From contig NW_027362773.1 in assembly GCF_046119375.1 (NCBI RefSeq), positions 125,178,001 to 125,242,000 of the forward strand: a stretch of DNA of 64,000 nucleotides, read 5' to 3'. A program made the translations under genes and the position numbers. Origin of the DNA: Phyllobates terribilis. Lineage: Eukaryota. Shown piece after piece: positions 1 to 64,000 of this stretch (position 1 is its first letter; each line of letters starts with the position of its first letter). The notes beneath the pieces were generated by a model, which saw nothing but the letters and a program-made list of their open reading frames with translations, ran no database searches and was not told the origin of the DNA.

Positions 1-425
1 ACGGTGCAGCCACCCGTCCATTACCCCCCTCCACGTACGGTGCAGCCACCCGTCCACCCCCCCCCCCCCCCCTCCACGTACGGTGCAGCCACCCGTCCAC
101 CCCCCCCCTCCACGTACGGTGCAGCCACCACACCCCTCCACGTACAGTGCAGCCACCCATCCACCCCCCCTCCGCGTACGGTGCAGCTACCCGTGCAACC
201 CTCCCTCCGCGTACGGTGCAGCCACCCGTGCAACCCTCCCCTCACGGTGCAGCCACCCGTGCACCCCTCCGCGTACGGTACAGCCACCCGTGCACCCCTC
301 CGCGTACGGTACAGCCACCCGTGCACCCCTCCCCTCCGCGTACGGTGCAGCCACCCGTGCACCCCCCCCCCCTCCGCGTACGGTGCAGCCACCCGTGCAT
401 CCCCCTCCACGTACGGTGCAGCCGT
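1..425. repeat. GC-rich minisatellite, ~31-36 bp unit (ccccctccgcgtacggtgcagccacccgtgca), truncated by the window edge
   Basis: Directly visible tandem units with variable C-runs; explains the four overlapping Pro-rich ORFs at 4-596. Confidence 0.9.
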
Positions 426-1548
426 GGAGAGCAGCAGTGGAGACTCTGTTCTGGACCAGGGGAGGGGGGAGTAAAGAAAGTACTTTTTTTTTTTAATAAA
501 CTGCAGCCAGGGAAGAGGGTTTTTTTTCCAAAAACAGATAACTCCTTTAATAAGGTCTCTAAGCTGCCTAAAATCCCTCTTAGGGCTCTTTCATAAATCC
601 TGATATTTCTGGTACTGGAAAAAACAGTACCGGTGCTGCGTCCTATCCGTGTGTAACATCCATGTGCACCATCAGTGTGACACGTACCGGTGTCTGGGAG
701 GAGCAGTACAGTTCGCACGGTTCCCAGGACCTGTATCCTGTATACTCATCATTTTCGCCTGGTCTCCCCGTGAACAGCGCAACGCTGATGAGTTAGAGTT
801 AGCATCCGCTGTCTTTGTATCGCATGTATTAAATCAATAAACCGGCGTGGAGTCCTCCTTTATTTTCCTAATCAGCTGAGTGAAAGCTGACAGCTGGTGT
901 TAATATTCTGGGAAGGGGCAAATATTAATAGGCTGGGAACCTTTATGGCTAACAGCTCACGGCTGTCTGTTTAGCCTTTGCTGGTTAGTAAAAATAAGGG
1001 GGAATTCCACGCCTTTTCTTTTTTTTGGGGAGGCTAAGCAAACAGCTGTGAGCCGTTAGCCATAAAGGTTCGCAGCCTATTAATAGGCTCACAGCCGTTT
1101 GATTAGCCTTTGTTAGTAAAAAGTGGACCCCCCCCCAAAAAAAAAAAAAAATAAAATGGATGTGGGGGTCCCCCTTTATTTTTACTAACCGGCAAAGGCT
1201 AAACAGACAGCTGTGGGCGGATATTAATGGGCTGGGAAGGAGCTATGGATATTGTCCCCCTCCCAGACTAAGAACACCAGCCCTCAGTCGCCCCAGAATT
1301 GTCGCATAATAAGGCTTATCTTCTAGTCCAAAAAATACGGTAGGAGTTTAAAAAGACTAAAAACTCGTTAGGGACAGTTTGGGAGGGTGAAACCAGGTGC
1401 CAGATTCCCTTTTATACCGCTCCGGTGATATATATGGAAAGACCAAGTGGTTTCCTGTAGATCAGTTCAGCATCTTATGTTACTTTAAGTTCACACAATG
1501 TTTAACAATGGATCACAAAAAAAATAAGTCCACGTTTGCCACCCATAC

Positions 1549-2043
1549 CTCAATCTGTGGAACTTTGCGTTTCCTCCTCTTCTGCTTGACGAGAACCACC
1601 CCAGGGATGTTCAGATCCGGCTCCTCCGCAGATAGCCGCATGGAGGCTCCCATTGAGCTCTCATTAAATGTCTGTCTCGTTCTCTCACCATCTTTCTTGC
1701 TCTCCACATCATCTTCTGTGTTCAGTTTAGCAAATCCAAAAAGTGACTTCCGGCCCGGTTTTGATGCCAAGTTTGGGGTGGAGGTGTCAGATGAATCAGA
1801 GTTTTTGGTGGGACTGTACAGAAATGAGCTGCCGCTCATAGACATGTCCAGCCTGCTGTAGGAGCGCCGGACCTTCTGAGACATCACCTCCCGCCGGTCA
1901 TCAGTGGTAGGTGACTGGGGGACGTTCAGAAGAATAGGAGACAGGACGTCTATTTTAGAGGCTGTGGATTGGTCGGGGACACTTTTCGCAATGTCTTGGG
2001 ACTTGTCAAGCACTGCATTCTCCTTCCCGGTGTGAGGAGACAC
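1549..2043 (-). CDS. CDCA5: Sororin coding exon 6 (VSPHTGKEN...KVPQIE)
   Basis: KEN box, KVRRSYSRL, LFGF motif, basic KQKRRKRK before the C-terminal domain; acceptor ttacag at 2044, donor GAG|gtatgg at 1548; 495 nt, phase 0-0. Terminal exon not found in the window. Confidence 0.93.
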
Positions 2044-3043
2044 CTGTAAGGGAATAACAAGTTGTTAGAACTTAGAAGTGATTGCATGAGCTGAGAATCA
2101 GAGAATCCAGAGTGGACCAGGATTGAAGAAAGCAAATCTAGTAAAACAGTTTAGATCCCAATGATCGAGGTGTTGGATCTCTCATATAAACGGGCAGATT
2201 TGGTTTGGTAGAAGCTAGAAACAATGGCCCATGCAAAGGGGCACTTTAAAATAGGAACCTGTCAGCAAACACCCCCCCCCCCCCCCAAAAAAAAACAAAA
2301 CTGAATATACCTGCAGGCATAGCGGTAATCTGCAGGTACATATAACTGTAAACATTTCCGGCTGTCTAAATCAGGGGTGGGCAATTTCCCCAGGGGGCTA
2401 CACGAGAGACCGTGACAGATGTGGGGGGTTGTCAAACCAACAGACTGAAATGAATTCTGCTCAATATTATAATTGTGTCTTATTATTAACTGTGTCACTT
2501 AACATTGAGCAGAATTTAATATGCAGACAGTATGAGCCCCCACCTGGCCCCCTATATACAGTGCGAGTACCCTTTATACATTGTGAACCCTCACACAGCT
2601 GCCTATATACACTGTTATGCCCCCTGATGAAGAAGAAAAGGCGAAACGCACGTTGGGGCGCACGGGTATAATATCTGATCAGCAGTACTACATGTAAGTC
2701 CTTCATATAGCTGAACCAGGTCACCAATAGGAGTGATTTTTGCCACATTGACCTGGTCTAGATGGATGTACTATTTGAGCAAATTGTATTTTAAGTGATT
2801 CTCTCTATAATTAGGTTTATGCTAGACATTTATGATAGCACTATGTCTTGTGTATCCAGCCGATGAAAAGATATACTATGTATCCCTGAAATTCATAGCA
2901 GCACTTTATTTTAATAATTATTTGGTTTAATTTCATTTAATTAATAAAGATATTTTGGTTTAATATACTCTTTTATAGGCTTGCATTTCGGTAGTTATGA
3001 GCAGCATATGGTGACTAACGCACTTAACTGCGGCTGGACTCAC

Positions 3044-3082
3044 CCTTGCGCTTCTCCTAGGAGCGGCAGCAACATTTGACAC
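3044..3082 (-). CDS. CDCA5: Sororin coding exon 5 (VSNVAAAPRRSAR)
   Basis: ttttag|GTG...AGG|gtgagt, 39 nt, phase 0-0; corresponds to the PRRSPR motif of sororin. Confidence 0.85.
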
Positions 3083-3821
3083 CTAAAATCGAAAAAAAAC
3101 TTAGTAAAAATTTGCAAAGTTCTCGACAAATTAATTTTTTTCACAAACTTAAAAGAGTAATTGTTGTTTTAATTTCTATTTCATAAATCATTGGTTTACG
3201 TGAAAATAAGAAGCTTTGGAATATATCTTGTCTGCTTCTTTCTCCTCTCTGATTTTTCATTCATTCTCAATTCATAAGTAAAATCTGTACAATCTGTATT
3301 CAGTGAATACAGACTTTCACACTGCTGAGATAGATGACAGTTGGTGCTTTACAAATTCTATGGAGAGGGAGGAGCTAGAGGCCGTCAGACATTCCGCTGC
3401 AAGTTTTTCATAGAACTTTATGAGCACCAACTGTCATCTATCTCAGTAATTGGAAAGTCTGTCTTCAATGCGGACTGATTTTGACCGTGAATTGAGAATT
3501 TTGATTGTAAAAGATCAGTCCTGATGGAGAAAGAAGTAGATTCCTTGGATAAGATATATTACAAAGTTTCTTATTTTCTCGTGAACTATTAATTTATGAA
3601 AAGCAATTAAATGACGGTTACTCTAAGTTATGCAATATTTTATAGTGTTAGCTCTATAGGTGTGGTGCGGCTCTGTGCCTGCATGTGTATTCTGCCTAGG
3701 AGCGAGTACACACACGACAGCAGATTTCTGTAAGCACTAGGCCGTTTCACAGGTCCAAACAATGGTGTCAATATTCAGATGCATAAGATCGGCCTTCCTC
3801 AGGATTCCTTGAAATACTTAC

Positions 3822-3941
3822 TTTTGGGGTGGACTGTTGTGCAGCCTGTACAGCGCTGGGTCGAGCAGAACCAGAGGAAGGTCTGGGTTGTTCTACCGTG
3901 GATGTAGCATTGGACTGAGATTCAGCAGAGACAAGTGCAGC
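3822..3941 (-). CDS. CDCA5: Sororin coding exon 4 (AALVSAESQ...QSTPK)
   Basis: tttccag|GCT...AAA|gtaagt, 120 nt, phase 0-0, open frame continuous with neighbouring exons. Confidence 0.8.
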
Positions 3942-4342
3942 CTGGAAAAGAAAGAGGTAGCTATGAAATAATAATATATACACTATGGTACGGACACTGT
4001 CAAGTTCTGCAATAACCCAGGAAAAACTAGCTGCCACCACCAATCAGTTATACAGGTTTCTGGTAACGTATGGCCTCATGAGGCTTCAGGGGAGCAGGTT
4101 ATGGAGCAAGTGAAACAAAGTTATTAAATAGTGGTTAGTATATGGGTACAGGAGGCGCTGTGGGCTCGTCACTACTAGTGGCAGCAAATTTGTGGACAGG
4201 GAACCAGGGTTGTCCAAATAAGTGTTGATATAGCCGAGAAGAAGTAAATTTGCGCTAGTGGTAGTGAACAGAAGGACGGCACGAGAGATTTTGAGCGCAA
4301 GGGATAATTTTATTTAATCGAACATGCGCTTAAAAATAGCTA

Positions 4343-4391
4343 GTCATCCCTGAGGAAGACAGCCGCAGCTGTTGAAACGCGTCGGACTGAC
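4343..4391 (+). ncRNA. Minimal type I hammerhead ribozyme
   Basis: Stem I gtca-tcc/gga(c)tgac, core CTGAGGA, stem II gacagc-cgca-gctgtt, GAAA, palindromic mini stem III ACGCGT, cleavage triplet GTC (4381-4383). Confidence 0.8.
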
Positions 4392-6067
4392 CCTTAACCC
4401 AGCTAAAGAGGCGCCCACAGGCCTCCGTACCTTGTGCACGCTGCACACCACGTGACCCTACGTCACGCTGCCCCCCTCTCGCGCGCTTTCCTGGAGACGC
4501 GCACCTTCTCGCGCGCTCTCCACATACACTCTCTCTCTCTCTCTCCTCCTCCTACCCGGAAGTAGCGAGCACGCGGCAGTCACCGGCCGGGACTCCGCTC
4601 TCGCTCCGGACCTCGACCACCCCCAGACGGTAAAGCCCTCTACAGACCGTAAGTAACAATGGGCCCCTGCCCCACCAAGTCCATACTGTACCCAGCTGAC
4701 CCTCTAACGGTTTTTCCCTGTTCCCCGCAGTACTTGCTATCAACCCCTTCAGTTGGGCTCTGCACCAGCCACCCTCCCTATTGCTGAATCTGGCACCCAC
4801 TTTTTCCAGCCAGAGCCTCCTGGTGCACCCAACATAGGATACAGCAGGAGGCTTATGTTTTCCTATCTCTGGTTACCTCTGACATAACTATAGCCTCCTA
4901 CTACAGCACCCTGCTGTATCTACATTACGGAGACCTGAACCAGCATCTACTATTGACACCCTAATCCCTACGAAGCAGGTAAACCACGATCTCTGGGTAA
5001 AAACTGGAGGCTACAGCCACAACCCAGTGATACCCTAACAGATACACCCCCTCCCTACAGATCTCTATACAGCGAACAGAGGCATTACATGCTAGTACAA
5101 GCCTCTTGCTGCATCCTACTTCTGACCTCCTCGTGCTACCTCCACTCAACAAGGGACCAGGACTACTACCTCCAGCTCAGTCTAAGACGTCCCTGGATGC
5201 CCCTTGTACCTACAAACAGGTAACCCTAAACCTCTTGTCTCCAAGGCTTGTACCACAGCTAGATCAGTTCATTTATGATCTATCCCTATTCCTTCCCCTG
5301 CAGATCTAACTCAGATCATCAACCCACAGCCGTGTGTGACATATCCTCTACCTCTCTCCAAGAAGGACCAGGACCGATACCTCCTAGTCATCCAAAATAA
5401 TCAGGACACCCCCGCTACCCTCTAGAAGGTAACTAATCCAAAACTGCCCCCTTCGAACCCAGTATCTTAACCCTTGAGCCCTGCACCCTATTCTTAATAC
5501 TTGTCTCCTCTCACTCCCTATAGTACTGCTCCGGTGAATCCAATATTATCTACACAGCCTGCTGACTGTCACACCGGTAGCAGTGCTACTGTGGAACAAC
5601 AGCCAACTACTACCACAGTCTATTGAGTACCATACCAAGAACAGGTAACTCACGACCCAACTCAGAGTCCAGCAGAGACATCTCTGTCGAGTTCCACCCC
5701 CACTTATCCATACATTTTTTTGTGTACCCCACTCTAGGTACTCCTCGTCCTCCCTCCCAGGCACAAACACGTGCCACCAGTGAACCTCCATACCCCATAC
5801 GAGGCACCAGTATCAGGTAACCACAGACAAACAGATACCTACCCCTTCCCCCATCGCTCATTAGTATACCATATTTATACAAGCCTTTGCCTCCTTATAC
5901 ATCTACTGCAACCGAACATCCTCAGACTACGAGGGAAAAAGGCCTATTTTTATCAATCAGTGATTACCTTGTATCAGTGGACACCGATTTATTTATCGAT
6001 TTTATAACTTAATACCTATTCTTATATCCGACCCAGTGACCTCACTGAGTCTGAATAATTTTAACTA

Positions 6068-8951
6068 CCGTATATTCCGGCGTATAAGACGACTTTTGAA
6101 GACTGAAAAATCTTCTGTCTAGTCTGGGGTCGTCTTATACGCCGGTAATGCTTTTGAACTTTCAGAAATTGACATGCGGGGATACTCTGGGGGTGTTAAT
6201 AAGCTGCCGTGGCCGTATCCCTGCCATGTCGGAGTTAATATAAGGTGGAGGGAGTTAAAATACGGCGGCGGTAGGTCCAGACAGTCAGCGCTTCTGTGCT
6301 GAAACTGACACATCGCTGCGTATTCCCAGCTCCGGACACAGCGCAGGGCTTCTGTGCCGACAGCTTTCACTTGTCACAGAAGCGCTGCGCTGTGTCCGGA
6401 GCTGGGAAGTTCGCGTCGCTTCTGTGACAATATATGAAAAGCCGGCAATTCAGCAGCGGCATAAGCCGGCACCCGACAATTTAGAATAGAAAGAATAGAG
6501 CATCACACATAGATTAGATAGATAGAAACATGTCAGTCACATATATATGAAGTACAGTGACAGTGTTGCTTACTGTACTTGTCATTTAGTGTAAAGGATT
6601 TATTAAAACAAATAATAGTGTTTTCATGCACCGTCTCTTTAAAAAAGCCGGCCGGCAATTCAGCAGCGGTACCCGACAATTTATAACAGACAGAATAGAG
6701 CATCACACATAGATTAGATAGATAGAAACATGTCAGTCACATATATATGAAGTACAGTGACAGTGTTGGTTACTGTACTTGTCATCTAGTGTTAAAATAA
6801 AGGATTTATTTAAAAAAAAATGACGTGGGGTCCCCCCTAATTTAATAGCTAGCAAAGGCTAGGCAGACAGCTGGGGGCTGATATTAATAGCCCAGGAAGG
6901 GAGCCATGAATATTGGCCCCCTCCCAGGCTAGAAACACCAGCCGTCAGCCGCCCCAGAAATGGCGCATCCATAGGATGCGCCAATTCTGGCACTTAGCCT
7001 CGCTCTTCCACGCTGCCCTGGTGCGGTGGCAGGGGGTAATAGGGCTGGGGTTGATGTCAGCTTATAATGCCAGCTGACATCAAGCTCAGGTTAGTAATGG
7101 AGAGGCGTCTATAAGACACCGCCATTACTAACCCCATAGTAAAAGTTAAAAAAAACACAAACACCCAGAATAAAGTCCTTTAATTGAAATAAAGACAATT
7201 CTTTATTGTTCTAAATTAAACCATACTTACCATCACGCCCATTCCAGCTGAAGCCAACGATCTCCTGCAATAAAAGAAAAATAATAAACCAACATCATCC
7301 TTACCTTTCCATGGTTCCCACGACAGCTTCAGCTCTGCTACATCGAGATGACAGGCTGGACCGCAGCAGAACGCCGCCATCCAGCCTGTCATCCCGCAGA
7401 CACTGAGAAGCGCAGGCATGCTTGCGCTCTGCAGTGTCTGGCTGTGACGGCATCCAGATGAGCCGACAATGAACTCAGCTCACCTCCTGGACGTCCGTCA
7501 CTGACAGCGTGGGAAACTTCTACTGCGCATGCGGGGAGCAGGAGAATTTTCCCACGCTGTCAGTGACGTGTATGAGGTGAGCCGAGTTCATTGGACATGA
7601 TCTCGGCTCATCTGGATGCCGTCACAGTCAGACACTGAGGAGCACAAGCATGCCTGCGCTTCTCAGTGTCTGCCGCATGGCAAGCTGAACGGCAGCGTTC
7701 TGCTGCGGTGCAGCCTGTCATGTGAATGTAGCAGAGCTGGACCGGTCCTGGGAACCATGGAAAGGTAAGGATGAGGTTGCTTTATTATTTTACTTTTATT
7801 GCAGGAGATCGTTGGCTTCAGCTGGAATGGGCGTGACGGTAAGTATGGTTTAATTTAGAACATTAAAAAATTGTGTCTTTATTTCAATTAAAGGACTTTA
7901 TTCTGGGTGTTGTGTTTTTTTTAATTACTTTACTAGAAATTCATGGTGGTCATGTCTAATATTGGCGTGACCCCATGAATTTCGGGCTTAGGGCCAGCTG
8001 ATAATGCCAAGCTGGCCCTAACCCCTTTATTACCCAGTGAGCCACCGCACCAGGGCCCTGGATGAGTTGGGTACAGCGCCAGAAGATGGCGCTTCTATGA
8101 ACGCGCCATTTTCCGGGGTGGCTGCGGACTGCAATTTGCAGCGGGGGGGGCCCAGAAAGCTTGGGTCTCCCTGCGCTGCAGATTCCAGCCCCCAGCTGCC
8201 TAGTTGTACCTGGCTGGACACAAAAATAGGGCGAAGCCCCACGTCTTTTTTTTTTTTAATTATTTCATGAAATAATTAAAAAAAAAAAGGGCTTCCCTAT
8301 ATTGTTGTGTCCGGCCAGGTACAAATAGGCAGCTGGTGGTTGGGGGCAGCCCGTTCCTGCCTGCTGTACCTGGCTGGACACAAAAATATGGCGAAGCCCA
8401 CGTCAACATTTTTGGGAAAAATTAATTACAAAATTAATAATAATTTAGGGACTGCATCTTTATTAACCCCTCAATTGTCATTTAGTGTTAAAATAAAGGA
8501 TTTTTTAAAAAGAAAATTGGCGTGGGATCCCCCATCATTATAGTCTCTAGCGGAGGTTAAGCAGACGGCTGGGGCAGATGTTTGAAGTCTGGGAAGGGGG
8601 TAATACCCACGGAGCTTCCCAGGCTACTAATATCAGCCCCCAGCTGAATACCTAGCCTTTACTAGCTATTAGAATGGGGGACCCCCCCAAAAAATGACGT
8701 GGGGTCCCCCCTATTTTAATATGTTTATGAGTGACAGTTTTCCTGCTATATACCTGCATGTCATAAGAATTTAAATTAAAAAAGGACCATGTTAAATTCA
8801 AATCTGTTTTTTTTTAATTTTTACCGGTGTTTGGTATGCATTGGAAAAGGGGTAGTCTTATACGGTGAATATATCCTAAACTCTATATTTTAACAGGAAA
8901 GTAGGGGGGTCGTCTTATACACCAGGTCGTCTTATACGCCGGAATATACGG
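6068..8951. mobile_element. Non-autonomous Tc1/mariner-superfamily (pogo/Tigger-like) DNA transposon
   Basis: Perfect 26-bp TIR ccgtatattccggcgtataagacgac, TA duplication (6066-67, 8952-53); no transposase ORF; internal direct repeat (~6445-6600 / ~6655-6800) and large palindrome. Confidence 0.85.
7150..7925. repeat. Imperfect palindrome, arms ~370 bp centred near 7530
   Basis: e.g. cacccagaataaagtcctttaattgaaataaa / tttatttcaattaaaggactttattctgggtg at the outer ends and cactgacagcgtgggaaa / ttcccacgctgtcagtg at the centre. Confidence 0.85.
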
Positions 8952-11621
8952 TAGCTATTTTTAAGCACATGTTCGATTAAATAAAATTATCCCTTGCACT
9001 CAAAATCTCTTGTGCCGTCCTTCTGTTCACTACCACTAGCGCAAATTTACTTCTTCTCGAAGTTATTAAATATTATATATTTAATCCCAAAAATGAGTCA
9101 GTGTTTATAAAAATAACCAAAAGACATTAGAAAATGGACAAAGCAATAGAGTATATATAATCACACAAAATAAAAAAGATAAACAGAAGAAAATTACCAG
9201 ATCTGATGTCACGGAAACTGTGCAGATCTTAGGGAGGAGAGCGCTCCGACAGGAAAATGGAGCAGTTCTACAGCGATCTCCATCTCCCAGTGCTGAACAA
9301 TGGTTATCATTCAGAATCTGCTTTTATTAGATAACAGTCACTCCCATACCTCCACTTGGTGAGCTTAGAGGGGGCTGATCAATGGGATGTTACTCCTGTC
9401 ACAAAAATTAAGAGAACCCCATCTTTCAGGATATCTACCCCCTGAAGGTCCCAGGCGAGAGATATTAATGCCATATTTCCCATCATGATCTTAGCTTTCT
9501 ATAAAAAGGAAACATGGGATATACGTTATCCAGGGAGCAGATATTAATTGGGAGCTGATGCGCAGGCCGCTCAGTGATGTAAGTAAATGCATTATGTTCA
9601 CCACTTCAATCGAAAATATGTCTCCCATAACTATAGAACCCACACTGGTCACAAAAACCCAAATATTCATAACTTGAAACAGTGCCATCCTGTCTGACAT
9701 TCTTGCTCAAATGTGGCTTTGAAGAGCCGAAATTTATTTCCACAGGCGAGAAAAGTCACACCTCCCAGCTTCTTGTACAAACTTTGTCTGGACTTCATGA
9801 TCTCCATCAGATGACCTACTTCAATTACCTGTTCACAGCAGGAGGTCATAAAGCAACCAGGGTCAGATAGAATGTTAGTTTCATCATAAATTGAAATGGA
9901 AAAAAGAGCTATGATTCAATATGAGGATGACATCCCCTCTCAAGAGATGCTTTTGATATTGGTCCCATTTTACCATTACATCTATGAAAAAACCCAACAT
10001 CAGTCTGTAGATGGGCCCTTACCGAAAGCCCTCAGCTGAAAAATGGGTCTTAAGAACCCTAGTTCCCAATTAGGCAGCATCTTTTATGTGGCCTAAAAAA
10101 TGATTGTTGGCAGCACCCCCCCCTTCCCCATGGAAACCGTAGATGTGCTGCCGACAATATGTAAACTATATGGGAACCAACCGATTGTATTAACAATCAT
10201 TCCTCCCCCTGCAGTTTGCATCGGCCCATGTAAAAGAGGGTCCTTACTTACGAGCCGCTGATCTACCCTAATAAATGGACCATTTCATAATGCTGAGAGA
10301 TCTTCTGAAGCTGTCCATACACATTATATAAATGTCTGCTGATTCCATAGAGAACAGTGGACCAACATAGTGTATAGGGGCAACCCGAATATCCTAAGGT
10401 GCCAAACATTAGGGAAAGAAGGATTGGACATGTTGGATTTCAGTAGGCCTCATCCTTTGTTTTTCAGAGTTATTGATTTAGACAAGTCGGATACTGGTTT
10501 CTCTCTTCTACCTACCTCAGTTTACATGCCTTTGGGTAGTCAGGAGCAGTGGCATATAGCCATCTCACAAATATGGCAACCTTAAAGGGGTTAGCCACCT
10601 TATTTTAACAGATGTGTTGGGGGAGATGATTTTGCGGTGCTTACTAGTATTATAGGTTCTCCTCCAGCACTTTTTAATACAGCATTTATCACAAACCGAA
10701 TTTCGCACCTGCGCTCCTGGCTGCTGACTGAGGATCATGTGACCAGACCTGTCAATCAGTCTCTTCCTATTGAAACAAAACTTCATACTGGAAACTTTTT
10801 TTTTTTTTAATTAGAGGGAACCTGATTCATACTGTCTAAACCTCGGCAGCAAGAATCAGCACCTTGCTGCACGATTGCAGACAGGTATATATCTTTTGTG
10901 AAATTATCCAGCATTTCAGAGAAAATAGTTAGAAAATATGGCAGAGGACCAAAGGAATGAACAAGACTAGTCTGGTGTCGCCCCCATCTGGCTCTCTAAG
11001 GTATTTCTAGAGATGAGTAACATGTCTCTAGCTATGCAAAAGATCTGCCAATCACCTGCAGTGGCACGGAGAAAAGCCGTCCAGGGGCGCACCGGACTAG
11101 TCAAGTCTATTCCTTTCATCCGTGGTGGGATCTTTAAAGTATATGGACTCTGAAACATACCTGGCAGTCGTCACCGGTTTAGGCAGTATGAACCAGGTGA
11201 CAGGTTCCCTCTAAAGGAGTCTAGTCACGTCCCTTATATATTTGTAGATGCCACAAAGTCATGTTTTTTTAAAGTTAAGTGGCCAATCCCTTTAACTTTC
11301 CTTTTGAGTGGAGTAATTTATTTCCAGATGTCTATCCTTACCCTTCTGCAAACTTTACTAAGGACTCCAATTTCTCATCACACTAATTCAATACAGCGTC
11401 GCTCACAAACATATAGCGGAAACAAAGCCCAACAGTTCTGACTTTTTTTCCCCTATAGTTGTTTATTTCAGGATATCTGATGCCAAGCGGAAATGCGAGG
11501 ACAGATCTGTACATAGATCAACTCCATTATTTTTGGAAAATAAATATTGTCATGTCACAGGGGTAAAATCAGTGCAGAAAGACAATTATGGTCCAAGGTA
11601 AAAGAGAATAAATTAACTCAC

Positions 11622-11684
11622 CAGTGTTTTACGAGGGAGGATTTTCTTAGCGGTGATGGATCGTTTCATTACTGGCGCAGCCAT
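11622..11684 (-). CDS. CDCA5: Sororin coding exon 3 (MAAPVMKRSITAKKILPRKTL)
   Basis: attccag|ATG...CTG|gtgagt, 63 nt, phase 0-0; basic segment like sororin PIVLKRIVA. Confidence 0.85.
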
Positions 11685-12893
11685 CTGGAATAAAGAACAT
11701 GTAAGATGGGAGAACTGTATTATTCTCACTTCTGTGCACCAGTGTGATTAACAGCTGTCTATGCACAGTCCTAAAGTACAGTAACAAAATCCAAAATCAC
11801 CGTATTTTTCGGACTATAAGAGGCACTTTTTCAAATTTAGGAGGAACATGGGGGTACGACTTATAATCCAAATGCAGCTCACCTGGCTCGCTTTGGGGCA
11901 GTAAGATCACTGGCAGGAGTGGGGCGATGCTGCAGGCCCTGGGCTGGGAGGAGGGGGTGTCCCAGCGGAGGAGGCCACCTTACGGTGTGTAGCAAAATGG
12001 CGCCGCTAGCGGTGCATGCACAAATCGAGATCTCAGCTTGTCATTGAGCAGAGACCCCAATCTGAGCATGCACCGCCTCCGGCGCCATTTTGCTGAAAAC
12101 CATCGGAGGTTAATCTGAGCATGAACCCCGCCTCCGGCGCCATTTTGCTGGAGAATGCCAGGACTTGAATGTGCGCAAGCACCACCCGTGGCATAGGTGG
12201 CGCTAGCACAAAGTTTAAAAAAGGTGGCTTGTACAAATGCAGAGGGGCAGAGTCTAAGACAACACCTACAGTCCCACCCGATGCTCGAAGAGACTATTGC
12301 ACGAAAACTTCTACAGGTATCCATTAAATCAGTATATAATTTTTCCCCCCTATTCTCCTCCTCTAACAACTAGATGTGTCTTATGGTACGAATACGTTAT
12401 ATATTCATCTGTCCAGCTTTTCCTCCTCTATAGGATCATGACAGGTTATCCAAGACTATTAGGGTTTTATTTTGCCAACTATCTGCCTGTTCTGCAACTA
12501 CTGATTTATGAAAAATTAAAATGACATACTTTTTAAAGTGTAACCGATATTTGAATTATTCCATAAACAAGTAGTGCACAATAAAACTAAGCAGCTTTGT
12601 AAAAGATCTTATCAGAGAAATCTGCTCATTTCTCCTCCTGGACTGATCAGCCATTCTAAAAATTCTAAATTCAAGAGTAAAATCTGTATTCAGTGAAGGA
12701 TTTTGACATTACTGAGATAGGAAATGACAGCTGGTGCTCATAAGAGTCTATGCAGATGGGGCAGATCTTCCCTACTCTTCTCCCATCTACATAGAATCTT
12801 ATCAGCACCAACTGCCATCTCCTATCTCAGTAATGTAATTATCTGTCTTCATTGAATACAGATTTTACCTGTAAATTTAGAATTTTGAGAATA

Positions 12894-13794
12894 AGGCTAT
12901 GTGCCCACGATGCAGAATTGATGCAGATTTTTCCTGAGCGTTTCTGTGTCTCCCTGGCAGAAAAAAAGCATGCAGATTTTACATGTGTTTTTTCTGCCAG
13001 GTAGAAGCGTAAGTGAAGCGTTTTGCACATGTGATTTCGCATGAGGGTTGTCAAGCGCTTTCCAAGTGATTTTAGCATCACTTGGAAAAGTGCTTGACAA
13101 CTTGGTCACACTATATAAATCCATGTAACCGGCAAATGCAGCATCAATAGTAAAAAAAAAAAAAAAAAAACACATTATACTCCCCTTCCAATGGCCCTCG
13201 GTCTCCTCCTTTGGTGCGTCCGGTGTCTTCTGCGGCTCGCAGTGGTGTAAAAGGACCTTCCATGACGTCATTTAGTCATGTGACAGGTCAAGCAACCATC
13301 ACCTGACCGCTGACGTCAGCGGTTGCGTGACATGTCACATGACTAAATGACATCATGGAAGGTCCTTGTACACCACCGCGAGCAGCCGAAGAGCCAGCAG
13401 CGCCGCCAGGCGCAGACAGGGGGCCATCAGAAGGTAAGTATATGTTTACTTTTTATTTCAATTCTTTTTTAACTACAGGTACTATGGTACCCGGGTCTGG
13501 AGGAGAGAGAGTCTCCTCTTCTCCAGACCCAGGTACTATCCGCGCATTGAATCGCTTAATATCAGCATGACTAGTCAATGGCGGCTAAAACGCCGCGATT
13601 CCACAAATTAATGGACATGTTGCGGATTTTTCCACAATGATAATCTGCAGCGGAAATTTCAGCAGCATGTGCACAGCACATGCGGATTATCCTTGGGGAC
13701 CATTGCAGACAACTTAACAAGCGTTTTTAAGCGTTTCCGCGGCAGAAATTACGCTGCGGCAACGCTTAAAAAACACATAGTGTGCACACAGCCT
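12894..13794. mobile_element. MITE (AGG-ended TIR, TAA/TTA flanks; T2/Kolobok-like) nested in another MITE
   Basis: aggctatgtgcccac ... gtgtgcacacagcct termini; related copy at ~38770-38985. Confidence 0.6.
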
Positions 13795-14086
13795 TACTGA
13801 TCAGTCCAAGAGGAGAAATATGCAATTTCTCTGATAAGATCTAATACAAAGTTACTTATTTCCAAGTGTACTATTGATTTTAAAGGACGGTTCCTCTTTA
13901 AAGGTTGTGTCCTGACCCACTCGTCTCTGCAATGTGAGGCGCCACTGACAGGTTGTTAACAAGGCGTCACCTGTCACACTCACCTGTCACTGGAGAGCGA
14001 GGCAAGGACAAACCCTTTAATGACTCAGTGATCGGCTAGTGTTGCCCACACCCAACATATATGACAGGTCTGTGCCATACACTCAC

Positions 14087-14154
14087 CGGGGTGTCTGCAG
14101 ATTTGTTGAGAGACGCAGAATTTCTCTGGGATCTTCTAGCAGGAGGAGTGACAC
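14087..14154 (-). CDS. CDCA5: Sororin coding exon 2 (SVTPPARRSQRNSASLNKSADTP)
   Basis: ccctacag|GT...CCG|gtgagt, 68 nt, phase 1-0; RRSQR motif as in sororin. Confidence 0.88.
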
Positions 14155-14180
14155 CTGTAGGGCGAGAGGAAGGGGCATAA

Positions 14181-16108
14181 GACACAGCTCGGGCCGGGCC
14201 GGGGCGACGACGACGGACACAGCTCGGGCCGGGCCGGGGCGACGACGACGGACACAGCTCGGGCCGGGCCGGGGCGACGACGACGGACACAGCTCGGGCC
14301 GGGCCGGGGCGACGACGACGGACACAGCTCGGGCCGGGCCGGGGCGACGACGACGGACACAGCTCGGGCCGGGCCGGGGCGACGACGACGGACACAGCTC
14401 GGGCCGGGCCGGGGCGACGACGACGGACACAGCTCGGGCCGGGCCGGGGCGACGACGACGGACACAGCTCGGGCCGGGCCGGGGCGACGACGACGGACAC
14501 AGCTCGGGCCGGGCCGGGGCGACGACGACGGACACAGCTCGGGCCGGGCCGGGGCGACGACGACGGACACAGCTCGGGCCGGGCCGGGGCGACGACGACG
14601 GACACAGCTCGGGCCGGGCCGGGGGGACGACGACGGACACAGCTCGGGCCGGGCCGGGGGGACGACGACGGACACAGCTCGGGCCGGGCCGGGGGGACGA
14701 CGACGGACACAGCTCGGGCCGGGCCGGGGGGACGACGACGGACACAGCTCGGGCCGGGCCGGGGGGACGACGACGGACACAGCTCGGGCCGGGCCGGGGG
14801 GACGACGACGGACACAGCTCGGGCCGGGCCGGGGGGACGACGACGGACACAGCTCGGGCCGGGCCGGGGGGACGACGACGGACACAGCTCGGGCCGGGCC
14901 GGGGGGCCGACGACGGACACAGCTCGGGCCGGGCCGGGGGGCCGACGACGGACACAGCTCGGGCCGGGCCGGGGGGCCGACGACGGACACAGCTCGGGCC
15001 GGGCCGGGGGGCCGACGACGGACACAGCTCGGGCCGGGCCGACGACGACGGACACAGCTCGGGCCGGGCCGGGGGGACGACGACGGACACAGCTCGGGCC
15101 GGGCCGGGGGGACGACGACGGACACAGCTCGGGCCGGGCCGGGGGGACGACGACGGACACAGCTCGGGCCGGGCCGGGGGGACGACGACGGACACAGCTC
15201 GGGCCGGGCCGGGGGGACGACGACGGACACAGCTCGGGCCGGGCCGGGGGGACGACGACGGACACAGCTCGGGCCGGGCCGGGGGGACGACGACGGACAC
15301 AGCTCGGGCCGGGCCGGGGGGACGACGACGGACACAGCTCGGGCCGGGCCGGGGGGACGACGACGGACACAGCTCGGGCCGGGCCGGGGGGACGACGACG
15401 GACACAGCTCGGGCCGGGCCGGGGGGACGACGACGGACACAGCTCGGGCCGGGCCGGGGGGACGACGACGGACACAGCTCGGGCCGGGCCGGGGGGACGA
15501 CGACGGACACAGCTCGGGCCGGGCCGGGGGGACGACGACGGACACAGCTCGGGCCGGGCCGGGGGGACGACGACGGACACAGCTCGGGCCGGGCCGGGGG
15601 GACGACGACGGACACAGCTCGGGCCGGGCCGGGGGGACGACGACGGACACAGCTCGGGCCGGGCCGGGGGGACGACGACGGACACAGCTCGGGCCGGGCC
15701 GGGGGGACGACGACGGACACAGCTCGGGCCGGGCCGGGGGGACGACGACGGACACAGCTCGGGCCGGGGGGACGACGACGGACACAGCTCGGGCCGGGGG
15801 GACGACGACGGACACAGCTCGGGCCGGGGGGACGACGACGGACACAGCTCGGGCCGGGGGGACGACGACGGACACAGCTCGGGCCGGGGGGACGACGACG
15901 GACACAGCTCGGGCCGGGGGGACGACGACGGACACAGCTCGGGCCGGGGGGACGACGACGGACACAGCTCGGGCCGGGGGGACGACGACGGACACAGCTC
16001 GGGCCGGGGGGACGACGACGGACACAGCTCGGGCCGGGGGGACGACGACGGACACAGCTCGGGCCGGGGGGACGACGACGGACACAGCTCGGGCCGGGGG
16101 GACGACGA
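14181..16108. repeat. G-rich, CpG-rich minisatellite filling CDCA5 intron 1 (35-bp unit gacacagctcgggccgggccgggg(c/g)gacgacgacg; 30-bp variant distally)
   Basis: Directly visible tandem array; accounts for the four 699-787 aa repetitive ORFs. Confidence 0.97.
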
Positions 16109-16187
16109 CATAGTCCAGGTCCCTGTGGCCCCCACCTGCCCTGGGTGCAGCCTTTATGGGGGACATCACAGCACAGGGGACACTCAC

Positions 16188-16245
16188 TGTCCTTCTCCCA
16201 GGTGACCGTCCCTCGGCTGCCGCCCCTCTTCTTCCGATCAGACAT
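16188..16245 (-). CDS. CDCA5: Sororin coding exon 1 (MSDRKKRGGSRGTVTWEKD)
   Basis: Kozak GCTGCCATG at 16245, donor ACA|gtgagt; 58 nt, phase 1 fits exon 2 (58+68=126 nt). Confidence 0.82.
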
Positions 16246-16800
16246 GGCAGCGGCTCCAGATCTCTTCCCCGAGGACACGATGACAGTATATCGCTCCGGT
16301 ACCGCACCGGATTACATAACGCGCACACCACTCCCAGGTCGCAGCTTCCTTTTTGGATTCCTCTTTGTTAAAACCTCCTACAAGTCTATCAACTCTATAT
16401 AAAGCTGAACCCGACGACCATCGCACAAGCCACAATCTCTGCTGCCAAGATCGGAGAAAGCAGCGCGTTCAAATGTCCCGCGCGCCCGTTCTGCTCCCGG
16501 AACAGGAAGTGACGTCACTACATGCAATCCGCCGCCATATTGCGTGTGGAGGAAGTGACGAGCAGTGAGCTGCGCCCTGACACCGAGGCTGTCACTGTCA
16601 CACGGAAGAGACGTGGCAGATAGAAGTCAGACTTGGTGGAGGGGAAGGAAAAATAGAAAACAGCTTGAGGGGGTGAAGGGCGAGAGTCACCGGCTGTGGA
16701 GTGTAATGGGGAGCGGGGGCGGAAAGGATAAGACACAGTGACACCAAGGAGATAACACGGAAGTGGGGCGTGACTGACCCTGGCAGTGTAAGGTAAGGCT
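16246..16800. promoter_or_regulatory. Bidirectional CDCA5/ZFPL1 CpG promoter
   Basis: Head-to-head genes; GGAAGTGACGTCA (ETS-CRE) 16505-16517, second GGAAGTGACG 16551-16560, YY1-like CCGCCATATT 16532-16541, CGGAAGTGGGGCGTG ~16758-16772; candidate ZFPL1 non-coding exon 1 donors at 16565 (gtgagc) or 16793 (gtaagg). Confidence 0.8.
16468..16482 (-). promoter_or_regulatory. CDE-CHR cell-cycle element oriented to CDCA5
   Basis: Minus strand CGCGG-GACA-TTTGAA: CDE, 4-nt spacer, CHR, the arrangement known from CDK1/cyclin promoters. Confidence 0.7.
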
Positions 16801-17364
16801 GTAACCCCTCTGTGTGTGACCAGGGCTCCAGACATTCTGTCTATGCAATCTATTGTTCTCTGCTATCAGCCATCCCAGGCTTCCACACCTGCTGATGGCA
16901 CTGGGTGGGATGTACATTGCATCATCACTGTGGGGTCTTGCTTTTAGCAATCAAGACATACAGTCTATGTAATCCGTCTAGTGTTCTCTATTATCAGCCA
17001 TTTCAGGCTAAATAATTTGGCTGGAAAAAAAACAACAACAACTAAATCTATAAAATCACAGCCAGTTGGGCTTTTGTTAAAGAAGTTCATCAGTGAAAAC
17101 AAGGCCGCTGGGGCCTTAACAGATCGGCAGAACTGGCGCTGTTATCCCACTACAATGATTGACCACCACTTTGGAAAAGCCGAGCCCCATCGGGAATGAA
17201 TGGGCATACGCACTGCCCGCTCTATTCTGATGAGCGGACCCAGGGAAGGTCGGGTTTTGGTACCCAACCAAACTTTAGTTCAAAGTTCCATTCGGGAACC
17301 AGAACTGTACCCAGAAGCCATTGAAATCAAAAGGGATCGGGACTACGGACCTGGTAAATCTCAG

Positions 17365-17760
17365 TCTCGCTCCTCCTCTTTTGCGCTCGCTCTCGCTCCT
17401 CTTTTGCGCTCGCTCTCGCTCCTCTTTTGCGCTCGCTCTCGCTCCTCCTCTTTTGCGCTCGCTCTCGCTCCTCCTCTTTTGCGCTCGCTCTCGCTCCTCC
17501 TCTTTTGCGCTCGCTCTCGCTCCTCCTCTTTTGCGCTCGCTCCTCCTCTTTTGCTCTCGCTCCTCCTCTTTTGCTCTCGCTCCTCCTCTTTTGCTCTCGC
17601 TCCTCCTCTTTTGCTCTCGCTCCTCCTCTTTTGCTCTCGCTCCTCCTCTTTTGCTCTCGCTCCTCCTCTTTTGCTCTCGCTCCTCCTCTTTTGCTCTCGC
17701 TCCTCCTCTTTTGCTCTCGCTCTCGCTCCTCCTCTTTTGCTCTCGCTCCTCCTCTTTTGC
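17365..17760. repeat. Polypyrimidine/polypurine tandem repeat, ~20-bp unit (ctcgctcctcctcttttgct)
   Basis: Directly visible; explains the five low-complexity ORFs at 17200-17908. Confidence 0.95.
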
Positions 17761-18962
17761 GCTGTCACCAGTTTGCATCCGTTTCGTCTTTGCACAGACC
17801 CAAAAACACACATCCTTTTATTCTGTAAAAAAGGTGGATAGCAGATGGAACAGACCGCTGCAGACAATCATTGTACTCAGTAGTGACGGGCCCACCTTGC
17901 TACCATGACCAGTGACGACAGTGATTGTGTGCAGCAGTTAGAAAATCATGACTGCAAGACAACTAACCACCGGAGCGGTGGGGAATTTACAAGGTGAGCA
18001 TGTTCTGCTTCATCGCGTTCCCTGATTCCTGGACATTTGTTACACATCCTATTTTCCCCCCAGGAAGTAGTCGCTGGTGTTAAGCGTCCTGCTATAATAT
18101 ATGCGCTGTTCCCTAGTGTCTGCACCACCTATACGTGTGTCCGGGCATTGTTGAATCACTTCTGTAGTCGCCCTAGTTGACAGACCTGTAATATAATTAT
18201 CCTGGATCTCACTTGCTCCAGTTCTTTTTGTACTCATTGTTATCTGAATCCTTTTTGATCTGATTTATTTGGTGATTACTGTTGTAATTTTTGCATTTGA
18301 GTTTATACCTTTATAATGGATGTTATTCCTTATTTTGGCACATTTCCCGGGGGGTGATTCGTGTGTTAGGAGGACAACGCGTGCGGCGTTAGATGGCACG
18401 GCTACACTGCTGTCATTTTCTTGTTTTTGCTCCTATAACTGAGCAGAATAAATTAAATGAAGAACGCAAATGTGAAGACAGGCTAACTCCGTCTTAGGGA
18501 ATGTTCACATGAGACGGATGGAAAATCCAGAGACAATTATAGGACTAGCAAATAGGATGAGATTTTGCCAAATCTTATCCACAGCCTGGATGAAAATCTG
18601 CACGCAAGTTAACCTGCGGTGCAGATTGTAAGTCCACAGTATGAGATCCGAGTTGTCCCTTTAGTGGAAGCTGAGTTTCACTCTTGGTGCTGCTTCAGGA
18701 GGTAACACTTGCCACCCGTTTCCATTACAGACTGAATCCGATTAGTGATGAACTCAACTACAGGATATCTTGTAATTGGCTTATTGGAAGGGGATCCCTC
18801 TAACAAAAAGTGGAAAACCCCTTTAGCATGAGATCTGACTTGTCCCTTTAATTGAAGCTTAGTTTCGCTTTTTGTGCTGTTTCAGGGGATAACACTTGCT
18901 TCCAGTTTCCATTACAGACTGAATCCGATTCGTGAAGAACTCAACTATAGGATATCTTGTGA

Positions 18963-19256
<294 letters not shown>

Positions 19257-19459
19257 TGACATACACAGGATATGTCTGATAGATGCAGGCTCTTCGGTGA
19301 GACCTTCATCTGTCTCATGAAGGAGGCTGGTCTTGCGGCTGCTGTGAATAGAGTGGTGGCCACACGTCAGGCTGCCCCTATTCACACAGTACCCTCGGAC
19401 GCTTGCTGAGGACCTGCCATAGATATCTGAGCTGGGACTAACCCTGTAGAGACATGTAA

Positions 19460-19615
<156 letters not shown>

Positions 19616-20585
19616 TAACTCTGGAAGTAAATAAATTGTCATCTCTACACAGGGGCTCTGCAGTTCTTGCACATCAGGTGCATGTAAAAGAACATTAAAG
19701 GGGTTTTCTCTTTCTCATAAATGGTTAAAATAGGAAATTACTTGTTAAAACAAGCAGCTTTGCAATCGGCGTAATATCAGCACAAAATGACTGTTCAAAC
19801 TAAGCACATTATTTTGCTGGGGGCGTAGCACTAATAAAAATCATTAATTTATTGTTCTAATTTGTTGCTTCTTTTGCCAGAAATGGTTCTTTATTAAAAT
19901 ATGCCAATGAGGTGCTTGATTTCGGACTGCCATGACCAAGCAGTTCAGTGCTTCTTCCCACCTATTTGTTATATTTTTTTTATTAATTTTATGTCTATCA
20001 GCGGTAGCGGGTTTCCTAGGAATGGCACACCGTGCTTATAAGCTGTTTTCTATAGAGCTTGTAAGTGCTGCTCTAAAGCTTGCTGGGTCACTGCATCTGG
20101 CCAACTGTGTCACTACACTCCTCTGATGCAGCATTGGAGAATGCTCCGTTCTGACCAGCAAAGCGTTGATGCCGCTGGTCTGATCTGTCAATCAAGCAGG
20201 CGTGCACCGCCCTCTGACAAGCAGGAAGCCAGGAGGCAGTGGCAGCTGCACTCCTGAAGGTAGGGTGAGGATAACCCTTTAATGCTAGCCATAAATATAA
20301 AATAACTATGGGAAGAAGCTGATTGTTACCCCTTTACGGTCCCACCATCGATGCTTTGTTTCTTCTGAAAAATAAATGCTAGTTGATTGTTCAGATGCCG
20401 CTAGATATTAAGTGATCGCCACATCTGGCTGAGCAAAATGGGATATGCTGACAAATGTCCACGACCACTATTATACCACCTACACAGCAGCAATAGAACG
20501 CCATGTACAAAGCACTTAGTGTTTTTATTTATTAATTTTGCTGTATTACACACCAGTGACCGCCTTTTTTGTAGTTTAGAAATGA

Positions 20586-20816
<231 letters not shown>

Positions 20817-20955
20817 TAAGAACAAGCAGGGTGAGCCCTCGTAATTAAGGATATTTTGATGACTATGGTTTTACTAAGTCACTTTGTGACCTCAGAGCTT
20901 CCACACTGTATTCTATGTCCATAGATATGTAACCTATATATTTTTTTATGGGTAG

Positions 20956-21031
20956 ATTGAAGAGACTGCAGCTGTAGAGGAGGTCACAGAACACGATGTC
21001 ACAGATTACAGGGATTGGTCAGTTGTCAATT
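20956..21031 (+). CDS. ZFPL1: ZFPL1 coding exon 4 (IEETAAVEE...DWSVVN)
   Basis: gtag|ATT...T|gtgagt, 76 nt, phase 0-1, bridges the flanking exons; resembles the IDE...DWS segment. Confidence 0.85.
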
Positions 21032-21051
21032 GTGAGTGCTTTTATCATATG

Positions 21052-21055
<4 letters not shown>

Positions 21056-21120
<65 letters not shown>
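21056..21120. repeat. (TG)n microsatellite, ~32 units
   Basis: Directly visible, 25 nt downstream of a ZFPL1 donor. Confidence 0.98.
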
Positions 21121-21125
<5 letters not shown>

Positions 21126-21377
21126 TTATTGTAAGAAAGCAGGAGGTAAGGTCCTGGATAACAGGTATGAGTTACTGAGATGGTTTTTATTTTGGGTCCA
21201 GGATTTAGGAGCGATCAAAAGAGGCTGGGTGGGAAAGGTCGCTCCCATACTCCAGTCTGGGTATTACAGGTCTAATAACAGGCAGCTGGGAATAGCTCAG
21301 CAGGGTATGTGGTGTTTTGGAGCTGGAGAAAGACCATTGATGGTGGACAAGCAAGTTGATGAGACTGTTTGATTGCC

Positions 21378-22306
21378 TTATTATTATTATAGCGCCATTT
21401 ATTCCATGGCGTTTTACATGTAAAAAAGGGGTATACATACAAGAACAATTACAGTAATCTTGAACAAAACGTGACGGCGACTGGTATAGGAGGAGCGAGG
21501 ACCCTGCCTGCGAGGGCTCACAGTCTACAAGGGATGGGTGAGGAAACAGTAGGTGAGAGCAGAGCTGATCGTGCAGCTGTATGGTGGAGCAATGGTTACT
21601 GCAGGTTGTAGGCTTGTCGGAAGAGGTAGGTCTTCAGGATCATTTTGAAGGTCTCCACGGTAGGCGAGAGCCTGATATGTTGGGGTAGAGAGTTCCAGAG
21701 TAGGGGGGTGCACGGGAGAAATCTTGTATACGATTGTGGGAAGAGGAGATAAGAGGGGAGTAGAGAAGGAGATCTTGTGAGGATCGCAGGTTGCGTGCAG
21801 GTAAGTACCGGGAGACTAGGTCACAGATGTATGGAGGAGACAGGTTGTGGATGGCTTTATATGCCATGGTTAGGGTTTTGAACTGGAGTCTCTGGGCAAT
21901 GGGGAGCCAGTGAAGGATTGACAGAGAGGAGAGGCCGGGGAATAGCTGGGGGACAGGTGGATTAGTCGGGCAGCAGAGTTTACGATAGATTGAAGGGGTG
22001 CTAGAATGTTAGAAAGGAGGCCACAGAGCAGGAGGTTGCAGTAGTCGAGGCGGGAGATAATGAGGGCATGCACTAGTGTTTTTGCAGATTTGTGGTTGAG
22101 TGAAGGTGCGGATCTAGGAGATATTTTTGAGTTGGAGTCGGCAGGAAGTGGAAGGGGCTTCCATATGTGGTTTGAAGGAGAAATCAGAGTCCAGGGTTGC
22201 TCCAAGGCAGCGAGCTTGCGGGACTGGGGAGAGTGGACAGCCATTGACGTTGATAGAATGGTCGGTTGGGGGGGGTGAATGAGATGGGGGAAAGATGATG
22301 AATTCT
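21378..22306 (-). mobile_element. 5'-truncated L2/CR1-clade LINE (RT C-terminus and 3' tail)
   Basis: Frameshifted peptides LVHALIISRLDYCNLLLCGL, LQSIVNSAARLI, YKAIHNLSPPYI typical of L2 ORF2; (TAA)n-type tail at ~21378-21390. Confidence 0.88.
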
Positions 22307-22450
22307 GTTACTCAGGGAAAGAACTGTTTTGCTATTCATTTGTTCTGAAGAAAGTACTGTTTTAGCTGTAAAGTTTATTGTCCATATAAATATATATATA
22401 TTGCAGGTATAATTGTGTGTTAGTGACTCTTCTGTTTGCTTCATCTTCAG

Positions 22451-22621
22451 CCTCCTCCTCTGATCACATGTCGGAAAGCTCAGAAGTACAGCAACAGTCC
22501 GGGTATCTGTACAGTTCGGTGCCTGCCCCCACAGCTCAGCACGGCTTATCTGGCAGCATCTCTAAAGACCACAATGTGATGATTGGAGATACAGTAGCTG
22601 ACAGTGTTAATATCAATGCAG
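22451..22621 (+). CDS. ZFPL1: ZFPL1 coding exon 5 (Ser-rich linker)
   Basis: catcttcag|CC...G|gtaatg, 171 nt, phase 1-1, open frame. Confidence 0.8.
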
Positions 22622-22991
22622 GTAATGCCAGAAAACACCTTATTAATGCATACGCTATAAGGTGACGGAAAATTGTGGTTGCAATTCCAGTTATTACCTT
22701 TTGGGGTTTAAAATTTCTCGCTTTAAGCCCAAGGTCGCTTTTTATATATTTTTTTACTTACAGGGAATAAGTGGTGTTGCATCACAAACATGCTTTACTG
22801 CCCGGAAATTAGGCAAAAGCTGAGTTCTGATTTCAGCCATTCCATAGTCTTTGAATAAAGAGGCATTGCACTTGCTGACCTCCGTTCCAGCTGGAGACAT
22901 GGGACTCCTGTACTTGGGATGCTTGGGGGTTACACCAGGTGCGCCTGCACAGTCAGACACTTGCCACCTATTCTGTGGATGTAGGTGATGA

Positions 22992-23235
22992 GTAGAGTTG
23001 AGCAAAAGACTTGCAGGACCCTTGACGAGTGGCCACCGGACCAGGGCCTTGAGAACCTGTTAGCATCCTATGTGCCTCTTCTGATTAGTATGGCCCGTCG
23101 CAACGTCATGCCACAAAGTTGACGCCGGAGATGCCAACAGGTAGGAGGTGGATCTCCAGGCTGTGGTCCTGTGGCCTCGGACTTCCAACCTTGTTGCCGT
23201 ACTAAGGTCCTGTGAATGTTTTTGCTCAACTCTTG
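22992..23235. mobile_element. Short MITE with agagttgagcaaaa TIR
   Basis: agagttgagcaaaa ... ttttgctcaactct inverted termini. Confidence 0.55.
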
Positions 23236-23298
23236 CGATTAGTGTTAATAATAGGAAAACACCTTTAACGTGTATTTTTCTTTTTCCTCCTACTGTAG

Positions 23299-23422
23299 CC
23301 TCCACTCCTAGAAAGATTTACGACACTCGAGATGTTGCCGTCTCACAAGACGCCGTGATCGACTTTGATGATGACAAATACAGGAGGAGACCAACTCTAA
23401 GTTGGTTGGCTCGGATACTCCG
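23299..23422 (+). CDS. ZFPL1: ZFPL1 coding exon 6 ([10 protein letters not shown]...DDDKYRRRP...WLARILR)
   Basis: ctgtag|CC...CG|gtaagc, 124 nt; conserved DDDKYRRRP. Confidence 0.95.
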
Positions 23423-23912
23423 GTAAGCTGTCTGCCACCATTCATTTCAGGGTTGTTTTTTTTTAAAACTACTTTCACATGTTGCTATTCTTCAGCCGGG
23501 AAGTAGACATTTGTCTTTGAATATAGGAAAATTGGTGATATATCTTATAAGTGGAAAGATGTATCGTCTTGTACTTTTTCCTTACACCAGGGCTTCTCAA
23601 ACTTTTTTTTATTTTTAACCATACAGACCATGGAAATGCATGGTCTTCACCATTAGTTGGCCGAGTCTTCTGCCAATAATAAGTGTATCCTAATTTACCT
23701 TTAATTTATTTGTTGAAAATAATATAATATTAAAATTGTTCTCATTTTAATATTATATTAATTTCAACAATGTGAGGCAATTATCATTGTAATCCAGAAG
23801 ACATAGCTATGCCTCTACCAACAACTGGTGGGTACATCGCCTCACACTTCGATTATGACTTGTAATCGTTTACAGTCCGATTAGAGAATAATTCTGTTTT
23901 ATTTCATTGCAG

Positions 23913-24096
23913 CAATCGCACCGGATCCAAGTCCCGACCTGTTTCCACCAAACAACGGTTCCTGATTATTCTCATTATTGGTGTATTGGGCTTTCTAACT
24001 CTAATTCTTCTCATGTCAAAATGGGGCAGAGCTTCCGCTGACAATGACCCAAACCTTAACCCTCTGTTCAACCCTCATATCCGGGTTGGGCAGTAG
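23913..24096 (+). CDS. ZFPL1: ZFPL1 last coding exon (TM helix; [16 protein letters not shown])
   Basis: cattgcag|C...TAG; total CDS 963 nt = 320 aa + stop. Confidence 0.95.
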
Positions 24097-26342
24097 TAGA
24101 TTATGCTGCAGCATTCCAAGGAAAGAACGAAGAAATGGACCTTGTCCCCACCGCAAATTAGTTCTAAGGCCTCCAAAAAATCCCAGATTCCAAGGTGGAA
24201 AAGTACATTGGTGGTCTCCTTTGTGTAATGGGATGGTCTCAAGTCTCTTTTACACTCGGAGAACTGACTTATTATTCCAACTGTAATGGTTTCTCTACCC
24301 AGGGTGGAGATCTGGATGTATGGAGGAATCGGTGGGTACATGGGCTGTGGGATCCTTCAGTGCCTTTAGAGATGGCACACACCACGCGTCAAACATCATA
24401 GAGGTGTCGTGGACGACATATTTGCTCCTCAGTTTAATTTAATAATCCTGATTTTCTGTGTACAATGGATTTTATCTCTCTCTAAGAGAATAACATAAAC
24501 CAAGTATGATCGGTTGTAACATTCGCTGTACAGATCTTTTTTTTTTCAGTGAATATCTTGTAATATTGTCTCACATTTTTTTGGTTCACATTTTCTGTAG
24601 TCCTTAAACGAAGACTGGTTGGATGGGCACAAATTATTATTTTTTTTACAGACTTATAGTGCACGATTCTCGCTTATTTCCCTATAATCGCGCAGTTTAA
24701 ATAAGCCGCCGATCACCCAACAGATGAGCAAAATGCTCGTCCATCTTTTAGTTTGCCCAAAAGATCATCATTGGGCGTAAACCAGACCTGTGCTGCCGAG
24801 AACAATGCCAGCCTATGGGTACCGAACAATTGTTTTATCGGTCGCTCTGTGCACGTATTAATATGTGGTCTGCCTTTCTAAACATTCTTTTACTCGGCCG
24901 CCGATCCACAAAAATGTATTGCTTGGTGGTCGTTTAACTCTGCATATCAGCTAATAAGAACGCACCCTTAGAAATGGGGAAAGTGAGAATCCCAGGCAAG
25001 ATAACATTATTAAGGATCACTAATATATGTTGATTAAAATGTTCATCTGCCTGTGCAGCTGGTTTCCAGGCTGTGATATGTTTTCTAGCTTCATTCACGT
25101 TTCCACTAGCTGAACTATTGGCTGTTACTACTATCTGGTAGCCGCTGTTTGAGGATTTCTTGAAAAAAAAAATAATTTTTTTTTGGCATTTTCTTATAGT
25201 ACCGAACCCATTTAACAATGAGAGACAAACACCCATTATTGATTTTTCTAGAGAAAAAAAAATTATCAAGAATTTTTCAAGTGATTATGAACACGAAGAA
25301 TGCTTGATATTCGCCTAAGGGTATATTCACACATGTAGACAAGTAGTTACTACATGATCCCGAGACTTGACGTGCTGCATGGCTGAGACACCAGCTTCTC
25401 TTATGCAGAAGCCACAGATTTTTGCTCCACCACGAAGATGAAAATCCGCTCTGAAATTTTTTTATGTAGTGTGAATGGAGTTACGGAGACCTCACAAACG
25501 GGATCTTTGCTGAAATAGGGTCTCACATGGGTCCGGTGGCAGAAAATAGGGGTCCATTGAGGAACACTGGAATGGAGTGTTTTGCATTGTTTTATTTTTT
25601 AGTTTGGTTTCTTTATACACTTTTTTTTTTTTTTTTTTCGAAAGTATGACGTGAAGTGAATCATAATTTTACTTTATAAAAGGAAAGGCGCAACCAGGCT
25701 TTATTTAGTGCATAAAAGGGCGTCATCCTATGTATTGTGTACAAGCAGAAACTTTACCGATCCTCTTGACTGAAGGCATTATATCACCCAGTGCTGCATT
25801 CACAATTCTACCAAAACAGTTGCACACGCAGCTGAACTCCTATAATGCAGTGGAAAGTTTAGTTTTGCCTACTTCAGATTACTGTACGGTACATGGCGTG
25901 AAAATTACATTTGACAGAAATTACCAGCACAAGTTTTGGACAGCCATGGAGTCCGCAGGAACCGTTGATTGAGTTTTTGATGAGCCAGCAGAATTGTAAT
26001 TTTTTTTTTTTTTTCTTAAAGTGTAAGTAATATTTTGTAAAAGGTTTTTATAGTCTCTGAATAGCATTGATGATCAGGGAGGGTTTGGCTCCAGAGACTA
26101 TAAACATGATTGGTGAGAATGCTACTGATTAGGAAGACTGCTTCAAAAATAAAAAACACTAATAACAATTGACCAAACTTGGACCGTCATGTCATACACG
26201 TGTAGTTTCAAATGATCACACCCAGGAAAAAAAAAAATATATATATATAATATGTATGTGTAATTTTTTACATTTTTTTTGCAGACAATAATCTTAGTCG
26301 GGTACATATAATTTGCCAATCATCAGACAAAATTTATCTTGT

Positions 26343-27337
26343 AGAAACAATAAACCCAAAAGCATGATTGCTGGGGACACGTCAATACCTATGGGTACCT
26401 GTGAGTACGCACGTGTCGTGCCAGCAGCATAGCTCCAAGATACATATAACAACGAAAGACAAAAGGAGCTTTTTGATGCAAATAAGGAAATACTTTATTA
26501 AATATATTAATACACTATAAAAATTCATATAGAGTCCATAAAAAGATTTTATAAACGATGGTGTTCAGAAAAAGAGCAGACACCCCAACAGAGTAATCAG
26601 CCCACGGTAAGAAGTGCAAGATAAAGAGAGATTGTAGTAAGGCACAACCAAAAGTCAGCACATTAGACACCTGGCCAATTGAAGGCTTAAGGGACAGGGA
26701 AGCAGACAGTGCTGCTATAGTACCCCACAATGAGTCAAAACCAAGAAGACAAGGGGCAACTGGTAGGAGACGTAATGATGAAATATGCTGAAAAATGGAG
26801 CATAGGTAAAAAGGGTAACAGGGCACTTACCCAAGGGCTGAGAAACACCCCCCCCCCCCCTGTTGAGAAAGCAACGCATTGTCCACGCGAAACGCGCGTT
26901 GGGTAGGTGTCATTGCACCCTTTCATCCCCATTGGGGGGTTCTCAGCCCATGGGTAAGTGCCCTGTTACCCTTTTTACCTATGCTCCATTTTTCAGCATA
27001 TTTCATCATTACATCGCCTACCAGTTGCCTCTTGTCTTCTTGGTTTTGACTCATTGTGGGGTACTATAGCAGCATTGTCTGCTTCCCTGTCCCTTAAGCC
27101 TTCAATTGACCAGGTGTCTAATGTGCTGACTTTTGGTTGTGCCTTACTACAATCTCTCTTTATCTTGCACTTCTTACCGTGGGCTGATTACTCTGTTGGG
27201 GTGTCTGCTCTTTTTCTGAACACATCGTTTATAAAATCTTTTTATGGACTCTATATGAATTTTTATAGTGTATTAATATATTTAATAAAGTATTTCCTTA
27301 TTTGCATCAAAAAGCTCCTTTTGTCTTTCGTTGTTAT
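26343..27337 (+). mobile_element. Second PLE-type element with ~400-bp inverted duplication and degenerate hammerhead motif
   Basis: 14-bp TSD aaaatttatcttgt (26329-26342, 27338-27351); inverted arms 26445-26844 / 26940-27338; TTGAGAA...GAAACGCGCGTT at 26863-26900; AATAAA 27284-27289. Confidence 0.72.
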
Positions 27338-29948
27338 AAAATTTATCTTGTGTATCAATATTTTTTACACCCGATGTGAAGACAATGTCTTGTGGCCAGA
27401 TGGCCGATCATCGCTCCTACCAGTATTACGTTTTGTATAAGAAGCAAGACAGAAATGCTGTTGTGATTTTCTAGGTCAAAACATGCAAAGATGCCGCAGC
27501 AGGAGTTATGAGTATGATATGTCACACTCCATCCACAGGGATTCCCTCTCACTTCTCTTGAACTAAGTTCTAAAATTGTAAAATCAAGAACATTCCACTG
27601 TAAGAATGTGCAGTGATTGACATATTCTGCAGCCAGCGTAATGCTATAGTTCTAGGTGAGTCGATGTACTACTCCTCACATCTTACCCTGCACATTTCAG
27701 CATTGTGTACACAGGGCGTCAGAAACCTATGCATCAAAAAGTAATACCTGCAGTTTCTGCTATTAGGATCAAAAATTGGCCAAAGACATTAAAGGGAGTC
27801 TGTCAACACAAAATGACTATTCGACCCAAGAACAGATGCTTGGTGCACCCTTGGTGTGGCCAAACAGTTCAGTGCACCTTCCCACCTATTTGTTTTCCAT
27901 CTATCTCTGACTGCCTCTTGATTTATGGCTTTTGATTTGAAGAAGGACAGAGATATATGGAAAACAAGTAGGTGGGAAGGTGCACTGAACTGTTTGGCCA
28001 CGCCAAGGGTGCACCGTGCACCTGTACTTGGTTTGAGCAGTCATTTTGTACTAACTCCCTGAAAAGAGGTTTTTTAGGTCCATAACACTAATGATCTGTC
28101 CTGAGGATTAGCCATCAATATCAAACTGCCGAATTCTCCACCGATCAGTCAAATGAGACATGGCGCTCTACAAAGATTTGACTCGCCTTCATTATTCACC
28201 CGGTACAGCTCCATATGTTTTATAATGGCCGTGCCTAGTACTGCACTGAAACTGATACCTGGACCCCCGGAGGAGGGGGTGGGATATGACAGGATTCTCT
28301 GGTTGCCTCTTAAGCTGGCCATACATATTAGATGACTGTCGGCCAGACAAAGCTTTGGCCGGTTATTCATCTCAGCCAAGTCACCCATACACCGGAACGC
28401 TCGTTCGGCCAAGTGCTCCTGTGTTCTCCATGAAGAAGCTGCCGCCCAACATTTGGGCCCTCAATTTATCTTTGGGAGAGCAACGCGATCAGCAGTCCGA
28501 AATCAAACATGTCAGATCAACACCTCTCCCGATAATCAGGCGTCTGGCTCCCATATACACATCAGACAACTGGCCGAACCTGTCGATTATCGGCAAGTTT
28601 AGCCGACATTAGTCTAATGTGAATGGAGCCCTTTAATGTCTTGCACCGCCCCCCACTGGCCTTGCACAGGCCATAGCATACCTGTTGACTTCAGACTTTG
28701 CTTTGTAAAGCTCTTAAGTACACATAAGGCAAAAATGCATGTTTAGTAATTACAGCCTCAATTTCCTGTAGAATCACTAGTTTTCGCCCAGAACCATTTT
28801 TCGTCTTTCAAATGGAGCCAGTAAATGGGGAAAAACAAGGACTTAGAAACACAATGGTGTCCATCTTCTGAATCTGTCTGTGTATACGGATATAGTCACA
28901 TATACTTTACAGACAAAATCAATCAGCGCTTCATGAGCCCAAAATAGTCTCTAACCTTTCCAGAAGTAATAAGTTCATATTTAGCGATTTTGGGACAAGG
29001 TGATCGAGTTGCCAGATGATGCTTCTACAGTGGGAAGGGCACAGCCGCTTCATCCTATTTTATAGTGTTATGGAATAGCAGTTCCTGCCTTTTGTCACAC
29101 TTTGCTAATTAAAATTAAACACTATTGTAATATTTATTTGTTTGATTTAATAAAACTGTATTAAAAGTTTGTGTTAATATGTTTGTGGAATTTAATGTAT
29201 GCATTCAGAGCCACGTGTACTATGTGTTATGTGGCCTTTGGGTTTCCATGTGCTGTTATATGGTGGCTTAGCAGGAAGTACCTGCATAGTTTAGTATCCA
29301 ATAAATTATTTTTTTTATAATTTAATTTTTTATATATTTTTTTCAAATTATGACCAACATCCTTTTGAATGAAGTTGTGGGTCATATATAGTAATTATAG
29401 GAGAACCTCAATGGGTGACATTTTATGGCTCCGTATAAAATTCTTCTTGATTACTCTGAATCTTGGCAATTTAATCCCGTAGATGCACGGACAGGGATTA
29501 AAGGGAGTCTGTCAACAGCAATTAAGTGTGGCAACGAGTGATGGTACGTTGTTTATCAGGGTTCAGAAATGAAAACTACTTTTTTGTTCTAACTTGTTTC
29601 TATATTGCTGAGAAATCTTATTTCTCCTAATATGCAAATTCAATTGCAAGTGCATTGGGGTGGTATCAGTGCACCTGCACTTGGTCGCTCTTCTTAAGTT
29701 ATCCTTGCCTGGCATCACTCTCCTCTATGTGAATGACAGAGTGTTGGTCATCTGTCCCAACTCCAGAGCCGGGTCTTGCTTCCTTCCCCTATAGCTGGCT
29801 CTGTTTGTGCTGACAGCGCCAGGTATTGTGATATCCCAGCACTCATTATTGATTTTATCATCCTAGGCAATTTAAGGCCTCAGGGCAGCTGTCGTTTGCC
29901 TGAGTATTGAGAAAGCATAGTCTTTAGCAGCCACATATTTATCATGAC

Positions 29949-30215
29949 TTATTTATTTATGTTACTTATATAGTGCCATTAATTCCACAGCGCTTTACAG
30001 ATATTATGGGCACTGTCTCCATCGAGGCTCACAATTTAAATTCCGTATCCGTATGTTTTTGGAGTGTGGGAGGAAACCAGAGAACCCGGAGGAAACCCCT
30101 GCAAACACGGGGATAACATACAAACTCCTTGCAGATGTTGTCCTTGATGGGATTTGAACCCAGGACCCCAGCGCTGCAAGGCTGCAGTGCTAACCACTGA
30201 GCCACCATGTTGCCC
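29949..30215 (-). mobile_element. tRNA-derived SINE (V-SINE-like)
   Basis: Minus strand A-box tggctcagtgg, B-box ggttcaaatcc, central ggtttcctcccacactccaaa domain, (TAAA)n tail. Confidence 0.85.
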
Positions 30216-32065
30216 AATGACTTGTTTCATTTTCTACTAGGCCCTGCTCCAACTATATGTCTAATTATATCCTTTGCTACACCTAATTAAAATTGTAGTT
30301 CCAGCATTTATTTCCAAGCTTGGTCCAGCTAGTGTAGGTTTTATCCACCTATAATCCTGCTATCAAGATTCTCAACTGTTCTTTTTGTTGTTCTTGCCAT
30401 CATCACTACTGTCAAAATACTTGTGTGTTAATGCATCTCTGTAAGCAAGTTACCAGTTTGCTAAGTACTTCTATTTATGTGTGTTCCGTATATCTGTAAG
30501 CAAGTTACCAGCTTACCAATACATTGCTGCTAACCTGCAATTAACCATGTCCCTTTGGCAAGTTCCAGGGTTGCACTGCTATCCTACAGTTAACCATATC
30601 CTTGCTGAAAGTCTCTGATTCTATATATTTCTTCGCTGTTAGTGGATGCTGTAGCGTTGTTATATACACAATCTCCAGCTTCGCTTGCATATGTGTATGC
30701 CCTGCTGTCCTGGTCCTTGCTGATCCATGTGCTGCATCATCATCTCTAGTCCCCGCTGCTCTCCTTCTCACCCTGACCTACGGTTTACAGAATCACCAGA
30801 AGAGCCCATAACATAAGTTATGGGTCTCCGTATATAGCAAGAATAATATATTTGATTTTATGTTGTAAAAGTAGTAAAACATTAAAAAAAACATACATTT
30901 GGTACTGCCATAATTGTACCAATCTGCAGAATACACAACATGTCAGTTGTACACATGAAATAAACATGAAAACCTCCAAATAATAGGAAATGCTATTATT
31001 TATCACTCAACATGAAGCTGTCACACTTGGGTGGGGAGAGTCGCCGGCCAATCCGTGCACTGCGTTCTGATCTCGCTCCGATTTATATGGTTGTCTGACT
31101 CTGAATTTTGAGATATTTCAAAGTGTTTTATGCTAGAATTTTGGCAAAAATACTGTGATGAATCAGAGCCTACGGGTTTATTCCCACCCACAGAACGATA
31201 CTATAATGGAGGGGACTATTTGCACCGCTCAGCCATCCAGGTGTTACCAAAAAGCTTAGAATGCCATACCTCATACCTTGATGCACATCAATCAGATAAC
31301 TGTAAGGGCTCTTTCAAATTAATATAAGAAACTTTGTAATATATTTTACTAGAGGAATATGCTTCTTTCTCCACTTATGAGCCACATGTAAAATATTCTG
31401 ATTCATAAATTCAAGCAATGTCCACTGTAAAGGGGTTATCCAACTTTTACTTTTTTACATTATATCTGAAAAAATAGCTATATTTACATCTTATTTCCGG
31501 TATTTGTGTATCAACAACTGACATGTGACCACTGTAGCCAATCAGTGGTTGCAGTAGTCAACTGGCATCACAGCTCAGCAACGGGAGTATGATGCCACGG
31601 CTGCAATTATCGTGTGCCGGACGCTTGTAAACGAAGATATGTAGGACCACCAGAGCCTCTGCACTTGGTTACAAAATGTACAACTGTTTTTAAATGGTCA
31701 CTGCTTTGGTTTCATGACCAACATCATTGCCTATCTGTATACAGCACATCTTCCTATCATATCAGCAGTGGGCACTATTAAAATAATAATGTTTAGTGTC
31801 AGTATTGATGATATGGCTGCATAATAAGATGGTGATTCTACAGTACCTGTGCCGTAGCTTCTACATTTCACCTGTGTGTTCACATGTTAATATTTCTGTA
31901 ACTAATCATACATCTGTACACAAGCAATGAAAAGCAGAGTACCATATATACATAACGGTCATGATGGAAATATTCACCCCCTTTTTTTAATAAATGACCA
32001 TGACACTCACATATTCATATTTCAGTCTACTGCTTCAACTTGGAAAGAAGTACAGACACATAGCA

Positions 32066-32417
32066 GAGTTATAACATGGGTAAAACAGAACTCCTGAATT
32101 GAATACATTTGTACTTTAGCTACACTACATTTCTGTTCAAACATTTTCCACTAGTCTAATCTATTTACAGGAACAGACAAATGGAATTAATGTGAAAAAC
32201 CGATCCATTGCATAACTGATACAAGCAGAAACAGCAGGACCCTACTTCCTTCTGTTTCTGCTTGTATCAGTTATGCAACGGCAGTTTTTCACATGAATTC
32301 CATTTGTCTGTTCCTGTAAATAGATTAGACAAGTGGAAAGAGTTTGAGCGGAAATGTAACATAGCTTAAGTACAATATATTCAATGCAGGAGTTCTGTTT
32401 TCCCCATATTATCACTC
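32066..32417. repeat. Fold-back palindrome, ~170-bp arms, ~17-nt loop (probable MITE)
   Basis: Core gcataactgatacaagcagaaacag-loop-ctgtttctgcttgtatcagttatgc; pairing continues outward with mismatches. Confidence 0.85.
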
Positions 32418-34506
32418 CATTATATGTTATTATTATGGGGTCTGTCTGGAATCGGTTTATGTTCTTAGAAAAGAAGGGAAAGTTCTGCAAACTTCGCTTC
32501 TTCATCCTGTCTAAAAAAATGAAACAGAATGGAACCCAGCCGGACCCCATAATAATCAGTGGAGTGCCTCTGCCATTTGTCTGTTCCTCTAAATGGAGAA
32601 GAAATGTAATATGCAAATAGAAATTTGAACTTAGCCTTAAAGGGGTTTTCCTCATTCACCAATTTGAAGGCTAAAGGCTCAGTGATGTGTAAAATAGCAA
32701 ACTGAGCTTTATTTACCCTCCATGGGTCCAGAGCTGCCTTCCATTGCCGCCTGGGTCTCTGTTGATTGGCTGCAGCTGATGTAGTCAGTACGAGCCCCTG
32801 AGCTCATTGATTGCCTGCAGCCCTGATGTCGTGACAGATGCCTGTTAAAGAATCAGGCGAGGCACGAAGTAGAGTGTCCCTCTTTGTGCGCCTCACCACA
32901 AACCTTACCACAGTCAGGGACTGAAGGAAGCTGCTACTTGTCATGAATTTGATGAGTATCATATGGTCATGTATACAAAACTTGCTTTATGTCATACAGT
33001 CGCCTTAGTAACTGTAACACCCAGTTACTCAACTACGCAACTCTGTTACATTGCTGGGCTCAGCTACATCACCACAGTGAGTTTCCTGACATACTTAACT
33101 TTGTTACAACACTAGAGTGAATCCCCTTATCTACTCAACTCTGCTACATTTCCGCAGTGAGTCTCCTGACCTACTCAAATCTGCTACATCACTGAACTCT
33201 GCTATATCACCACAGTGAACCTCCTGATATATTCAGACCTGCTGCATCACTGGGCTCTGCACCCTCACTACAGTGGGTTTCATGACCTACTCAACTCTAC
33301 TACATTGCTGGGCTCTGCTACATTGCCACAGTAGCTCATCTGACTTACTCAACTCTGCTATATTGCTTGGCTCTACTATACCACTTTACCACAGTTTTTC
33401 AAAAGACTCCATGATATACTCTACTCTGCATCATCACTAAATCTACTCTGCTGTGCCACTATTTGCCTCATCAGCCTCCCTACCCTGAACCTCTGGCTTC
33501 CTAGTGGACTTCTACTCAATTGATCCAGTTGCTGTCTGATCTCTACCCCCTTTTTTGGTCCGTCCAACCAGACCATCCTGGGTTTCGAGGATCCACCTTT
33601 TCAGGTGAGATATAACTCATGCATAAAAATATCCTAAAATAATAAAAAAGGTAATTATTCACATTCCAGCTTACATTTTCCCATGGCCTATTTGAAAATG
33701 AGAAGAGTAATTACGTTTCCTTAGAATAGTTTTTATGCAGGAAGCCAATGTTTTTTTATGGAGAAGTCAAAGTAATTTAATATGATGACTAGAACTTTGG
33801 TACTCGGCCAACTCCTCCTCACCTGCTAGCACTGACCTACTGACATTAGCAAAATTTCGCTTCCACTAGATCACAACTCATCTGACTCAATGGATACACC
33901 CTGGGTACAGGAAAAAGTCACACTCATAATTAAGCCATGCTTTATTAGGTGAAGGGTGTGGGGGTAAGAGTTATCTGTAACTTTTTACTTTGCTAGTTTT
34001 ACAAACTCTTCACTTGTCACTCCGTATTTGTGAAGCTCCTGGAACTCCAATGTAACTCGCTCCCAGCCCCTCACTTAGGGCTCGTGCAGAAGACTGTTTA
34101 AATCGGACAAGTGTTTTTTGTCGGATTCACCCGTACCCATGTTATTCTATGGCACTGTGTACATGCCAGATTTTCTCCTCGCACCAAAAAAATCTCAGCG
34201 TGCACAATTTGCCTCCGAGAATCGGATGGCACTCGCCCATTCATGTCTATGGGTCCGTGAAAAAAATCGGTCCGCGTTTGGATGACAAACGAGTTCGGTC
34301 CGATTTTTATAGACTGACTGCATAGAAAAGGTGGAGAAACTTTTTTTTCTCTCTCCGACTTCCAGAGAAAAACAGATCCCACTCTGATCAAACTCTGATC
34401 AAAGTCTGATCAGAATGGAATTAGCATAATTGGACCGTTTTTCTCAGATGGAGAAAAAAAAACGGTCGTCTGCACCTGCCCTTAGCAGGAGAGCCACACT
34501 ATTTAA

Positions 34507-35160
34507 TGACAGCGTCAGCATCCCTGCATGATTCCCCTTCCTCCTCCCGGCAGGGACGCCGACATGCTCGCTCACTCACCCTCTCTGCTCCGGTCCCAGT
34601 CGTGTCAGCTTCCTCCCAGGACCTGCTGGTCTCCTGGGAGTGTGGTTAGGGCATGTGTACATGCGCACTCCCTGCTTCTTAAAGGGGTTATTCTGAAATG
34701 TCCCCAGCCAATCGCTGGGAGACATCTGATATTTAAGGCACCTTCCCCTATAAGGAGGTGCCGTAGCATCATTAGTGATCAGTGTGTATTCCTGTTACTT
34801 AGTTGTAAGGTCACTGTGCCTGTGCTCCCAGAATCTGATTCTGCCCATCCTGCTGATCTTGGTCCTGAGCCAGTCCTGCTTTCACCTAGTCGTGAGCCTG
34901 TTCCGTCTTGTCCACATCTTTACCGTTACCCTCACCTGTGAAGTCTGAACCAGCACCTGTGATTCTGCACCTGAGTCCGTCCTGTGTTCTTGAACCTATC
35001 CTGTCCGTGCCGGGTCCAGTATCCATCCTGCCTACCAGCCGTGCAGTCCTATAGTGAACCTGCTCTGTCTAAACCAGCCGTACGTCCTCCTGTTAACCAG
35101 TTCTTGGCCGGCTGTTCTCGCTGGGCAGTCCTCAGCCTCACGCTGGCTGGCCTGATGACA
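34507..35160 (+). mobile_element. Old solo LTR related to the chromovirus LTRs in this window
   Basis: Starts tgacagcgtcagcatccctgc, has cttaaaggg, CCAAT, TATTTAA + ggcacct...aggtgcc hairpin, ends ...gatgaca; TSD not recognisable. Confidence 0.6.
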
Positions 35161-35350
35161 TTATTACATCATACTAGTAAGCATGTAGCAACAACGGGCA
35201 CCATATAAGTAGTGAATGGAGGTGCAGAAACCATTCATTATAGAACTCCTGCCCTCAATGAAAACTGACTGGCTCTTAAGAATGGGCCATATGGATGCAA
35301 AATATAAGAAAAAAACCTTTTTCTATTTCCTTTTGAAAATTTTTGCCACT

Positions 35351-35871
35351 AAGAAGTGGCGTTGCAAGCGCTGAAGATCCAGGCTAGTGCACCTTTGGCC
35401 GAGTGCCCCACATCTCCGGGCAAGCACCTCTTTGATCTATGATCCTGTCAACATGACACCCATAAGGTTGCACGCTATGGTGGAACAGGGAGACGTCGGC
35501 TCCCCATTCCACCACTCTTCATTCTATAGTCCACAACTGGAAAATAGGAAGAAGTCAATACCTCCTACAGGCAGGTAGACTTTACAGTCATACATTTTGT
35601 ATATGGCCCCTAAGAAGTTGCGTTGCAAGCGCTGAAGATCCAGGCTAGTGCACATGCCCCAGACCTTTGGCCGGGTGCCCCACATCTCCAGGCAAGCACC
35701 AGTTTGATCTGTCAACATGACACCCATAAGGTTGCATCCTATGGTGGAGCAGGGAGCCGCCGCTCTCCGTTCTCTAGTCCGCAGCTGGGAAATGGGCAGA
35801 AAACCGCCATGCATGCATCTATTTTCTGCTCCCTAGCACCAGCATCAGCAAGAAGTCAATACCTCCTACAG
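35351..35871. repeat. Two-copy tandem duplication (~220-260 bp)
   Basis: aagaagt..cgttgcaagcgctgaagatccaggctagtgcac ... aagaagtcaatacctcctacag occurs at ~35351 and ~35612. Confidence 0.85.
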
Positions 35872-37076
35872 ACTCACAGCCACACATTTTGTATATTACA
35901 AAAAGTCTTTACATTGCATAACAGGTAAAAGACCCACAAAAATATTGGTTAGAATGTAATTTGTGAATTTCACAAAGAACCACATAGCAGACGTATAGCT
36001 CAGCGTTATGTGACTGTTGCTGGCACTTGCACTCACTAATATTATACTTTGGCTAACGAATGACCATGAAAAAATAATCAAGGCTATGGTCCGTCTTCAA
36101 AGCTGCGTGCTGCTTCATGTTATGTCCCTATTATAGCAACTTAGTGCCTGCACCAAGAGAACAAATGTCCCTCAATTAGGCCCAGCCTTAAAAATAAAGT
36201 TCAGGATGATTGATGAGTCTTTTGGTCGAGTTTTCCATATAGTTAAACTGATCACTTTGCTTGTTAGAAGTTCTTCAAGGTGTTGGAACTTGAAGAAAGG
36301 AATGCTGCGTGCTGTGGCAGGGCCTGGTATATCTATATGGCTTTTTTCTTTCTAAAGTTAATGTGCTTACATGAGTATAGGACCCGGAAAATTGTGAAAT
36401 ATTTACATCATTCATGTAAGGCTCGACGATGTGCGACAATCACATTTCCCCGTTGTATGCCAATATTCGCTTTCCATCATCGTCTTGGGAGTGCCACTGT
36501 TCATGTGTCCAGTCTGTCGCATTTGTATAGGTAGTCTCTCCGATTTTGTTCTAGAAAAGTGGACCTCAAACATTTCCAGTACTGTAAATCAACAAAATCA
36601 TATAGTATTTACCCTCCCCAGGTCCATTGCCAGCTCTCCATCGTTGCTCCGGTCTCACTGTATTGGCCACAGCGGTGACATCCCGTTGAAAGCTCAAATG
36701 ACTTCTGCAGCCAATCACTGAGCTCAGTGGCTCATGCCGCTTGCATTGCCAAGCCGCTGAGTTCAATGATTGGCTGCAGTGGTTATTTTAGCTGACAATA
36801 CACTGAGGCTGGTAAAGTGATGGACCCAGGAATGGTGAGTACTATCTGATTTTGTTATTTTACAATAAAGGAAGCTTTATCTTTTTTTCTAAAAATGGAC
36901 AACCCCTTAAAGATAAGAAGGGTCATTCACATACGGTACAATTTGGTGACTACAGCACATCTACACTACATGCTGTATTAGAATACCACTTGGCAGTACA
37001 CCACTTTTTTTTAATCTGTCCCATTGTCTTTCTTTCTGGTTCATGCATCAGATGTATCTACCCCTTTTAAACTTAA

Positions 37077-37464
37077 AGAGGTTGTCCACTACTTTAGCAT
37101 TGATGACCTATCATCAATGTCTGATCGGTTGGGGTTTGGCACCCGGTACCCCCGCCGGTCAGCTGTTGCTGCCGACAGGTAGTGCTCACTTGCGGAGCTG
37201 CTCCATCTTCTAGTAGTGGCTGCTGCAGGGTACTAAACATCTGCCTCCTATTCAAATCAATAAGGGGCGGATGTGTAGAACCCTGTGGCGGCCACTATCA
37301 GAAGACGGCCAGCTCAGCTAGTGAGTACTTCTGGCCGGCGGCCTCGGCCACCGACACCGATAACAGCTGATTGGCGAGGTGTCGGTTGTTGGACCCTGAC
37401 CGATCAGGCATTGATGACCTATCCTAGGGATAGGTCATCAATGCTAAAGTAGTGGACATCCCCT
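37077..37464. mobile_element. T2/Kolobok-like MITE with ~36-bp TIR
   Basis: ttaa|agaggttgtccactactttagcattgatgacctatc ... gataggtcatcaatgctaaagtagtggacatcccct. Confidence 0.75.
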
Positions 37465-38502
37465 TCAAGAAAAAAAAAATCTGTAAATTAGAGCCTCAGC
37501 TATCATTGACAAACTGCATGATAGGTAGAACAACTGGCAGACTATCACTAACCGCACTTCTGTTGCATGTCAGGTGACCACAGCGTTGATGGACACATGA
37601 GGTCACCTTTGCCAGTGGTTAGGCAGCCATCTGAACTGGATTGGGTGCATTTGTAGATCCTATTCCTGAATAATGGTTATAATGGGAAATGTCAGCTTTC
37701 AGATATAAATTCTTCACAGCATACCTTTAGGTTCTACTTACCCTGGGGTCGTGGTTCCATCCGTGGTTTCCTGGCTACCAGAACAGAGTACGGATCTATG
37801 ATAAAGTCTCCACAAGTCTGTAGCTATAGAGGATTTCCTTGGTCATAGGTTATCATTATCTGATTGGTGGCCACCACCACCCATCGGCTGCTACCAGTCC
37901 TGGCGGCAGCCCGATGTAAGCATTGAATGGTGCTGCACTTACGATCCAAACCCACTGAAATCCAGCAGACCGTCTGATCAGGTACTGTGTAGAGAGGCAG
38001 TCTCACTTTCTCCTTACCAATGATTTCATGGAAGAGAGGGATTGAGTTGTTTGAACGTCTATAAGGGAGTAGGAAGAGGAGCTGCTGGTCAAACAAATTA
38101 TCTAAGGTGCATGGTCTCCTTTAGATAAAAAGTTAAAATTGATTGTCTCAAGATAGTCTTCACAAGAGCACCGCTCCCAGCCCCTGGCGTATTGCTTTGC
38201 CAGTGGCAGTGCGCTCCTGAAGGCTGACAGCTCAGGCCAATGGCATGGTCGTACCTCTGGTCCAAACTGACTGATCTCTCACAAGCTACTGGCAGAGGAA
38301 GCGTTACCTCTGCAACCAGGGTCGGACTGGGGCCCACAGGAGGAATTTATCCTAGGGGCCCCTTACATCTATATGCAAATACCTGTTATCCGCTATCCCT
38401 GTTATAGTGGAGCGTCGATTGTAAATCACAGGAGACTCTTGCACATCTACTGTGCACCACTATAACTGGGATGCACAATTACGGAAGTTTACATTACAGG
38501 GG

Positions 38503-38760
38503 TGTAGCATCGGCGACGCCGTTCCCCTCACCTGTTGCCTGTTGTGCCCGCCTGCCTGCCTACCTGGAGCACCTGCCTGTTACCTGTCGTGCCCGCTAGG
38601 TTGTCTACCCGGACCACCCATCTGCCTTCCTGCCGTTCTCATCCGCTGTACTGGTCAATTTCTGTCATCTGACCCGTGGGAGTCACCTGCTCTCATACAA
38701 GGTCGGTCCCAGAGTGGCACCTGGTCCACCTGCCCGCTCCCTCCCTGGTTCACGGAGTCG
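38503..38760 (+). mobile_element. Internally deleted chromovirus LTR remnant
   Basis: Begins tgtagcatcggcg like the Gypsy LTRs; shares the cccgtgggagtcacctgctc...caaggtcg U5 segment. Confidence 0.65.
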
Positions 38761-38987
38761 ATTGCATGGATTTATATAGTGTGACCAAGTTGTCAAGCAT
38801 TATTCCAAGTGATGCTAAAATCGCTTGGAAAAGCGCTTGATAACCCGCATGCAGAAATGCATGCAAAAACGCTTGACAAACTCTTCTACCTGGCGGGAAA
38901 AACATATGTAAAATGCGCATGCGTTTTTCCTGCCAGGGAAAAGCGGAAAAAATATGCAGCATTTCTGCATCGTGGGCACATAGCCTT

Positions 38988-39173
38988 AGGTCATGTTCAC
39001 ACGTTCAGTATTTTACATCACTTATTTGTAAGCCAAAACAAGGAATGGAACAATCAGAGGAATAGTATAATAGAAACACGTCACCACTTCTGTATTTATC
39101 ACCCACTCCTGGTTTTGGCTTCCAAATACTGATGTAAAGTACTGACCAAATACTGAACGTGTGAACGTGGCCT
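38988..39173. mobile_element. Palindromic MITE (AGG-ended)
   Basis: aggtcatgttcacacgttcagtattt ... aaatactgaacgtgtgaacgtggcct. Confidence 0.7.
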
Positions 39174-39339
39174 TAGGATAGGTGATTACTTGTTTTCACT
39201 GGAGAACCTCTCTAAGTGCATATTTGCTACCATGTAAAAGACACAGGACAGGGAGGGGTTAAACGCCAAAGCATTTAATCTCTATTGGAAATAAAGAATC
39301 TTCCTCTTATTGATATCAGAGAGAGGAAATAGCTGCCAT

Positions 39340-39865
39340 ACACAACACAATCCACTATACCAAGACCAATACCACCACATACAAGGGATAAATACCGCCA
39401 CACCATGATCAGATCACATATTACCACCACATAGTAACCGAATAATACCACAAACAAGAGACAAATACCGCCACACTGAGACCAGCCCATATATTAACAT
39501 CACATAGTGACCAAATAATACCACATACGAGGAACAAATACCGCCACACCATGACCAGACCAAATATCACCACCACATAGTGACCAAATAATACCACATG
39601 CAAGGAATAAATACCGCCATACCATGACCAGACCACATGTTACCATTACATAGTCAACGAATAATACTACAATAAGGATCATAAATAAAAAACACAATAC
39701 TAATAACACAAATATTACCACTGGTGATATTATACACAGGAGCTCTGTATATAGTGTCAGTGTACAGGTAATACAGGGATCACCAGTGACATTATACACG
39801 GGAGCTCTGTATATAGTGTCAGTGTACAGGTAATACAGGGATCACCAGTGACATTATACACAGGA
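39340..39865. repeat. 73-bp and 62-bp tandem arrays inside the hAT skeleton
   Basis: aataccgcca recurs at 39391, 39464, 39537, 39610; caccagtgacattatacac recurs at 39781, 39843. Confidence 0.85.
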
Positions 39866-40538
39866 TGTTACGGGTCCAGGGGGTGGAACCTCTGTGCTAC
39901 GGTGCAAGGTGGGACCCGGAGGGGCGTAACTAAGTATCAACCTGGACCGACCCGGGTCGACGGCGGCTAACGACTCCGTGACCAGGGAGTGACCGAGTCG
40001 AGAGACCAGGTGCTACTCTGGGGACGACCTTGTAAGGGAGCAGGTGACTCCCACGGTACAGATGGCAGGGACTGACCGGAATAGCAGGTAGGCACAGCAG
40101 GCAGGCTGGCGAGCAGATCAGGTAGACACGGCAAGTGACGGCAGGAGTCTCTAGGTGGGCTGGCAGGTGGTAACGGCAAGTGACGGCAGGAGTCTCTAGG
40201 TGGTCCCGGCAAGTGACGGCAGGAGTTTCTAGGTGGGCTGGCAGGTGGTCACGGCACGGCAAGTGACGGCAGGAGTCTCTAGGTGGGCTGGCAGGTGGTC
40301 ATGACAAGTGACGGCAGGAGTCTCTAGGTGGTCACGGCAAGTGACGGCAGGAGCCTCCGGGAAGGCACGGCAGGTAACAAGCAGGTAACAGGCAGGTCAC
40401 AGGCAAGTGCTCCCAGGTGAGCGGGCTGGCAAGCACGGCAGGTAACTGGCAGGCAACAGAGAAGTGCTCCCAGGTGAGTGGACTGGCAGGCATGGCAGGT
40501 AACAGGCAGGCAACAGGCAAGTGCTCCCAGCTGAGCGG

Positions 40539-41409
40539 GCTCCTTCCCGGGCACTGTGCTTAGGGCGCGCGCGCGCTCCCCCTCTCTTAAAGGGGCCACA
40601 CGCGTCGTCCTAAGGAGTCCCCGGCCAATTGCCGGAGGACTTCCCATATATAAGGCACCTCCTCCAAAATGGAGGTGCCCGAGCAAAGTTGTTTGCACTG
40701 TGTCTGATCTGTGCTTCAGCCCTCAGGTCCCACTGCTAGCCTGGCTTCTCGTCCTGCTTGCCAGCCTGTTATCTGTCCGTTACCTGCCTGTTACCTGCCT
40801 TGGCTATCTGCCCGCTCACCTGGGAGCACCCACCTGTTACCTGCTGTGTCCGTCAGCCCGCTCACCTGGGAGCACCCGCCTGTTACCTGCCTTGTCTGTC
40901 TGCCCGCTCACCTGGGAGCGCCCACCTGTTACCTGCCAGTTACCTGCCTCGTCTGTCTGCCGGCTCACCTGGGAGCACCCACCAGTTACCTGCCAGTTAC
41001 CCGCCTCGTCTGTCTGCCCGCTCACCTGGGAGCACCTGCCTGTTTCCTGCCAGCCTGCCTGGAGACCCTGCCGTCACTTGCTGTGACCACCTACCTGGTA
41101 AACCTAAAGACTGCTACTTGCCCTGCTTTCTCGAACTGTGACCACCTGTCTGCTACCAGAGACTTCCGCCTGCTTGCCGTGTCCATCCGCCATACCGGTC
41201 AGTCCCAGCCATCTGACCCGTGGGAGCCACCTGCTCTCTTACAAGGTCGTCCCCAGAGTAGCACCTGGTCCCTCAGCCCGGATCCTCCCTGGTCACGGTG
41301 TCGTTAGCTGCCATATGACCAGGGTCGGTTCGGGTGGATACTTAGTCACGCCCCTCTGGGTCCCTCCTTGCACCTCGGCACAGAGGTTCCACCACCCGGA
41401 CCCGTAACA
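40539..41409 (+). mobile_element. Same-family LTR in opposite orientation, 5'-truncated, inside Gypsy copy 1
   Basis: TATATAA-hairpin-gcccgagcaaa, ends cccgtaaca at 41409 abutting integrase sequence. Confidence 0.85.
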
Positions 41410-44206
41410 GCATGTTTCTTCATCCGCTCGGAGGACTGAAGAAGTGCGGACCTAGTATTTTCCCAAATGGTGGAGAATTCGCTGACAAGAGCCTCCACGG
41501 CAGGGTTGTACACCGAGGCGGAGATGGGAAACGGAATCCGGGGATGTTGACCGTGGACCACGAAGAACGGGGGATTTAGAAGTAGATTTGCTCTCATGGT
41601 TGTTGTAGGAGAATTCGGCCCATGGTAGGAGCTCCACCCAAACGGTATGGTGAGCGTTAACAAAGTGCCGGAGGTAGCTGTAAGATTTGGTTGATACGCT
41701 CCACTTGGCCATTGGACTGTGGATGGTAGGCAGAGGAGAAATCCAGGGTGACATCCAGTAGCTTACAGGTAGCTCTCCAGAAACGTGAGGTGAACTGAAC
41801 CCCTCGATCCGATACAATGTGGAGGGGTAGGCCATGGAGACGGAAGATATGACGGAAAAAATCCTTGGCCAGCTCCGATGCAGACGGGAGACTAGGCAGA
41901 GGAATGAAGTGGGCCATCTTAGAGAAGCGGCCGGCGACCACCCAAATGACTGTATAACCGGCAGAAACAGGGAGATCAGTAATAAAGTCCATGGCAATGT
42001 GCTGCCACGGGGCAGCAGGTACGGGAAGAGGCAGGAGGCGACCGGCTGGAAGATGTCTGGGAACTTTGTTGCGGGCACAGGACGAACAGGCCGAGACGAA
42101 GTCTACCACATCCTTCTGCAGGGTAGGCCACCAGTAATGCCGGGTAATGAGTAGGAAGGTCTTCTTTTGGCCAGCATGGCCGGCTAGTTTAGATGAATGA
42201 CCCCAGTGAAAAACCTTCTCACAATCTGGTACCGCTACAAACGTCTTACCGGGTGGAAGACGAGTCAGATCCAAGGAGGCCACATTCATCATTTTGGAGT
42301 GGTCGATGATGTGCATAGGCTCCTCCTCTTGATCGGAGGACAGGAAGGATCAGGACAAGGCGTCGGCTTTGACATTCTTGTCCGCCGGGCGGAAATGTAA
42401 GAAGAAGTCGAAGCGGGCGAAGAACAAAGACCACCGGGCCTGACGCGGATTGAGTCTTTGGGCATTCTGGAGATATGCCAGTTTTTTGTGATCCGTATAG
42501 ATGATCACCGGGTATAGAGCCCCTTCAAGCAGGTAATGCCACTCCTCCAGCGCCAATTTAACGGCTAAGAGTTCTCAGTCTCCAATGGAGTAGTTGCGCT
42601 CAGAGGAGGAGAAGAGTTTGGAGAAGAAGCCGCAGGTTACCATTCTCCCGGATGAAGACTTTTGGGTGAGCACCGCTCCGGCTCCGGAGGAGGCAGCATC
42701 AACCTCCAGGTAGAACTGTTTGTTGCAGTCCGGACGGTGCAGCACTGGGGCAGAGGAGAAGGCTTGCTTTAAGGAAAGGAAGGCCTCCTCAGCTTCGGGC
42801 GACCATTCCTTGGGATTTGCTCCCTTACGGGTGAGCGCAGATATGGGAGCAGTCAGGGAAGAGAAGTGCGGGATGAAGAGACGATAGCAGTTGGCGAAGC
42901 CCAGGAATCGCTGAATCACCTTCAACCCCTCCGGACGGGGCCACTTTAGGACAGCAGAGAGCTTCTCGGGATCCATTCGTAGGCCTGTCTGGGAGATAAC
43001 ATAGCCCAGGAAAGGAAGAGAGGTCTGCTCGAAGAGGCACTTCTCGAACTTTGCATAGAGGTGATTCTGCCTGAGCCTAAGCAGGACCTGACGTACATCC
43101 CTCCGGTGTGTGGGAAGATCCGGAGAGAAGACCAAGATATCATCCAGGTACACCACCACGCAAGAGTAAAGAAGATCACGGAAGATGTAGTTGACCAATT
43201 CTTGGAAGATGGCAGGAGCATTGCAGAGACCGAAGGTCATCACACAGTATTCATAGTGACCGTCCCGGGTATTGAATGCCGTCTTCCACTCGTCTCCTTG
43301 ACGGATTCGGACCAGGTTATACGCCCCACGTAGATCTAGCTTGGTAAAGATCCTAGCTCCCTTAAGACGGTCAAACAACTCGGAGATGAGCGGCAGGGGG
43401 TATTTGTTCTTTACGGTGATTTGGTTGAGTCCCCTATAGTCAATACAGGGGCTTAATGAACCATCTTTCTTCTTGACGAAGAAGAATCCGGCTCCAGCCA
43501 GGGAGGTAGATTTCCGGATGAATCCCCTGGCCAGATTCTCCTCGATGTACTCCGACATGGCCCGGGTTTCGGCCAACGACAATGGGTAAATACGCCCACG
43601 GGGTGGAGAGGCGCCGGGTACCAGGTTGATCGGGCAATCATATGGCCTATGAGGTGGCAGTGTCTCTGCTTCCTTTTTACCGAAGACATCTGCATAGGAC
43701 CAGTAAGGTGCTGGAAGACCGGGTAAATTAGCCGGGGTAGGTGGAGGACGAGCTGGGCGAACCGGAACTAGGCAGGTCCTATGGCAGTCCTGCCCCCACC
43801 GGAGTACTTCACCGGATTGCCAGTTCAGCACGGGTTCATGTGTCTGGAGCCAGGGTAGACCTAGCAATAGGGAGAGTCCGGACAGCACATGGAAGGAGAT
43901 CTTCTCAGAGTGCAGCATTCCCACCTGCAGGGTTATGGGTTCAGTGATGAGCAGGATGGTCACCGGAAGGAGTCTTCCATCCACGGAGGCAACTGACAAT
44001 GGTTCAGCCAGAGGTCTGGTGGCAATCCGGTATCTCTCTACCAGGGACTGGGAAATGAGGTTTCCAGCAGCTCCAGAATCCAGGTGAGCAATTTCAAAGT
44101 GACGGTTCTCTCCCTAGGAGATAGAGACAGACAAAGTCAGCGATGGAGAGGGCTTACTTTTGCCTAGGATGACCTCTCCGAGCGGTCCTAGACACTGGAG
44201 TTTCCC
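41410..44206 (-). pseudogene. pol of Gypsy copy 1 (protease, RT, RNase H, integrase), several frameshifts/stops, truncated after RMKKHA
   Basis: ORF pieces 42575-43999 (YLDD), 42350-42556, 41657-42316 (HHCC, MDFITDL, SDRG, QVER). Confidence 0.9.
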
Positions 44207-45135
44207 GGCTTCTCCGGGCAGGAACGGATGAAGTGCTCCTTACTGCCACAATAGAAACAGCTCCCCTCGGCTCAGCGTGACTCTTGGCGAGATTTGACCA
44301 TCTTGGTCTGGTCGATCTGCATAGGTTCGGGCGAGTGCACCCGGGGAGTGACAGGTTGAGAGGCAGGTCTCTGGAAAGTAGGCGAAAGGCGAGGAAACTT
44401 TCTCTCCCGGGTAGTCTCTTTGGTACGTTCTCGGAAACGGATGTCAATCCGAGTAGCTAGTGACACTAGGTCATCCAGGGTGGTAGGAATGTCCCGACCG
44501 GCTAACTCGTCCTTAATCCAACCAGAAAGACCCTCCCAGAAGACGGACGCCAGAGTCTCGTCCCAGGCAAGCTCAGAAGCGAGGGTACGGAACCGTATGG
44601 CATATTGGCCCATGGTGAGACTCTCTTGGTGGAGACGTAGCAGAGAGGAGGCTGAAGAGGATTTTCGTCCTGGTTCATCGAAGACTTTCCGGAAAGCAGC
44701 GACGAAAGACGACAGGTCGGACACCAAGGGATCCCCTCTCTCCCACAGGGGATTTAGCCATGCCAGTGCTTCCCCAGTGAGATGGGACATGATGAATGCC
44801 ACCTTGGCCCTGTCGGAGATGAACTGATGTACCAAGAGTTCGAAGTGCAGGGTGCACTGGTTTATGAAACCTCGAGCTAAGGCGGGGTTGCCAGCAAAAC
44901 GTGGAGGTGCCGAGAGCCGGGGTCCAGGGCTGGATGCCGTGGTATTGGTGGGCAGTGTTGCTGCCGGAGCGGAAGTCACACGACTCGAGGTGGATACAGG
45001 TGGGACAGACAGCGTGTCCAGTCGGGAGTTGACATTCCGCAGGTAGTTCAGAATGGTTTCCTGTTGGGATCTCTGACGAGAAACCTCCTGGTACAGGTCT
45101 GTAAGCGAGGGGGCTTGGGGGCCACCGGGTTCCAT
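44188..45135 (-). pseudogene. gag of Gypsy copy 1 (retrotransposon gag + CCHC knuckle), premature TGA at 44272-44274
   Basis: Collinear with the intact gag at 53116; in-frame stop just before [14 protein letters not shown]. Confidence 0.88.
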
Positions 45136-46574
45136 GGCCCGAGCAAACTGTTACGGGTCCAGGGGGTGGAATCTCTGTGCTACGGTGCAAGGAGGGACCC
45201 AGAGGGGTGTAACTAAATATCAACCCGGACCGACCCTGGTCGACGGCGCCTAACGACTCCGTGACCAGGGAGGGACCGAGCCGAGGGACCAGGCGCTGCT
45301 CTGGGGACGAGCAGGTGACTCCCACGGTACAGATGGCAGGGACTGACCGGAATAGCAGGTAGGCACAGCAGGCAGGCTGGCGAGCAGAAGCCTCCAGGTA
45401 GGCTATCAGGTAGACACGGCAAGTGACGGCAGGAGTCTCTAGGTGGGCTGGCTGGTGGTCACGGCAAGTGACGGCAGGAGTCTCTAGGTGGTCCCGGCAA
45501 GTGACGGCAGGAGTCTCTAGGTGGGCTGGCAGGTGGTCACGGCAAGTGACGGCAGGAGTCTCTAGGTGGTCACGGCAAGTGACGGCAGGAGCCTCCGGGA
45601 AGGCACGGCAGGTAACAAGCAGGTAACAGGCAGGTCACAGGCAAGTGCTCCCAGGTGAGCGGGCTGGCAGGCACGGCAGGTAACTGGCAGGCAACAGACA
45701 AGTGCTCCCAGGTGAGTGGACTGGCAGGTAACAGGCAGGCAACAGGCAAGTGCTCCCAGGTGAGCGGGCTGGCAGGCAAGACTGGTAGTCAGGCTAGCAG
45801 CGGGACCTGAGGGCTGAAGCAGAGGTAAGAAACACTGTGCAACAACTTTTGCTCAGGCACCTCCATTTTGGAGGAGGTGCCTTATATATGGGAGGACCCT
45901 CGGCTATTGGCTGGTGACTCCTTAGGACGGCGCACGCGGCCCCTTTAAGAGGGAGGGAGCGCGCGCCCTAAGCACAGTGCCCGGGGAGCAGCGCGCGCCG
46001 GCAGCAGGAAGAGGAGCGCAGTTGAACGCAGAGCGGGGAGCGTGGGGAGCGAGGAGGTGAGTGGGACGGCGTCTCTGCCTGGCAGGGGGCAGAGACGCCG
46101 ATGCTACACAGGAGCTCTGTATACAGTGTATAGTGTGCATTTACATGTAATACACCGACTCACCAGTGACGTCTCTAGTAGAAGTCCTTCATCTTATCTT
46201 TTCTTTTTTCATCCGGCACAGACCACCATCACTTCTTCCATCCAGGACTTGTCGCTGCAGAAAATAACACACAGTTATCAATATGTGATCACTTCTAGAG
46301 CACATTCCACACTTATTCCCTGATTTCTACACTACACCAGATGAAGAAAAAAAGCGACAGAGTGCCGCCCTGCACAGTAACTGGACCCCCCTTTTGTTAC
46401 TCCCCCATGGAGAACAGTATCCACAAAAGTAAATTATATTACAGCAGTAATGTTCCCTACAGTAATTATGTCCCCACTTGCCACCATAAATTAATAATAC
46501 CTCATCCTGGCCCCCATACTGTAATTGTCACCCATCTTGGCCCCCTTTATTTAATAATGTCCCCCATCCAAGGA

Positions 46575-48170
46575 TCCCATGTATCCGCCCCCCCTCCATC
46601 CTGGGCCTGTATGTATCCCCCCCACCCATCCTGGGCCTGTATGTATCACCCCCCATCATGGGCCCCCATGTATCATCCTCTTTACTCCCCCCCATCATGG
46701 GCCCCTATGTGTGATCCACTCTCTCGCCCCCCTCTATCATGGGCCCCTATGTGTGATTCACTCTCTCACCCCCCCTCCATCATGGGCCCCTATGTGTGAT
46801 CCACTCTCTCGCCCCCCCTCCATCATGGGCCCCTAAGTGTGATCCGCTCTTCCCCCTCCTCCATCATGGGCCCCTATGTGTCACCCCCCTCCATCATGGG
46901 CCCCTATGTGTCATATCCCCCTCCTCCATCTTGGGCACCTATGTGTCATACCCCCCCTCCATCATAGGCCCCTGGGTGTCATTCCACCCCTCCATCATGG
47001 GCCCCTGTGTGTCATATCCCCCCCTCCATCATGGGCCCCTGTGTGTCATATCCCCCCTCTTCCATCATGGGCCCCTATGTGTCATATCCCCCTGCCCTCC
47101 ATCATGGGCCCCTGTGTGCCATATCCCCCCTCCATCATAGGCCCTTGTGTGTCATATCCTCCCCCCTCCATCATGGTCCCCTGTGTGCCATCCCCCCCTC
47201 CATCATCGGCCCCTGTGTGCCATACCCTCCCCTCCATCATAGGCCCCTGTTTGTCATATCTCCCCCTCCATCATGGGCCCTGTGTGTCATATCCCCACCC
47301 TCCATCATGGGCCCCTGTCTGTCACATCCGCCCTCCATCATGGGCCCTGGGTGTCATATCCCCCCCTCCATCATGGGTCCCTGTGTGTCATATCCCCCCC
47401 GCCATCATGGGCCCCTTTGTGTCATATCCCACCCCTCCCCCTCCATCATGGGCCCCTATGTGTCATATCCCCCCTCCATCAGGGGCTCCTGTGTGTCATA
47501 TCCCCCCCTCCATCATGGGCACTTGTGTGTCATATCCCCCACCTCCATCATGGGTCCCTGTATGTCATATCCCGCCCCCTCCATCATGGGCCCCTGTGTG
47601 TCATATCCCCCACCTCCATCATGGGTCCCTGTGTGTCATATCCTGCCCCCTCCATCATGGGCCCCTATGTGTCATATTCCACCCTCCATAATGGGCCCCT
47701 ATGTGTCATTGCTCCCCTCCATCATGGGCCCCTGTGTGTCACCCCCCCTCCATCATGGGCCCCTATGTGTCATATCCCCCCCTCCATCATAGGCCCCTGT
47801 GTGTCATATCACCCCGCCCTCCATCATGGACCCTGTGTGCCATATCCCCCCCCTCCATCATAGGCCCCTGTGTGTCATATCCCCCCCTCCATCATGGGCC
47901 CCTATATGTCATATCCCCCCCCTCCATCATAGGCCCCTGTGTGTCATATCCCCCCCCCCTCCATCATGGGCCCCTGTGTGCCATATCCCCCCCCCTCCTT
48001 CATAGGCCCCTGTGTGTCATATCCACGCCCCCTCCATCATTGGTCCCTGTGTGTCATATCCCGCCCCCTCCATCATAGGCCCCTGTGTGTCATATCCCCC
48101 CCTCCATCATGGGTCCCTGTGTGTCATATACCACCCCCTCCATCATGGGCCTCTATGTGCCATCCGCCCC
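46575..48170. repeat. ~33-bp minisatellite (ccccctccatcatgggcccctgtgtgtcatatc), ~1.6 kb
   Basis: Directly visible degenerate tandem array; source of the Pro/His/Cys-rich ORFs at 46341-48349. Confidence 0.95.
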
Positions 48171-49975
48171 CTCATTCATATAGGAAAAAAAAAACTTCTT
48201 ACCTTCCTGCGCTCCCCCGGCAGCGTCCTCTGCAGCTTAATAACGGCGTGGACGTGTGGTCTGCAACAGGGCCGCTGATCCATCGGAGGCCTCGCTCTGT
48301 TAGCAGCCCGCCGGCCGGAGGGCATCTCCACATCGCTGCTATTTGCTGAGCACTTGACGCGCCCAGGGGATGGGGACGACTCAGTATCCGGGCCTTTACC
48401 TGGTTTGGGGATTTCGCAGTGGTCGGCTCCCGGGCCCGTACCCTGGGGTCACTCTTGAAAAAGGGGATTGGAACTTGGATAAAATAAATAAACAGTTCGT
48501 GACGCCACCTGTGGTACCTGGTAATGATTACCAGCACTGCTTCAGACCTCCGGGGGTGTTGGGATGGCAGCTGAGGTGTTTCTGCTCCCCACAGGTGGAG
48601 CGGGTCCCCGGGGCAGGGATGGTGTGAAGGGATGCAGGAGAGAGGGGACCCAGCCGGGTCAGAGGAAGAACAGACACGCACACAGGGGTTCGCTTCAGTA
48701 CCTTTACTGATGATGGTAGTCAGGTACGGTCCGGGGTACTTGTAGGTAGTGTGCACTTCTGGACTTGCTCCCCAGTGAGCAGGTGTAAGGCCTCCTTGCC
48801 TGTATCTTCCTGCCTCTCTCCCTGGAGCTTCTGACCTGCCTGGAACAGGGTCTAGCTTCCTTGATGTTTCTCTCACCCGTATGCTTGGCGGCGAGGGCTT
48901 TCCCCTGGTTACCACTATCCCTGGACGCCGAGGCCTTCATGGTACCTATTCCTCTGAATGTGAGGTATTCACGGGTGGACCGAGGGATATAAAATCCTCC
49001 TCGGTATGCCGGATTCCCTACTGGGCATAGAGATCCCAATAGGCAGGGGCCCGATGCCCGGCTTGCGTCTGGGACGAACCTTCTATGGTCCCTCTGTCCC
49101 AGATGGCTCTTCTCCTCTCCTCTGCCTTCTGGCCCACTCTAGACCCTCACTGGTCAGACTAGCCCGCAGCCTGGGGCCTAGCCTGGCCTTCAGCCACACT
49201 GACTTCAGCTTGTCTGGTGCTGCAGCATCGTGTCACACTCGCTGCTTCCCACTGACTGACTTCCTGAACTCCACCCCCCAGTATATATATACCTGACAGG
49301 GCTCCATCTAGTGGACTTGGGTGGAGGTGTCTGCATGTATTGAGGCCACTGGGAAGAATCCGTCTGTGCAACACCCAGGAGTTCTGTGACAGCCTGCAGC
49401 CGGAGGGCGTCACATTCCCCCCTAGTAAAAGTCAGTACTCCCGGACTGAAACAAATTTTTAAAACAGGTTACAATGATATCAATAACAATTTTATGAACA
49501 TAACTATTTTTCTTCCCTTTATGGGAGGCACTTGGCTTTAACGTTGCAATAACAGATTTAATAAACATTATTTATGCTTTACTGTAACGAAAATATTTTC
49601 TTTCTTTTTAATATATATAAAATACTTTTATAACAATTGAGCACACGCACATTAGCAGCAACACAACTTTACATTCTGCAACGGCCAGTTTTGATGAGAT
49701 CCCTCCTCGGCTGTGTCCCTCTCATCCGGGTAAGCTGGCTTGTGGGGCACCTGCTCCAAACTCCCAACGAAGGTCCTGGGCGGGCTGCAGGACTGGTGTA
49801 GGACCACTGGTTCGGCCATGCCAAGCAGGTTTTAGTGGTGGTGGTCTTGTGAAAACCACCAGGGTGCACCTCAGGAGGTGCAAACTATGTACAATGGTGG
49901 GACCGCTCATAGTTCACGGACTCCAAGTTCAGGTTAACTTATACTTAACATGAGAGCTACCGGGGAACTAGTAGC

Positions 49976-50236
49976 TCAAGAGCGCCCCCTCCTGGGCTGC
50001 GCCTGGTTATGGGAGGTGGGTGACCCGTCCTGGTCATCCTCCCGTTCAGTCAGGGTGTCCTGTTCCAACAGTTCCCTCACCCTCTGAACATTTAGGGCAT
50101 GCTGTAGAGCCATGGGCAGCATCCGTGCCATAGCTCCTGCTGGTGCGGCGACTGCTCCTGCCTGGGCAGCGCCGGGTGCAGACTGGTCATCTGGGGCATT
50201 AACTGGGGCCCCGGCGTGTTGCTGATCATCCGCCAT
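49976..50236 (-). CDS. 86-aa ORF of the non-autonomous LTR element (Ala-rich N-terminus, possible gag remnant)
   Basis: First good-context ATG (gcgATGG) after the PBS; no recognisable domain. Confidence 0.35.
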   Translation of the reverse strand: MADDQQHAGAPVNAPDDQSAPGAAQAGAVAAPAGAMARMLPMALQHALNVQRVRELLEQDTLTEREDDQDGSPTSHNQAQPRRGRS

Positions 50237-50595
50237 CGCTGTGCCCCCCTAGTTAACTGCGGCCTACCTTCCTGCTTGTAGAGCCGGCTGCGGTCCCCCG
50301 GATGGGAAGAGGAGAACTGCTTGACTAGCAGTTCCCGGTGCAGGACCTGGCGTCCCCTTGCGCCTGACGTCAGGGCGTGGGCTTCCTGGCACGACGGTCT
50401 CCTTCCAGGACCTGACGCTGCGTCAGTGCGTGAGGCGGAGCCTGGACTTCGCGCGGTTACGCCCCTCTTCTTCCCACGAGGCAACAGGAAAATGGCAGAT
50501 AATGGCGGGAAACCCCGGGAATGGCGGGAAATCTTCACCACAGTAAGTGTTACAGTCTTTTAATGCGAACAGTACCCGGTGGCAACGGGCACGAG

Positions 50596-50613
50596 ATCCT
50601 GTTCGTGACGCCA
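50596..50613 (-). other. Primer-binding site TGGCGTCACGAACAGGAT, complementary to a tRNA 3' end (tRNA-Ser(CGA) as recalled)
   Basis: Plus strand reads ATCCTGTTCGTGACG-CCA, the vertebrate tRNA-Ser-CGA 3' end from memory; 8 nt inside the 5' LTR boundary. Confidence 0.75.
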
Positions 50614-51709
50614 GAAAGAGATGACGCGCCCAGGGGATGGGGACGACTCGGTACCCGGGCCTTTACCTGGTTTGGGGATGTCGCGGTGGTCGGCTCCCGG
50701 GCCCGTACCCTGGGGTCACTCTTGAAAAAGGGGATTGAAACTTGGATAAAATAAACAGTTTGTGACGCCACCTGTGGTACCTGGTAATGATTACCAGCGC
50801 TGCTTCAGACCTCCGGGGTGTTGGGATGGCAGCTGAGGTGTTTCTGCTCCCCACACGTGGAGCGGGCCCCCGGGGCAGGGATGGTGTGAAGGGATGCAGG
50901 AGAGAGGGGACCCAGCCGGATCAGAGGAAGAACAGACACGCACACAGGGGTTCGCTTCAGTACCTTTACTGATGATGGTAGTCAGGTACGGTCCGGGGTA
51001 CTTGTAGGTGGTGTGCACTTCTGGACTTGCTCCCCAGTGAGCGGGTGTAAGGCCTCCTTGCCTGTATCTTCCTGCCTATCTCCCTGGAGCTTCTGACCTG
51101 TCTGGAACAGGGTCTAGCTTCCTTGATGTTTCTCTCACCCGTATGCTTGGCGGCGAGGGCTTTCCCCTGTTTACCACTATCCCTGGATGCCGGAGCCTTC
51201 GTGGTACCTATTCCTCTGAATGTGCGATACTCACGGGTGGACCGAGGGATATAAAATCCTCCTCGGTATGCCGGATTCCCTACTGGGCATAGAGATCCCA
51301 ATAGGCACGGGCCCGGTGCCCGGCTTGCGTCTGGGACGAACCTTCTATGGTCCCTCTGTCACAGATGGCTCTTCTCCTCTCCTCTGCCTTCTGGCCCACT
51401 CTAGGCCCTCACTGGTCAGACTAGCCCGCAGCCTGGGGCCTATCCTGGCCTTCAGCCACACAGACTTCAGCTTGTCTGGTGCTGCAGCATCGTGTCACAC
51501 TCACTGCTTCCCACTGACTGACTTCCTGAACTCCACCCCCCAGTATATACAGTACAGACCAAAAGTTTGGATACACCTTCTCATTTAAAGATTTTTCTGT
51601 ATTTTCATGACTATGAAAATTGTACATTCACACTGGTATCAAAACTATGAATTAACACATGTGGCATTATATACTTAACAAAAAAGTGTGAAACAACTGA
51701 AAATATGTC

Positions 51710-51921
51710 TTATATTCTAGGTTCTTCAAAGTAGCCACCTTTTGCTTTGTTGACTGCTTTGCATGCTCTTGGCATTCTCTTGATGAGCTTCAAGTGGTAG
51801 TCACCGGAAATGGTCTTCCAACAATCTTGAAGGAGTTCCCAGAGATGCTTAGCACTTATTGCCCCTTTTGCCTTCACTCTGCCGTCCAGCTCGCCCCAAA
51901 CCATCTTGATTGGGTACAGGT
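51710..51921 (-). pseudogene. Tc1 transposase, C-terminal part (YPIKMVWGELD...KGGYFEEPRI*)
   Basis: Continues the transposase after the CAGGT TSD; the third catalytic residue (E of NPIE) reads K. Confidence 0.88.
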
Positions 51922-53115
51922 TGTAGCGTCGGCGTCCCTGCCTTCTGCTAGGCAGGGACGCTGTTCCCCTCACCTCTCCGCTCCGAGCCCGGCGCCCTCC
52001 TCCCGCTCTGCTGGCAGCGCGCGCTCCTTCCCGGCCACGGTGCTTAGGGCGCGCGCGCGCGCACTCCCCCCCTCTTAAAGGGGCCGCGCGAGCCGTCCTA
52101 AGGAGTCCCCGGCCAATGGCCGGAGGACTTCACCATATATAAGGCACCTCCTCCAAAATGGAGGTGCCCGAGCAATGTTGTTGCACTGTTCACTACTCTG
52201 CTTCAGCCCTCAGGTCCTGTTTCCAGTTACCTGCCAGTTACCTGCCAGTTTCCTGCCAGTTTGCTGTCTGATTCCTGCCTGTTATCCGCTTACCTGCTTG
52301 CTAGCCTGAGGTCCGACGGTCTGCCTTCCGACACCTGTCAGTCTGTCTATGGACCAGCTTGCCCGCTCATCTGGGAGCACTCATCTGCTACCTGTCTGCT
52401 AGCCTACCTGGAGGCTCCGCCGTCACGTGCTGTGACCACCTGCCAGTCCAGAGACTCTTGCCCGCTCACCTAGGAGCGCTCATCTGCTACCTGCCTGTTA
52501 GCCTACCTGGAGGCTCCGCCGTCACATGCTGTGACCACCTGCCAGTCCAGAGACTCTTGCCCGCTCACCTGGGAGCGCTCATCTGCTACCTGCCTGTTAG
52601 CCTACCTGGAGGCTCCGCCGTCACGTGCTGTGACCACCTGCCAGTCCAGAGACTCTTGCCCGCTCACCTGGGAGCGCTCATCTGCTACCTGCCTGTTAGC
52701 CTACCTGGAGGCTCCGCCGTCACATGCTGTGACCACCTGCTTATCCAGAGACTCTCGCCTGCTCACCTGGGAGCACACATCTGCCATCTGCCTGCTAGCC
52801 TACCTGGAGGCTCAGCCGTCACAGGTCGTACCTACTCTTTACCCAGAGACTGTCCCGGTCACTTGCCGTGACCTCCTGCCCGTTCACCCAGAGACTGCCC
52901 CGGTCACTTGCTGTGACCTCCTGCCCGTTTACCCAGAGACTGTCCCGGTCACTTGCCATGACCTCCTGCCCGTTTACCCAGAGACTGTCCCGGTCACCTG
53001 CTGTGACTACCTGCCTGTCTTCCCTGGTCGCCACCCGCTTCCTTACAAGGACCGCCCCCTTGTATAAGTTGCTCAGAGGTTCCGCCTCCCAGACCCGTTA
53101 CAGTTTGCTCGGGCC

Positions 53116-54066
53116 ATGGAACCCGGTGGCACCCAAGCTCCCTCGCTCTCGGACCTTTGCCATGAACTGTCCCGTCAGAGGTCCCAACAGGAGTCCATCC
53201 TGAGTCACCTGCGGAATGTCAATTCTCGCCTGGACACTCTGACTGCTCCACCAGCAACCACCGCTAGTGTCATGACTCGCAACCCAGCAGCTCCGCTGCC
53301 CACCAATACCATGGTATCCTGCTCCGGACCCCGGCTTTCTGCACCTCCTCGCTTCGGAGGCGACTCCGCTCAGGCTCGGGGCTTCATAAACCAGTGCACC
53401 CTGCACTTTGAACTCCTGTCCCACCAGTTTAACTCCGACCGGGCCAAAGTAGCCTTCATCATGTCCCTTCTCACGGGGGAGGCACTGGCTTGGCTAAATC
53501 CTCTAAGGAAGAGAGGAGACCCCCTGGTGTCCGACTTGCCTGCCTTTCTCACGGCTTTCCGGAAAGTCTTCGACGAACCCGGACGGAAGACCTCATCCGC
53601 ATCGTCTCTGCTACGCCTCCGTCAGGGAAGTCTCACCGTGGGCCAATATGCCATACGGTTCCGTACCCTTGCCTCGGAGCTGGCCTGGGATAACGACGCT
53701 CTGGTATCTGTCTTCTGGGAGGGTCTGTCCGGCCGTATTAAAGATGAACTCGCCGGTCGGGACATTCCTACCACTCTCGATGACTTAATAACTCTTGCCA
53801 CCCGGATTGACCTACGGTTCCAGGAGCGTGCCAAAGAGGTCACCCGTGAGAGGAGGTTTCCACGTCTAGCTCCTACCTTCCAGAAACCCGTCACTCCCTC
53901 CGTTTCTCCCCAGGTACACTCTCCTGAGCCTATGCAGGTCGACCAGACCAAGATGGTCAAAACCCGTCAGGACTTATGCCGTGCCGAGGGGAGCTGCTTC
54001 TACTGTGGCAGCAAGGAGCACCGGATCCGTACCTGCCCGGAGAGGTCGGGAAACGCCTGTGTCTAG
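53116..54066 (+). CDS. gag (316 aa; retrotransposon gag domain, EPMQVD, CCHC knuckle [14 protein letters not shown])
   Basis: Intact ORF starting 13 nt after the 5' LTR; PEG10/RTL-like gag motifs. Confidence 0.92.
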
Positions 54067-54092
54067 GTTCGCTCAGAGAGGTCGACTTAGAC
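54048..54092 (+). other. -1 programmed ribosomal frameshift signal (G GGA AAC + 6-nt spacer + stem-loop)
   Basis: Heptamer 54048-54054 in the gag frame, pol in -1 frame; stem 54061-54092; equivalent site at 44206-44162 (minus). Confidence 0.8.
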
Positions 54093-57000
54093 AAGAATAA
54101 ATCCTCTCCATCTCTGCTGCTGTCTGTCTCAATTATCTGCGGGGAGAACCGTTATTTCGAACTAGCCCAACTTGACTCTGGAGCAGCCGGGAATCTTATT
54201 TCACAGTCCCTGGTAGAAAAACACCGCATTCCCACCAAACCTCTGGCTGTATCCTTATCTGTCGCTGCCGTGGATGGGGGCCTCTTACCACGTCCCATCC
54301 AACTCATCACCGAATCCATTACTCTGCAGGTGGGAATGCAGCATTCTGAGAGCATCTCTTTTCACGTTCTGCCTGGACTCTCTCACGCCCTCTTACTAGG
54401 CCTACCTTGGCTCCAGAAACATGCACCCGTGCTTGACTGGAAGACCGGAGAAGTCCTTCGCTGGGGACAGGACTGCCATAAGACTTGTTTGGTTCCCGTT
54501 CATCCCGTCCGTCCTTCTCCTACCCCAACTAATCTACCTGGACTTCCGATTCCTTATTGGTCATTTGCTGATGTCTTTAATAAAAAGGAGGCAGAGACAT
54601 TACCCCCTCATAGACCATACGACTGTCCTATCGACCTGCTACCCGGTACTACGCCTCCCCGTGGGCGTATTTACCCATTGTCCGCTGCTGAGACCCGGTC
54701 GATGTCCGAATATATTGAGGAGAATCTGGCCCGGGGATTCATCCAGAAATCTACCTCCCCGGCGGGAGCAGGCTTCTTTTTCGTTAAAAAGAAGGACGGC
54801 TCTCTCCGTCCCTGTATAGACTATAGAGGCCTTAACCAGATCACGGTGAAGAATAAGTACCCCCTTCCGCTCATTCCGGAATTATTTGATCGTCTGAGGG
54901 GGGGCTAGAATCTTCACCAAACTGGACCTCCGTGGGGCGTACAACCTGGTCCGTATCCGTCAGGGGGATGAATGGAAGACTGCATTCAACACCCGGGACG
55001 GCCACTATGAATATCTGGTAATGCCCTTTGGTCTCTGTAACGCTCCTGCCGTCTTTCAAGAGTTGGTCAATGACATCTTCCGGGACCTTCTCTACTCCTG
55101 CGTAGTGGTGTACCTGGACGACATCTTGGTCTTCTCTCCGGATCTCCAGACTCACCGGAGGGATGTTCGTCAGGTCCTGCTCAGGCTCAGGCAGAATCAC
55201 CTCTTCGCTAAATATGAGAAGTGCCTCTTTGAGCAGACCTCGCTTCCGTTTTTGGGCTACATTATTTCTCAGACCGGCCTCCGAATGGATCCAAAGAAAC
55301 TGTCTGCCATCGAGAAATGGCCTCGACCGTAGGGGTTGAAGACTATTCAGCGGTTCCTGGGCTTCGCCAACTACTACCGCCTCTTCATACCGCACTTCTC
55401 TTCCCGGACTGCCCCAATTTCCGCGCTCACCCGTAAGGGCACTAATCCCAGAGAGTGGCCGCCCGAAGCAGAGGAGGCCTTTCTTTCTTTAAAACAGGCC
55501 TTCTCTTCCGCCCCGGTGCTGCATCGCCCGGACGGCAACAAGCAGTTCTTCCTGGAAGTTGACGCCTCCTCCTCTGGAGCCGGTGTGGTACTTACCCAAA
55601 AATCGTCTTCCGGGAGAATGATAACTTGTGGCTTCTTCTCCAAACTCTTCTCCTCTTCTGAGCGCAACTATTCCATAGGAGACCGAGAGTTATTGGCCAT
55701 CAAGCTGGCATTGGAGGAGTGGCGTTACCTACTCGAGGGGGCTCTTCACCCGGTAATAATTTACACTGACCACAAGAACTTGGCTTACCTCCAGCATGCC
55801 CAGAGACTTAACCTGCGCCAAGCCCGGTGGTCCTTGTTTTTTGCTCGCTTTGATTTTGTTCTTCATTTTCGCCCGGCTGACAAAAACATCAAAGTGGACG
55901 CCTTGTCCCGATCCTTTCTGGTGTCTGACCTCGAGGAAGAACCTAAACATATCATCGATCCCGCCAGAGTAATGCAGGTGGCTCCCGTGAGTCTAAATCG
56001 TCTCCCTCCCGGTAAGACGTTCGTATCGGTACCTGATCGGGAGAAGATCCTACACTGGGGTCATTCGTCTAAACTAGCTGGCCACGCCGGTCAGAAAAAG
56101 ACCCTCCAGCTTATTACCCGGCACTACTGGTGGCCTACCCTGCACAAGGACGTAATAGACTTTGTTTCTGCCTGTGTGTCCTGCGCCCGCAACAAAGTTC
56201 CGAGACACCTGCCAGACGGTCGCCTCCTTCCGCTTCCTGTACCTGCTGCCCCCTGGCAGCATATAGCTATGGATTTCATAACTGATCTCCCCGTCTCTGC
56301 CGGTTGTACGGTCATTTGGGTGGTCGCTGACCGCTTTTCCAAGATGGCTCACTTTATTCCCCTGCCAGGCCTCCCGTCTGCACCCGAGTTGGCTAAAGAC
56401 TTTATCCGCCACATCTTCCGTCTTCATGGCCTGCCCCTCCACATCGTGTCGGATCGTGGGGTACAGTTCACCTCACGTTTCTGGAGAGCCACTTGTAAAT
56501 TGCTAGAAGTCACCCTGGACTTCTCCTCCGCTTACCATCCACAGTCTAATGGTCAAGTGGAGCGGATCAATCAGATCCTGACCAGTTACCTCCGGCACTT
56601 CGTTAATGCCCACCATTCTGACTGGGTGGATCTCCTGCCATGGGCCGAATTCTCTTACAACAATCACGAGAGCGAATCTTTCTCCAAATCCCCGTTTTTT
56701 GTAGTCTTCGGTCAGCATCCTCGGATCCCATTTCCCGTCTCCACCTCGGTGGATAATCCGGCTGCGGAATCTCTTGTTAACAAATTTTCCTCCATGTGGG
56801 AGAGTACCCGGTCCGCACTCCTTCAGTCGTCCGAGCGTATGAAAAGACATGCTGACAAAAAACGTCTGGATCCTCCTCAATTCTGTCCAGGGGATAAGGT
56901 CTGGCTCTCGTCCAAGTATGTCCGGCTCAAGATTCCTTCCTATAAGTTAGGGCCTCGGTTCATCGGTCCTCTGGAGATCATCAGTCAGATCAACCCGGTG

Positions 57001-57306
57001 TCCTATAAATTGAAACTCCCGGCCAACTTGCGGATCCCTAACTCCTTCCATGTATCTCTCCTCAAACTCGTGGTACTTAATTCTTTTTCCAAGTCTACAG
57101 GTACGCCTCCTGCTCCGGTTTCCGCTGAAAACGATTTTGAGGTAGAGAACATTCTGTCCACAAAAAGGGTAAGAGGAAAGACCTTTTTTCTAGTAGATTG
57201 GAAGGGGTTTGGTCCTGAGGAGAGAATGTGGGAGCCTCGGGAGAACATCCATGCCCCTCTCATCCTTGCTAAATTTCTGTCTGGCCTAAAAAAGGGGGGG
57301 GCCTAA
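54048..57306 (+). pseudogene. pol in -1 frame: protease (LDSGA), RT (YLDD), RNase H, integrase (HHCC, DDE, GPF), chromodomain; one +1 G in a G7 run (~54898-54904) and one TAG (55330-55332)
   Basis: ORF pieces 53976-54908, 55021-55332, 55336-57306; C-terminal FEVENILS...FLVDWKGFGPEERMWEP chromodomain. Confidence 0.93.
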
Positions 57307-57817
57307 AGGGGGGGTACTGTAGCATCGGCGTCCCTGCCTTCTGCTAGGCAGGGACGCTGTTTCTCTCACCTCTCCGCTCCGAGCTCGGCGCCCTCCTCCC
57401 GCTCTGCTGGCAGCGCGCGCTCCTTCCCGGCCACGGTGCTTAGGGCGCGCGCGCGCTCCCCCCCTCTTAAAGGGGCCGCGCGCGCCGTCCTAAGGAGTCC
57501 CCGGCCAATGGCCGGAGGACTTCACCATATATAAGGCACCTCCTCCAAAATGGAGGTGCCCGAGCAATGTTGTTGCACTGTTCACTACTCTGCTTCAGCC
57601 CTCAGGTCCTGTTTCCAGTTACCTGCCAGTTTCCTGCCAGTTTGCTGTCTGATTCCTGCCTGTTATCCGCTTACCTGCTTGCTAGCCTGAGGTCCGACGG
57701 TCTGCCTTCCGACACCTGTCAGTCTGTCTATGGACCAGCTTGCCCGCTCACCTGGGAGCACTCATCTGCTACCTGTCTGCTAGCCTACCTGGAGGCTCCG
57801 CCGTCACGTGCTGTGAC

Positions 57818-58239
57818 TGTTAGAACTTTGCTGTTAGGTTTTTTTTCCTTTGCTGGTCACATGACCTTGTTGGCCTATTTAATCCTGCTCCGCCCTTCTG
57901 GCTTTGCTGGACTTCATTGTATATCTACTTTCTAGCTAGCCTGTGCTCTGTATCTAACTCTGTTAGTTTGCTTGGTCTACGGACCTCTATGTTCTATCTA
58001 TTTTGTTTATTCGTCTGTCTGCTACTATTTCTGTTAGGAGGTGTCCCATATTCCTCCCAGTCCTTAGTACTTGTAGGGATTCCCTCCCCACATCTATAGG
58101 TCTCCGTACAGACTAGATTAGGACTTTAGCAGGTCTGATCGCAGGATCAGGTTCCCTGTTACATCGTAGGGATTCAGCTGAGTCCTATAGTAGGGACAGA
58201 TCTCCTCTCTTTCCTTAGCTTTGGTAGCAGAACATAACA
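57818..58239. mobile_element. Solo LTR of an unrelated family (422 bp, TGT...ACA) inside the 3' LTR of Gypsy copy 2
   Basis: TSD gtgac (57813-17, 58240-44); absent from the 5' LTR. Confidence 0.88.
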
Positions 58240-58911
58240 GTGACCACCTGCCAGTCCAGAGACTCTTGCCCGCTCACCTGGGAGCGCTCATCTGCTACCT
58301 GCCTGTTAGCCTACCTGGAGGCTCCGCCGTCACGTGCTGTGACCACCTGCCAGTCCAGAGACTCTTGCCCGCTCACCTGGGAGCGCTCATCTGCTACCTG
58401 CCTGTTAGCCTACCTGGAGGCTCCGCCGTCACGTGCTGTGACCACCTGCCAGTCCAGAGACTCTTGCCCGCTCACCTGGGAGCGCTCATCTGCTACCTGC
58501 CTGTTAGCCTACCTGGAGGCTCCGCCGTCACATGCTGTGACCACCTGCTTATCCAGAGACTCTCGCCTGCTCACCTGGGAGCACACATCTGCCATCTGCC
58601 TGCTAGCCTACCTGGAGGCTCAGCCGTCACAGGTCGTACCTACTCTTTACCCAGAGACTGTCCCGGTCACTTGCCGTGACCTCCTGCCCGTTCACCCAGA
58701 GACTGCCCCGGTCACTTGCTGTGACCTCCTACCTGTTTACCCAGAGACTGTCCCGGTCACTTGCCATGACCTCCTGCCCGTTTACCCAGAGACTGTCCCC
58801 GGTCACCTGCTGTGACTACCTGCCTGTCTTCCCTGGTCGCCACCCGCTTCCTTACAAGGACCGCCCCCTTGTATAAATTGCTCAGAGGTTCCGCCTCCCA
58901 GACCCGTTACA

Positions 58912-59757
58912 CAGGTCTGGTGACTGTGGAGGCCAGGTCATCTGGCATAGCACTTCATCACTCTCCTTCTTGGTCAAATAGCCCTTACACAGCCTGGAGG
59001 TGTGCTTGGGGTCATTGTCCTGTTGAAAAATAAAAGATGGTTCAACTAAACGCAAACCGGATGTAATAGCATGCCGCTGCAAGATGCTCTGGTATTTATG
59101 CTGGTTCAGTATGCCTTCAATTTTGAATAAATCCCCAACAGTATCACCAGCAAAGCACCCCCACACCATCACACCTCCTCCTCCATGCTTCACGGTGGGA
59201 ACCAGGCATGTAGAGTCCATCCGTTCACCTTTTCTGCGTCGCACAAAGACACGGTGGTTGGAACCAAAGATCTCAAATTTGGACTCATCAGACCAAAGCA
59301 CAGATTTCCACTGGTCTAATGTCCATTCCTTGTGTTCTTTAGCCCAAACAAGTCTCTTCTGCTTGTTGACTGTCCTTAGCAGTGGTTTCCTAGCAGCTAT
59401 TTTACCATGAAGGCCTGCTGCACAAAGTCTCATCTTAATAGTGGTTGTAGAGATGTGTCTGCAGCTAGAACTCTGTGTGACATTGACCTGGTCTCTAATC
59501 TGAGCTGCTGTTAACCTGCGATTTCTAAGGCTGGTGACTCGGATAAACTTATCCTCAGAAGCAGAGGTGACTCTTGGTCTTCCTTTCCTGGGGTGGTCCT
59601 CATGTGAGCCAGTTTCTTTGTAGCGCTTGATGGTTTTTGCAGCTGCACTTGGGGACACTTTCAAAGTCTGCCCAATTTTTTGGACTGACTGACCTTCATT
59701 TCTTAAAGTAATGATGGCCACTCGTTTTTCTTTACTTAGCTGCTTTTTTCTTGCCAT
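58912..59757 (-). pseudogene. Tc1 transposase, N-terminal part (paired-like HTH, GRPR, WSDESKF, QDNDPKH, WPPQSPDL)
   Basis: ORF 58882-59757; broken at SPDL by the Gypsy insertion. Confidence 0.93.
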
Positions 59758-62700
59758 AATACAAATTCTAACAGTCTATTCAGTAGCTGTGTACCCACCA
59801 GACTTCTGCACAACACAACTGATGGTCCCAATCCCATTTATAAGGCAAGAAATCCCACTTATTAAACCTGACAGGGCACACCTGTGAAGTGAAAACCATT
59901 TCCGGTGACTAACACTTGAAGCTCATCAAGAGAATGCCAAGAGTGTGCAAAGCAGTCATCAAAGCAAAAGGTGGCTACTTTGAAGAACCTAGAACATAAG
60001 ACATATTTTTAGTTGTTTCACACTTTTTTGTTAAGTATATAATTCCACATGTGTTAATTCATAGTTTTGATGCCTTCAGTGTGTATTTACAATTTTCATA
60101 GTCATGAAAATACAGAAAAAATCTTTAAATGAGGTGTGTCCAAACTTTTGGTCTGTACTGTATATACCTGACAGGGCTCCATCTAGTGGACTTGGGTGGA
60201 GGTGTCTGCATGTATTGAGGCCACTGGGGAGAATCCGTCTGTGCAACACCCAGGAGTTCTGTGACAGCCTGCAGCCGCAGGGCGTCACACACTGACGTCA
60301 GCGCCCGGCACATAGCAGTGACGTTCAATGCCCGCCGGCCTATCAGAGGCCGAACGCTGACGCACGCGGCTTTGATTGTCACTGCTATGCGCTGTCTGTG
60401 CGCAGCGCATAGCAGGGAGCACATGCCCTCGGCAGGAGCCATCAAGAGGAAGGTATGCTTTCTGACCACGGGCCCAGTGCGCAGCGGCCTCTGATGGGCC
60501 CATGGTTAGAAAGATCACGAACTGATTACCGGCAGGCGGGCCCCACTATATCTGTCACGGGGGTCCACCGAGGACCCCGGGCCCACCGGGGGATCTCCCA
60601 GTGTCCCAGTGGGCCAGTCCGACGCTGTCTGCAGCCTTGGAGAAGCACAAGGCACTGAGGATGGGCGAATCTAGCGGTCCTGCAATCTTCAGAGCGCCAC
60701 GAGCAGGCAGTAAAGCATTGGATCTGCTCATGCCATGAGTCTCTTGCCTAGGTCACTGGCCACGCTGGGTCTACAGAGGTGATCAGTAATCCAGGCAACG
60801 AGTTGTAAACTAGAAAATTAAAAATCCCTCAGTTTTTAAGAAGTAAATTGCAAAGTTGCTTGTTTTTACAAGCTCTTTACAATTGTACTCATTCAGGAGC
60901 TTGAGATCACCCCTTTAAAGGGGGAAAGTCAGCAAAACAATGACTTGTTAAAACCAATCACAGCATGTGGTAGGGGTAATAGCTTTAATAAATATTGTAC
61001 TTGTAGTGGTCAGATCTGCCGCTGTAGTTGCCAAAAATTGTTCTTTATTCAGATATACTAATGAGGCCATTAGCGGACACAGACAGAAGGGGCCCCTGGG
61101 CAAGAACAATATATGGGCCCTTTGCAATCCAATAACTCATTGTAATGCGCAATTCATCCTGCTTTGGAGGTGGTAGTGGCCCCCTTACCTCTTGGGCCCC
61201 TATGCGGCTGCACACGTTGCACCAATGGAATATGTCTGCCCCCAAATGAGGCGCCCGATGCACCTTTGGCGTGTCTGGGAAGGTCAGTGCGCCTTCTCAC
61301 CTAATTGTTTTCCACCTATCTCTGCCCTTCTCTTTCTTGATTGACAGCTCTAGCTGTACAGGAGTTAGAGGGAGGCGGGAAGTCGATTGGGAGGTTGCAC
61401 TGAACCGCTCGACCACGCCAAGGGTGCACCGAATGCATCATTAGCATATCTGAATAAGGAACCATTTCTGGAAAATAAAATTTCAGAAATCTCATGCACA
61501 CACATTGTTTTTCCTGACTGATTTGGAAAACTGCAAGATGTCACTTCTTTTAGCGTTTTTGCAGCGTTTTTTCAACCATAGAAAGCATTGAGAAAGTGCA
61601 AAAACGCAGCAAAAAACACAGGTATCAGGTTTTTGCTTCGTTTTTGGTGCAAAAAACTCAGGAAGTTGCATCATGTTTTTTTTTTGGGGGGGGGGGGCAC
61701 TAAACTTTATCAGCATGCACAACAGACAAATGTACCTGAAAAAAATGCAGCAAAAACGCAATGAAACCCGCTTTTTGTAAGCTACTTCTTTATTGCCAAG
61801 AGAGCAGGTTTTTACCTGCAGAAAAAAAAAACGCAGCAAAAACGCAACGTGTGAACAAAGCCTTTACATTTCTAGCAAAGTGCGTGGGACTTCTAGAAAT
61901 CTCATTCCCACTGTGCTTTTTTTTCTTTACACTGTGGAAACTGACCTGTGTTGCATTTTTCAAATCCACAACATGTCAAATTTCCCTTATGACTTTTATT
62001 TGTGAATTTTTCGCCATAGACCTGGATGAAAATCCGCAGGTAAAATCCGCATGTAATCCACACATGAATGTATCAATAAAGTTTTAGCAAAACCAAACGC
62101 CAGGAAATTTCCAAAACAGAGCAGCTTTGTTTGAAACATGACTCACCAACAAGGCACAAAAACCGCAGCCGAAAAAATGCAAGTCATCTAATTTACATAA
62201 TAGGCGCAGCAATTCTGCAAAATCAAAAAACTCACCATAATTCATTGTGGGAACACAGCTTTTTTAAATTTGATTTTTAGTAGGGTTATGTCCCCTACAA
62301 TGAGCTGTGCTTGGTTTGAACTATCATTCTGTGCCGACAGATTCCCTTTAAAGATATGCCGATTTTTCTTTTCCACAGTGGGAAACCTTCAGCGGCAAAA
62401 AAAAAATCACCAAATTGTGTGGGGCTTTTTTCGTTACAGATTAATTACATAAATGTTGCGGTATTGCTGCAGAACACACAATTTCCTGTGGAAATCAGCA
62501 TTGAAATCCGCAGCATAAATTGACAACATAGACAATACGACAGGTGGAAAAACCAAAGGATCTGATTCATTAAGACCGGCCCTTAAAGGGGTTGTCCAGG
62601 CTTAGGGATCAGATCTGCAGTCACTCTGGGTCACATGCCGACTAGACATGTGCAGCCTCGCTCTATTAAAATGAATTGGGCAAAGCTGGATACGTCTAGT

Positions 62701-63289
62701 CGTAATGTGACTGGAAATATGCAGATCACCTATATGGGGACAGGAGAGAAACAGCTGCCACAAAAATCTGTCCTCCTTATTTCAACTAAATGAAGGCGCG
62801 TAAAGCCTTATTCAAATACTGCAGGGGTAGGGAGGGGTCCGCAAAAGTCACAGCCACTGTGCATCTAAAGACCCTATGGAACCATGTATTTTTAGTTGCT
62901 TTTTTCCCATAGATTTCTATGGGGAGCCTAAAAAAAGTTGCAATTGGGCTAGTGTTACAATGTTTTTTAAAGAATTACTGCGTCAAATTTGCAACCAAAA
63001 ACGCATCCAAAAAGAGGGAAAACTTAAAAGAAAAAAAATCGGAGCACATTGCGCATTTTGGTGCAGAGACTCACGGAAAATAAAACGTAATAGGGAAAAA
63101 AAAATGCAGCGCTTCTGCAAGTGGGAACATGGCCTTAGACCAGATTCAGACGAGCGGATGAAAAATTGTCAGATTTTCATCCAGAAAACTCCATATTTTT
63201 TATGTGAAAAAAATGTACATGATGATAATACTAATAAATTAAGGGGTTAATGAGATCTGCTAGTAAGATTGTGAAGGCAAAACGACGCA

Positions 63290-63551
63290 GATTAGACGCA
63301 TTGGTCAGTTCGGTGGCATAGTACAGGCCACGTGACTGCCATAGCCCTCGCAATAAGTACCTTGTGCTGAGTGTCAATCACCAAGGGGAGGGGGCGTGGC
63401 GTCCAGGTGAGCGTGTAGCCACACCCCTCTCCCCGTGTGCTGGGCGTGGCCTGTGCAGGTGAGGGAAGAAGAGAGAGGACAGCAGCACTTCCAGGAAGAC
63501 TGCGCCGCTCCTCACAGACAGCCACGTACAGGGGACACGGAGCTGAGGCGG
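63290..63551 (+). promoter_or_regulatory. CpG-rich promoter / non-coding first exon of the kinase gene
   Basis: ATTGG 63300-04, CACGTG 63329-34, GGGGCGTGGC 63391-400, donor gcgg|gtgagt at 63552; acceptor (C)n-cag at 63927. Confidence 0.55.
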
Positions 63552-63968
63552 GTGAGTGGCCGTGCGGGACAGCCATGGCACTGCGGGGTGGCACTGCTGC
63601 TGGACGGTGTCACTGTGTGCCCTGCGACTGGCACGCGTGTGCATGACACTGGGTGTATGGGTGGCACTGGTGTGACTCACACAGATATGCACAGCTGCCC
63701 ACCGGCCATTGCAGGGAGCAGCACATTGTATGTGGCCATTGCAAGTAACCCCTTATTACATGCACCACAGGCAGCTTTAATGGTGGCCTAAAACTTTAAG
63801 GACCCCCCCCCCCCCCCTGATAACACTTTGCAGCCATCAGCAGGACTGTCCCTCCACATCTGGGAAAGGTTTGGACATGCTGTGAGCAGTGGGACCACCT
63901 CCTGTGCTTCCCCCCCCCCCCCCCCAGTTCTTGTTGGACAAACTGGTAAAAGAAGAAAACTCTCCAAC

Positions 63969-64000
63969 ATGTCTGTGGAAAAGCGGCTGAAGAAGCTGGA
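63969..64000 (+). CDS. CDC42BPG: Start of a MRCK/DMPK-family kinase (MSVEKRLKKLE...), probably CDC42BPG
   Basis: Only 10 codons visible; matches the MRCK N-terminal pattern MS..RLK.LE; good Kozak aacATGT; human CDC42BPG is in the same 11q13.1 block as CDCA5/ZFPL1. Paralogue identity is inferred. Confidence 0.55.
   Translation, partial: MSVEKRLKKL

Follow-up and report, generated by a model that had tools for sequence, protein, structure and literature searches.

A hammerhead-bearing, intron-rich insertion in CDCA5 of Phyllobates terribilis as a probable leader of a Neptune Penelope-like element

Closest described systems

Penelope-like elements (PLEs) keep spliceosomal introns, and the available text of two studies (PMC3846280, PMC8557442) describes both the mechanism and the significance of this as open. 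In the case of D. virilis Penelope and Chlamys-3_cRei (available text of PMC8557442), the start site lies in the pLTR, introns are retained in genomic copies and a 5' UTR intron overlaps the internal promoter, all of which is similar to what we describe here. However, these elements have one intron as compared to six or seven here, that portion of the paper mentions no early poly(A) site, which is present here, and the spliced and partly spliced copies found here go beyond it. Neptune EN+ PLEs, as portrayed in the accessible parts of PMC8557442 and PMC4209133, likewise combine an RT, a Cys-rich linker and a GIY-YIG at the C terminus with a minimal type I hammerhead past the ORF, partial tandem and inverted arms, AT-rich targets and variation of the 3' 'tail'. 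Unlike in those descriptions, a leader of 1.2-2.1 kb with up to seven short introns and an internal AATAAA extends here from the hammerhead to ORF1, and the tail interval is about 97 nt instead of 30-40. Our literature search found no PLE with a multi-intron leader and an internal AATAAA between hammerhead and ORF1.

Three further systems are comparable in part, each as far as the source text at hand goes. The anole Poseidon element PAc (PMC11167929) likewise has two adjacent internal RT-start sites that define the tail, and its template is RNA uncleaved by the hammerhead. In PAc they fall within the ORF, 111-118 nt in and close to the hammerhead, whereas the two sites here are found some 1.85 and 1.95 kb downstream, ahead of ORF1, and each follows a repeated bulged-helix motif by 21-34 nt. 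Non-LTR retrozymes (10.64898/2026.07.22.740005; PMC4209133) are also non-coding, pLTR-related and equipped with a type I hammerhead, but they are short tandem hammerhead units, while here a single spliced stretch of 2 kb begins upstream of the cut site and forms no independent lineage. In Adineta vaga (PMC3846280), PLE machinery likewise moved sequence with multiple introns that all stayed in place; the cargo in that case was a host coding gene, carried once in trans, whereas the introns described here are inherited with the element and evolve as part of it.

A leader with six or seven introns is informative in that each genomic copy records the state of its template, i.e. whether it was capped or cut, to which degree it was spliced, and whether it was terminated or read through. 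Additionally, introns are both gained through duplicated modules and lost exactly within one mobile element, and the leader offers an RNA structure as a candidate for the docking of a telomerase-related RT. In annotation such leaders would pass as multi-exon lncRNA genes, and ORF-centred PLE models would overlook about one third of the element.

The insertion and its parent element

The window, i.e. the whole stretch of 64,000 nucleotides that was analysed, holds an insertion at 4131-9059. It lies antisense in intron 3 of CDCA5 (sororin; 3942-11618, minus strand, approximate bounds from protein alignment), the exons on either side being at about 11702-11619 and 3941-3816 (minus strand). Identical 13-bp TSDs, AAGTTATTAAATA, border it at 4118-4130 and 9060-9072 on the forward strand, their final 2-3 bases also matching the element arm. 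Placement, flanks and mobilisation by a PLE had been proposed in a preliminary description and were borne out; the same description saw a non-autonomous unit with its own promoter, encoding a multiply spliced lncRNA. We consider it probable, instead, that 4131-9059 represents the leader of an autonomous Neptune PLE, inserted in 5'-truncated form and damaged.

The segment 4131-4344 (minus strand) is not a 5' part of the element but an inverted arm, the reverse complement of the leader's last ~213 nt, which run from the poly(A) signal as far as the second cluster of 3' ends, ending at +32 from motif 2. The window copy is damaged in several ways: TATA box, distal stem of the hammerhead and intron-6 acceptor are all missing, and a MITE sits inside it.

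The order of the parent unit is TATA, hammerhead, CpG block, six introns, AATAAA, structured region, ORF1 and ORF2, and the tandem units contain the ORFs and measure 4.8-5.4 kb. In L050, L039 and L038 the leader continues into ORF1 and then ORF2, and in L036 it does likewise across an insertion; the stretch is an integral part of this two-ORF element, not a unit of its own. In L004, L005 and L009 an RT-ZnF-GIY-YIG ORF and a TATA stand immediately 5' of the hammerhead, and sister copies have the same ~2 kb between this ORF with its TATA and ORF1 of the next unit.

ORF2 encodes an RT, a Zn finger and a GIY-YIG, in a frame overlapping that of ORF1. Its matches are amphibian RT/GIY-YIG proteins, E<=1e-30 being reached by 1262 of the 8000 that were scored; its homologues carry PF00078, PF01541, PF26215 and PF28514, and a Pfam scan of ORF2 itself returned 0 families at E<=0.1. 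An RT with C-terminal GIY-YIG is recognisable from the motifs MDITSLY, GTAMG, RFIDD and VIYGLYCPCGKLYIGRT. Between RT and EN, PCKKCKTC forms a CX2-5CxxC zinc-finger linker, which the available text of PMC8557442 gives as a Neptune feature. Because Nematis has the same linker, the name Neptune rests on the motifs together with the vertebrate host, and the assignment is a putative one. The hammerhead in the pLTR, the partial tandem and inverted structure and the tail are all present, as in PLEs.

A self-standing, non-autonomous lncRNA element with its own promoter would explain why many leader-only copies begin at one base, why spliced poly(A) RNA is present (contigs) and why CpG motifs downstream of the start are conserved. 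Against this, the leader is continuous with the ORFs in fuller copies, and leader-only copies are without a TATA box and unclustered in the tree. In this tree of 24 rows no separate clade of leader-only copies and no independent ORF-less lineage were found: labels changed 7 times between leader-only and ORF-linked copies versus a shuffled mean of 7.3, 277 of 500 shuffles being equally low at a modest tree resolution (6 of 21 branches starred). Moreover, the contigs are uninverted over 4834-4866, where the window copy carries a 33-nt micro-inversion unseen in the sister copies compared, and they therefore derive from other copies. Retrozyme-type tandems of short hammerhead units were not found, a single 2-kb leader being present instead. 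Such an element is largely refuted already and very improbable; leader-only copies are truncation by-products that have arisen repeatedly.

Introns, transcripts and coding potential

The splicing data consist of assembled public contigs that are presumed to be RNA and carry no strand, start site or level. Aligned to the window, they join introns 1-5 from GT to AG exactly where these had been predicted on the forward strand: 4649-4730 (82 nt; joint 4648>4731 in X3), 4979-5060 (82 nt, 87-89 in sister copies; X3 and X5), 5220-5303 (84 nt; X3 and X4), 5429-5523 (95 nt; X3, with an equivalent joint with bridging letters in X4) and 5645-5737 (93 nt; X3 and X4). On L050, GT..AG joints were detected at introns 1, 2, 3, 5 and 6, and at intron 4 with bridging letters. 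Intron 6 is 85 nt in sister copies (joint 2552>2636 on L050 in X1, X2 and X5). It was correctly suspected in the window, where a remnant with intact donor remains at 5817-5877 (forward strand), but neither of the acceptors proposed for it, 5883 and 5925, is used, the family acceptor having been lost in a 27-nt deletion. A scar at 5578-5584 (forward strand) marks where the 69% subfamily has a seventh intron, which is exactly missing here.

Splice signals are conserved as expected of functional introns in the preliminary description: GT/AG positions in 24 of 24 cases and splice windows in 51 of 54, versus about 62% of positions elsewhere (298/486 in introns, 61%; 609/967 in exons, 63%). Our intron rule found 6 introns in a sister leader, compared to a mean of 0.29 and a maximum of 2 in 200 Markov resamples, and 0 on its reverse strand. 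Both intron-containing and intronless copies exist. In L104 all six introns are gone, intron 1 exactly so, there is no poly(A) and the copy ends at +25 of motif 1; in L052 the first four introns are missing relative to its 92% sister L117, the last two being retained. The one intronless match in the genome is a single insertion of another subfamily (2 matches versus 110 unspliced) and therefore cannot account for window-type spliced contigs. By the intron rule, 2 of 15 spacers (L059, L070) have no intron, so many introns are dispensable in the clade.

The contigs, presumed to be RNA, correspond to a spliced, polyadenylated lncRNA of >200 nt. The lncRNA proposed earlier stands as one of two transcript fates; a second role, as 5' UTR of ORF1, is favoured by the depletion of ATG, with 76 observed in 15 spacers against 243 expected. 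This threefold deficit is the lowest ratio of all 64 trinucleotides, beside a CAT ratio of 0.80 in the same spacers. As a joined spliced leader and ORF1 were seen in 0 public contigs, ATG depletion and L104 are the basis for the 5' UTR role.

In agreement with the earlier statement that no continuous ORF runs through the exons, the unspliced window copy has no ATG ORF of at least 90 aa, 0 of 24 in-silico spliced copies have one >89 aa, and no conserved ATG ORF was found across copies. One could still suppose that the element captured a Pro/Thr-rich coding gene, now seen as the exons, which is either decayed or initiated at a non-AUG codon. A stop-free frame of 158-174 codons spans several junctions in 4 of 5 copies of the 69% subfamily, and between subfamilies the lengths of many exon indels are divisible by 3 (3, 6, 9, 18 nt). 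However, no ATG precedes this frame, 3-12 of 100 shuffles match its length, indels of 1, 2 and 4 nt occur too, and in the 97% and 87% subfamilies, whose longest stop-free frames equal shuffle expectation, it is interrupted by stops and shifts. Exons are also no better conserved than introns, and modules arise via tandem duplication within several families. A captured gene therefore seems improbable. Related families have the same layout, several having gained intron-bearing modules by tandem duplication; in the window, the suspected exon-intron module duplication is reflected in an exon 3/4 repeat (76% over 29 nt).

Transcript ends and the copied template

The hammerhead noted earlier is a minimal type I at 4346-4402 (forward strand), with core CTGAGGA...GAAAC GC GTC read at 4350-4356 and 4374-4383 and a predicted cut after 4383. 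The CUGANGA, GAAA and NUH core, stems I-II and palindromic helix III are all recognisable from sequence and cross-family variation; stem II varies across families with its pairing maintained. An Rfam search gave no hammerhead match at E<=1, and for the window hammerhead piece the MFE fold is unremarkable (z -0.29). The 5' arm of distal stem I, located upstream of 4345 in fuller copies, is missing from the window copy (cognate -16.3 versus swapped -12.0 kcal/mol, 16 types; window -8.8). Genomic copies begin upstream of the cut site, which suggests a hammerhead-uncut template.

Pol II would start at 4346 (forward strand), the A of ATCCC; in fuller copies a TATA box stands about 30 nt above this position. 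The TATA, conserved ~35 nt above the hammerhead core, belongs to a TATA/CRE promoter upstream of 4345 in these copies. The promoter formerly ascribed to the window copy is thus only partly there, as the start-fixing TATA is lost. What stands is the conserved downstream part, the CpG block at 4440-4612 (forward strand; E-box, TCTCGCGCG twice, ETS-like site), with CACGTG at 4449-54 and CCGGAAGT at 4556-63, all where they had been reported. CCGGAA recurs in 9 of 15 spacers at around +220, and a 22-nt motif (4577-4598), likewise conserved, has 243 exact genome matches (control 0) and is found in divergent contigs also. At the inferred start site 18 distinct copies begin, 13 with a G before A+1 (P=3e-5; 10 of 15 once three ambiguous junctions are dropped); the G occurs in 0 of 114 promoter-retaining copies, three of which were assigned to this class by hand. 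We take this G to be likely a cap mark; the window copy itself has C at this position.

At the other end, the AATAAA previously noticed at 8980 is followed by a poly(A) site at about 9003 (8980-9003, forward strand), mapped from a poly(A) loose end on a sister copy (L050:2878 in X1), where contigs of X1, X2 and X5 end. The window copy ends 22 nt past the first AGCGC motif of a conserved two-hairpin RNA (9038-9059, forward strand), and 9059 is inferred to be the RT start. Non-edge 3' ends number 63, of which 17 fall past motif 1 (+21 to +34), 29 past motif 2 (+22 to +32) and 15 upstream of motif 1; the inspected subset of these 15 are internal repeats, insertions or deletions.

The intron-rich stretch could mainly be the 3' end of the ORF1-ORF2 RNA, with AATAAA as the normal end of the full transcript, a second promoter between AATAAA and ORF1, and the hammerhead removing the spliced 3' part. 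The distal hammerhead stem forms on RNA from ORF2 only, AATAAA is kept 235-350 nt 5' of the ORF1 ATG in 13 of 13 spacers reaching ORF1, and L052 is partly spliced with ORF2 upstream, so ORF2-derived RNA of that kind exists. This reading, however, leaves the ATG depletion, the conserved TATA and the extra-G copies unexplained, and blocks past AATAAA covary as RNA helices would (the structure being drawn from the same alignment as the counts). We regard it as unlikely as the main function; since the same DNA lies at both ends of the tandem unit, it is compatible with the leader reading.

Introns could also persist through an antisense RNA template (available text of PMC3846280), and head-to-head inverted arms occur here too. 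Such a template makes exact spliced copies (L104, L052, the lost seventh intron) and a G at the sense start site impossible, and the in vitro Poseidon work used a sense template, according to the accessible text of PMC11167929. We hold this highly improbable. The examined copies favour sense, capped, nascent RNA.

Altogether, the extra G, the intronless and partly spliced copies and the end clusters point to a sense, capped, read-through pre-mRNA template, and the intron-rich leader of a Neptune PLE, copied from capped, unspliced read-through RNA, is probably the best explanation overall. Pol II would initiate within hammerhead stem I, so that the full ribozyme would form only on RNA entering from an upstream ORF. 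The early poly(A) site would terminate many transcripts, giving a non-coding RNA of 1.28 kb that would be uncopyable because it lacks the RT-start motifs. Read-through RNA would serve both as ORF1/ORF2 mRNA (AUG-poor 5' UTR, -1 frameshift) and as mostly unspliced template, on which RT, starting from an RNA motif shortly after the poly(A) site, would copy back to the cap; acting before or during splicing, it would retain the introns.

Introns may be kept for raised expression or a putative shielding of the 3.4-kb intronless ORF block (HUSH-like, intron-sensing), a plausible idea that falls somewhat short of probable. More tentative still, taken as one whole, is a frog Neptune clade with a host-gene-like multi-exon unit before its ORFs, in which introns multiply by module duplication, are pruned through reverse-transcribed spliced RNA and protect the intronless ORF block against intron-sensing silencing, while early poly(A), in-hammerhead start and kissing-loop RT-docking RNA act as a switch between harmless lncRNA and transposition RNA.

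The MITE within the window copy is a TIR element at 6068-8951, presumably pogo-like. It has no ATG ORF of at least 90 aa. It inserted later, with a TA duplication at 6066-67 and 8952-53, and holds a nested palindromic piece at 7195-7874.

A damaged copy and its parent element

The copy in the window is a damaged fragment, flanked by a 13-bp target-site duplication (4118-4130 and 9060-9072). It begins with an inverted arm (4131-4344) that repeats the element's own 3' end in reverse-complement orientation, and carries a TA-duplicating TIR element with internal repeats (6068-8951), in which a 91% palindrome (7195-7874) is nested. A micro-inversion (4834-4866) was seen in none of the sister copies compared. 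The antisense location inside CDCA5 intron 3 is upheld, and the hammerhead core, the CpG motifs (e.g. CACGTG at 4449-4454), introns 1-5 (4649-4730, 4979-5060, 5220-5303, 5429-5523 and 5645-5737) and AATAAA (8980) were found in the sequence where the preliminary description had placed them. In the case of intron 6, neither of the proposed acceptors (5883, 5925) is the family site, as the family acceptor was removed by a 27-nt deletion.

The element had been taken for a self-standing, non-autonomous lncRNA unit mobilised by a Penelope-like element (PLE). Instead, at four loci (L050, L039, L038, L036) the leader, i.e. the approx. 2-kb stretch with six introns, continues into ORF1 and then, in the -1 frame, into ORF2. 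At L004, L005 and L009, the sequence 5' of the hammerhead holds a CRE, a TATA box and the terminal part of an ORF, and this ORF has the motifs of an RT, a PCKKCKTC linker and a GIY-YIG domain. Therefore, the stretch represents the spacer, itself non-coding, of an autonomous PLE of the Neptune type. ORF1 has 330 aa in L050 (L050:3085-4074), with a conserved N-terminal half, and a U7 run at the ORF1/ORF2 overlap in 7 of the 7 families displayed (L050:3984-3993 and six others) is a predicted -1 ribosomal frameshift site. A homologue search related ORF2 to amphibian RT/GIY-YIG proteins. Scanned against Pfam, ORF1 and two pieces of ORF2 all stayed without a match; the PDB sequence search with ORF2 gave a single one (E 0.37), judged to be chance, and the homologue search with ORF1 none among 950 candidates of 181-578 aa.

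The genome DNA search returned 911 candidates, a figure that is not a copy number; the best 40 all match the intron-containing query at 92-100%, in a ranking that favours such matches. Among 30 compared loci, 22 (L009-L030, e.g. G000:C87:787370 and C12:294898622) hold one and the same truncated insertion, multiplied as part of a larger repeated unit, with upstream flanks 99% identical; up to 64 matches lie on small contigs.

Splicing and coding potential of the leader

When three subfamilies (identity about 97, 87 and 69%) are compared, GT/AG is kept at all 24 of 24 positions and the splice windows at 51 of 54, whereas conservation reaches 61% inside introns and 63% in exons. Such an excess conservation of splice signals had been proposed as a test, and the introns are judged to be real. 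The predicted junctions were also sought in contigs assembled from public runs, whose RNA status is guessed, none of the listed runs being on record as RNA; all six introns were found joined. In one contig of X3, which differs from the window at 7 positions, both intron 4 and intron 5 are joined. Another contig, from X1, has a loose end of 23 A approx. 20 nt past AATAAA, at the base where further contigs of X1, X2 and X5 end. The inversion at 4834-4866 of the window copy is in none of the contigs listed. In the genome, the spliced junctions of exons 2-3 and exons 5-6 are confined to both arms of one 87%-type insertion, compared to 110 unspliced matches (46 on C1-C13). Window-type spliced contigs are therefore best read as RNA. 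Contig cover of ORF1 is almost nil and carries no weight either way. The peak contig depth of the whole stretch, with varied loose ends, lies at window 4577-4612, where a short motif, possibly a hairpin, is common to divergent families.

The spliced leader RNA measures 1.18-1.34 kb, and its longest ATG ORF among 24 copies has 89 aa. No conserved ORF was found in the spliced exons, the window-type ORF being lost in the 69% subfamily. In the two younger subfamilies, the longest stop-free frames equal shuffle expectation. In the 69% subfamily, 4 of 5 copies hold an ATG-less frame of 158-174 codons, and the length of several exon indels is divisible by three; this leader may thus have a coding past. 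Over 15 spacers no trinucleotide is as strongly depleted as ATG (76 observed, 243 expected; for CAT, 406 and 510), as expected for a scanned 5' UTR, or for an RNA that avoids decay.

Start site, template and 3' ends

Copy ends were compared in 63 motif-selected regions at 60 loci, for which the first 100 of the 243 matches had been taken. Many of these regions share their first base, the A that corresponds to 4346; it lies 37 nt before the predicted hammerhead cut and approx. 30 nt past the TATA box and would be a capped Pol II start site. Among the distinct copies with this start, over all loci, 13 of 18 have a G before the A (microhomology or a local duplication makes three of the 13 ambiguous), compared to C or T in 114 of 114 promoter-retaining copies, a class to which L059, L069 and L071 were assigned by hand. 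We take the extra G to be a copied cap. In L114 and L133, the junction between inverted arm and start site falls in a GATC microhomology of which the extra G is part, a hint at the way the inversion is primed.

Regarding intron state, exact absence was found in two insertions among 64 aligned regions (at least 80% identity, >500 nt): L104 is without all six introns, and L052, when compared to L117, is without the first four. From the two younger subfamilies, a seventh intron is missing in an equally exact manner. L104 is also without poly(A), and its 3' end lies beyond the poly(A) site; spliced read-through RNA therefore exists. An antisense template has been suggested for PLE intron retention (available text of PMC3846280). 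The exact intron losses and the extra G favour a sense pre-mRNA template over an antisense one, in agreement with an anole element studied in vitro, as far as described in the accessible part of PMC11167929. Transcription would be attenuated at the early poly(A) site, and the read-through RNA may act both as mRNA and as template.

In the case of the hammerhead, the Rfam scan of window 1-20000 returned none, only sub-threshold miRNA matches on palindromes, and the MFE fold of 4338-4395 gave no signal (z -0.29). The distal stem I joins sequence 5' of the start site with sequence 3' of the cut site. Over 16 upstream types its energy is -16.3 kcal/mol for cognate and -12.0 for swapped pairs, the cognate pair ranking first in 4 types only; the window copy, without the upstream arm, reaches -8.8 kcal/mol. 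As the distal stem needs sequence upstream of the start site, the full fold is thus predicted only on RNA coming from ORF2.

In the interval from AATAAA to ORF1, a common fold is seen in 18 sequences: two helices in which AGCGC pairs with GC-N-GCT, a further, inner helix, and two loops complementary to each other (GTGGTT, AACCAC). Pairing cells amount to 90.9% on this alignment, and two-sided changes to 15 cells, compared to 4.9 in shuffles, for a structure derived from the same sequences; covariation in helix 4 was never seen among them. Most of the 63 3' ends compared cluster behind the two AGCGC motifs: 17 lie at +21-34 nt of motif 1 and 29 at +22-32 nt of motif 2; two fall slightly earlier, and 15 upstream of motif 1. 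For the window copy, the right end falls at +22 of motif 1, and the inverted arm stops at +32 of motif 2. In a 24-row tree, 9 leader-only copies are intermixed with 13 ORF-linked ones (7 label changes, 7.3 when shuffled); leader-only copies may be by-products of reverse transcription starting at the first motif pair.

Layout across the clade

The genome search with ORF1 revealed many related families (best 150 of 7464 first-look candidates scored), and 20 of its loci were taken for comparison. AATAAA lies 235-350 nt 5' of the ORF1 ATG in 13 of 13 spacers reaching ORF1. Rule-based prediction gave 0-7 introns per spacer in 15 spacers, compared to 0.14-0.34 in resamples; outside the subfamilies of the window, all introns are predictions. 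Six loci (L057, L063, L071, L072, L040 and L045) carry tandem duplications of 136-314 nt, which span predicted introns in L057, L071 and L040. A subfamily (L045, L053, L054, L132, L133) has a 314-324 nt tandem duplication over the exon 2/intron 2 region, and two copies of the 69% subfamily (L039, L040) show a 1026-nt internal leader deletion, in tandem with ORFs. At L070, L060, L073, L059 and L075, a pyrimidine-rich stretch and an AG stand immediately 5' of the ORF1 ATG. This could be a splice acceptor that bypasses the poly(A) site; in the window's family no clear counterpart was found.

For Penelope and Chlamys-3, one 5' UTR intron each is described, together with the suggestion that upstream introns may occur in other PLEs (PMC8557442, in the portion available). 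A multi-intron, internally polyadenylated PLE leader was not found in the literature searched, a scope lying outside Repbase/Dfam, Arkhipova 2003/2006/2017, Schostak 2008, and figures and supplements. According to the accessible text of PMC8770142, HUSH represses long intronless units and introns counter this repression. Speculatively, the leader introns might raise output, or counter HUSH.

Some minor features of the window were also noted: a small putative CDCA5 exon (3079-3023, minus strand) that lies after exon 4 and before the large sororin exon, a GC-rich minisatellite with which the window opens (1-420), and, in CDCA5 intron 1, an A+G-skewed, GC-rich stretch (14001-16000) that is probably a tandem repeat.
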